This document shows, piece after piece, positions 1 to 64,000 of a stretch of 64,000 nt of DNA. The notes under the pieces are model-generated. The model was not told where the DNA came from, ran no database searches, and saw nothing but the letters and a program-made list of their open reading frames with translations. The DNA comes from Bispira polyomma (lineage: Eukaryota), in contig OZ287751.1 of the NCBI GenBank assembly GCA_965649765.1, forward strand, positions 18,104,001-18,168,000, given 5' to 3'. Both the position numbers and the translations under genes were made by a program. How positions within the stretch are numbered: the stretch's first letter is position 1; each line of letters begins with the position of its first letter.

Positions 1-879
1 ATTGACTTTGAGTCATGCTCCTTAATCTATATCATTAATTTAAGGTGGCCTTGACTTTTTTACTATTTGGTAATGTTACAGTATTGTATATATAGTGAGT
101 AGATCTAACATAGCAAAAATCTAATATGCCCAAATGATAGCATTTTTACTCTGCCAACTACCTTAATGTCAAAACTTCAGGTGAGGCACTAAAAAGGTCA
201 TTGAAGATCAAATATGTAATTTTTAGTTTTAATAGCACACATAGGTCTACAAAAGAGCTGCTGGAAGAAGTATTTAGTTCTGGATGTAGCAACAAACTTT
301 AAAATGCAGTAGAACACATGTCTAAATTCTAGAATGTACTGGACAGGAGGCCGCCATATTGAAAGTACTTCTTCCTACTGTCACGGCATGAGGGTTTAGT
401 GTATATCCTTGTGTGCCAAAATCTGACATGGCCGCACCCTGTTCAGTAAACTCTAGAACTGTTCCAAAACCTTTATTATCTCAACAACTTTCAGTATCCA
501 AATATTTAATTTTGATGGAGCCAATTTTAACTATTCCAAATGTATGTTTTTTAATTGTTTTATACTAAAATGGCTATTTTATACATATCTTCTATTATTA
601 TGTGAACCCCAAATCTTGCACTCTCAACATATGTTCAGATGGTAGCAAATTCCACTGTATTTTGGGCATTTAAACAAGAAGTTAAAGCCCAATTTAAGCT
701 ATGCAACTAATGCAACCTTCCCTTGACGTAATAAATTTTTTCTGATGATATAAACTTCCACTGTTTTTCAGCATTTCAACATATGTGGCATGGAGTGGTT
801 AGTGATTAAATCTGGCCGTTGTGATATGACCTAAGCTGTTGAAAGTGAGGTTAAAAACTAAATTCCAAATACAACATAC

Positions 880-1050
880 CCTGAACACGGTATGTAATTG
901 TGACATGTCATGCTGAGCAAAGAGATGAAGACACAACAGTGCGATGTTGTACACTGCCAGAATACACAGGAGTTTGAAGACCACAATCCCTTGTTGACTG
1001 AGCCAATAGCTTTTATAGATATCTTCTATATCTGCCTCTCGGAATTCTTT
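880..1050 (-). CDS. Adenylate cyclase (ADCY8-like), coding exon 3: pre-TM1 helix and first TM segment; gene continues past the left edge
   Basis: Acceptor tttgtctttcag, donor AGG|gtatgt, 171 nt, phase 0-0. Encodes KEFREADIEDIYKSYWLSQQGIVVFKLLCILAVYNIALLCLHLFAQHDMSQLHTVFR. This resembles the N-terminal F..x.E..Y..Y..Q motif of membrane ACs (recalled ADCY8: FKSRDLERLYQRYFLGQRR...LTLLVLHL). No catalytic domain lies in the window, so the isoform is uncertain. Confidence 0.75.
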
Positions 1051-1344
1051 CTGAAAGACAAAAAATAAAACACAAACATGAGAGTTTGATTTTACACTTG
1101 TGAAAAATAATGTTCACCCTTCTTTTTGTGGAAACTCCAAAAGTGTATTTCACCAGATTCCACATAATATCTTTCGTGGAATATGTTTAAGATTGAGTTT
1201 TAGCAACACAAAAAAAACATATAAAATATCCACATTATAAGTACTGACATATACCACTAAAGTACTATAAAAGTGTACCAAGTAAGAGTTATATGGCCAG
1301 AATATACACCACAGTCCCAGAAAGCGAAACACAAGTTCCTAGGT

Positions 1345-1480
1345 CTACCCCTCTGCCTGGACCCACTCCAACATTTATGGATATTTTCTTGACCCGTGCC
1401 TCATCCCTCCACCAAATTTCATGTCAAACTGTTCAACAAAACAATGAACACAGGTGAAAACATAACCTCCTTTGCAAAGA
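1345..1480 (+). mobile_element. Degenerate end of a HINE/Helentron-like non-autonomous element
   Basis: ttcttgacccgtgcctcatccctccaccaaatttcatg...gaaaacataacctcc; related copies at about 59275-59460 (+) and about 43100-43260 (-). Confidence 0.45.
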
Positions 1481-3111
1481 TACAAACTATAGCTGTCAAG
1501 TTTTTTGGAGATACAGTTAAATATTTTTTTTAAAACACCATGTTTGAGAGAGAAAGAGCTTTCATTTGAGGTAATTAATTGGAGGTTTTAGAGAATGTAA
1601 AAACAATCACAGGTTTTAATACATACAAGTAGCAAATATCTAGCTTTAAAAATAACGAAGACATAAAAAATTATATAGTTTCTGCAGCTTTACCCCGAGA
1701 GCCCTCAATTTATGGCTGCTGCAATGTTATAATCTCCTCATCCTTAATACCCCCCTTAACCTTTCCATTAAGATTTATTTTTTCTACTCTACTTGGTCAC
1801 AGTTGGTATCCATTATATCTACTCTATTGTTATAACTCATATAGTTTATTGGGATCATTACTTCCCTAAAGCTTGCTAATGGAGCCTCTCAGCACATCCT
1901 TTGTTGCTGTATAGTGGGCACTGTATGACATTTGTAGTTTGACTAATTAAGCGAATTATATGGCTGATGTTTCTGGGTCTGACCTTGTATTAGATTAACT
2001 AAATTAATTATTACTAATGTTGTTGTTTTTTTCTTATTATGACCCTATATCAGACGCCCTACTTGTTTATATGTAAAATTGTGTACCATGCTGGTTCGCG
2101 CTCACATACAACACCTCTGCCTAAAAAATTACACTGGCTACCCCTATTACAATGAGTTCCCTATTACATTCAAGATAAATGTCCATGTGCAGCAACCTGC
2201 CTACTTTAACTACAGCAAAAGAAATCTTTTTCGTTCATCTTTCTACACAAAGAACATTTTTATACACCGGGTGATATGTATTCCATACATACAACAAAAC
2301 CAGTTGTATTAAAAGTAGAACAATTAATGGATAGATGCACATATTATCAGTGAAACTTTCTTTTTCTAAACAACATACAAAAGTCAATAAAGCTCACAAT
2401 ATATAAATTTAAATTTGACCTTTTGTAACAAAAGTTTGTACTTAATTTAGTTCTGTACATACATGTTTACACACATATTATACAGTTGAGTTGGTATAAC
2501 CTAATATCACCCATCAAGAGACCAGCAAAATTACCTCTATTCAAGCTGGATTTTCACTTAACAGGATAATTTCAAAAGGAAGTGCTTTTGTTGGACTCAT
2601 CACCATTAAACATTACTTTGTCTCTTTTTTTGGCAGAAAATTTTTATTTTAGAAACTGTATACATGACAAACCCTAAAAATGCACACTATTTAAATTATT
2701 CAATTATTGAAAGATAATTTACTTACATTATATGAGAAAAATGTAATCATTTGGCATTAATGTGTGCTTTCTAAGTTCTTCACAGCTCACCAGTGGACTG
2801 CCGGCAGTAGCAGATCACCTCCATTGTGTGTTATTTCTCTTAATGATCTTTAATGATCCTAGATTATGTTTGAAACATTGGACATCCATGTACGATGGTT
2901 TGCAACCTAACTTTGGTTATCTTTCACACTCACAAACCCCCCCGCAAGACCTTTGCAAGACCTTAGTAATACCAATCCTTGCAAATCTGAACTGGTTGCC
3001 CATATTCGCCGACTGGTCTTACGATGATCCTGTGACTGGTCGCACGATAATCGGCCACCAAATTTTTGTGTGACTGCCACTTACAATTGAATAATTGTTC
3101 TTTAATGTTCC

Positions 3112-4106
3112 TGGTTTACTATGGCCATATTAAACAACCCAAAACTCTATATAGATTTGTTTAGGTTTCAAAACCTTCCATTATGACGTCACAATGCAAA
3201 TCTTATAGCCAAAAAGTTGTTACCATAAAAAAATAACTTTAAATATGCATTTATAAAGCACTAAAAATCGAGATTAAAATACCAGTGTGTACTTAGACAA
3301 TCTTTACTTAGACAATCTTTAAAAGATCTTGTCTCTGTATGACAGGAACTTTAATAAGATGTGGTGACCTGCTCCCGAGTTGGTTGGTGCCGAGTTTGTT
3401 TCGACCCTCATTCATTGAACTGTGTATATAGACCTTACCCTAATGGAGACAATAGACCACTGGCTGGTCCTTCTCTCTTCTCCACTAACAAAATGCACAG
3501 CCTTTGTGGACATCCGTCTCAGCATCTGCATCCTGCTTATGGCTGGTAGAGGACCTTCTTCTACCTCTTCTACCTCTTTTACAGGATCTACACTTTCACC
3601 ATTGTCCAGTTGTATGGAGACTCTGCTGGTTTCCCTCTGAAAATGGTAAGAAATACTTGTTTGTATTTATACTTTTTTATATTGTATTGACTCTGCCGGG
3701 TGCCTCTGAAAATGGTAATAAATAGTGTTTGTATTTTTTTTTTTTTAATCCAATGTGACGTGAGTATGACGTTTTCGTGGCTGATACGGGCCGGGTGATT
3801 CAATTCACTGTATCACCCAGCGTCCGTGAATGTGTATATAAAAACTGCAGTAATTTCAGTTTTATGCAATATTTCGAATAGAAAGTTTATAAAAGCTGTG
3901 GCTAATACAAAATATGGACCTTAAAGTACACACTGGTATTTTAATCTCGATTTTTAGTGCTTTATAAATGCATATTTAAAGTTATTTTTTTATGGTAACA
4001 ACTTTTTGGCTATAAGATTTGCATTGTGACGTCATAATGGAAGGTTTTGAAACCTAAACAAATCTATATAGAGTTTTGGGTTGTTTAATATGGCCATAGT
4101 AAACCA
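3112..4106. repeat. Perfect 183-bp inverted repeat (arms 3112-3294 and 3924-4106) enclosing AC exon 2
   Basis: The arms read as exact reverse complements by eye: tggtttactatggcc...gtgtgtactt / aagtacacac...ggccatagtaaacca. Confidence 0.95.
3439..3636 (-). CDS. Adenylate cyclase coding exon 2 (cytosolic N-terminus)
   Basis: Acceptor cttaccattttcag, donor AGG|gtaagg, 198 nt, phase 0-0, open frame RETSRVSIQLDNGESVDPVKEVEEVEEGPLPAISRMQMLRRMSTKAVHFVSGEERRTSQWSIVSIR. It joins exon 3 in frame. Confidence 0.75.
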
Positions 4107-4505
4107 ATTAAGTAATCCCTAGACTGTTTAAAAATTTTAGACTTGTATAAATTATAAGCATTATGCAATGATATTGCATACAAAACTCGATTTGAAGTGC
4201 CTCATAAGTTTGTATTTAAAGCTAATTGTTTAAGGTGCCAAGTCAGTTTGTAATCTATAATTTGCCGTGAATTTCAATATTTTGGGGCTCTTTGCGATTG
4301 TCTTGTGTTATATTTTGTAAGCATAATAATTATATACAGTATTATCAGTGGATAATAAATATAAAACAACCCTAGTGGTGTATATTAAACATTTATATGA
4401 CTCAATAAGATAAAACGCACAATACTCGCCCTACCGGGCTCCTATTGTACTGATTATCTTCTTTCGTCATATTTTTTTTTAATATACACCAATCGGGTAA
4501 TTTTA
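3740..4505. mobile_element. Probable non-autonomous DNA element(s) interrupting the 55-bp array; ends in an imperfect hairpin (about 4365-4505)
   Basis: It separates homologous repeat units (3620-3735 versus 4506-5157). Hairpin ggtgtatattaaa...atatgac / gtcatat...tttaatatacacc has a central gccctaccgggc. A similar hairpin lies at about 53135-53288. Confidence 0.5.
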
Positions 4506-5157
4506 CTATTGTATTAACTCTGGTGGTGTCCCTATGTAAATGGTATTAAATACTTTGTTTATATTGTATTGACTCTGGTGTTGTCCCTCTAAAAATGGTG
4601 TTAAATACTTTGTTTATATTGTATTGACTCTGGTGGTGTCCCTATGCAAATGGTATTAAATACTTTGTTTATATTGTATTGACTCTGGTGGTGTCCTTAT
4701 GCAAATGGTATTAAATACTTTGTTTATATTGTATTGACTCTGGTGTTGTCCCTCTAAAAATGGTGTTAAATACTTTGTTTGTATTGTATTGATTCTGGTG
4801 TTGTCGCTCTGAAAATGGTAATAAATACTTTGTATTGTATTGACTTTGCTGATGTCCTTCTGAAATTGATAATAAATACTTGTTTATATTGTATTGTATT
4901 GACTCAATCTGCAAGCGTCCCTCTGAAAATGGTAATTAATACTTTGTATTGTATTGACTCTGCAGGTGTCCCTCTGAAAGTGGTAATAAATACTTGTTTA
5001 TATTGTACTGTATTGACTCACTCTGCAAGTGTCCCTCTGAAAACGGTAATAATTAATTTGTTTGTATTGTAAATACTTGTTAATATTGTACTCTATTGAC
5101 TCACTCTGCAGGTGTCCCTCTGAAAATGGTAATAATTAGTTTGTTTGTATTGTATTG
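4506..5157. repeat. Minisatellite, 55-bp unit, about 11 copies, homologous to the exon-2 intron/exon junction
   Basis: gactctgg (gattctgg at 4791) recurs at 4571, 4626, 4681, 4736 and 4791. Consensus gactctggtggtgtccctctgaaaatggtaataaatactttgtttatattgtatt matches 3619-3690. Confidence 0.92.
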
Positions 5158-6994
5158 AAAATTATACTCACCAAATTTATTTCTACCCTATATATTGTAC
5201 TCAAACCACTACTTTATATTGACCCCCAACAGCTAAGCACCATCACTTAACTATTATTTCCCTACCTGAAGAGAGGCTTGGGGTGGCCATTTATTTCAAC
5301 TGTCCCAATTAAGTGAGAGAGGACCACCATTTTCAGTGGTCAGCTGCTTGTACCTGGTCACCCTAGATTAGGATCAAACCCAGGTCCTCTGTGTTCCTAA
5401 GAAGTGAAATCTCATTACCTACTTCGATTACAGATATTTTCTTTCTTTTAATTTGATTAAAGTTCTATCATTTCAAGTTAGATGATAAAATATTCATTTA
5501 GTACAGAGTTAGTGCAGGGAAAATTAAGTTCTGTTGAAAAAAGGTAATACAGCATGTAGAAATACATTTTCTATAAACGTTTAACATTAATATGTATATT
5601 TAACTTTCGAAAGGGTTGGGTGAAATAAAAGTAAGACTTATTAAGTGGGGTTTCGAGAATAGCTATTTACTTACTTTTATATATCTTGGTGCTATGCAGA
5701 AATTGACAATATAAAGTACAGCATTTTTACTTACTTGGATTTTGAGTAAAACTTAAGTAGTGGATTTTTGAGAAAACCAAATCTAAATAAACTTTATCAA
5801 GTCGAAAATTACACTTACTTACCAAAGTAAGTAAAAAAAAAATCATTTCTTTGAGAACACCGCCCTAGATGTTTAAAAATTGCATACTATTGTACATTTT
5901 GTTTCAGTGATTTATTCATTGAGTCTAAGTATCAGTACTTTGCTTGACAAATACAAAGACTAGTTCTGTATCTTAAACACATCGGTTGACAACAAGTGGA
6001 TTACCCTATTCTGTCATCCACCTTATAAGCTTTATTGACCATCACATTTATACTCGTATGTTTATATCTATTCTATCTTGTATCCCTGTTTTAGGAACTG
6101 CTGTTTTGGCAGTAAAATACTCTGTGAAATCTTACTCAACCAAGTTTTTTGTTTTAGTTTTGACTATTGGTGTTAGCTGTACAGTTTGCTCATACATGTA
6201 CCTGTAATGTCTAAAGTACCTATAATTCCACCTGATGTGTCTCTACAGGCGATTATAAGGACACACAAGGGATATATTGTAAAAAAAAAATCAGACAATA
6301 GTAAACTGCAAAACTGAGCTGTAACTACGTATCCAAATGTGTCTGTCGCCAGTTTACTCAGTGACACACATAAAGTGATAATTGTTTTTTCTATACATAG
6401 CAAGGGTGTGCTGATGACGTTTTAAGGTTGACTTCGTCTTGACAGACAAAAGCCTACGAACTAAATACGGTATTTCCTTATATAGTCTTCACAAATGTAA
6501 ACACTGAGCACAAATACAAGGAGCATTATCACAAAGTAGGCCAGATCTTTATAAAAGTCATAATAAGTAAACAATCTTTTGATAGTTTATAACTAGATGA
6601 AGTGGTACTTTGATGGTAATGGGTAGAAAGTTGTGAAGATAAGATGCTGTTTGGACTGCGCATTTTATACTGGGACTAAGTCATGTATTTGAAGTATTAT
6701 TGGATTTAAGCTCAAAATTAATACATAAAATATTATAGTTTTCCCTTTTACACTTTCAACATGTTTATGTCTTAAAAATAATAAAGTTTAAAAAAAAAAA
6801 CAAGCTTTATGACTTTCAGTTCAATATGACAGATGTTAGGAATGTGAGTCAAAGGGGGATTTGAACTCCGAATCTGTGGCAAAATACAAGGAAAAAATTG
6901 ATTTTACTTCTAGGAATAGTTGTTTTATGCAACAAAGGTTGATCACTAAAAAAAAAGTTAATGGTTGCATTGATGGTGTCACTTATACTAAAGT

Positions 6995-7248
6995 TGAATT
7001 TGAATTTGGATATTTAACGTCCACTCTAGTACCTTTAGTAGGTTATATTGGGACGGGTAGTTGAAAACGCTGGAGGAAACACTGCATACAGTCGGTCAAG
7101 GTTCTGCAGAGAAACCAGCAGCCCACAGTAAGGAACTACCACCTTTCCCACATAGGCATCGATGGGATTCGAACTCACGCCGCCCAGAGGTGAGAGACCA
7201 GTGATTGTGAAGCGCAGTGCTTGCTAACCACTAGGCCACCGCAGCCCC
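6995..7248 (-). mobile_element. tRNA-derived SINE (Meta/MESC-like core), full length with 15-bp TSD
   Basis: Minus strand has A box tggcctagtgg, B box gagttcgaatcc and a (caaatt)n tail. TSD cacttatactaaagt at 6980-6994 and 7249-7263. Near-identical copies at 23.6 kb and 56.2 kb. Confidence 0.9.
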
Positions 7249-8800
7249 CACTTATACTAAAGTGCTGATATTATTCTAAAATGTCTTCTTAATGCAAATT
7301 AATCGCTGACCTTTAATTACACAGTGTTAATCAACCCCATTGAATACTGTACTTTGTATATAGTCGCTCATGCTATAACGTTTTTCAAATGTGAGTGTTA
7401 ACTAAATCACTTTTACTCTCCAGGTATAGTAGTAAATGTGACAGTAAGCATATAAAATATCCCAAAGTCTCATTTTATATATGTCTACTAAGCCAATGGA
7501 ATACTTAATGGAAGAACCAGGTGTGGCCCTTAATAAGTCACATATACATATACAAATGATATGTTAGTAAATATTCACAATGCAGTGTTTGGCTATAGAA
7601 AGGGGGAACCTATTGTAGCTTACCTGTATTCCATTACACTCTACTGAAGTCATTATTAGTAGTGCTGCTTTATCTTTCAGCCACAACAAAACAAACTGCT
7701 CTTTTATTAATCATGTAGTCATTGGAGTATGAACAAGGGGAATGTTACCATTAAGAAGAAATCCTAATTGGTGAGAAGATGACAAAGTGAAAATGTGGTG
7801 CGAGAAAAGTAGATATTTGGCTTACTATTAAAGAACACCTTCAAGTCAAACCGTAAGGGACCAGGAAAAAATACCTTTATACATAAGCACTTTCAATCAG
7901 GACTTCTACTAAACACTGACAGTAGAGATTTTAACAGAAAAGGCTCTTTTAGGGACTAAAAATTTTTCATGACAAAACTTGGAAATTAACTTTATTTTTA
8001 AGGGCAGTTAACACGACCCAACTTACTGCATGCGATTAAGTTGCATGAGACTTCTTCTGATGTCCTTTATCTTGTCGCACAGGTTTAGGGCACTGTTCGA
8101 AGTCCCTGCAATAGTTATGCGAGACAAAAAGTTGCATAAAACTCACGGTTCACACCTTGCAACTTCGTTTCCTGCAATTAATCGCAAGTTTTACTTCAAA
8201 GGATACAACTATTAGAAGTGACTACCACGTAAGGCAGACCAGTTAAGAATTTTTGGGATGCTGTACTGGTATATGAGAAGCTATGATAAAAAATAGTTAT
8301 CAGAGATTCCGAAAAAAACCCTCAGCCTTTGGGTGAAATAAGACCATGATCTTGCTCAACTAAACCCCTCAAGAAACATTTGTAACCAAGTATGAACTTC
8401 CTCTGCCTCAAGCTTTCGTATAAACCTTGGCAGCTGCCACCTGTGCCGGATCCCTAATCAGATAAAAACAATACCCCATAGCTTATGTACAGACTGTGGG
8501 GCAAAAAATAACTTTTTGATTTTGTAAACAGATGGCAAAAACTAGATAGACTAATCAGAATCAGACAACTTGAGCACTAAAAAGCTTATTAGGGCATCAA
8601 AGAGTTTCATTTAATGGTATTTATATAGAGGGGGTTAGGTTTCAGATATGGTCTCTGTCAGTACTTTTTGTAAAATAATATAACTAGGTGTTAAATTCAA
8701 AATATAACATCTATACAAGACTTTGCATTAGGTCAGTTATATCCAATAATATCCACACTAATTGGTTGTAACGCTTTGTACTTATACTTAATGTAGCAAT

Positions 8801-9251
8801 CACACTATCAAGATCTTGGCCACGTTTATGCCAGATTGTCTCAGATTGTTAGAACATGGCTGATTGGAAGATAATCAGTGAAAAGGCTCATTTGCATATT
8901 ATTAAACAGATCACGCCCAGGATAATGGATATACCCAGCTTATGGCCACTTTATGCCCATTTTATGCCCAGTATATGCCAGTGTTTATCAGACCTCACTC
9001 AGTTTTTGCCCAGATCATACCAGATCATCACACAATTACTCCAGATTACACCAGTCCTGTCTAGACCACACAATTTTTGACAAGTTTATGCCCACATTAT
9101 GCTCCGACCTATCCAGTTCTCTCCAGATGTGAGTTTTCGAGCTGTCCAACCAGGGAAGTTTCGCACATGTTCAAAATTTCCAACTCTTGTTTACACGAGA
9201 TCTTAAAATCGGGAGTAACCATGCTCCATAGATTGTGAAAGTGTGAATGCT
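8801..9251 (+). mobile_element. Degenerate copy of the 'tttatgccc' MITE family (see 31643-32128)
   Basis: cacact... start and ...gtgtgaatgc end; internal tttatgcccag, catttgcata and acatgttcaaaa are shared with the other copies. Confidence 0.7.
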
Positions 9252-9352
9252 ACATAAGTTCTAACAAGTATCAGAACATTGGGTTTCAGTTATGGAGACG
9301 TTTGGCTTCTACTGGTTCCAGTTATACAGAGTCTACAATGTATTTGTTTTAC

Positions 9353-9460
9353 CTGAGAAGAGCATTCATCTCCATCTCCCATCAGTGGTTCATATTCCTG
9401 AGTTGAGGCCTCAAATCTCACTGCTTTAGCTTTTTTGGCTTTTGTGTTTGTACTTTCCAT
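9353..9460 (-). CDS. Adenylate cyclase first coding exon (candidate)
   Basis: aaaaATG with an in-frame TAA just upstream. Encodes MESTNTKAKKAKAVRFEASTQEYEPLMGDGDECSSQ, then CAG|gtaaaa. 108 nt, phase 0, compatible with exon 2. Confidence 0.6.
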
Positions 9461-10347
9461 TTTTATTTATTAAAATGTTACATGCAAGCAATAAAAGCCC
9501 ATCATATCAATCAGCCATTATCTATCTAAATTCATTCTTCCTGGGGGAAAACGTTAAATGTTGTAGACAGGAAAGGCATACAATGTTAAAGAAAAACAAA
9601 TAGCAACCAATCTTTGCAATAGTATTTCCTTTTTCATATATGTATATTTTTGTTACATTAACAAATTAGGCATTATATAACATTTGATTTTCACACACAA
9701 AAGTAAAACAACTTCTAAAGCACACAAACCATTTTGAACATATCTCAAAAGGCCTTTATAACAATTTTATTGTTAGTACTTATAACAACTTCCTTATATT
9801 CCTTTTTAGTAAAGGTATGCTCTGCAAAATATACTCCATAAGTTTATTTAACTAAAGAGTATTATTATTATAATATCACATATATCAAATTTTGGCCTCT
9901 GACAGGTTTTGTTAATGTATAAAGTATCACTGTCAGTCTCATGTTGGTGAGTGTTTAGATTCTAAAGGTTATGATTATTGGCTTGGTGGTGATTTACAGC
10001 TTTTCACTTCCTAGTACTAAACACACTGATTACATTAATAACTCTTCACTAGATTTCTAATGTGGTTTTGTATTTTTTTTCTGTTTGATCAAGAGAGATA
10101 AGACACTGTTAGTCACTGTGCAGTTTAAATGAAAAATTAACCAATAAAAAAAAACAAAAAAACATCATTGTGTCAACGATTGGAAATTGTACAAGTTGAA
10201 GGGTGAAATGACAGTATATAATTTCTGCATACAATTACAATAAAAAAGATATGTTTTTCACAGTTAAATAAATAGACAAACACAAACACAGACTGGCCTG
10301 TGACTAATAAAAACTATACATTATCATGTGGACATCTAATGTGACAG

Positions 10348-11215
10348 GCACACTGTCCCAGTTCTCGCTACGTTTATACCAGATTACTCCTGATCATTAG
10401 AACTTGGCGGGACGGGAGGGAATGGGGGCAAAAGGTTCATTTGTATTTGCATATATTTGCATCTCTCATTTATTCTCTGTTTAGCCCCGTTTATGCTCAG
10501 GATATGCCCAATTTTGACCATATTTCACCAGTTTATGACAAATTTATGCCCAGATTAGATCTAAGCAGTTCATCACACGTTTATGTAACGTTTGCTCCAG
10601 TTTACACCAAATTACACCACTTCGGGCCAGATCACACAAATTCTAATATGGCAGTCACACTGTCCAAGTCGTCGCCACGTTTAAATCAGTTCACTCCCGA
10701 TCGTTAGCTGGTCGGGAGAGACAGGCAGGAAAATGTCCATTTGCATTTGCACATATTTGCGTCCCCCATTTATGCCCCGTTTAGCCTTGTTTATGCCCAG
10801 GATATGCTCAGTTATGACCAGATCTTACCAGTTTATGACCAATTTATGCCCACACCTGACCAGATCTAAGCAGTTTATCACACGTTCCTGTAACATTTGC
10901 TCCAGATTACTCCAGGTCTGGCCAGATCACACAAGTTCTAAGCAGTTTAAGCCCTGTTTACACAGGTTCTGAGCAGTTGAGGCCCTGTTTATGCCCCGAC
11001 CACAGCCCTCTTCTCCAGTTCTCTCAAGATGTGCTTTCAGAGCCGACCACACACCGAAGTTTTAAACATGTTCAAAATTTCTGGATCTGCCTAAGGTTTT
11101 TGCTGATCTCACCCTTTTATGCCCAGTTTATGCCAAGATGAGAGATGTTTACTCCAGCTCACACAAGTTCTCAGAACGAGACTCCAATGGTCCCGAGAAC
11201 GTGGACAGTGTGAAG
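10348..11215 (+). mobile_element. Two tandem copies (partial plus near-complete) of the 'tttatgccc' MITE
   Basis: cacactgtcc starts at about 10349 and 10657, and ggacagtgtgaa ends at about 11214. Internal agcagtttaagccc repeats. Confidence 0.8.
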
Positions 11216-11256
11216 CAGTTTAAGCCCAGTTTACACAAGTCATTAGCAGTTTAAGC

Positions 11257-11520
11257 ACCCTAGAAGTCGGTCCTCTGACTTTTATTTTTGACACTCTAAA
11301 CACATTTCCATAGCACAGTCATCAATAATCACAATGTTAAACACCACATGTATGCTGATGACACTCAAGTCGATCTTTTTCTCAACCCTCACAATGCCCC
11401 ACCTCAATCTTGATCTACTAGCTGACTGTCTATTATTTGTCCAGGATTGGATGCATTACTCCATATTGATATTAAATTCCGAAAAAAACTAAAGTTATTC
11501 TCATTGGTAGCAAGATATCC
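11257..11520 (+). pseudogene. L2 LINE reverse transcriptase fragment
   Basis: caccacatgtatgctgatgacactcaagtc encodes HHMYADDTQV; homologous to about 16265-16500 but frameshifted. Confidence 0.8.
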
Positions 11521-11842
11521 AGTTAGGCCAAAGTGTTCTACGAATGTATTCCAAGAAATAATTTTTTTTTGTATCCCCATACATATTAAAGCTCCACATT
11601 TATGATTTCAATTGAACAACTGTCAACAGGTTTATTGGGAAGATTTCCATTTGGCTTTACAAAAAGTATACACTATGGATAATTCCCTATCTTGTTCATA
11701 TGTGGAAACACACAGGTAATATAATGATTTATGGCAACATATTTCATTCTTTACAAATTAAAAAAAAATAATTATCAACTATAAATGGAATACACAAATA
11801 TTTGTTATACACTGCATAATTTGATCATTGTAAATCGCTTAC

Positions 11843-11899
11843 CTTTAAATCAGTATTGGTGTCATTTTCCATCCAGTCACTGTCAGAATCTCTCCACAT
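11843..11899 (-). CDS. Possible alternative first coding exon of the adenylate cyclase
   Basis: Encodes MWRDSDSDWMENDTNTDLK followed by the strong donor AAG|gtaagc in phase 0. No homology support. Confidence 0.35.
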
Positions 11900-14406
11900 A
11901 TTACCTGTGAGTCACTGCACACTAATATCATTACTCTTATCCCATTTGTTTTTTTGGTCATTATACACACTCTCGCTTATATAAAAGACAATTATAATTT
12001 TACCACACAATAAAAAAGTGGGTTCCCAAAAAATAAGTACAGAAAAAAAAACAGGTACTCATATTTTTTTTAAGATAAGATTTGATCTGATGTTCATATA
12101 TATTGAAAATACTGCATGTGTGTACACCAACATCAAACGGTGACACAGGATACAAAGATGCAAACTTAAGATAAACCCTTCAACATCTCTACAATAGTTC
12201 TATCTGGTAGCACCTGACAAGTGTGGAGAAAAAACAACAGTTTATTCATCCCCCCCCCCCTACACAGTAAGCTATCCTCTTTGATAAATAACTCTTTATT
12301 GGTATCCCTATATATATATGAATAGAAGACTGGGGTTGGGGGGGGGGGGCTGTGGTATCTCTGGTAACAGTGGTTTCACAAATGATTCTTATTACTATAC
12401 ATACAACTATAATATGGCTATCATCAGGCTTCTGTTTTGAGGTAAATTTTAGATAATTTCATCCATGAGGCCAGAAAATGGTGAGGTTTTAAGATCATCT
12501 CAATTTAAATTCATCCATATAGTTATACTTATAGACGAAGCTTTGTATTATCCAAACCAAAAACTATTTACAGCCCTATTGGAAATAGTAGCAAAGCATG
12601 TCGTCAGTAAATTGTTTTTTGGTAACCTGTATATTATGTTTTCCCCCAGTTATGGCTGGCTAGGGCAGCCTTTACTTGTTTACTGGTCTCTTAACACCTC
12701 AACAGATCTATTACTTCAATAAGTTTCTCTCGTAATTAGCAAGTCACAAAAGTAATTTAGCCATCAGTCCAGGTATCTAAATTAGTAAAATGTAGAAAAC
12801 AGGAGCTAATTATGTTCTTGTGATTTCCTGAGGTAATTATCACCTTCAAAATACATTGAAACAAGCCCACGAACAAAACAAGCACACAGGAAACCTTAGT
12901 TACTCAATTACTCGAGTTGCAATTACTATGTTATTACATTTGTTCTGTATCTTGGTCCCTTAATTTTAGGCTGTTTTGAAAGTTCACCTTCTTACAAAAC
13001 TGCCACACTGAAAATAGTAGTAGTTATTGCCTTGCAGGGTGGTTTTCACTGAAATCTCAGTTTTCACAGGGCCCAATAACAAGGTCCAATAAATAAAGTG
13101 GTTCTTTATTTGCAGCAAAAAAGCCATGCCAAGGCTGTAATTTTTAGACATTAATTTATTGCCTAAATTACAATAATTTAAGTGTTGAAAAATACTAGGC
13201 TTTAAAGAGAGGCAATTCAGTGTTAGTCGCAGTTTTGTAAAAGTAGTTTTGCATTAGGGGGAACTGTAATGTAATTTATGTAATGTATACATAAAGCCTC
13301 AAAAGGGATACATTTAAACTTTTTTCAGCAGAAATACTGTACTTGTCTAGGTTTAGTTGTAATATCATCCAAACAGTAGTTCCTAGAGTCGAAAAAGACG
13401 AAACCCGATATATCTTAGTATGGGACAAATTTATTGGTTGGTTTTAAAACTGTAGAGAAGTGGATCAAATGCATTGACTCCACAAATAAAACTGTAAGGT
13501 ACTGAATCGGTGGTGGAAATTCCTTGTAACATTTATTTGGAGAGAGGACTGTTTCCAGATCTCTTGACTGAATATCACAATGGAAGAACAGATTAGATAT
13601 CTATATGTATGGCAGTCCTATTTGTAGTTGATGTGACTTTTTGTTTGTTGATTAGAGTTTGTTTTCAATTTCTGCAGTCTATTTTAGGGAACATAGAATA
13701 TTCTGAAAATGTTTAGTTTCAAAATCAGCCAAGTTGTAATACCAACAAGTATAAACCTATATGGTAGCAGTCTGTAAATCAATTGGTTAGGTTTACAATT
13801 GTAGAGATGTATGAAAAGGAAACAAACATACTTGAGCATCTTAGTAGTCTTGCTTGATGTTCTTGCGTGTGAACTGAAATTGTTATGTGAAGTTTTCATG
13901 AAAATCTATTCCTGAGAGACATATATAACTGGTATTCAAATCCATTCATATGTACTATTGGTCAAGCATGTTATTTCTGTCCTAATTTAGTACTCATAAA
14001 TGAAAAATATCATCACAATAGAAACCCTAGCATCAGGCTACTTTCTAAAACTAAGTGGGAGGAGGCCACAATGAAGGAAGTCGCCCTGCAAGAAAGTAAA
14101 TGGTATACCACACAGCTTGACCAGGCTTTGCTCTCTCAATAGATAATAATCACAGTACAATAACAAAGGGTTGGTTAGCACTTTTATCCCAAGAAAGGAG
14201 GAATTGCTGTGCCCACCATAACTACATATATAACAACATTGTATTTCAGCTCACTGATAGCTGACAAAAATAGGTGTTTTTAATACAAGGTAATCTTTTT
14301 ACATTAAAATAAATACTAAATGTTTTTATTCCATAGTCGCAAAAATATCAATTGTAAAAACTTTTATTGGCTATAAAAATAATTCACTGTTTAAGCCAAT
14401 AAATAA

Positions 14407-17334
14407 GCACCTGCGGCTATCGACTTAGTCATAGCCCAGGACCTGGATGTTGCTGCCGTCTCCGAGACGTGGCTCAGCAGTAGGGATACGACATCCTTTT
14501 TATCGGATATTACTCCTCCGGGCTACAAATTTCATCAGTTCCCCAGGTTGCACAAACGCGGGGGAGGAGTTGGCATTTTTTTGAAAAATACCCTTTCCTG
14601 TGAAATTCTAAAAAACCAGTCCTACTCGTCTTTCGAACACATTTCATGCAAAATTTCAAACGGTTATCATTCATTCCTAGTTTCCTCCTTTTACAGACCA
14701 CCCATTCCTTCTTTAACTAGTTTTACTCAAGAGTTTTCCGAATTCCTTGAGACCCTTAACCTTCTCCCATTTGAAGCTATCATCCTTGGTGATTTCAACA
14801 TCAAGCTCAACATAGAAAATACTACGACAAAAGATTTCAACACCCTCCTCGACACTTTTGGGTTCTCACAGTTTATCTCTACTTCAACCCACATCCACAA
14901 TCACATACTCGATCTGGTAATCGCAAGACCAAATTCAAATCTCATCAGAGAATCATGGGTAACTGATGGGATTTCAGATCACCTAGCAACCTTCGCCTAT
15001 TTAAATTTACCAATACCTGCCTCACATAAACCTCGTGTCATAAAATATAGAAACATCAGAAAAATTAATATAAACAAATTCAGAGACGATATCCTGGAAA
15101 CTAATCTCATCAAACATCCATGCAAAAATGCTGAAAGCCTTAGCTTACAATACAATCACTGCCTTTCTACTGTCCTTGATAAACATGCGCCATGGGTATC
15201 AAAAACCCTTCCCCCAACTAACAACCATGAATGGACCAATGCCGCCATTACAGAATCCAAAAGACGCAAACGCCAACTTGAGCGTCAATGGCGACGCACA
15301 AAATCCTCCTTAGACAGAAGCCGTTACCGTATCACCACAAATAATTACAACAGGCTAATAACTGATGCCAAAAAGCAACACTACGACTCCATCATCACCG
15401 AAAATCAGGATAATCCCAAAAGGTTATGGGCCTCCATAAACAAAATTCTACATCAAACATCAGAGAAGGTTCTCCCCATAAACCACTGTCTTACTTTTTT
15501 AGCAGAAAAATTTGGAAAATTTTTTATAGAAAAAATCAGCAACATTCGTGACGCCTTCCCAACGATACATCACTTCAATCCTCCAGCCCCAGGATATAAG
15601 GTTTGTAACCTGTTTCATTTTAGTACACTGTCAGAGCTTGAAGTTCTGAAACTCATCAAATCCTCTACTATTAAATCTTGTAACTTAGATCCCATCCCAG
15701 CAGTTATTCTGAGTCAATGTCTTGACATTCTTGTCACACCCATAACAAATATATTAAATTTTTCTCTTCGGGATGGTGTCTTTCCCACCTGTTTCAAGAC
15801 GGCAAATGTAACTCCCTTGATTAAAAAACAAGGGCTTGATAAAAACCATCTCAAAAACTACAGACCGGTGTCAAACCTTAGCTTCGTCTCAAAAGTCATC
15901 GAGAAAGCTGTGGCTACACAAATTTCTGACCACCTTAATAGACAAAACATTGAAAATCGCCACCAGTCTGCTTATAGAAAATTTCACTCTACAGAAAGTG
16001 CCCTTTTTTCCATCAGCAATGATGTCAATCTTGCACTGGACCGCAACGACACAGTGGCCCTCACCCTTCTGGATCTCTCAGCTGCATTCGACACTATTGA
16101 TCATGTCCTGCTCTGCGACACTCTCAAGCAGTGGTTCGGTATAAATGGCAGTGTCCTTAAATGGATCAGATCCTACCTTACTCTTAGGGCACAAAGAATT
16201 AAACTAGATGATCACCTATCATCTTCCATAAAACTTCCATATGGAGTACCCCAGGGATCCGTCCTTGGTCCTCTACTTTTCACCCTTTATACACATCCTC
16301 TCAGCACTGTCATCAATAAACACAATATAAAACACCACGTGTATGCAGACGACACTCAAGTCTATTTCTCCCTCAATCCACAAAACGCAGATACTAACAT
16401 AGACCTACTTGCAGACTGTCTGTCTGATGTCCAGGCGTGGATGAACTACTCCAAACTAAAGTTTAACCCTGACAAAACAGAATTCATCCTCATAGGAAAC
16501 AAGAAAAACAGTGAACTTCTAAAATCTTTGTTTCCCATCTCCCTGCTGGGAAAAGACATACTACCTTCCGAAAATGCTAAAAACCTGGGTGTCACTTTTG
16601 ATTCAGCTTTTTCGTTCGATACTCATGTTGCCAACATCTGTCGCTCCTGATATTACCACATACGCGACATCAAAAGAATCAGAAACCACTTGTCCATGGA
16701 CACAGCGATAATTGTGGCAAATGCCCTTGTAAGTAGCCGCCTTGACTACTGCAATTCTCTCTTGTACAAAGCAAATAAGTCAAACATTAAAAAGCTCCAG
16801 TCCATCCAATACTACATATGTAGGGTCATTTTTCGCCTGGGTTGTCACACAGATGTTACTCCTTACCTCAAAAAATTACACTGGTTGCCCATTAAATCTC
16901 GAATTTTGTTTAAAATTCACGTTACCACTTTTAAGGCTGTAATCACTCAATAGCCACCCTACCTTGCCTCCCTTCTTTCCTTTAGTAACCACAAGAGAGG
17001 CAACAGACTCTCTGTCACTTCGGTCAGACCAATCAGAAAGGCGGGTTTCAGAGCGTTCTCCACCGCAGCTCCACGGTTATGGAACAGTCTCCCAGTTGAC
17101 CTCAGATCAGTTGACACACTATTCGGTTTTAGGAAAAAGCTCAAAACCTATCTTTTTAATCTTGCCTACCCACCTTAGCTTTCCTCGTGCACGCTCCCAC
17201 TTCCTTCCTTACGACTCTGCAATTTCCATGGACTTAATGATTGGACTAATGATTCTGCTGTTGCGCTTTAGAAGATGCCTAGCATTAATAAAGCGCATTA
17301 AAAATCTATAATAATAATAAATAATAATAATAAT
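14407..17334 (+). mobile_element. L2-clade LINE, 5'-truncated, near-intact ORF2 (APE endonuclease + RT) with two premature stops
   Basis: One frame from 14407 to 17178 carries SETW, GGGVG, GDFN, LDLV, SDH (EN); NYRPVS, LLDLSAAFDT, GVPQGSVLGP, YADDTQ (RT); LHWLP and WNSLP...KLKTYLF (L2-type C-terminus). Stops are TGA 16648-16650 and TAG 16951-16953. Tail is (taa)n. Confidence 0.95.
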
Positions 17335-18602
17335 GTATGGCCTGTCTTCTGATCTTATTCATGCATTCTGTCATATTGTACAAAATCTATTCTAAATTAG
17401 TTTCATAACTGTGATCTATTACAAATTTAAAAACAGGATTTGTCGTCTTTGTTTGTGTTATTTTTTCCACACCCCCAGTGGTTATACTTATAGAATGTAA
17501 ATAGAACTGTAACCAAAAAAAATAATATACCATGCCTCACGAAATACTCGCTGTCACCTTTTCGGCCTGTTTTAGACAAAAGCTCCAAACCTATTTGTTT
17601 AGCTGGGAGTTGTATGTGACCATAATAAATGGATAAATCTAAAAAGTTTACAAGTAGTTATGCCCACACTTTCACTGAAGTGTGCCATAAAGACCAACAA
17701 TGTTCATACCGTTTGACACCGGTTATTATTCCAAAAAAGCTCACTAAAAAGTGAGCTATAACATGGGTTATTCTCTTCATCATTTAAAATAAACAGCTTA
17801 CTGTCACAGTCAGCTGTAAAGATGGGTTAAGCCCTCGTAGGTATATTTTTTCACATTTAGAGGGAGTAGCATATACTTTGAACCCATTAATCTACAGAGT
17901 TTTCGAATAAGTCACCATAAGTGACACATAAATCTATAAACAATTTTAAGTCATTGTTTCCCCAATTACACATAAATGTGCCATAAAAACGAAAACAATT
18001 TTGTTTTGTTTTTTCACGGGTTAAGCCCTTAGTGACAGATATGTGTGTAATGATATCAACATGTATTACTACTATTGCTGACACTATGTGCCCTAGATAA
18101 TGCCTTCACCCTATAATGAGCATCAAACCAGTGGTTGCAGTTTCTGCAGTCTATTTTGCTTTGTAGTAGCACTATCATAATATGGCCGCCAGGCCATTCT
18201 CCATTTGTTTATAATTTGTGAACATGTATAAGGCGCAAGTGTGAATCAAAATAAGGTGTAATAAGAAATATGACAGTATCTTAAATTTAATACAAAACAT
18301 ATAAAACAAAACACGTGTAGTTTTGTGTAAGGTGATCCCTGCATTACAAAGCCTTTGCAGCTGGTGACATCCCCCCACCCCCACAATGGCTAAGGTTAGA
18401 ACCGCAGGACTACGACACCTACCACCAATGGGCAATACACTCGCCTACGAATGCAGAAAACGTGGGTTCAATTACAGGTTCGGGCAGGTATAAATTTATG
18501 TTATTGGAACATGTAACCAATTGTAGATTTAAGATGCAAAAAAAAAATTGAGGGCTGTTGACGCCTTTAAGTAGGTTAAATGACAGATGCGTTGTGTTTA
18601 CA

Positions 18603-20060
18603 TTTTTGCAGTCAATGTAAACTGCACTTTGAATCCCAGATGCATGCTGTTGAACACCTCTGATAAAATGTTGCTCACACAATAATAATATTATGCAGCT
18701 CCCTTTAGGATATGCAGAGTTTTGTCTATATCTCATAAATATCCACCATATCACATCATTTGTAATAAGATCAAGCGTTTGCACTTGCACCTGAGCTAGC
18801 GATTATAGGTGCGTACTTTAGGAAACTAATTAAAGTTTTTTTATTTGCGTTTTATGTCTGAGTTTGTATGTGCATTGTTGATTTCTCTAGACTGCCATGT
18901 TTTTTTTCATTATATTTTTAATAAAATAATAATATATCAGACTTTTTTAGCGCTTATTTTCATTGTAACGAATTCTAAGGCGCAAAAAAACCAGAGTCGA
19001 AAAACACAGGTGACAGACAGAAGGAAGTCGTCGTCAATGCGTCCACTGAGAATGGGAAAGAGACTATGGAGGGAATGCATCATTGAACAGATAGGTCTTT
19101 AAACTGTGCCGGAAGGAATACAGGGACGGAGCTGTCCTAATGTGTTGAGGCAAACTATTCCATAGGGTAGGGGCATCATTTGCGAAACTTTTATCAAAGT
19201 GATTTTTACAGTCAATGTAAACTGCACTTTGAATCCCAGATGCATGCTGTTGAACACCTCTGATAAAATGTTGCTCACACAATAATAATATTATGCAGCT
19301 CCCTTTAGGATATGCAGAGTTTTGTTTACAGCTTTTATCTTGTTATAACAAGATATATCATTTCCACAACTCAATTATCTCATCTCCACAAGATCAGCTC
19401 ATTGTAATGAAATTAAGTTATTATAAAAAGATAATTACGTTCATGATACAAATATGTCATCTCCACCATATCACATCATTTGTAATAAGATCAAACGTTT
19501 GCACTTGTACCTGAGCTAGCGATTATAGGTGCGTACTTTAGGAAACTAATTAAAGTTTTTTTATTTGCGTTTTATGTCTGAGTTTGTATGTGCGTTGTTG
19601 ATTTCTCTAGACTACCATGTTTTTTTCATTATATTTTTAATAAAATAATAATATATCAGACTTTTTTAGCGCTTATTTTCGTTGTAACGAACTCTAAGGC
19701 GCAAAAAAACCACAGCCAGAGTCGAAAAACATAGGTGACAGACAGAAGGGAATGCGTCCACTGAGAATGGGAAAGAGACTATGGAGGGAATAATAATATA
19801 TCAGACTTTTTTAGCGCTTATTTTCGTTGTAACGAACTCTAAGGCGCAAAAAAACCACAGCCAGAGTCGAAAAACATAGGTGACAGACAGAAGGGAATGC
19901 GTCCACTGAGAATGGGAAAGAGACTATGGAGGGAATGCATCATTGAACAGATAGGTCTTTAAACTGCGCCGGAAGGAATACAGGGACGGAGCTGTCCTAA
20001 TGTGTTGAGGCAAACTATTCCATAGGGTAGGGGCATCATTTGCGAAACTTTTATCAAAGT
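18603..20060. repeat. Tandem duplication of flank + L2 3' end (18603-19202 versus 19203-20060), with a further internal ~146-bp duplication (about 19645-19790 and 19791-19935)
   Basis: cagtcaatgtaaactgcactttgaatcc occurs twice; atatatcagacttttttagcgc...gagactatggagggaa occurs three times. Confidence 0.9.
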
Positions 20061-21144
20061 AAACCTTTGACCTGTGTACTTTGGACTTATATTTTGGAAC
20101 AAGAAGGAATATATTTGGGAGCAGCTCTCCTGGTATTGACATTGTACTTGTAGTAACTCAAGTGTGGTTCAAAGTATTTAGGCAAACCTGAATCGAGAAA
20201 CTTATATACTATTGTAGCAGTTTTAAAAACACACCGATACCTAATAGGGAGCCAGTGGAGTGACTTAAGAATCGGTGAAGCATTTAAAAGCTGAGCAGAA
20301 CAACTGGCCAGATGTGCCAATGAGTTCTGGATACATTGCATTTTCTTTAGGTCCTTTTTGGTCAAGCTGCGATACAGTGAATTGCAGTAGTCCAGTCTGC
20401 TACCAACCAGAGCATTTGCTGCAGTTATTGCAACCGATTTTGGAAGGTACCTCCTGATTCTCCTAAGGTCTCTGAGACCCATGAAGCATGACTTACACAC
20501 TGATTGGATATGACTGGAAAATGAAAAATCATTGTCAAACAAAACTCCCAGGTTCCTTACTTTATCAGTTGGGGATAACAGTGTCCAAAGAATGTTTGCA
20601 GGAAAAGAATTTGACAGTTCAGCACGTTGAGTACCCAACCCGAACAATATGAATTCGGTTTTAACAGGATTCAGCTTCAGCTTATTTAGCGCCATCCAAT
20701 TTTGAACATCTGAAGGACATCTGAAGGACTTCCAGGGCACCGATTGATGTGTTAGGAATAAGGTGCACGTAAATCTGTGTATCATCTGCATAGAGGTGAT
20801 ACTTCAGAGAAAAATAGGAGGAAATAATTTTGAAATTAGGAGTGGTCCAAGCACAGACCCTTGCGGCACACCGAATTTCAGCACTTGTAAGTCAGACAGA
20901 ATATCGCCAATTTTAATAAACTGGTACCTGTCTGACAAGTAGGAACAAACCATTGCAAGACAGAGTCCTTAAGACCAAACCAGGTTTTTAGTCTTCCAAT
21001 GAGGACATTGTCATCAATAGTGTCAAAAGCAGCTGATAAGTCTAACAGTACTAATGCAGTGGGAACGCCCTTTGATAAAGCCATATGAATATTGTTTTTA
21101 ATATAAAGCAGAGCTGTTTCAGTAGAATGGTATTTTTTATATGC
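19645..21144 (-). mobile_element. L2 LINE (second subfamily), 5'-truncated and frameshifted
   Basis: AYKKYHSTETALL, LLDLSAAFDT, KLKLNPVKTEFI, SRLDYCNSL, LHWLP, APTLWNSLP...LKTYLFNDAFPP*. Confidence 0.92.
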
Positions 21145-21150
21145 TTTTTC

Positions 21151-21692
21151 CAATAAGTCCCACATAAACAAGTTGCAGTCCATTCAAAACTATCTATGTA
21201 GAGTCATCTTTCGTTCGGGAATCCGTACTGATGTCACTCCATACCTCAAGAAACTTCACGGGCTTCCTATTCACTATCGAATCTTGTTTAAATTGCACGT
21301 AACCATTTTTAAAGCTGTTGTCTCTCAACAGCCTCACTACCTCGCTACTAAGCTCTCCTCCAGCAGCCTTAAAAGGGCAAAAAGACTCTGTTTTCTCTAA
21401 AAAACCCACCAAGAGGGTTGGATTTAGAGCCACGCCTACGTTATGGAACCGTCTTCCAGTTGAGCTCTTACTGCTCGATACACTTTCTGGTTTTAAGAAA
21501 AGGCTTAAAACCTATCTCTTCAGGCTCGCCTATCTGCTGCAGTCCTTCTCCTGGGTGCTGACGCATCCATCCTTACTACCTGGCTATGTTCTTTCATTTT
21601 TCTATTGGCTGATTGATTCTGATGTTGCTCCTTGGAAGATGCCTAGCATCAATAAGGCGCGTTAAAAATGTACAATACAATACAATACAATA
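21151..21692 (+). mobile_element. L2 LINE 3' fragment (related to the 14.4-kb subfamily) with (tacaa)n tail
   Basis: QSIQNYLCRVIFR...VTPYLKKLH.LPI, LWNRLP...FKKRLKTYLF; the 3' UTR gaagatgcctagcat...gcg..ttaaaaat matches 17271-17305. Confidence 0.9.
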
Positions 21693-22165
21693 GAAACAAG
21701 CATTGGGAAAAAGCCCACATGTAGATTTTATTCGCAACTGACAGCATAAAATCATAACTTACTCCCTTAGAATCACAACGCGATGTGAGTTGTGGCCTTA
21801 TATTTTATTAGTAACCCTTATTTTGTCTCGCAGCGTAGCACATCACAACGTTAGATGAGTTTCCAGCCTTATATGGATAGCTTTTTCCAGCATGCAAAAA
21901 ATTCATTTTGCATTGCAAGAGCTAAAAAGGAGCATATATCATGACTGATTTGCACCAGCCAGTCAATATAAATTATGTGACTTGACCTGATATGAGTAGC
22001 ATTCTTGTTGAAAACTTTGATAAATAGTCAATTCTGCATTGGTAACATTTGCTGATCGAGAATTAGGAAAAGAGTTACAAATTACAAACCTTTATAACTG
22101 GTTTCTATTTTTCTAATCATCAAGTGATGATTTGACTAATTGCTCAACATAGAAGGATCTTTAAT

Positions 22166-22400
22166 ATAATAATAATAATAATAATAAGTAGATCTTGTAC
22201 AATGCAATTCTAGTCGTTATGTAAAAAATCAATGCGCTAACTCCAATGTAAAAGCACTTTTAAACAGGTAAGTTTTAAGTTTTTTCTTGAAGTCATTAAG
22301 ATTCAGTTTGATGTTGCGTATATCATGGCGGCAACTAGAAAAGAACGGTATCCCTTGCTTTTCAGTTTCCATGTATGTTCTTTCAGCTTGTAGGCTTTGT
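22166..22400 (-). mobile_element. Short L2 3'-end remnant
   Basis: The minus strand encodes FKKKLKTYLF, followed by a 3' UTR and an (att)n tail at 22166-22186. Confidence 0.6.
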
Positions 22401-23606
22401 ATTAAATAAAATAAAATTTTATTTGATATGTTGTAAAGCTCCTAAATACTGACCTTGTATATTGTAACCTGTGTATAAAATTAGCCATAAATGGTAGTGG
22501 ATTCCGGAATGTGTAACAATGTTAATTCTATTTGTCAAAAATATAATTTTTGTAAATACAGGTTAAATAGTATCCAAAGTTGTACTCTTGTAAGTTTGTT
22601 TATGCTCGAATGCATCCAGACTCTGTTGCAGCAGCTGCTATTGTTATTAAAGATATGTTAAAGTTAAGAGAAGATAAAAAAATAAGCGTGCTTTATGGTA
22701 ATAAGGTGACAACTTTGTTACACACAATGTGCAGTACTTAATGTCGTAAATATGTGTCATTGTTCCGCTTTATATGTTGTGTAAACATTATCTTTATGTT
22801 TCAATGTAATTATTTGTTTGTAGTTTTTCAATATAAATAGTATTTTTACGGACATGCATATATAAAAAAAAATAATAATAATAATAATTTATATGATACT
22901 ATCATACTCAAATTGAGATACTGCCTAAGTCTTCCAAATTAAGAGATACTTGCCTAAGTCTTCCAAATTATTAAATGTATAATGATTTTCTTGATGGATT
23001 CCTTTTGTGAAAATGACCGAATATATATCACAATGTACTCGTATACTGCTACCATTGCTTCTGTTGAATACGTTATTTGTTTTATTATATTTATCCGCAC
23101 ATTCCCAGGACCAGAGCTGTCTCAGCCGGAGGCCATGCTTCAAGTGTAGCTACACCAAAACTATGAAATTAACTTCCAATTTATCCACAGCTGTGTCCAG
23201 CTGACAGACATTTTTAAAGAGAACTTAAAACATTTTTTTAATTGCTTTTAACTTGTAACTTGATGTTGGTATCGCCATCTTAAAAGTAATATGTAATGCC
23301 TTCATGGATTGGTTACAAGCAATCAACCTGTCCAAACTGAGCGGTGTCAGGTTTATAATATCAGACACAGCCACCATGTTAGAAATAACATAGAATGGAT
23401 TGGTCAGGACCAATCGACCCAGCCAAACTTAGGGCTGCTTGTCACCCTGTGTGCTGATGTCTTTTTTTAAAAAGACAATTTTTTTTGCAATTTGCAAAGC
23501 GCACTGTTCACTGGCAGCATTGAATGGGATTTGCATTGTAGAAGCACCCAGTACAGTTATTGGTGTTAATGAGATCGTCTGTGGCTGAGTGAGACAGAGT
23601 TTTAGG

Positions 23607-23864
23607 AATTTGAATTTGAATTTGGATATTTAACGTTCACTCTAGTACCTTTTAGTAGGTTATATTGGGGCTGGTAGTTGGAAACGCTGGAGGAAACACT
23701 GCATATAGTCGGTCAAGGGTCTGCAGAGAAACCAGCGGCCCACAGTAAGGAACTACCACCTTTCTCACATAGGCATCGACGGGATTCGAACTCACGCCGC
23801 CCAGAGGTGAGAGACCAGTGATTGTGAAGCGCAGTGCTTGCTAACCACTAGGCCACCATGCCCC
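23607..23864 (-). mobile_element. tRNA-derived SINE, same family as 6995-7248
   Basis: Near-identical sequence including the A/B boxes and tail. Confidence 0.9.
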
Positions 23865-24039
23865 ATTAGAGAGACAGCAGTCACAGTTGGGTTTGGTAAC
23901 ACAGGATGTTGTAACACAGAATGGGTGGAAACAGGATGTTGAGACACAGGAGACAGGGCTAGGGATAATGAAGTGGCTTCTTTCAGTAGAAAGCAGAAGA
24001 AGAGAACAATGCGGACAACTTTAATTGCAGATGAGCAAG

Positions 24040-24830
24040 AGGTGGCTGTTATGGACACAAGCTGGATCTCAGTCAGACACTGACCAGGAAGATGTTGAGA
24101 TGGAGTCTTTCATGACCATTGCTTCGCCTGACAGACTCTCCAGCAGTCTTTCACATATGAGGCGTTAACCCTTACCCCAGAAGCTAAACTTTCCACGGAG
24201 CTGGGAGGCAGAATTTGTCGCATGGAGAATAGTATCTCAGCCTTTTTGAAGGAGGCCACTTAGACAAAGACAGAGGGACCCAGAGGTGCTTTCCTGAACT
24301 GGTTAGCTCTGAAAGCAGAGAAACTTCGAGGCTAACACCTTACCCAATTCAAAAGAGAAGCTTTCAACCTGATTAACAATCTGCAAGACAGGGCTTCTTC
24401 CTCTCAACACGTGGTGCCACAGTTTCAACCTTAACAACAGATTACTACCTGCTATCATATGGTGCAACCTTTCTTGATCCCACAACAACAACCAGGACAC
24501 TTTGTGTACCACCAGCCACAGCTTAGACCACAGACACCACAGCTTCTACGGCACTCAACAATCAAACCACAGCAGTCCAGTCAGGTCCACCAAACATCAC
24601 AAAAATCACATTGGCCTTCGGGGACATCAGCTACCAGAGCATTGACACTCCTCAGCCTTTTATGCCAGGCAATCATCAGACACAGACACAACCATTTCCA
24701 CCACTTCCACCGCAACCACGTCAACCACTTAGTCAACAGCCAGCATAAGCACCATGACTACAGACCAGTAGACAGCAAATTTATGACAAGAAGCAAACTG
24801 CCCCCACAAATAACTTATGTACACACAAAA
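24040..24830 (+). pseudogene. Probable remnant (C-terminal part) of the Harbinger second (MADF/Myb-like) ORF
   Basis: Decayed coding-like DNA (AFLNWLALKAEKL...FKREAFNLINNLQD, then Q/P-rich) convergent with the transposase remnant, a common PIF/Harbinger layout. No DNA-binding domain is visible. Confidence 0.45.
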
Positions 24831-25015
24831 CAGAAAAGACTTGCCCCCTACACACATAAATAAAAATAAAATGTAAACTTTTTAAAAAAATTAATAAATA
24901 CTTGTTATAAAAGATAACTGTCAAACTCATTTTAATTTAGGTTAGAGAGCTCGTTTATTGAGACATAAAAATTAAATTAAATAACATTAACCCCACCTCT
25001 AAACAGTTTTATGAT

Positions 25016-25320
25016 ACAGTTTGACCTCTTTAAGTCGAACCTCAAGGAACAGGAAAAGTAGCTCTACTTAAGCCGGATTTCCAACTTAAAAAGGTACAGT
25101 TCAAAAGAAAAATATTGGTCTCCACATCAAAATAAAATTGAGTTAACACAGTTCTATGTAAAAGGGTTTTACAAGACAGGGAAATTAAGTTAATGGAGTT
25201 CTACTTAAAGGGGTTTCACAAACCAGGGAAATTAGGATAACAGTGGTCTAGTAAAAAAAGGGTTTAACAAGCCAAGGAAATTGAGTTAACAGAGGTCTAC
25301 CTAAAGGAGTTTCACCAGTT
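25016..25320 (+). mobile_element. Tc1/mariner-type MITE remnant with short internal repeats
   Basis: tacagtttgacctctttaagtcgaacc start; repeated ggaaatt..gttaa...ggggttt units; related to 61899-62190. Confidence 0.45.
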
Positions 25321-25329
25321 TATAATTTG

Positions 25330-25933
25330 GTACATTCCTTGTGTTCCTGAAGACAGACTCAACCTTCATACAGTCCTCTGGGCTGGTAGGGCTGGACAGA
25401 AATTATTCCTGTAGCTCATTTATTATGGCTTGGAAAACCTGTGGCACGAACTTGGTGATTCTTGTCCTGCCCACTACAAAAGACTACTGCATTGGTGTGT
25501 ATGACTCCCCAGTTGCCAAATGCCTCAAAGTGATAGCTATCTTGACTCAGGAGTCAGTGGTTTTCTGGACCAGGTGGTCTGTTTCTGTATCCTGTACCCC
25601 ACTCTCCTATCCATTTTCTGGAAAAATTCAGGGGGCATCTTCATAAAATTCCTGTAAGACTGGAGATCTTGCACCTCCATCCATGGCAGAAAGGTTGTAT
25701 CTTTACCATGTTCTTCCTTCCCGTAAGCCATGGCCCAACCCAGAACCTACGTCTTGCTCTTACGCTTCTGCCCACTTTTCCTTGAACATCTGAATTCTCT
25801 GCCTTTTGGAGACTCTTTATTCTTATTCTTATTCTTCTTCATCCTTCAATATAATAGCCATTACTTGAAGTTGCATGTAGGCAACTAAACCTTGAGGACC
25901 TCTCACCATATCTATTAGCCTCTGTGGAAGCAT
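25330..25933 (-). pseudogene. PIF/Harbinger transposase N-terminal remnant
   Basis: RRRFWVGPWL, SYRNFMKMPPEFF...IQKQTT..RKPLTP and KIAITLRHLATGESY are typical Harbinger/HARBI1-family HTH-region motifs. It has stops and frameshifts, and the DDE core is missing. Confidence 0.85.
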
Positions 25934-26974
25934 CTTTTTTAACTTGACTGAACAATATAAACTAACTGGATACTTTGTTCCAGCTCCTTTATACATGTTT
26001 TTGGAGGGAAAGCTGGAGGTTTTAAGGTCCCCCTGAGTGTTAATGACCAGGATTTGGTAGGGGACAGTCTAGAAGGGGGCCAGGTACAAAGAATAGTTTG
26101 TAGTGTTGTTTCGCCATTTTTTGGAGGGTCGGTACCGGCTGTAAGGACTTATCATGGTGAGTCGGGGTCATAGATCTTTGGTTCTGGCGACCAATTTGCT
26201 CGATTTATCGCAATGCAAAAAATCAGTAGGGCCTTATGATCGACTTATCTTTTCAGTCACTAACCAATACAAGTAAGATCGAGTGACACACATTTTCTTA
26301 GGCTTTTTGACACACATCGGGCAAAATAAAAAAAATTCCCATGAATGACCATGATCACATTATTGGGACCTCTCCCCGACTAGTCTTGATAGTGGAACAG
26401 GGTCATAACAAAGGCCTCCAAACTAACTCTAAACCATCTTCTATTGTTTTAACCTTTCAGATTTGTTCATGTAGTTACTTTTTTTACACTTATTTGATCA
26501 TGTCATTAAATAACCCATAAATTAAATTTGCTTAAATACACAAATATCCTTCATGCTAAACACAGTGTTCATGTTATTAGAATGTTTCTGACAATAAAAA
26601 AAAACATACTATGCCAACATTAACATGCACCTCCTCAGTCAGTCATAATACCATTTCCCATGTTTTACCAAACTTTATTCACAGATAAATGATTTTTTTA
26701 TTATTAGCAAGACAAAATCCAATGGCTTTAAATCTTGGTTTTGTAACCAAAGATTTTAGATATATCATTCAATTGGAGGGCAAAATATATTTTATTTTTT
26801 TTGTTACATCATTCCAAAAAGGCCAAAATAACACTACACTGACTGCACAAATGTATAAGATTATTTCTGCATAATGTTCACAAAGGTCACAGTAACAATT
26901 TAAGAAGTAAGCTGCAACCATTCAGATTCATGATATTGTTTAGCTGGAAGGTAATATTGCCTAACTTATGTGAA

Positions 26975-27160
26975 AAAATCGCTCAGGATCTGGTAGGTGG
27001 GTGTAAAATCGCTTAAATTGTGGGACAAATCCTATAAGACTTAGGAAGGTGGGTGTAAAATCACCTAAATTGTGGAGATAATCGCCTAGGATCTGTGAGG
27101 TGGGTGTAAAATAGCCTACATTGCGGGCCAAATGGCATAGGACTTGGGAGGTGGGTATAT
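26975..27160. repeat. About 52-bp tandem repeat (about 3.5 copies), probably a DNA-transposon subterminal repeat
   Basis: aggtgggtgtaaaatc.c.taaattgtggg recurs; an inverted taggcgattt motif lies at about 27470. Confidence 0.6.
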
Positions 27161-27897
27161 TAAATAAAACCCATTTCATCATCAAATTCCTCATATAAAC
27201 GTAAAAACGTTCAAAATATTAATTAATACCCAATAAATAGGAATAAAATTTCACAGCTATAGTAAATAAATAGTATAGATAGTTTTACTTGAATACTGAT
27301 TTTACAAATCTACTTAACTTCTTTGAATTCTAGATTTCTGTTAGTCAAAAACACAGATCTTAAACATAAAAGGAGAATACTTATTTTCCTAAATTCTATG
27401 AAGTATATTTATGCTAATTAATGTGTAATGTATTCTGGGGGGGGGGGGGGGGGGGGTTCTTTCAGCGAATTTTAGGCGATTTCTCAAAAAGGCTTAGGAG
27501 GTAGCCGATTGCCATCGAGGTTTAGAATGTACGAAGTTTGCTATGGAATTATAAGCATGGAGTTATAAGCATACCAAAGGTCAAATAAAACATTTACAAA
27601 ACAAACAAAGCATTTATTTGACCAGAATACATTTAAAAGAGAACAAAATTGTAGGAAGTTTATTTGAAGTTTTTATTGACCTTAATTGCAATGGGGATAT
27701 TAGTCTATTTGAAGAGAAGCTGTCCTGTAAAGATGTGTAATGTTAACACATCACTTAATTGCAATTAGCACCCTCACACTAAAACCTCAGTACAATGGGG
27801 TGTATTTCAAAGGGATTACCAATGGGTGTGACTTAAAGATGAAAAATATTTTCTCTGTTCATAGAAGTGACATTACATTTTTACTGAAAAAGTTACA

Positions 27898-28065
27898 TCC
27901 ATAGGGTAGGGGCATCATTTGCAAAACTTTTATCAAAGTGAACCTTTGACCTGTGTACTTTGGACTTATATTTTGGAACAAGAAGGAATCTATTTTTGGG
28001 AGCGGCTCTCCTGGTATTGACATTGCAACTCAAATGTGGTCCAAAGTATTTAGGCAAACCTGAAT
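27898..28065 (-). mobile_element. Internal fragment of the 19.6-21.1-kb L2 subfamily
   Basis: Near-identical to about 20019-20192 (VHRSKVHFDKSFANDAPTLW). Confidence 0.85.
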
Positions 28066-28069
28066 ATAG

Positions 28070-29140
28070 GGTATAATAGGGTATAATAGAGGGTTGGGTA
28101 TCTTTCATATATGTTGTTCTATTGTCAATTTACTTAAATATCTCAGGTAATACTGGTCGGGTTTTGATACAACAAAAAGCACAGTGTTCACAATAAAATA
28201 AGCTTTTCCATAATAATTTTTGTTAAATTTTTACCTGTAGTAATTCCTGACTTATTAATAAATCCAACTGCAACACCCCTACAAGTAAAAAAACTTGGAG
28301 GTCTACTTGGAGGTCTAGGGTGCGGTATATATAGAGTTAGTTTGCCGCCCCACCCCTAGGTGTCTCCACTAGTCACTGCTACAATACTCTAGGTTAAGCT
28401 GGGATGGGTAGCTGAATTCAAACTTGAATATTTCAGCTATTTCTTAATCGATTTTAATGCAACAAAAAGCAGAGTGTTCACAATAAAAAAAGCAATCTCA
28501 TCATATTTTTGTTAAATTTAGCTATAGTAATGCCTGACTTATTAATGAATCCAAATGCCGCACCTTACAAATGAAAAGATTTGGAGGTCTACTTGGAGGT
28601 CTAGGGTGCGGTATATTTAGAGTTAGTGTGCCGCCTCACCCCTAGGTGTCTCCACTGGTCACTCCTATAATACCATAGCTTAAGTCAGGATGGGTAGCTG
28701 AATTCAAACTTGAATATCTCAGCTATTTCTTAACCGATTTTAATGCAACAAAAAACACAGTGTTCACAATAAAATAATCTTTCTCTTTATAATTTTGTTC
28801 AATTTTTATCTACAGTAATTCCTGACTTATGAATCAATCTGTGTGCTATAAATTATCATATAGAGTGCAATTTCTTTAACATGAACAATTTTATATTCAT
28901 AACTATTTTTAAAATTAAAATTGTTAATTAAGCCTATCAAAAAGTACATAATAAGGGCTTTCTGGTGATACCCAAACGAATATTTTAGATAAGGTATTGA
29001 GATGGATAGAGTAATTCAAATCCACTCAAATCACCGCACCCCTTCATCGCCACCGCACCCCTCCATCGCCACGGCACCTCTCCAGCTTTTAGTATATACC
29101 CAAAAGAGCCAAGTCTTGGTTGGGGTGTTGTCAACACATT
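28070..29140. repeat. Satellite-like tandem repeat of about 295 bp (about 2.4 copies), probably inside a HINE-like element
   Basis: aatatctcag...caacaaaaagcacagtgttcacaataaaa recurs at about 28137, 28427 and 28713. It is followed by a (caccgcaccccttcatcg)-type mini-repeat at 29032-29080. Confidence 0.8.
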
Positions 29141-29184
29141 TATTCAGATTTACATGAACTTCCACTGAGATAAAGCTGACTAAA

Positions 29185-29190
29185 ATGCCT
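29185..29190 (+). CDS. TMEM208: Candidate TMEM208 exon 1 coding part (ATG CCT)
   Basis: aaaATGCCT|gtaaga: a 6-nt phase-0 start, as in human exon 1 from memory. It gives [12 protein letters not shown] and lies next to a CpG-richer stretch. Not proven to be the only candidate. Confidence 0.4.
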
Positions 29191-31488
29191 GTAAGATGTA
29201 TATTTTATGTATAAGCGTTTTTGTCATTTAACCGGTTTGCCAACAGCCTATGAGCCTCTGTAACGTTTCAAGACGAGCGATAATGAAGGATTATAAACAC
29301 TTGTCCATAAGCCAGTTCGTAGACAAGGCATGAAGAGAAGCAAATAAACTTAAAATGTGCACTTTGGAAAACAAGTAAAGATGGGTACTGGTACGTACCC
29401 TATTTAAACTTGTGTTTGATGATTGTTGGGTTTTCGGCGTACTTATTAAAATTACGTTTGTCATAAAAACGTTCAAGGTTAATGCGGTATGCCGAAAACC
29501 CCATAGCGCCGAAAACATGATGCATGACCATATCTCATGCGTTTCTCAATGGATTATAACCGGTGTCCCTAAATGACGAAAACGGCTTAATATCTCATTT
29601 TTCTCAACGGATTATAACCGGTGTCCCTAAACGATGACAACGGCTCATAATGTAAAGACTTTTTGCATAGTTGTTTATCAAAAGCGGCTTTATTTTAATA
29701 ATATAGATGTCCAGTAATTGCTTCATTTAACAATATTTAAATGAGAAGTTCACGGAAAATGCCGAAGACATATTTTAAATAGCTTTTTATACTGGCCAGT
29801 CATTGCTTTATTTTACAATATTTAAATGATCGAGCAGTTGACGGAAAATGCTGAAGAATTCTTTTTTTATTAATGACTTTTTGTACAGATATTCAATTGA
29901 TTAAACAACTGTATCTATAGGAAGACTTCACATAAAATATTTGTTCTGGTATCCAGGGTTGAGTAAAACCCGGGTTTTAAGAGTATTGCCCAGCCCCGTG
30001 GGAAAACCGGGGTTTTACTGGGTAATACTGAGCAATACATACATGCAAAAAAAATATGTGTGTTAATAAACTTTAAAGAATTGACTGTGAATTAAGTTAT
30101 TGTTGTGGTCCCTACACTGACAACAAATTATTGACTTTCATAAAAAAAACTTTAAAAAATGTATTTTTAGATTAAAACTAAAGAACATATTTAAAGAATG
30201 AAGCAAAATTTATGCAATTTGATGTTTATGCTTTAAAGCATTGTCTAGGTCATACAATGAAGACCCACAAACTGACACACTCATACACAAACAAAATAAA
30301 CATTTTCATACAATTGTTTACAAAACATTTTTTCTGGTTCTAGGCTGTTTGGTTATATTAATTGCAATTTACTTGTCACACAAACCATATCCCAAATCTG
30401 TCATACATCAAACCTTGCACTAAATTATGCACATCATCTTTCTGTCACAGGATATATTTTACTTGACATTTTATGTGGGATTACACCACGCATATCACAT
30501 CAGATACATTCCTACATCAGTACTGTGGCTTCATAGCTTTCAACTATTTAAATATTGTCCTTGTCACTGTGCCATTCATTATGATAATTTTACACCAGTG
30601 GTATCACCAGAAAGCTCCTGTTGTGTTCTTTGTGATAGGTGTCACAAATTTCAATTCAAATGATAGGGTAATAAAGATATTATTAGTTAAAGTTAGACTG
30701 TATCTCCAAAATTGTTTAAAATGCAAGTTTTACAGTAGAGATTATTTATTAAATGCTCATATATAGTAGAAGTATAAGTGATATATATTTTTAGATTACA
30801 TAGTTGTGAAGCCAGATGAATAGGATTTTTGATATTTTTACAGAACAAAAATATATTCTATAATAGCTGAGAAAATGTGAGTTGAATAGAGTCATTACTT
30901 GGGAAATTTTGACCTGTTATCGTCAAAATTTGGCCGTTTTCGTCAAAATAAAGTTTTCCGTCATTTAGGGTGACCCGATTTTGACCATATATGTTTGTGA
31001 AGTTTTTACCTTTACTAATTTTTGAGTTAGTAATAAATAACTCCACATAAATTTATTCAAATTTAATATTTATAACAATATTTCCTGTATTATCGCTTAT
31101 TTTGCAATTTATAGATATAGACAGAGAGGTATTTTTCCCAAGATCACAACACTAGAAATGAATGTTAAAAAATTAATCGGGGACCAATTACGACTTTTAT
31201 GTATGATTTTTTACTTGTCAAATTTTTTTGTGAGTCTGCTAACTTTGGACACCTGTGTTAAGTTACAATTCCAGACACTAACCTTCAATGGTAGTGGACC
31301 TTGTGTGATTTGAAATTATGTGTAGATTGATTGGTATAAATCTGCTTACTATTATTACCAACTCCATTAATATGGAGATCAATGTTCTTTATCAATATTG
31401 ATCTGTAAGTCATTTATAAAATTTTTATTAATTTAAAAAGATTTAAAGAAGTGATGTTCTAAATGTTATTGCCTTGTTTTTCAAATAG

Positions 31489-31617
<129 letters not shown>

Positions 31618-31642
31618 TAGAGTGTTGTTAAGTCTTAATAAT

Positions 31643-32128
31643 GGGGCGTTCACAGCACACTGTCCGTGTTCACGCCCAGGCATTGCCATTTACTCAAGAC
31701 CTGAAGAACTTGGCCGATCAGGCGAGAAAAGACGGGAAAATGTTCATTTGCATATATTTGCATCACACGTTTTTGACCTGTTTTAGCTCTATTTAGCCTT
31801 GTTTATGCCCAGGTTATGTTACGTTTCTCGAGTTTTCTCTAGGTCTGGCCAGATCTCACAAGTTTAAGCAGTTTAAGCCCTATTTACACAAGTTCTGAGC
31901 AGTTCAACTTCTGTTCACGCCCCGCCATTGTCGTTTTCTCAAGTTCTCTCAAAATGTGTTTTCAGAGCCGTCCTCACATGTTCAAAACTTCCGGCTGTAG
32001 CTCCCGTTCTTGCCATTCACCCGAGTTAACCCCAGTTCTACCGCCATTTTTGCCTCGTTCTCAGACGTTTGTTAAGTTTTCACACGTTCTCAGAATGGGT
32101 CTGAGAACACGGACAGTGTGAATGCCCC
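31643..32128 (+). mobile_element. Complete 486-bp MITE with TIRs (Harbinger-like termini) in TMEM208 intron 2
   Basis: ggggcgttcaca(gca)cactgtccgtgttc ... gaacacggacagtgtgaatgcccc; family copies at 8.8, 10.3 and 10.7 kb. Confidence 0.85.
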
Positions 32129-32782
32129 ATTATATGATGTTGATGTTTCAGTTAAAATAACAGAAATTTTAATTATCAATATTAATCGTAAATATTGGTT
32201 CAAAAGTTAAAGTAGTCCTAACTAGAATGATTGGAATAATCATGCTTGAGTTTAATGTTACAGGAATACGAGAAAGTTGTCTCCACTATGAGCAGTTTTA
32301 AAATTTAACTAAAACTAATCATATAATCTGATCTTATGTTAATCAGACAGATAAGACTTAAAACATAAAGTTATTGTACAAATTAACTTCTGGTCAAAAA
32401 GCTTCATTTAATTCCTTTCCATTGATACAAAGATTTCCTACATTAATGCTTTATACAGTGTGTTGAGCAATTAGTTTTGCTATATGAAGAGGAAGGAATG
32501 TCGTAATTTGCGACAGCTCTTCCGACCAGACATTTTATATTGCCCATGGTGTTCCCTAGTTGCCATATTGATTTGGTTAAATTTGGTATTAGTTTGTTGG
32601 TGCCTACGCAGTATTGGCGACGACTTGATTCTAATTCATATTAGACACTGTTGTCGAACTCATTTGCACGTTTTAAAAGTATGATATAGAATATAATCTT
32701 AAATTTGACCAACCCATCTTCAAATTCAAGTTTTGGTCATTGCTTTGTTTATCATTATATTTTTTTGTGTTTGTATTTACAG

Positions 32783-32842
32783 GTTTTATACTTTTTAACA
32801 TCTCTAGTGTTTTTCAGTGATGCATTTAGTTTTGGAGTCATA
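32783..32842 (+). CDS. TMEM208: TMEM208 exon 3
   Basis: tttacag|...ATA|gtaagt, 60 nt, VLYFLTSLVFFSDAFSFGVI. Confidence 0.88.
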
Positions 32843-33829
32843 GTAAGTGATTATAGTATATATTTTTCAGGTATTAAGTATTCTGTTCCTTCATCGGTAA
32901 ATTATAGTGAAACCTCTTTGTAGAGAACAAAATATAACTAGAGAGCCTTGTTATCAACTGATAACATATACTTGTGCTTACGAATCTCTACCCACAAGCA
33001 CTGTAGATATTGGATTTAGTGTACACAGTTTTGGGATCTTGAATTTTAAATTGAATAAAACGGCAAAATTAATGCATTTCTGTACTGACTAAAGCCTGTG
33101 TACTGAAAAATGGGTTTAAAAACAAACGGTTCCTTTAAATCCCTTCAATTATATGTATAATACTCCCCCATTTGATCCCTACTGAAAGCCTAATGTTCCT
33201 CCAGTTCACAGCTGGAGAAAGTTAAACATAACATACACTACTAAATTAGCTGGCTTTCTTTTGAAAAAGGTAAAACCCAGTACACTGTACAATAGCGGCA
33301 GCATAAGGTTTCTCGCTGGCTTTACTTATGAAACTGTAAACAATGCTTTACTATGGTAAGGAAGGGGTGGGGGGGGGGGGGGGGGGGGGGTGATGTCAAG
33401 GCCAGCTGTTAAAATAAAATGACAAATATACATATTTCATTACATACCACATTAAATATGGACCATAGATATAGTTGATAGATAAATTGTGAGGTACTTT
33501 TCACCAAGAAAAATACTGCCGTTTGTTGATATTAATGAAAACAAAAAAAAACACCATTGGAACCAAGATACTCACTTCTTTTACAGAGCATGCGCAAGTA
33601 TAATGATTCACAAAGTAAATGTCAGATTTATGAAATTATATAAACATACAGTAACCCCTCTATTATCTGAAAACTTTGGGAAAACATTTAAGTTATTTGT
33701 GACCGCTAATATTCGAATTATAGAAGTTTGGATAATTCAGGCTTCTGTTGTGTCAAAGATACATTCTCTTTTAACTTAACAGACCTCCTTCCGACAAAGA
33801 ATATCAGTTTTACTCTTCAGTTGTCAAGG

Positions 33830-34019
33830 TACAGTAAAACCTCTATTATCCAAACATGTTGGAAGAGCAAGATTTTGTTCAGATAATAGAAGAGTCATAA
33901 CATAGACGAGGCATTTCTGTATCAAAAAATAGGGTAACATCAATTTGGGAGAGTAGAAATAAGTTTATAAAATTGAATATTTGGGTAATAGAATTTTAAG
34001 TAATAAAGGTTCTACTGTA
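33830..34019. mobile_element. TA-flanked Tc1/mariner/pogo-type MITE
   Basis: tacagtaaaacctctattatcc ... taaaggttctactgta; relatives at about 40934-41108, 41926-42068, 43420-43580 and 60520-60720. Confidence 0.7.
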
Positions 34020-34752
34020 CTATATAAAATCAAAGTTTTTACTGAGAATTAGTCTTAGCTATATTATTCTCCAATGTGTTTGCTCAGTAAAAAATATTTC
34101 TTGGCTTAACTGTAAATTTGTATTAATACCTCAAATTTAAAAAAAATGGACAGTGGTGGTAAACATTTATTATAGTCAATTCTTGAATATTGGTAGAATA
34201 GTGAAACTTCATTTGAGCTCTATTGCTTGCGTCTCGTATTACTCTCTCGGTGAGTGATGTTTGACTTAAATAAATCGTGCATATATTATAAACAAACTCC
34301 TGAATATTTATGCTTTGTACTTGGCTTCTGCAGAATATGCACTGGCTGCATTGTTCTTTGTATCACACATTAACTTTATCCTTAAATTTAATTGGTACGA
34401 GAGTAAATGTCATAAAACTAAATACAGAAAGGTTTTATCAAAAATTGACTGTTAATGTCAAAACAGTAGTATTTTTGTGTACAAGAAGCACTAATTCAGA
34501 TGGCTACTTAAAATGATGGTCCTCTGTCACTGGGTACTATCCGCAGTGGCCTCAAGCCTCTCTCTCTTTAGTTAGGGCAGTGACAGTAACTGATGCAGTT
34601 GACTGTTACAGCCAGGAAAAGGTTAAGTTGCGTTCTGAATACCAGATCAAGGTAGATGTATGGGCTGGGTACAAATCTGTAATAAAATACATTAATGCAA
34701 TTTCACATATTAGGCCTTTGTTTTGTCTTCTCAGTATTAAACCTATTTTTAG

Positions 34753-34892
34753 GTATTACTAGTTATGACCACAAGCACCTATGCGGGCAGTTATTATTTT
34801 ATGAGGTACATGGCCAGACCAACTTATGACAATGCTACTGGAGCACTCCTAGACAGTGGCTCAGACCTCAATATGGAGCAAGGAGTAGCTGA
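34753..34892 (+). CDS. TMEM208: TMEM208 exon 4
   Basis: tttttag|...GA|gtaagt. Encodes VLLVMTTSTYAGSYYFMRYMARPTYDNATGALLDSGSDLNMEQGVAE, with the conserved DLNMEQG.AE motif. Confidence 0.95.
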
Positions 34893-35769
34893 GTAAGTGA
34901 TTGCTTTTTATGTAAATTATTTAGCATTACTTTCAACTATCCTGGTACATGTATTATTGTGTGACGGTTAGGTTAACTGATGGAAGAAAGCAGAACAAGT
35001 TATTGGGTCAAGCTTTCTGAACTATAAACCCACCAGCCTTTGGTAAGTCTACTGCCAAGGTTCCTAGCTACATGGCATGGTAAAGATTTAAACTCACCAT
35101 TGCAAAGTTGGGAGGTGAGAGTATTTGCCTGTACACCCAAAATTATTGTTTTAATACTTTTTTCTATTACATGTGTCTTTTGTCTTTAAAAAATGCTTGT
35201 AATTATTAACATTGACTTCTTGATTGTGGGAGTAACTGCCAATGAGATAATGATCATTTCTGAAAAGTGAAAAGTTATTTAGTGAAGTTAACAAATAATT
35301 CAAAGTTCATTAGCATTCATTTGGCTTTGTTTAAAATAAATTTTTTGTTGTGAAGTCTGAATTTTAAAATGAATTGTTCCGAATATAAAATTGTAAGTGA
35401 GACCATTAATATGCAACATATGCTATATAGTTTTACAATAAATATTTAAACAGCTCACCAAAGCAGAGTATATATTAATTACTAACTCTCAAGATAGCAT
35501 GTTATGCATCAACATCCATGTTTAAAATTCTCGTGTAATTTTTTCCTATGATTCTGCATTTAGTGTATACTAAGTCTTGACTGAAAAATAGCATTACTTA
35601 TTTGCCTATTATATTGAGTCTCTCAGCTATATATGTCTACACACTCTACTTGTTAGGCTTTTAATATGAAATTTTAACTAGTTAGTTCATTGTGATATTT
35701 ACTACATTACTTACCAGAATAGATCTTAAAAATCTTGTTAGTTTTAGTTAATTATGTCCACCCCAGTGG

Positions 35770-37655
35770 AAACTTTGGCAAAAGCTAAATAGCACCCTCC
35801 ACTGTAAAAAAACAGACTATACTACCCGAAAATTGCAATAGCAAATCACTGGCAAACATTTTTAGTACTTTTTTCACTGATAAAATTACCAGAATCCGTG
35901 ACGGTTTTACATTAGCCGCCCCAAATGCCCCTTTACCAACAGCTCCACCAACCGTCTTCAACTGTTTCTCCAAAGTAACTGTTGATGAAGTCAGAAAATT
36001 ATACTGGCATCACCCGTAAAATCTTGCTTGCTAGATCTGTGGCCCACATTCCTTGTTAAGGAATGTATTGACATTTTATTGCCATCAATCACAAAACTTA
36101 TCAATCTCTCGTTGGTAAATGGCATCTTTCCAGATGATTTTAAAAAGGCCATTGTCACTCCTTTAATAAAAAAACCTTCTCTACCAAAGGCTGACTTGAA
36201 AAATTACCGTCCTGTCTCAGGCCTTTGCTATATCTCTAAGTTGGTAGAACGCGCGGTTGCCTTATAGATCAAACAACATGTTGACGTCAGCAATCTGTCC
36301 AATAAGTATCAGTCAGCGTACAAAAGTGGTCATTCTACTGAGACTGCACTTCTCTGCATCAAAAATGATGTTCATACATCTTTATCCAAAGGTATGCCTA
36401 CTGCCTTCATACTGCTGGATCTGTCAGCAGCCTTTGATATTATTGATCACAAAGTTCTTCTTGAGTGTCTGATAGATTCCAATCAGTCAAAATTGGCAAT
36501 ATCTTATCCGACCCAACATGGTTAAAATTTGGTGTTCCCCAAGGTTCCGTCCTGGGTCCCATTTTGTTTTCCATGTACACCACTCCACTCAGCAAGATTA
36601 TTGCTGCATACAAAAACATAAACTTTCACTTCTATGCTGATGATACCCAACTGTATATCCACCTTACACCTGACTCTGCCAAGGCAGCTTTCACTTCCTT
36701 ACAGAACTGCCTTGTTGATGTATAACACTGGATGGCAGCAAATAAACTCAAGCTGAATCCTGAGAAGACTGAGTTTATTTTGTTTGGCTCCAAGTCGCAA
36801 CGGGAAAAATTGTCATGTTGTTTCCACTTGGCATTCTTGGCAGCAGGTTTTCTCCAGCTGACAAAGTACGAAACCTGGGTGTGGTGTTCGACTCTGAATT
36901 CTCCTTCTTTAACCATGTCGCAGCGGTGTGTAGATCATGTTTTGTTGGCCTCCGTGATTTCAGGCGGATTCGACGCTATCTTTCCAAATCCACTGCAATC
37001 ACTGTTGCCAATGCTTTGGTCAGCAGCAGGCTTGATTACTGCAACTTTTTGTTCCGTTCCTTATCTCGTAGTGATCTCAGACGCCTTCAGAATATCCAAC
37101 ACTCGTTGGCACGTATTGTGACCAAAACTTCTAAATTTTCCCACATTACTCCTGTACTCAAGTCACTGCACTGGCTCCCAAGAAAATATCGTGTTGCTTT
37201 CAAAACAGCAACAATAATATATAAATTTCGAAATTCTGGATTACCCACTTATTTTAGCCCTCATCTATCCAAATATACATGCTCAGTCAGGACAAGGCGC
37301 AGTAACCCTGATAAATTATACCTTAACATTCTCACTTTCGACCCTCGCATCCACAAATCCAAAGTTCAGTTCAATCACTGCCTAGCTCATGATGGCCCCC
37401 TCATTTGGAACAGCCTACCTGATCATGTTCGCCTGGCTCAAACTTTCTCCTCTTTCAGGAGTAAGCTGAAGGCCTATCTTTTTGAACAGGCTTTTCCACC
37501 TTAGCCGTCACAACCATTTACGGTAGTCTCCCTGGTTACGACTTCCATCCGTCCACTATTATTGATTTTCGATTAACGTTTTGGGTTTGTTGCGCCTTAG
37601 AATTTGTTGTACAAAGATTAAGCGCTGTAAAAGTACGACTAGATTAGATTAGATT
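35770..37655 (+). mobile_element. L2 LINE, 5'-truncated, with (agatt)n tail, in TMEM208 intron 4
   Basis: KLWQKLNSTLH, NYRPVS, GVPQGSVLGP, FYADDTQ, SRLDYCN, LHWLP, WNSLP...KLKAYLFEQAFPP*; several stops and frameshifts. Confidence 0.93.
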
Positions 37656-38380
37656 ATGGACATTATTTTTGCTTTTTCCGTCGTCCACCGTCCGTCACGT
37701 TTGGTTTCCGGTCATTTCAAGGAAAAGTATTTATCCTATGTTTACCAAATTTGGTATGGGTGTTTATTTGGTTAATAGCTTGCATGGGATTGCTTTTGGT
37801 GAAGATAGCTCCATAGCTAACTGAGTAATAGCTACTTACTTACTTTTATGTACTTCTTTTGTTTCCGGGCATTTTAAGGAAAAATATCTTTACCAAATTT
37901 GGTGTGACCAATAGTTAGGCCAATAGCTTGCTTGGGATTGCTTTTAGTGATAATAGCTATATAACTAACTCAGCAATCGCTACTTAGCTACTTTTAGTAG
38001 TAATAGCTACATAGCAAAAAACATACATATATCTATCTCCTAAACCGTGCGAGATAGAGTGATTTAGGGTATCTAATCAATGTACTCTTGGCAATTTTGA
38101 AAAAAAATTTACTCTCCCCAAAAATGGCGGCCATTTTGAATTTTCAAATTTTTGCCAAAAATGGAAAAACGTAAATTTGCTTCTATATCCTTAACCGTGC
38201 GAGATAGAGCGATTTCGTCGAAATTTTCGACCCACAAGGTATCTAAGAAATGTACTATAGGCAATTTTCAAAAAAAATTTCCTTTCCCCAAAAACGGCGG
38301 CCATTTTGAATTTTTGCCAAAACTGGAAAAACACAAATTTGCTTCTATCTCCTTAACCGTGCGAGATGGAGCAATTTGTT
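37656..38380 (+). mobile_element. HINE/'pearl'-like element with (gtcc)-like microsatellite and ~150-160-bp internal tandem repeats; its 5' tip (35751-35769) is split off by the L2
   Basis: ccgtcgtccaccgtccgtc, repeated accaaatttggt units, and repeated ccttaaccgtgcgagat / ggcggccattttgaa units. Confidence 0.7.
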
Positions 38381-39219
38381 ATTACTGTCACACACTGCCC
38401 ATCAATTGATTTCTTCTGAGCGTTCAAAGAATTCACGCACAGATTATACAACGAACAATAGCTTTTTCTTGATCTCGCCTGAGTAGACACACCACAAACA
38501 CCCTTCCTTTGGTGTAAATAAAAAATTAGGAAACTTGTGCACCCTTCTTTTCATACAAATAAAATAACATGAAATTTATGCACTATTCCTTTGATTTAAA
38601 TAAATAAACTTATGAAACTTATACATAAACCTGAAATAAAAGTGGACCTTAATCAATTGTAAATGTAGTTTATCATTACCTTACATCAGATTTTTATAAA
38701 TAATAGTTAAATTATCTGTTGTGAAGAAATTTTGCAAAATTGATGGCCAATTTTCCCACCCATCACTTTAGCTGATGACCAATTTTCCTGATGGGATTTT
38801 TTGCTGATGTAATTCACTTGATGGACATTTTTCCTGATGGGCTTTTTTCAGGAATCTGTTACATGGTGTACACTACTAGGCAGTGCTTGTGTAAATGTGT
38901 TATGTACCATTTAGTTAGACAGCATTTTGTCCCCCTGGCAATTTTGACTGCCGTTTTGTCCCCTCGGTATTTTGTCCGACGACATTTTGTCCGTGCAGTT
39001 GAAATAATTTACATGTATACTAATAAATTTTGGAGCATCGTTGATATATTTTACAAACAAAACAGTCCTATAAGACTACTGTGCAATTGTTCCAAAAGGT
39101 TCATGGGGTGGACATTACACATGCTAATGTGTGTTCTTCTATGCTATCCTGTTTCTTTTCATATGTTACAGCTACTCTTAACACGGCGTCCTATTTCTAG
39201 TTTATAAAAAAAAAGGAAA

Positions 39220-39377
39220 ATGTATTCATGAAAGTATTCATGAATACGAATACATTTGCATAGTATACAAATGTGAATACTTTGCCAAAAATAGAAATTT
39301 ATACGAATACGAATGCTTTAAAAAATGTATTCAAATGCATTCGAATGCGAATGCAGAATACGAATACCCCATGCCTG
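39220..39377. repeat. (gaatac)n-rich DNA-element end
   Basis: Multiple gaatac/gtattc motifs ending in cccatgcctg. Confidence 0.5.
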
Positions 39378-39818
39378 GTATACTTTAACAATTCAACAAA
39401 TGTGTTTAAGTTTTACTAATACTGCATCAATTTTCAGTGTATTTATTTTCAGTTTTACTTAATTTAAGAACCTAGCTTATATTGCATTATAGAATTTCAA
39501 TTGAATATAAATCCTAGGTTTTTTCTGTGTACAAGTCGCATCTATTGAAAAATTCTTTCAGAAACAGGTTTAGCCGGAAATGAATTGTCTATAAGTTAAT
39601 TTGTGTGACAATGTATATCAAACAGAGACAGGCTGTTACTAATATTAGTTACATTAACTTATAAAAATACAGTCTACTAAAATTAAGTATAAAGTTAAGT
39701 ATTACATATTCAAAGCTTTTACAAAAGCTCTACATCTATCATGTTACAAGAAATATAAAAGTGGTATTTAATTATAATAATAATATAAATAAAAGTAACT
39801 TTGAACTTTTTTTTTCAG

Positions 39819-39903
39819 GCATGTCAAGGACCTCCTTTTATTGACTGCTATAGTACAGACATTATCACTTATATCAAACTATTTTTGGTTGTTGCTTTTG
39901 TTG
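39819..39903 (+). CDS. TMEM208: TMEM208 exon 5
   Basis: ttttttcag|G CAT GTC AAG...TTG|gtaagt, 85 nt, HVKDLLLLTAIVQTLSLISNYFWLLLLL. Confidence 0.95.
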
Positions 39904-40121
39904 GTAAGTTCTCTAATGTGATTTAATTTATTTACGGGTGGGGCAAGTTATTTAACAGTACTACAAAATAGAATAACGGTTGAGAAACAGAACAGCGACA
40001 AGTAAGTTATTCACCAGTTGAAAGGAATAGGAAATGTATATAGAAAAAAAGGTTGTATAAATAAAGCTCAATCTCGCAGATACACTGACCTTCAGTTCTC
40101 TTATGACCATGTCCCTAACAC

Positions 40122-40280
40122 ATGGCAGTACCCTAGTAGTTAGAAGGGCTTGCTTCACAATGTCGGGCCTCTCACCAATGTGGGTTTGAATCCTGTTTGT
40201 TTCTTTAAGTGAGAAAGTTTGTCAGGTATTTGCTGTAGGTCGGTGGTTGAAGGTGTTTTGGCACTTGTTCCTTCCACCAT
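40122..40280 (+). mobile_element. Older tRNA-SINE with Meta/MESC-like core
   Basis: gggtttgaatcc B box followed by gtgagaaagtttgtcagg...ggtcggtggtt. Confidence 0.65.
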
Positions 40281-40618
40281 TGAATCTGGCCGTCGCGTAC
40301 TTCATGGTAAAAGGGACATGTAGATTTAAAGTGAGGCTTAAAATACCTGTAAATGTCGCCATTTTTGGGGAAACGTATAATTTTTTGTTTTAAACTGAAA
40401 ATAAGTAATAGAGTAAAGACATTCTAGTGTAAATGTAATTATCGATTTTAGTTTTTCCACATATTAAAATGTCTATTGAGATTGGAAAATAGTGTATTTG
40501 GATCCATGATTTCCATGTGTAAACAAAGGAAATGTATGGACACAATATGCTGGGTCCAGTTGTAACTTGTTTTAGCCTTTATCTCTGTATATATTCATTG
40601 CTGTGTTTATATATTTAG

Positions 40619-40741
40619 TTACCCACTCGTGTGTTTCATCTCCTCTGGATAAATATCCTCGGACCATGGTTCTTTGCCGAGGCTCCTGCAGTCGATGAGA
40701 AGAAACAGAAAAAAATGGAAAGAAAAATGAAAAGAAGATAG
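40619..40741 (+). CDS. TMEM208: TMEM208 last coding exon
   Basis: atatttag|TTA... encodes LPTRVFHLLWINILGPWFFAEAPAVDEKKQKKMERKMKRR*, with the conserved W.N.LGPWF motif and basic tail. Confidence 0.95.
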   Translation, partial: LPTRVFHLLWINILGPWFFAEAPAVDEKKQKKMERKMKRR

Positions 40742-41186
40742 AGATTACAAACTGTAGCATATATTTAGGATTTTAATTTAAATTTGTTGATAGATTAATA
40801 TAAATTAAAATGCATATAACATTATGATTTGTAAAATTATTTAACAATTTAAATTGACTAATTGAAAGTTTACTAAATGACTATGATTGTTGAGCTGTCC
40901 ACAAGCTAAAGGGATACACATGTTAATTTTAAAGTAGAACCTCTATTATCTAAACATGTTCAGAAAAGAAAGTTTAATTCAAATAATTGTAGGTTCATAA
41001 AATAGAAGAGGCAAAAAACAGCGAATCATAAATTTAGGAGAATGAAAATGACTTCATAAAATTGAATATTTGCATAATAGAAGTTCTCATAATATTGGTT
41101 CTACTGTATAATTTTGGAAAAAGGTTATGAAATGAGCAGAAACTCTTGTCCAGTGAGATTCATCGATATAGTACTCACAAATATAG

Positions 41187-41395
41187 GGTCCTCGGTAACG
41201 TCTGCTTTAATATCACTGGCCTCTCACCTCTGGGGATCAAATCCCACAGATTCCTTCTTCATGTGAGAAAGTTTGTCAGGTACTTGCCCTAGGTCGGTGG
41301 TTTACAGTGCTTAAGCACTGGTTTCCCCCACCCCTAATCCTGGCCGTCATAAAATGACCAACGCTGTTGAAAGCAACGTAAACCTCACGCAAATT
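41187..41395 (+). mobile_element. tRNA-SINE with Meta/MESC-like core
   Basis: gcctctcacctctgg...atgtgagaaagtttgtcagg...ggtcggtggttt...ggccgtcat...gttgaaagcaacgtaaac. Confidence 0.7.
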
Positions 41396-42454
41396 CTAAA
41401 TTCTGTACTCACAAATAGAGCTGTATTAAACAATATACACCAGAAGATCAATTAGAAAGTATAGAATCTAATATTGTTACAAATATCTTCAAGTTCTCAC
41501 CCCCGTAAATTTGAGACAATATATTAGATTGTTTATATTAAAATATGCGGCAAATGTCTGGTATATGTTGCCAAAGTTTTTAAATTGTTACGGTTATATA
41601 CGAAAGCCCTACCAGATAAGTGCTCAGTACAGCAGAGGTACAGTCTGCATTTTTACACAAAGCATAACATACAAGTACAGTGAGTTGACTCTGTAGAAGA
41701 GACATTTCCAATATCTACAGGATTTGGTTCTACTTATTCCTAGCTTCCACTTATACCTTGTGTAAAAGTAGCATTTTGATACAATGTGTCCATCAATTCT
41801 GTTCTAGTTATACAATGTACATCAATTGCACATATAAGTTGTTCTACTTGGATATAGTCCACTGTATCTTGGATCTCTTGACATTCTTAACTATTAGACC
41901 TCTGTTTGTTTGTCTCTGTATATACAATAGAACCTCTATTGTCCAAACTTTCTATTTATCCAAATATTCAATTTCATGAATACGATTTCACTTTCCCCAA
42001 AATGTTATTTTCTAGTTGTTGTTTTTAATACTAAAGGCTCTCACCAACATAATAGAGGATTCTACTCTAATTGTAAAATATTCACATTATGTCATTATGT
42101 ACTTGCCCATCTTTTGATTTTCCCAAACATCCAACTATTCGCATCCCAAACACACTTACTTTACTTCCAAAATATGGGTCAATTTATGTTGTCAATCTGT
42201 AGCTTTCATTTTTTCATTCATTCATTTTTCAGTTCAAAAAGCTTCAACTATTCACATTCTGTTATTATTTGCTTGAGCTGTACTAATGTAATTGTGTATT
42301 TGCTAATCGTTTTGAGTTCCTTAAAGATCCAACTATTCTTCCTCCCAAACTAACTGGAAAGTCTAAACTAATGCAAGAAGTGGGAGAGAGGTTCTAAAAT
42401 TGATAATAGATTATAAAAAGTCATATTATAGAGGTTCTACTGTAGAGTCAAAAT

Positions 42455-42686
42455 CATTTGTGATGTTGACAATATCATTTAAATGTATCAATTCAAAATG
42501 TATTATTAATTAAAGTCCTGACCTGTGTTAATATCAAGCGACAAATGTATATGATGTGTAAAGATGATAGCATTTGTGATGTTGACAATATCATTTAAAT
42601 GTATCAATTCAAAATGTATTATTAATTAAAGTCCTGACCTGTGTTAATATCAAGCGACAAATGTATATGATGTGTAAAGATGATAG
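42455..42686. repeat. Exact 116-bp tandem duplication
   Basis: catttgtgatgttgac...aagatgatag starts at 42455 and again at 42571. Confidence 0.95.
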
Positions 42687-45600
42687 AAAAGAAGAAAATT
42701 AATTAGTATAATGACATTTAATGTACTAGTTGGAGTTTGCAACTTGATTCATTTTATGGCAATAAACATGTCAATTTGTACTTTAAGTGTTGTTAGTGCT
42801 GATTGACTTTGGCATATTGTTACACCAGAACTCTGTGTGCATGTTATATTTAATAAAACTTGAGTTAATTTAGGTACTGTGGGAGCAAAACTGGTTTGTG
42901 GCTTAACAAAGTAAACAAAACCTCATCTGTGTTAAGCTACACTCCCTTGTTTCTCTAACAAATAATGGTACCAAATACAAAATTCCTATGAGCAGTAGCT
43001 CAAAAATGATCACGCTTATGTTTTCACTTAGAGGTGAAACTCTTTTGCTTAAGTTTGGAAAAATAGGCCAACAGTTTCAGTCTTGGTAGTTATCTTAAAT
43101 GCATCTTTCACAAGAACTATTTAGCTTGGTTGGTTTGTTTGTCACCAAGATTACCAAAACTATCCCGGGGCTTCGGGCAATGATGAATCTATTAAATTTT
43201 GGAGCGGTTAAAGGTAAAAGAGCATATCCAGAAGAAAATCCTTTTTGGCACTGTAGCACCTTGGGAAGTATATGTATTACTGCTGAGTATCCTAGTAAGT
43301 AGTGTATTTTAATATTACAATGACTTTTTGGTGGTTAAAATAGATCCATAAAATTAAACAAAGCACAATAATATTAACCCAATGACTTTCCCCATGCAGA
43401 TAATTCAAATAAACAGTGGTACTTCCGTTCTCCAAATATTCTAATTTATGAACTCATTTCTGCTCTCTCAAATTCATATTTTCCCATTGTTTTATAATAA
43501 AAAGCTTCTAATTAGTTAACTTTCTTTCATCCGAATAAAATCTTGCTCTCCAAAGGTTTTCAGATAATAGAAGTTACTATCAGAAGTGCTAATATATTTT
43601 CTTCCCCAATAGAGAGGTAGTGTTTTTGATGTTGCTGTTAAGACCCATCAAAAAATACTTTTCAAACAAACGTGTGTTCTTGATGTGTAACAGTTTTGGC
43701 CATTTTCTAGTGGCTTCAGGTGAGGAACAGGGCACTATTACTTTGTATTGTCACGAGTCACATTGAGTGATCTGCCAACACAATAAGTATTGACTGTAAG
43801 CACCCCAATAGTGCTATACAATTATATACATGCTACCTATGCGGAAAACAATATATATCCACCAAAAAAGCCATAACTACTACTTAAACTTGACATTCAT
43901 TAAATGTTTAGAGTCATGCTGTTAAAATTTATATGATATTGTATATTTATATAATATTTTACATACTTATTACTGTAGTTCAATCAATAAAGCCTTGAGA
44001 AAGGCTGATAGACTACAGTAACCAATAACAGTAACTCAAGACACACAAAAGGAGATAAACACCATCAGACACCTGTTTGATCACTCACTTTTCTAACACA
44101 GCAGCTTGGCTCAGTATAAAGAAAATTTAAATAAAACTTAAATATTTTATATATCAAATTAACCCTTACTTCTGATACAATATTTTAAAAGTTTATTTGG
44201 ATTGGTAGATATAATATGATATCCTATAAGAAATATAAAAGAATAAATAATATTTTTTAAATATGTTTTTAGTTGTGCACTAATATTAGGCTTGGACTTA
44301 AAGTGGTTGATGTATTGTTTAATGTGAACTGTATTATCTATTGTATTAAAAGTCTTGGGGGATCCCTGGTGTGCATAGGCCATCAACATTTGTTAAACTA
44401 GGAAAGATTATATCCCTATTATCACTCTGGACAAATAAATACATATTATTTAAATACACTACAAGTTTTAGAATTGTTGTTTAATTGTATTAATTTGATC
44501 TGTGGTGCTTAAATATGCTGTACAATAATCACAATAAGTTCAAAGTTTACTTACCTTAAATGAAGATAATAGTGTCCAAAAAAAATCCTGCCGAAAAAAA
44601 CTACTAACTTCATGTAACTGACATCAGTTCAAACTGTGAAAAATCAAGGATAATTTGTGGTGGTGGGCCTTTCCACAATTCAGCTAAGCTCTGCCTACTT
44701 TCTCAATGTCTCACAAATAAATATATATTGATACCCATAAGTATGATGAATTGGAATATTACTTATGGCTGTACACAACCTATAGTTTATAAAATGCATG
44801 TATACTTTCTCCTTGTTGACTTTTTACATGTAATAACTTATTTTTATCTGTTAATTAATTTATGTTGTTTATTTTGTTAAAGCAGATGATTGGTTAAAGT
44901 AGATAGTGTTTTAAACTAAAAGCTAAGAATCTGGATTGATCTGGATAATTTTCAATCCTCCTCTAAAGGTAGTTTAAATCAGACTTTTTTCAAGCTTACC
45001 TTCTTGCATGTAATTGATTAATTCAAACATATTATATTAAACAATTGGCAGGAACAATAATGTTACATAACCCGCTTGCTGTGGTTTGTCTCTGGCCACA
45101 ATACACAGGTGGAGATATCTGAACAAACTCTTTGCTTAAACATCTGACAATAACTATTTAAAATTGTAAAATTGATCATATTTAATACAGTATAGTGAAG
45201 TCATACAGTTGAATATATTTCATTGTAAAATAAATATTGATAGTCACCTGGCATAAAGAGATATATATTTAAATATGAAACAATTGTTGAGACCTCTAAA
45301 TTGAAATGGTATAGTTACACACACAACTGCAACATACATGTAATAACCAACAGTTAAAAAAATTCAAACATTATTTCTATGAGAATATGTTAGTATTGGC
45401 AATGTAATCCTGTATACAAGTCATTGCAATCCTGTATATGAGTCATTGCAATCAAATTTGTCTTTGTAGATATGTTAACAATATCAAGATAAGGTCTAAA
45501 TAATGCTGTGTTTGTAGATAGGGAATATTTAATACCATGTAGAAACAGTATTTTGTGATACGTTAAGGGTAACAACAATCCCAACAAATAATCTTATTTC

Positions 45601-46544
45601 CATGATTTGGTCAAAAAATCTGGATAGCTGTGTGGACGTTATAAAGCAAAGTGTACTGTCCTGAAAGTGAAAATTACTGTTTGTGTGGCAATTATTTCCA
45701 TTTTGTATATGGGAACTTTGATGCAGATATACAGTGGAGGATTTAGATGTTTTCCCCACATGTCACATTTTTATTTTGATTGTATGTGGTTCACTTGTAT
45801 GTTTCAAAAATAGAAATTATATAATCACCTCTTACATCTTTTTTTTTTTTGGTCTACCACATGGTGTGACATGGTTTTGTCTATGCTTCTCTTGTATTTA
45901 CTCTTTACACATATCCCCTTGGGACTGTTACAAGCAATAACAAACATCCTATGTGTGCTGATGATACTCAAATCCAGCTGTCTTTGGGCCATTAAAACAA
46001 CTCCTTACATGCTAGCTGTCTTTCATTAGTTCATGCTTCCAAACATTTCTCTAAATTTAAATCAAATTCACAAAAAAATTGTATGACATTATAATCATTG
46101 GCAATAATATCGTGAGTACTGACAAATATGCAGATAATAAACATGTTATATTATGTTTGTTTGTCATATACTGTCTTCTCCTGTTTTGTAATATATTTTA
46201 ATGCGGTATTGTATATGTATAGATATATATTGAAGGAGAAAACAATGAATATTTACAAATGATAATATATTTACTTCAAAAGCTAAAATTTTAAAATAAA
46301 AAAATGAATATACATGTATATGTAAATACAAATTAACATGTGATTAATTTTTTTAAAAAAAGAAAGAAAATATAGTGAGTCTTTGAAATTATTATTTCCT
46401 ACAACAAACACTTCGCAAAATCATATTATGTCTGTTAACTTTATGTTTTCATTTAATACTTACATTAGAAATGTCTCACTCCTATTTAAAAGAATCAGTG
46501 ATTTTTTTGTTAGACTGTCATTGGTCATTGTTGTAGTTAACGTC

Positions 46545-46638
46545 TTTGTCAGTAGCTGCCTTGGCAACTGCAATTTTGTTTTGTTTGGTGTTTTGTCAGT
46601 AGCTGCCTTGGTAACTGCAATATTGTTCTGTTTGGTGC
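46545..46638. promoter_or_regulatory. 47-bp tandem duplication, each unit carrying an RFX X-box-like motif
   Basis: GCTGCCTTGGCAAC at 46555-46568 and GCTGCCTTGGTAAC at 46602-46615 fit RYYNYY-WW-RRNRAC. Confidence 0.45.
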
Positions 46639-46839
46639 CAACAAGTGTCAAATAATAAAACTGCAGTCTATTTAGAATTATATGTGCATGGCAAATTATT
46701 TTGACCTTGATATCATGTAAAGCCCAAGTATTCTTTTTACCTGAAAAGCTACATCGACCCTCCTAGTTACTATAGAATTCTCTTCAAATTTATTATCACT
46801 ATCTATTTCATTATTTACCATTACAATATTACACACTAC

Positions 46840-47068
46840 ACAGGTTGTCATAAGCTTGTTCAATGTCATAAACTTGTTCGTTTTTTAGAGCTTCTTAAAT
46901 GCCAGCAAAAAAAAAATCCTTGGGAATTTTAAGAAAATATTGTTACAAGTAAAGTAAATCTGTCTTTTGATTATATTTTATAGCAGCTCACATTTAAGAT
47001 AACAATTTTATGAAAGCCTAAAAAAGTGGACAAGTTTATGACATAGGACGAGTTTATGACAACCCATG
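46840..47068. mobile_element. MITE with about 50-bp imperfect TIRs
   Basis: ggttgtcataagcttgttcaatgtcataaacttgttc / ggacaagtttatgacataggacgagtttatgacaacc. Confidence 0.7.
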
Positions 47069-47297
47069 CACAATGAAAAATCTTAATTCCAGCATAATAA
47101 TTTTTAATTGTCTGATATTTAAATATTCGGCAAATTTATAAGAATTTCATACTCTGGTTAATTAGAAGTGTTACTTATGTTACTATAGTATAATACAATT
47201 TTGATTATATAGACGCTGTGAAAGTTATAAATTTGCTTTCTAGCTTAATTATTTTTATATTTGCAAGAGAATATCATTTGTCAATGTATATTAAGTT

Positions 47298-47370
47298 TTG
47301 ATTGGCTCCTACGGTCATGTGATCCTTTAGTTACATGACGTCATCACCTAGGACATTTCTACATGGCAAC
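47298..47370 (+). promoter_or_regulatory. Probable DYRK2 proximal promoter
   Basis: Clustered motifs 200-270 bp before the ATG: reverse CCAAT (gattggct), tcatgtga E/M-box, full CRE TGACGTCA at 47336-47343 and X-box half-site catggcaac. Confidence 0.5.
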
Positions 47371-47567
47371 AGGGGCTTTCACAATGGATCGTTGATGGTG
47401 TGTGACAAAATTTAACATAATTAACTCTTATTAGCATTTGTTTTAGAAAAAATCTAAGGTGGAATTTTAAAATGGATTATCAAGGATGTTATTGGATTTA
47501 ACAAAGACATAATTTCACCCCGCTCGCATCTTAAATTTGGCTAAGAATTTTAAATGAGGATCGCAAA

Positions 47568-49247
47568 ATGTCCACCAAAGTGACTCTCCCGGCTCAGCGA
47601 CAAAGATCTTTTGGAGCATCAGGCGAAAGTCTGTATCACATAGACATGCCATCACACCACTTGCCCCCACTGGCTAGTCAGACTGTTGGAGGTGGAAGCC
47701 ACCACGTAGCGGGTGGGGTGAAGGTCCAGCAGCTTTTTGAAGATCCTAAACACCACGACAATCAACACGAAAAGAAACCAAGGGAAATAGCAAATCAAAA
47801 TGGCGGCGCCCCCAAGGTACAGGCTGAAAACACGTCCTTGTTGCCATCAGTTCGCCCTCCCTCAAGCGTTGGCAGCACTACAAGTAAAAATTCTGCCAAA
47901 AGGGCCCTTGCCCAGAGTCCAGAAACGGCCATGAAGCAGTACATGCACAAGTTAAGTTCCTTTGAGCATCATGAAATATTTAATTACCCACAAATCTTTT
48001 TTGTTGGCCCCAATGCTAAGAAGAGACAAGGCGTCATCGGAGGTGCCAATAATAATGGCTTTGATGATGATCAGGGATCGTATGTGCATGTTCCTCACGA
48101 CCACGTTGCATACCGCTATGAAGTATTGAAGGTGATTGGAAAGGGAAGTTTTGGCCAAGTTGTTAAAGCATATGATCACAAGAGCCATCAGCACATTGCC
48201 GTAAAAATGGTGAGAAATGAGAAGAGATTCCACCGTCAGGCTCAAGAAGAAATCAGAATTTTAGAACATTTGCGAAAACAAGATAAAGAAAATACAATGA
48301 ATATAATACACATTTTTGAACATTTTACCTTTCGGAATCATATCTGCATTACATTCGAGCTTCTGAGCATGAATCTGTATGAACTGATCAAGAAAAACAA
48401 ATTCCAGGGATTTAGTCTGCAACTTGTTAGAAAATTTGCTCACTCAATGTTGCAGTGCCTTGATGCGTTGTACAAAAATAGGATCATACACTGTGATTTG
48501 AAGCCAGAAAATGTCCTGTTAAAACAACAAGGGAGAAGTGGTATCAAGGTTATTGACTTTGGTTCAAGTTGTTATGAACACCAGAGAATATACACATACA
48601 TTCAGTCTCGGTTTTACCGGGCACCTGAGGTTATTTTGGGTGCCAAGTATGGGATGCCTATTGATATGTGGAGTCTAGGTTGCATCCTGGCAGAATTGCT
48701 TACTGGATATCCCTTATTCCCTGGTGAAGATGAGGGGGACCAGTTGGCAACCATTGTTGAACTTGGGGGAATGCCACCTCAGAAACTACTTGAGCAGTCC
48801 AAGCGGGCGAGAAACTTCATCAGTTCCAAAGGATTTCCGAGGTACTGTACTGTCACAACAGGGACTGACGGTCAGGTACAACTTACTGGTGGTCGCTCAA
48901 GGCGGGGAAAATACCGTGGGCCCCCAGGATCTAAAGATCTTGTCACAGCCTTAAAAGGTACTGATGACCCTATGTTCATAGATTTCATGAAGAGATGTCT
49001 TGAATGGGATCCAGCTGTCAGAATTACACCTCCACAGGCCCTTCGACATGCATGGTTAAGACGGCGCCTGCCTAAGCCCCCACCAAATGAAACTGATATC
49101 AAGGGAAGACGTCAGTCTGCATCACGAAGTAGTGTGAATAAATATAACAATGCTAGCGGCAAAACCCGTCTCATTGCTACTTCAGAAGATGTTGTTCCTT
49201 CAATTAATGCTAGGCAAAAATTGCCACAGATCGGATCAACTATGTGA
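47568..49247 (+). CDS. DYRK2: Dual-specificity tyrosine-phosphorylation-regulated kinase 2/3-like (class 2 DYRK), uninterrupted ORF, 559 aa
   Basis: NAPA-like region ([19 protein letters not shown]), DH box (FDDDQGSY), [19 protein letters not shown], activation-loop [13 protein letters not shown] and the class-2 insert [13 protein letters not shown]. Confidence 0.96.
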
Positions 49248-52089
49248 TAATTTAATTTTTTTCTGTGCATGATCATATCTCTGTCAAATAATTTATGTGA
49301 AGTTGGTGCTGTGAATTGAAAGCTGTTTTGTTTTTATTTATGTATTCATCAGTGAAAAACTGTTAAATTTACAAAATTTGTGTTTTTTTGGAAATATGTC
49401 TTTTGACCGGGAATTGGGATAAGATTATAAAATAAACTTTGGCTGAACTTTATTTTTAAAATTAAGGGCACACTTTTTCTGGAGTAAAGAGAATGTTTAA
49501 CTTCAACCAGTATTCTATTGTGACTTAAAACTGAGTTTTATTCATTTGCTGTTGCAAGGATTGTTTATTCTTTAGTATACTAATCATGTTTACTAGGAAA
49601 TAAGTATAGTAAAATTAAGAGTAACTTGTTCCGAGTAGGAAATATCAAAAAGTGAGGTTTTGCTGTTTTCTTATTAAGTCTTGTAGGCTTTTAAAGTTTT
49701 TTTGTGCAAGACAGTTTCCACTTAAAATCGGAAAATGTTTAGATATTAATTTCACTTTGTATTAGTATATTACATTTATCCAATTTTAAATCTTTTTTCA
49801 GTATTATCTTGCTGCTTTTATTTTATCTTGTCTTCACAGATAGTATCTGTCCGATACATCTGTTTTTTAAATGACAAAACAATAAACTGAACTGTTTAGC
49901 CATTTTTTTTTTTCTTAAGAAGTTTTAGTTTCGCAAGTATCATGTATATGTAACTTATATCAGAGTTTTTTTAACTTTCCCTGCATGAAACTTTCTCCAA
50001 CAGTGGATAAATATCCCTATATTTAAACACAATTAAGTTGTGTAGCTCTCCTCAATTTCAGTGTGTCCTTTGTTGAGCATAAGTAATTGTACAATAAGCT
50101 GTGATTGAAATGATCTCATTTTATTTTTACTTTGTTCTTTAGATTTACAAGACATGTAATAGACTGGTACTTATATATGTGGTTACAGCATGAACAACGT
50201 TTGAAAGCGATATCAGGGTATAGCAATAAATCTGCATGAAATTAATATTTGATAACACCACATTCAGCCATTTGACTTTGTAAATTTGGTTTTAAGATTT
50301 TATATATATTTTTGGCTTTTAGAAAGTGTTAGTTTGATTAAAAAGTTCCATATATAAACGTTTTCTGTATTCCTTGTTTACTTCGGTATTTTTATATTTG
50401 TGTTAATTATATGTTGATGGTGTATACCTCTCCGGGTATTTATATTGTTTTAGTTTGTCTATACATATTGATGGAAGATAATACTCTTGGTGATGCAAAA
50501 TCAAAACATTACAATAACCAAATTTTTTTTGAATATTTTCCATCTTACTTATATATTCTATTGAGGTTTGTTGAATCAAAATAATTTTAGAGTGTAAATA
50601 CTTTTTAAGAAATATATCTATTGTTATTAAGTATGAGCCCTGAACAGTTGTATCAGTTAGCTTCAATACCTGATGCATTTTATGTAGTGCTGTGTCTAGG
50701 AAAGTCTTTAGACCCATATATTATATTTTAAGAACTTTTTTAGCTATTTGAATAATTAAAAGGGGCTTTTTTATAGCTGAATGCAGGCGTGTAAGTGGGT
50801 ACTGGGTTACTCAAAAACAGTCTCTAATTCCTGACAAACTGAAGTAAAAGTGTCTTTAATCTATATTACATGTATTAGATATCTTTTAAAAGTAATCGCA
50901 CAGTTTTTCTCATTGTACACTCAAAACATTACAATGTTTTTGGTTTAATATTAGTGTGTAAACAGTTTCCTTCTAGTATTCCCCTATATATGTATATCTT
51001 TGTTGCTGAACTAGTTCTTGTAACTATACCAGATAAAACCTGATAAATGATGCAAGGACCTGGAAATTGAGTCTGTTTACCGTTTGTGATCAAATGTTCC
51101 TATCTTTTGTACCTGTACCAATCCCAGTTTAACCATTAATCCATTTTGTGAACAGTTTCGAACTGTTTGATTTATTATTTTAATTGATTTATTCACTATG
51201 TTAGAAAACTGAATTGTTTATTGAATAGTGAATATCACTGAGAACTACTCTGGCTAATAATGTTTCTTGTAGTGGTGCATACCAAGGTAATTTAATTGAA
51301 AAGTGTTAGTCAATGTAAGATGTAATACTGAAGTTTATTAACGTATAATTTGAGCAATAAACCAGTGCCTGCTGTTGGTCGATATATATTTTAAGCTGAA
51401 AGATCTGCCCTTTTTAAATGTTAAAAGTTGTAAACTAGCTTAAATAGGTAATTACTTGACACAATGTTTAGAACATATCTCTCTCTTTCACTTGATCTTT
51501 GTGTTTTGCCACAGTGTCTCACAGTAAATAAGTTTGTTCAGTTTTGTAAATCATTGGTACACAAATAGCAAACAACTTTGTAATAATTTATTAATTGAAC
51601 TGCAAATGGAGAAGCTGCACGCTTTTGACTGTATATTTTCCCAAATGAGCAAAGAAATGCAAGTGCAAATATGTTGCAGTATGAAAGTAAATATCACTTT
51701 ATATACTTTTTACAATGCTCAGAATTTATGTGGTTTTAATTTTCTTAACTTATAGCTTACTATTATTGCATAATGTAGATAATGTCGTTTGCTTTTGTGA
51801 GATTGTGCTTGATTGTGTAAATAAGACGTTTGTACCAATTAACAAGAAGAGACAACTGTTCAGCATTGCCTGTTTTAGCATGTACATGTTGGCTGTACAG
51901 CACATAGTGTTATAAAAGTGGTTGCATTTTTTTGGACAACCATGTTTTTTGATATTTGTTTTAGAAAATACCAGGTAAATAAATATTGTTAAAACTTTAA
52001 GTAGGAGTTTTTGTTTTTCACCTGTTGAGAAAAAAAAAATCATCGTTTGCCAAGTCTTTCCTTTCCTAGTTACATATTCATTCTGGAGT

Positions 52090-52740
52090 CTCCTTAGATA
52101 TGACCACCTTCTATTAAAGGACATTGCAAGACTTAAATATGCTGATGATAAATGCACCTTGGTATCCACTATGATGGAAATTAAGTGCTATAAAAGTTTA
52201 AATAGATTCGTTTAAATTTAGCTTTCTGGTTTAGTTAAATATCTTAGAAAGAGGATTATACATTTGCTTCAAATTATTTGAATGTTGTAATCCATATTAA
52301 ACCACTCTTTACTGGTATACCAGAGATGACATCCACAGCTAATAATGTGAAAGGTGATGAGGCATCTTCCTTATAAGGACTAGATCTTAAAAAGTTTGTA
52401 TTTGGTACAAATGGTTTTTTGGTGGAGTTGATGTGCCCCCTCGATGTGTGTGCCCATTTTGTTAAAGTACTGACCTTGACCGTAAAAGTCTCATCAGGAC
52501 TACTAATAATGGGAGGAGTTCCCATTTCATGCAAAAATTAGGTGGTGGAAGTTTTATCCTGATCCAACAAATATTGCCTGACCATAGTAGTAATGACTTT
52601 GACCTACAAATCCTGCCTGGATAATACCAGGATTATTCCATCTCGGAAACAACTTGTCACAGAAGTTAATTTGGTTATATAAGTGGAATTAATGTTAACT
52701 CTGTCCATTTTTTGTTTAGAAATCAATAGAATGTACATTT
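52090..52740 (+). pseudogene. Highly decayed LINE RT remnant
   Basis: aaatatgctgatgat (KYADD) and aaaagtctcatcagg (KSLIR) at plausible spacing; otherwise unreadable. Confidence 0.35.
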
Positions 52741-52837
52741 GTACCAGAAATTAAGCATGAAATAGGAACTCCTCCCATTATTAGTAGTCCTGATGAGACT
52801 TTTACGGTCAAGGTCAGTACTTTAACAAAATGGGCAC
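52450..52837. repeat. 83-bp inverted duplication (52450-52532 / 52755-52837), 1 mismatch
   Basis: gtgcccattttg...catttcatgc versus gcatgaaatagg...caaaatgggcac. Confidence 0.93.
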
Positions 52838-53509
52838 TATACTAGATTAGTAAAAATGTCCTCTAGTATAGTATTGATTAGCTGGTGTAGATGAGGCAGT
52901 GTAATAACATCACACATAATTTAATGCCCTGTGGCTAAATAAATGTCTCTACTATATTTCAAGAATTGGGAAATTTAGATTTTAAAATAAATTAGGCTGG
53001 TAGTCTTTTAATAAGACCAGAAAGAATTACACAAACTTAAAAGCTGACACAAGTAGCAAATAGCTGATTTAGTTCTCACTATTACATATTTGAGAAATAC
53101 AAATACTAAAATTTCTTTACATATGCTGTAATGTAGGGATAAACAATACAAACTTGTGTTTTATACGCATTTTAAATGATTGATGGTGTGGGTGTAATGC
53201 ACAAAGCCCGATGGACTGAAGGTATTCTTTCAACCCCCAGGGATCTTTTAAAATGCGCATAAAACATGAGTTTAAGTATTTTATTCCTATTAACCATTAT
53301 TTTTTATTAAAGTGAGACCATGATTATATAAAATGTGCGACTACTACGTAGACAGTTCTACGTTATGGCCATTCAAAACGTATAAAAACTAAGCCATTTA
53401 AAAATACTCAAAAACAAATGCAGTTTATTTATTAAAAGCTCAGAAGTTACTGAAGGTAAAAATTTCATAAAAACATGGTGATATAGCTTATTTTATTACG
53501 ATGACTGCT

Positions 53510-54245
53510 TTTTTGTATCCCCTACTCTGGTGGACACATGGGGATTGCTTTGTCCGTCGTCGTCACTCTTGTTTCTGGACCCAGGCTGAGTAACTCCCAA
53601 AAACCTCTTCATGGATTTCATTCATATTTGGTACACAGATTTATATGGACCTAAGGAGGAACCTTATTGTATGATGGCCTTAAACTCCTAAGAGTTAAAA
53701 ATTTTATGACGACTTTAAGGTTAAAATATATTTCAGTCATTCTGGACTGTAACTCCAAAACTAGTTAATGGATTTCATTCGTAGTTGGCACACAGGTTAT
53801 ATGGACCCGATTAGGAACCCTATTGTATTGTGACCTTAAACTCATAACAGTAAAAGTATTATAATAAGTTTAAAGTTACAACATGTTTGATTACTTCCAA
53901 ACTGTAACACAAAATCTTCCTATACACTTTTAAGTTAATATTTGAGGTTAAGAGCAGTTTTTGTCCATTTTGTCCACTTCACTAGAACGGCAGACTAACC
54001 CAACCTCGCGAAAACGGATTATTATTTTGTGAAAAACATTTTTTAGGTCTCGTTAATTTTGAAATGCTTTGAACTAAAATATGTAGTGTATACTAGCTCT
54101 ACCTGGCGAAAATTTGTTCCATTTTCTTAAAAGTGATGGTCCCACTGGATGCTTGTTTTATACTTCTCTGCGTTCATACAATTAATTCTCTCTCCAACTT
54201 GCCTAAGAGTAGGGGACACAGTGACAGTCATCCGATTTCTTATGT
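53510..54245 (+). mobile_element. HINE/Helentron-associated ('pearl'-like) element with ~157-bp core repeats
   Basis: Inserted in a T-run. Subterminal inverted repeats tcccctactct (53518-53528) / agagtagggga (54206-54216), a gtccgtcgtcgtc microsatellite, and core repeats at about 53590, 53749 and 53904. Confidence 0.75.
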
Positions 54246-56208
54246 TGCATTAAAATCTGTTAAGAACTAGCCAAGATATTTAAGTTTAAATAAGAACTAG
54301 TTTTAAGGGAGATTGACGGAAGAGAGTAAACACCTACCGTGCATTATACTGCTTGTTTTATGCAGATTTTAAACATTGCACAAAAGACTCGTTCACGGGC
54401 GCTGCGCAGCCTATCATTTTAGAATGGTTATGTAAACGAGTTGAAAGGTTTGTCTTTTACAAAGTATGACAAGTAGGTTTCAATATGTTTTCTCTACATA
54501 GCACAGAATAGTTAAAATTTTTATTACCAATGTTTTTATTTGTTACCCCATGCTGTGCTTAACATTTGTGCCTTATCTCGACATTGATGTTTTAAGGTCC
54601 TGTTCCAGAAGTGTTGTATACAGAGCAGTCAATATATAGGTCAGAACTTCCAAGGTCAAACTGAACCTTCACCATGATGCTGCATATGTATGAACTCTAA
54701 ATCATACTTATACCTTGTGTCGTCTCTGTGACTCCAAAATTATCGTCCATGTCTGCAACACATACTACACATTCAAGGACTTTCTGCTTGTCGTGGTAGA
54801 TTTTAAAAGAATGGGTAGTCTAGTATAAAATACAATTAAACCCCTTTAGAAAAATGGGCTGGCATTTTGGTTCTATGTTAAAAACATTAGATTCAGATAA
54901 AAGACTGTACCCAGAACAGCTTTAAACATGGGATGCAGGGCATGTAAGAAAACTGTTTTTAACAGTCCTTGCGTGAGAATGTGTACATTTTTTTACCACA
55001 AAAACATGTCCTATTTCTGATCGTTTTTCGGTAGCCAGGTTCACCTGCCACAAATAATGGATTCTGGTAATAAAGAGTATACACCCCCAATTTTTTTTTC
55101 TGATTTTAGGACGCTAGTGACCTATCAAAAGTAATGGATTATGGTCACAATGTATGTAATATTTGACTTTTAAATAGGATGGTACATGTATATATTGTTC
55201 TTGAAAAATCATCATCTTTCAGCCTAATTTTCCTTTTTTGCTACACTAAAATGTTTGTCATATTTCTTGCATAGACGAGGCAATAAGCAGTTCTTGCAAA
55301 GACAAGGAAATACTCGACTAACCCCTGCGAATCCCCAGATTTATCAGGGACTTGTTGATCGAAAGATTGAACTTTGTAATCAAATACAGCACCGGGTACA
55401 TGAAGATATATTCTTTTACTATTGTAACAGGATATTTTCCAAGATGGTGGTCTAGGTAACATTTACAAATAGAAACAGAAACAAAAACACTTCCAACTTG
55501 TCTAGTTTACAAGAGCATTATCTCTCTAAACATATCTATAGGCAATCTGTGGATGACTTTAGAAATCCAAGTTGAGACACTTATTAGCAGCCGGGTGTTA
55601 TACGAAACACGTTTTGTCGTGTCAACAGTTCACTGTTTCATTACAAAACATTGGTGACTACTGACTGATTATTTTATTACAATGGTCCAAATGGGGTATT
55701 GGATACTGTGTCGTGACATTTTAGAGAGTGGTAACTTAAGGACAAAGCTAAGTGAGTGGCACTATACATACTGTGATTCCAGAGAAAAAAAACCCTGGAA
55801 ATGTAAGTTTTAAGAAGTCTGCTTTTCTGGTTTCTACGCTTGTAACAAAAAAAAATAATAAGATTTTAGGTTGGTGCTTTATTCTCAGTGACTTTAATTA
55901 AAGCTTTTAGTTACCATTAAATCATTTTCCACAACCAGAAAAAACTCACAAAAAAAACAAAACAACCAAGTTTGCAGGCCCAAACTATTTCTTTTTACAT
56001 ACTTTTTAAAACTGCCAATTCTCATACTATGTGCGTCAACAGAGTCAATTAATTGAACACATATTTCAAATTTAAACATGTCTGCATATAACAGTCAGAT
56101 TTTGTGTTTGTAAATTTTTGAGGTACATCTATTTTATAATCTTTACTCCTATTGATTTCTGTCATTTTTTAGTTTTCAACAACTGTGAGGGTCAACTTCT
56201 TTGGTGGA

Positions 56209-56457
56209 TTTGAATTTGGATATTTAACGTCCACTCCAGTACCTTTTAGTAGGTTATATTGGGATGGGTAGTTGGAAACGCTGGAGGAAACACTGCATAC
56301 AGTCGGTCAAGGTTCTGCACTGAAACCAGCGGCCCACAGTAAGGAACTACCACCTTTCCCACAAAGGCATCGACGGGTTTCGAACTCACGCCGCCCAGAG
56401 GTGTGAGACCAGTGATTGTGAAGCGCAATGCTTGCTAACCACTAGGCCACCACGGCC
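56209..56457 (-). mobile_element. tRNA-derived SINE, same young family, with 16-bp TSD
   Basis: TSD caacttctttggtgga at 56193-56208 and 56458-56473; the body is near-identical to 6995-7248. Confidence 0.92.
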
Positions 56458-59400
56458 CAACTTCTTTGGTGGAGTAAAGTAGTAGAGTAGTTGGTTAAGA
56501 GAAAGTAGTTCAGGGTAGTTGGTTAAGATTTCTGAACTGCAAACCACTGGCATTTACAGCAAGTATACGGGCAACTTTGCCACAAACAAACCATGGCAGA
56601 GATTTAAATCCACAACAAAGATGTGGGAGGTAAGAGTGTTTAACTGGCCCTCTCTTATATACAAAGATGGTCATTTTCTCAAGCACACTCTGATCAACAA
56701 TTATTACAGTTTCACTTCAAACTTATTATTTATGTGCAGAACCACTTTGTTTGATCAATAATCCTTATGATGTTTTCATATCTTTTTATCTTTGGTGATT
56801 TATGCTCGTACAAGGGAACCTCCTGGTCACACAAGTCGAGATTAATATATGTGTTCAGGGATTCTTATTGATCACAAGTATGCTTGGGGTCTTTTTCAAC
56901 TAAATTTTAAGATCCTCCAATTCATCTTGACTTTGTCTCCCGGAGAGCTGCAATATACTGTATACAAGTGCAAAATTGTACTAGAAATTACTAGTCACAA
57001 ATTTTGCACACAAGCTTGCATTGTGAAAATTAATTAAATTTCTATTAATTGTTTAACTAAAAAGGCCAATAGTAACAGTTAAGTCTAGAGAACTTCTGAA
57101 ACATTTTTTGTTTTTTTTTATAGCTCTATTTGTACAGTACATGTATTTAGGCAACAATTGTGTATAATTTACGTTGTTTTTTTTTTGCATCCTGAATATA
57201 TATACTGTTGATATGTACACAATTCACCAATTCATTCATGTCAATATCTATTACGATAACATTGACAAGTGTTGTACTTCTAATCTGTATCACTTGTGTT
57301 CTACTATTTTTAACCCTCTCCATGTTTTCTGTGCTACGAATGCTGAAATGTTTTGACGTGTTTACTATATATCGTGTGACCATGTTATTGGTTTTTTTAT
57401 CCTTTAAACATCCATATAAGCCAATGATATTAATCAGAAATTCCAGACAAATATTAATTGGGCACTGCTTAAATAGATGTACCGAAAATGTCCCTCAATA
57501 AAACATGGCTATACCAGGCATAGAACTCTGAAGCCCAAGCCTGAACGCTTCTATCCTTTTAATGTGGCAAAATTCTCAGCATATTCATAGTTTGGATCGG
57601 GATATCCTGATTCCAACATGCCATATTAAAAGCATAACCCTAACCTATATTTAATATAGTAAGTTTGTTAACTTGAGGAACTATTTAAAGGACCATCAAA
57701 AGATTATGGAGGAAAACAGTCACTTATGTGGGCCCTGGATTTTACCATATACACATAATTTTAAACAAATAGAATTCAACAATTTGCCGTGGACCGATGG
57801 TTTACAGCATTTTACTACTGGTTTCCTTCACCGCTAAATCTGGCCATCATGATATGTATGATCTGAGCTGTTAAAAGCAACATAAAACCCAAAAAACTTC
57901 AAATCCTGTAGTTTTATACCCAAAATTCTTATGTTCTGCTGATGTCTAAGTAAATCTGATAATGACAAAAATGTGGTTAGATTACATGATTTATATCAAA
58001 AGTACTGCTATCAGCTGAACGGTAAGTAGGAAAACTATTCAACAAGAGTAATCGAACCACAGATCAATGTGAATTTTTATTTAACAAACATTCCATAACA
58101 ATTTGTGACACATTTTGGTATTTTTTGCCTTTTTTTGGTTTTGATTGAACAAGTACTTTATTTTAGAACGCTGTTAAATGCTGTGAATGTCAAGCCAGTC
58201 AAGGTGATACTTAAATGCTATTTTTACACTGTAAAACAAAAAGGTATATTCTGTTGCAAAATAAAACATTTTACACTAGTCACTAATACTAGACATTGTT
58301 ATGAATACAACATTCGTAGGAATACAAAAACAAAACAAAAACTTGAATATCTATTGTCAATTGTAGTTAAGAATGCATATTCACTGGAATATTCTGAAAG
58401 CAAAAGCGTTTGCAGAGACTCTTTCACCTCTGACTGTGATTGCCTTAACAGCAACTGCACTAAATGAGCTTGGTTGATCCAAATATTCAACAACCAGGAT
58501 GTCGGCAAGTTAAACACAGAATATATGGAGCTTATACATCAAAATACATTAATGTATGAATTTATATTTGCACATGCTTAGAGAGCAGCAAATACATTAC
58601 TTTAGAATGTTGTTATTTATCTTGTCAACTTTATTCAAGGAAGTTGGTTGTTAACTTAGCTCTAACTACATGTATAATCACACTGACATTATAACTTATT
58701 CAAAAATTATTATGTAATTATACAGAATAAAACTAATCATTATTTTGAAGAGGATAAAGTTCAACGATAACTTTCAAGTTGGACACTAAAAATAACACTA
58801 ATTCATTGGGTGGTTTAAGTTTTACTTCTACATAATGATAAAAAAATCTCGATTTTTAGGTATGTCAGATCAATAGCATCTTACGTATGATAATTATATG
58901 AATTTATATCTGACCAAAAATTTGAGAAAATTATTGTCAAAATAATGATATAATGTGAACAAAACAATTTGACTAAACCAAACCGATCATCAAATTTGTA
59001 TTGTTTAGATTAAAATCTCTACCTGATAACTACAATTCACTGCCATATCATATTGGTTTAAATATTTACGTCTTCTTTAGTATTTTTCTATTGTTTTCTG
59101 ATATCAGCTGAGACTTTTGTTTTGTATCAATTTTTAAATATTTTCTTTATATTGAGACTATCTTTATTTCAACAATCTAAATCGGTTATAATTTTGAATC
59201 AATACCTGATTTCTTTGATCCCAAGTTTAGTTGAGAATGAGAGAATGTACTTTTACCAAGGCACCACAGTGCCTAAAAAATTTTCCTGGATCTATCCTAG
59301 CTAGAACCACTTTAAGATGTTACAGATTTATCCTTGACCCATGCCCCATCTCTCACTAAAATTTCATATCTAAATCAATTCAGTCATTTTTTGTGTAATC

Positions 59401-59546
59401 CTGGTGACAAACAAACTAACGGACATAGGCAAAAACACAACTTTCATGGTGGAGGTAATTGCAAGTACATATACATAGTTCTGACTTATAGTTCTCGTTG
59501 ATTATGTAGAACATAAATGGCACGACAGTGAATAGCAATACCAGTC

Positions 59547-59623
59547 ACATTATTTTGTAGTTACATTATTTTGCAGTAACATTATTTTGTATTTACATTA
59601 TATGTAGTTACATTATTTTGTAG
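59547..59623. repeat. 16-bp minisatellite (acattattttgtagtt) x about 5
   Basis: Direct reading. Confidence 0.8.
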
Positions 59624-62043
59624 AAGTGTAGACAAGTTATTTACACACTATTCAACTGTCCAATAACACTGTATTCACATGTTATACTATTCTCTTCTGG
59701 ACATGGCATCAAGACAGTAGATATCATCTAAAACGAAATAAAAACATTTGCAAATCAAATTTCCTGTACAAAATGTCTTTTTACATTTATGTCCTAGATG
59801 AACCCTGTCTTCAAAATTACCTAATTATTAATGATTAATGATATTTCCTGCATTAAGTCGGGAAACTGACAATAACATAAGCAGACAGGATTCTTTTTAC
59901 AGGGGTGAATTTTAGTTAAAAAATTATTAATCAATTAATCCGGAAATAAACTGTTTCATCACTGTACTATCAGATTCTAGGGCATCCAAATCAGAAACCA
60001 TCTTTCGACATTTCTGAAAACCAGATAAAGGGTCAACACCAAGAAGACAGCCAGTGATTGGTTAAGAAAAACTATGGTGGCAAGGCTTTGGCAAAACAAA
60101 TAAGTTTTAAGTCTGCATTAGAAGTTTTACAAATATCATAAGGAGGGAAACTACTTTCAAAGTGAAACCTTGGATTTATGTATAGAAGAAGGTACATAAT
60201 ATGGAACATCTATATATATACTCTATCAGGATTATGTCGCATAGTTTTAGTAGCAGAGGTGTAACGACACAGACAAGGACTGAAACATTTTGGATGACAT
60301 GTACTGATGTCTTTGTAAACCAAGGCACCAGTTTCGAAAATATATGCACTGTGGTACAATAATACTTTTTCTGACATTATATTAGAACTACTGCCTTATT
60401 TTTCATCCATCCTTTTTGCATATACAGAGCTCATGAGATAGGCTGGTTGAACATCCAATAACATGGGAAACCCAGTACCGGTAGCTAAAACATCGGGAAA
60501 ATATGAGTAAATATAATACAATGAAACTCGATTATCTGAATTTCTGTAACCCAAATATTCGACTTAATTAAGTTACAGTAACTCCTTTTTCAACCTCCCA
60601 AATTGAGGTTTTGCCAATGTTTTATAGCAAAAATCTCTTTCATTTTGTAGTTCTTCTATTATCAAAACAAATTCCTTTCTCTCTCTGTCTCCGAACAGGT
60701 TTAAGAATAAATATTGATGTTCAACTGCCCGCATAATATTCCCAATAAATACCAAATGACAGACTGTAAGCAGCACATAACAACAGTTCTACTTAGTAAA
60801 CAAAGGGCTGCAGACATCCAAATATTGACACAAATACACCACAAATCTCTCCAGTCAGCCCACACACCAGTGTCCTAAGTTACATGATGGGCTGATAACC
60901 AGATGACACTATTTAGAGGGAGAAAATCAATACCGGTCCAGTCTGGGGCCCACTCTTCTGGGCAAGGAATCTTATTTCAGGGGTAGACTTCTCACTTCAT
61001 AGATTAAGTGGAATTTTTGTTTTAATTGCTTCAATACTTATTTTATTTTCCTAGAAGCTTCTACTTCATGATCGGTTTCGTGATTCCTAAAAATACTTAA
61101 TTTCAGGGGGAAAAAATGTTTACATCTTAGGAATCCTGTCGGACTCGGCATAGTTGTTTACATAATTTATTTCTTTTTCTGTATTTCAACACTGTAAAAT
61201 AATAAGCTTTGACTGTAAATTTATATTTCATCAGCGAATTTGTGGAAACACATGCATTAGGATTCCTTTTCGTTCTTCTGCCCCAAAAATCATGCATTTT
61301 AATTCAGTTACTAATAGCTGAATGCTTACTCTTATCTGAAGAAACTATTAAGTCTGTCAAAATCAAAGAAACATGCGACAAAGCTTGATTCTCGCAAAGA
61401 CCCAACGAGCTGACAAGTAGTGATTACACATTTTTTTTTATCCTTCTAAACTACAAATTGTGCCATATTTCTGAGTAGGCTTTAAGAAATAGACATAAAA
61501 AAAATGACATTCTCATGTGTGAATGTCTATGCCAATACAACTGAGAAGGTAGCAATGGTAGAAACAATCTCACCCAAGATTGCGCTTGTCACAAACCGAC
61601 AAACCTTGGTTAGGATATTTACATTTGTTTTCCCTTAAATGACGGGAAACCCCAAATCCATTTGTTGCAATGGTAACAGAACAAGTGGCCTAGGTACCCC
61701 ATAAGCAATCTCAAGCAAGCTACTGTCATGACCAAGCCACACACCAAATTTGGTGAGAATAATTTTATTAGTTTTTTCATTTAACAAATTTGAAACAACA
61801 AATTTATTTGTTGCCATGGCAACAGAGCCAATAATGGGTGACAAACCGTAAAAGCAATCTAAAGCAAGATACAGTCACGACCTGCCGCACAAATACTTGT
61901 ACAGTCGCACACCTTTAAGTAAAACTCTGTTAAGTTGAATTACCCTGTTTATGTGGAGAGGCAACTCTAGTCCCACAAAAGCCAATTCTTTTAAAATCTA
62001 CCCTGTCAAGTGGAAATCCTGCTTCAGTAGAGGTGTTTCTCCT

Positions 62044-62151
62044 GGCCCCGTATTCACGAAAGGACTTAGCCAGGTCTTAGGCTTAAATCTAGCCTAAAAG
62101 TATACTGATTTAAGCCTAAGACCTGGCTAAGTCCCTTCGTGAATACGGCCC
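62044..62151. mobile_element. About 108-bp foldback MITE (46-bp arms) nested in a Tc1-type MITE (about 61899-62190)
   Basis: ccgtattcacgaaaggacttagccaggtcttaggcttaaatc / gatttaagcctaagacctggctaagtcccttcgtgaatacgg; flanked by ctg on both sides. Confidence 0.85.
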
Positions 62152-64000
62152 CTGGTCCCCTGAGGTTTGACTTAAAGGGGTTTAACTGTATTCATAAATA
62201 ACCCACAATTATTTACCACCAATTTTAGTTGAGCTTTCAACAATAATGAGAAATGTGATATCTATTTATTGTTAACTGAGATAAAGAAATCTTTGCTTTT
62301 ATATACAGGCGATGTCTTTTAAAAAGGACACAGGCCCACAGTGTGAAATACACTAACATTGATATAGGGACACTATATACTCAGGCCCCAGAATGCACCT
62401 GATGACATGCCTCAGCTTGGCAGGGTCCATTGCTCCCAACCAATCCATGAAGGCCTTACTTATATTCAAAGATGGCGGTGCCCTTTTTAGAATTAGAACA
62501 ATAACAGGCTTTACTTGATAAAAAAAGACTCATCACGGCACATGAGAAGACTTATTGGTCTATGCTTCTAATTTAATACACTGAGCAAAGGCAGGCTGCA
62601 CCTACAACATTGGTGTGAAATGATCTTGAGACATGCCAATCAACTCGACATGGATATGCAAACTTCCCCTTGTTAATACCACTTGGATACAGTATTTGTC
62701 AAGTACTGTAAGCAGACCTATGATTCTCCTGTGTCTAGGTTATCACGTCACAGTGACCTCATCTTACTTAAAAAGGTCTCCCCACTTTGTAAAAGTTATC
62801 TCATTTTTAAATCGGTACAGTAACATAACATTTATCTTTGATTAGATTTGACACCATTGTAACTCAGATTTCACATGTTAGGCCTAATTAAGTTAACCAT
62901 TTGAAATTTAACATTTGTAAAATACTTTGCAGCTTCAACAAAAGAAACTAACAATTAAAGTAAGCTACAATATTACATACAAAACTCTGGCACAACTTGG
63001 CCAGCACACAACTGTGTGTTTATAGGTGTACTAACTTACTAAGTACACTAGCTGTACAGTTATATCTGCTACTACTAGTGTTTTGTTCTAGATCTATTAT
63101 TCATTTACAGTTTTACTTCTCCTAAGTACTGACGTTTCAGAGTCACTTGTGTGATGTGGTGAGATAATTTTTCCCTGTATTGGACCAGGGAGCCAATTAG
63201 GACAATCCCTCCTATACATTGAGAGAAATGGGAGTTGCCGCAACTGTGTACATATTGATTCGCAAGACTAGAATTTTACCTGTTAGTCGGGGGACACAAG
63301 CATTGAGAGGTTTCCTGTAATGATTATTATCAAAAAAAAGTTGCAAAGTGGATCTAACAGTTTTAGGAAGTGATTCAAACAAACAGATGGCAAGCTTTTG
63401 TTTTGACCAAATTTTAGTTTGAATCTTTTAGCCTCTGTTTTTGTTGGGTTTTTTTTTGTCATATTAAAACAGTACCTTAAACCTTCAACATACAAGGAAT
63501 TAATTTTCAAAAAACCGAGGAAACCTTCGATCTTCGGCGAAGATTGTCACAGCACTAGCAAATGCAGTTAAAGAAGTTGACACACACTTATTATCATTTA
63601 TCAGCTAATTACTCAAACCGTCAACTAAACAACAATTTGAACTTATTAAATATATTTTATTGTACTACAATACAATGATTACATGTCAATATTATCTCAG
63701 GATCTTTCACAATGATTTCATGCTGTCCAAAGTTCTAACTCATGGAACACACCAAAAAAATGAGAAGCTTATAAAAAGGACATAAAACTTTCATGATAGG
63801 CTTTGGGTACCAATTGATACCTGTTCTTTTTATAAGTTATTTACCGCAACAAATACAGGTAAAATTATTTGATCAGAGTTTTTAAGGGGCATACTTACTA
63901 AATGACCTGTCATTCTGTTTTATATAATCCCTGGAACATTACATACAGTGTAGTGTTTCACTTAATACATAACCTATAACCAAGCTCTCTAAGACCTTGG

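Follow-up and report, generated by a model that had tools for sequence, protein, structure and literature searches.

The window, i.e., the whole 64,000-nt stretch of Bispira polyomma DNA analysed here, contains on its minus strand the first exons of a gene which, judging from its sequence, is an intact membrane adenylate cyclase of the AC2/4/7 type. The gene was rebuilt with the neighbouring stretches and comprises 22 coding exons and 1,197 codons with zero stops, the acceptor of exon 15 being of uncertain placement; its product shows 37-39% identity to two AC2-like proteins of Lingula, PF00211 is matched by both cyclase domains, and AC2 and AC4 are the best named matches. No known cyclase microexon is named in the part of PMC13281805 that was available. 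The first coding exon (9353-9460, minus strand) consists of 36 codons and, ending in phase 0, is followed by the donor GTAAAA; an acceptor-like site upstream of it suggests an additional non-coding exon. Exon 2 (3439-3636, minus strand) is 198 nt long, is phase 0-0 and begins with the residues RETSR, while exon 3 (KEFREADIEDIY...) is located at 880-1050 on the same strand, after which the gene runs on past the window. Exon 2 is flanked by a 183-nt inverted repeat, whose arms (3112-3294 and 3924-4106) are 100% complementary and have 629 nt between them; pairing of the arms around this phase 0-0 exon could favour its skipping or the formation of circular RNA.

Two further elements are found on the plus strand of the window: a single-exon gene for a DYRK2-type kinase (47535-49244), with its best named match in Ridgeia piscesae (79%), and a long endonuclease/reverse-transcriptase-like frame (14407-16950), which we take to be a LINE-type element and of which decayed pieces occur at about 20000-21500 and 36000-37500.

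Intron 1 of the cyclase gene, 5,716 nt long, lies between exon 1 (9460-9353) and exon 2 (3636-3439) and contains a minisatellite of 12 copies: 11 units of 51-83 nt, with a main period of 55, occupy the minus strand at 5159-4502, and a twelfth is located at 3738-3692. The repeat unit consists of the end of intron 1 together with the first 30-35 nt, approximately, of exon 2, which is thus the source of the repeat. The 24-mer around the exon 2 acceptor is present in 11 copies, each with 2-5 mismatches; the acceptor AG is kept in 8 of the 11 units at 4502-5159 (CAG in six, TAG in two), and the other three have CAT. High-copy repeat DNA, at 3750-4500 (approximate ends) and with a contig depth in the thousands, separates this block from exon 2 and from the twelfth copy, unit X (3692-3738, minus strand). 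Unit X stands beside the real acceptor and has an acceptor score of 9.1 on the matrices described below; its AG is followed after 14 nt by GTCAAT, and read-through from it hits a stop.

The units have not evolved independently of each other: units 7 and 10 are equal over 34 nt, units 8, 9 and 11 differ by 1-2 positions and units 1, 2 and 3 by 2-4, whereas 6-9 differences separate units 1-3 from units 7-11. Units 1 and 2 represent one recent 83-nt duplication (94%). The array is a mirage minisatellite, as seen from four features: a unit spanning a splice junction, the unit size, splice signals that are partly kept and concerted evolution of sub-blocks. Upstream of unit 1, at 5160-5225, faint unit-like words (GTCAATA, GAGTACAAT and GTGAGT) can be recognised in decayed form, which suggests that older copies once extended there.

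The two most distal units contain the 15-nt sequences that a first-pass annotation had proposed as candidate microexons, and both its letters and its coordinates are correct. On the minus strand, unit 1 reads ttttcag/AGGGACACCTGCAGA/gtgagt at 5119-5105 and unit 2 reads ttttcag/AGGGACACTTGCAGA/gtgagt at 5036-5022; both encode RDTCR, differ by a single synonymous base and are spaced by 68 nt (5037-5104). Their flanks are phase 0-0, as that annotation had stated, since exon 1 ends and exon 2 starts in phase 0. The branch-point-like actaat that it had noted ahead of the first candidate is also present, as ACTAAT at 5135-5140 on the minus strand; it belongs to unit 1 only, unit 2 having ATTAAT in its place. 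In the whole 1.04-Gb genome, three occurrences of a 23-nt core of the candidates are found, all within the intron 1 array. The predicted RNA fold of 5170-4990, computed with no shuffled control, is unremarkable.

Tandem repeats are generally error-prone in assemblies, and the array, or its GTGAGT units, might accordingly have been an artefact. However, contigs from three DNA runs, compared over 3400-6700, span 4751-5376 or more, thus crossing units 1-7, with 0 differences; the runs come from one study, which is probably the source of the assembly, and as contigs they display a single allele; no RNA run was among the three listed, which has no bearing on expression. The array is thus real DNA, and an assembly error is so improbable that it hardly needs to be considered further.

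Comparison of the units with exon 2 indicates how the array may have originated. Thirteen of the first 15 nt of unit 1 are identical to the start of exon 2, and the likeness continues for about 20 nt past the putative donor. The stretch of exon 2 from nt 16 to nt 37, when matched to the tails of units 3, 5, 7 and 9, was equalled by only 1, 0, 1 and 1, respectively, of 210 other coding words starting with GT; for the tail of unit X the match was not significant, 18 of the 210 words scoring as high. Because the likeness to exon 2 extends beyond the donor, the "intron" following each candidate, including the 5′ part of the 68-nt spacer, is decayed exon 2 sequence. We propose that the array was seeded by a tandem duplication across the junction of intron 1 and exon 2, perhaps, as inferred from sequence, at the ATACAA common to both sides of the junction, and that it was later split by repeat DNA. 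The earlier suggestion that the cassettes of 15 nt arose by tandem amplification, as paralogues of RETSR at the beginning of exon 2, is borne out.

The donors appear to have a different history from the one first assigned to them. In exon 2, nt 16-17 are the GT that starts a Val codon (AGA/GTCTCC), and most units have AGA/GTCAAT at the same place; unit 3 (4959-4973, minus strand), for instance, has 15 nt identical to those of unit 1, followed by GTCAAT with a donor score of -0.5. The tetranucleotide GAGT is doubled in units 1, 2 and 4 and single in the remaining units. GTGAGT is therefore likely the product of one 4-nt slip, by which GAGT was doubled to create the donor; it would have spread by copying to units 1, 2 and 4 and then have been lost once, in unit 4 (4904-4922, minus strand), where the doubling is accompanied by G>T (TTGAGT). 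The claim that the other units had lost the donor holds for unit 4, the sole true loss, and fails for the units with GTCAAT: this is the common state, it matches the GTC of exon 2, and such units probably never had a donor to lose, so that the direction of change would be reversed.

Since the position of the GT is set by the Val codon of exon 2, the 15-nt in-frame length is inherited, and it is therefore no sign of selection; by chance, an in-frame length is expected in one case out of three. Neither is the shared RDTCR peptide a sign of selection, because unit 3 has the identical 15 nt with no donor. Selection on RDTCR was considered and set aside: one synonymous difference between two recent duplicates gives no power, and the 15 nt of the donor-less unit 3 are the same.

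The first-pass annotation had also considered that a real microexon seeded the array; an old, functional microexon would then have been copied with its flanks, and the remaining units would be its decayed copies. The location of the best donor and the best branch point at the far 5′ end, beside unique intron, would agree with this origin. It is nonetheless very unlikely, as the "intron" tail of the unit is exon 2 coding sequence, with a likeness that extends about 20 nt past the donor, exon 2 and the majority of units, whether before or after the inserted repeat, have GTC, and junction-seeded arrays are common at exons of this genome. Moreover, no R[DE]T[CS]R motif was found in 120 cyclases, an argument of little weight given that no alignment of exon 2 with their N-termini is obtained.

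These 120 proteins were drawn from the 526 cyclases matched by an exon 9 query, and in none of them could the N-terminus be aligned to exons 1-2. An exon 4 query retrieved no orthologue among 801 candidates, an exon 2 query no relative among 1.84 billion representatives, and 80 metagenome loci included no close relative and none aligning to exons 1-2. The ETSR of a Lingula protein was examined as a possible counterpart of the exon 2 start and rejected: its distance to the next conserved block differs, and the match was taken as chance.

Arrays of the same kind were found elsewhere. The cyclase gene itself contains a second mirage, in which the terminal part of exon 14 and the GTAAGT donor following it are repeated in five copies into intron 14 (C4:18089636-18090135, corresponding to L007 5636-6135). 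Inside this gene alone no enrichment appeared, arrays being present at 2 of its 42 junctions, compared with 6.3% of intron places having at least three local copies. Among the other cyclase genes (L021-L080), 15 of 189 de-duplicated junctions (about 8%) are the end unit of an array that extends intron-wards, the corresponding counts being 152 of 13,020 for places chosen at random and 49 of 3,933 for random AG/GT sites; relative to random places the excess is about sevenfold (odds ratio 7.3, Fisher p 1.6e-8), in a test that relies on automatic placement, covers one gene family and includes at least one misplaced paralogue (the L031 donor). Short introns cannot explain this sevenfold excess, since introns in this genome are of considerable length (no less than 198 nt in the 47 gaps measured); why arrays ending at splice junctions are in excess in a long-intron genome is a separate question on the origin of mirages.

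With looser limits, 18 arrays with 74 copies were collected from these other genes, partly non-independent, and 64 of the 74 copies keep the AG or GT. Twenty copies form AG..GT pseudo-exons at the same cut-offs, three of them with a length that is a multiple of three; the only ones not exceeding 27 nt are of 11 and 19 nt, both out of frame. Thus, among the 20 arrays seen, the RDTCR pair represents the only in-frame pseudo-exons of 27 nt or less, a result that fits chance and yet makes this pair the best candidate for real use.

A mirage origin was considered also for intron 8 of the cyclase gene (696 nt, L006 2355-3050, at an AG/GT site), and was discarded as this intron contains no repeat and no exon likeness. 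In genomic DNA of a close relative (protein P0127, 96% over exon 9) the frame passes through exons 8 and 9 with intron 8 absent, a difference that may be due to a paralogue, to loss in the relative or to recent gain in the present gene.

Splice strength was estimated with position matrices trained on the 21 introns of the host gene and on the junctions of 119 other cyclase exons, which were placed by an automatic procedure. The acceptor score is 7.4 for unit 1 (26th percentile of 129) and 4.1 for unit 2 (4th), compared with 8.6 for the real exon 2 acceptor, and the donor AGA/GTGAGT of both units scores 5.0 (5th percentile of 133); these percentiles are harsh, since the reference sites are partly score-selected and a position matrix underrates donors with no G at -1. 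Within the gene itself, 5 of the 21 real acceptors score below the acceptor of unit 1, and 3 of the 21 real donors below its donor; CCA/GTGAGT, the real donor of exon 11, is one of the latter. Look-alikes are also present: in the 37,211 intron bases of the gene, AG..GT pairs 3-27 nt apart, counted irrespective of stops and phase, number 17 others at the unit 2 cut-offs (seven with a multiple-of-three length) and five others at the unit 1 cut-offs (three with such a length). Hence, the repeat itself is no chance event, but an AG..GT pair of such size and score is expected by chance.

Microexons of the eMIC/SRRM3/4 type have a size limit of 3-27 nt. The two candidates, being 15 nt long, phase 0-0 and stop-free, lie within this frame-preserving range. 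The features of the upstream sequence are mixed: TGC is absent from the 45 nt upstream of units 1 and 2, no UCUC was found at the candidates in the sequence examined, and pyrimidines account for 12 of 20 positions, as compared with 9-18 at ordinary acceptors of the gene. CTAAT is located 17 nt before the AG in unit 1, whose branch point is the best one in the array, and is missing in unit 2; the AG-free zones measure 45 nt (unit 1) and 37 nt (unit 2). As for the splicing machinery, a profile match to SRRM_C was obtained in an RS-rich exon elsewhere in the genome (28.7 bits against a cut-off of 27, E 0.002; L081 1450-1670, C8:35482011-35482175), which is a candidate eMIC exon of Srrm2/3/4. Taken together, unit 1 could be spliced but would lack a typical microexon enhancer. 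The link to a neural microexon programme proposed in the first-pass annotation is not supported, there being no UGC, a short pyrimidine tract and no sign of conservation among the sequences searched. A regulatory Cys motif, which it had also proposed, is likewise unsupported.

That the two units might be mutually exclusive, with the short spacer preventing their joint use, had been raised as well. The spacer is indeed shorter than all 68 introns measured, i.e., the 21 of the host gene (minimum 421 nt) and 47 gaps elsewhere (minimum 198 nt), and since it is shorter than every one of them a +30 nt product with double inclusion is unlikely. This arrangement is nevertheless highly improbable: the two peptides are identical, so the protein would be unchanged by the exclusion, unit 2 has no CTAAT and an acceptor that ranks at the 4th percentile, and the two units derive from a single recent 83-nt duplication.

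More credit, although still limited, can be given to the reading in which unit 1 (less likely unit 2) is a new microexon, spliced in, perhaps with a neuronal bias, so as to add RDTCR before RETSR; a mirage would then have given rise to both an exon and an intron, as in the lancelet globin model. Unit 1 is the copy joined to unique intron, and combines CTAAT 17 nt before the AG with an AG-free zone of 45 nt, phase 0-0 and a donor that could be used. Fly targets of eMIC are reported to carry UGC and extended tracts rich in UCUC, together with CUAAY branch points, long zones devoid of AG, and weak donors (bioRxiv 2021.02.24.432780), and in human SRRM3/4 targets UGC is reported in 74-79% and not as strictly needed (bioRxiv 2024.09.17.613571); moreover, an SRRM_C exon is present in the genome and the model has already been published as a hypothesis (PMC3087553, Figure 7 legend). 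On the other side, UGC and UCUC are missing and a pyrimidine content of 12/20 is ordinary, the in-frame length is a one-in-three event fixed by the Val codon of exon 2, the donor apparently came from one slip and is already lost in unit 4, and five other intron sites in the gene equal or exceed the unit 1 scores. On balance it is doubtful, as far as the letters of the DNA can tell, that we are observing a microexon caught at birth, in which a mirage copy of the exon 2 acceptor gained a donor by a 4-nt slip and came to be spliced in, perhaps by the neural eMIC machinery.

Should unit 1 be included, it would be the first observed case of a mirage turning into an exon in the literature searched, where the model was drawn for lancelet globins; in that search, mostly of open-access sources, no report was found of a microexon shown to derive from a mirage or a minisatellite. 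A single locus would then display each step from repeat to microexon, namely the junction duplication, the 4-nt slip and the in-frame cassette, and the arrays found at about 8% of junctions could supply new exons. A mirage whose copies are skipped is, on the other hand, ordinary.

The reading that we prefer is the latter: units 1 and 2 are probably pseudo-microexons within a mirage repeat, and splicing is likely to bypass them and use the real acceptor at 3636. An exon of 15 nt would be too short for definition without a microexon enhancer, so that exon 1 would be joined to exon 2, and unit 1 would undergo at most trace inclusion. By analogy, skipping is supported by silent precedents, that is, the mirages of lancelets and the pseudo-donors of human F7.

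In lancelets, mirages have been described as tandem repeats of intron-exon boundaries in BflGb6, BflGb9, Adh3, troponin C and PGBD5 (PMC3087553; PMC3902484), with units of 10-160 bp (PMC3087553). As in BflGb6, the unit of the cyclase array is formed by the 3′ end of an intron together with the 5′ portion of exon 2 (PMC3087553); as in the lancelet mirages in general, splice signals are kept in many copies and not in all of them, sub-blocks co-evolve, and the unit length of 51-83 nt is within the reported range. Unlike them, the cyclase array is split by repeat DNA, and a 4-nt doubling provided two of its units with a good donor, thus giving in-frame 15-nt cassettes. Splicing of the lancelet mirages was checked by RT-PCR: for BflGb6, RT-PCR suggested regular splicing, the authors' model being one in which a unit is turned into an exon (PMC3087553), and according to PMC3902484 no aberrant mRNA results from the mirages of Adh and troponin C.

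With the SRRM3/4 (eMIC) microexons described in the two preprints cited above, the candidates share the size and the frame-preserving length and, in the case of unit 1, a weak donor in addition to a CUAAY branch point; unlike those microexons, they lack UGC and a UCUC-rich or long pyrimidine tract, and they are derived from a repeat. Human F7 provides a similar case on the opposite side of the exon: the 37-bp VNTR of intron 7 contains functional donor copies that are normally silent, and its first unit crosses the exon-intron boundary, like the unit found here (PMC1557585). That VNTR, however, lies on the donor side, while the cyclase array is on the acceptor side, and no complete pseudo-exon is described in the accessible part of the F7 report (PMC1557585). 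Finally, a functional intron of low efficiency can arise by tandem duplication, as in the Rogers model and in ATP2A1 (PMC3265369), where, similarly to the cyclase array, the duplication places an AG and a GT such that the sequence between the copies could be spliced out. In ATP2A1 the duplicated coding piece is removed and the protein is unchanged (PMC3265369); in the cyclase gene, the acceptor is copied from a real one, and the protein would become five residues longer if the new donor were used.
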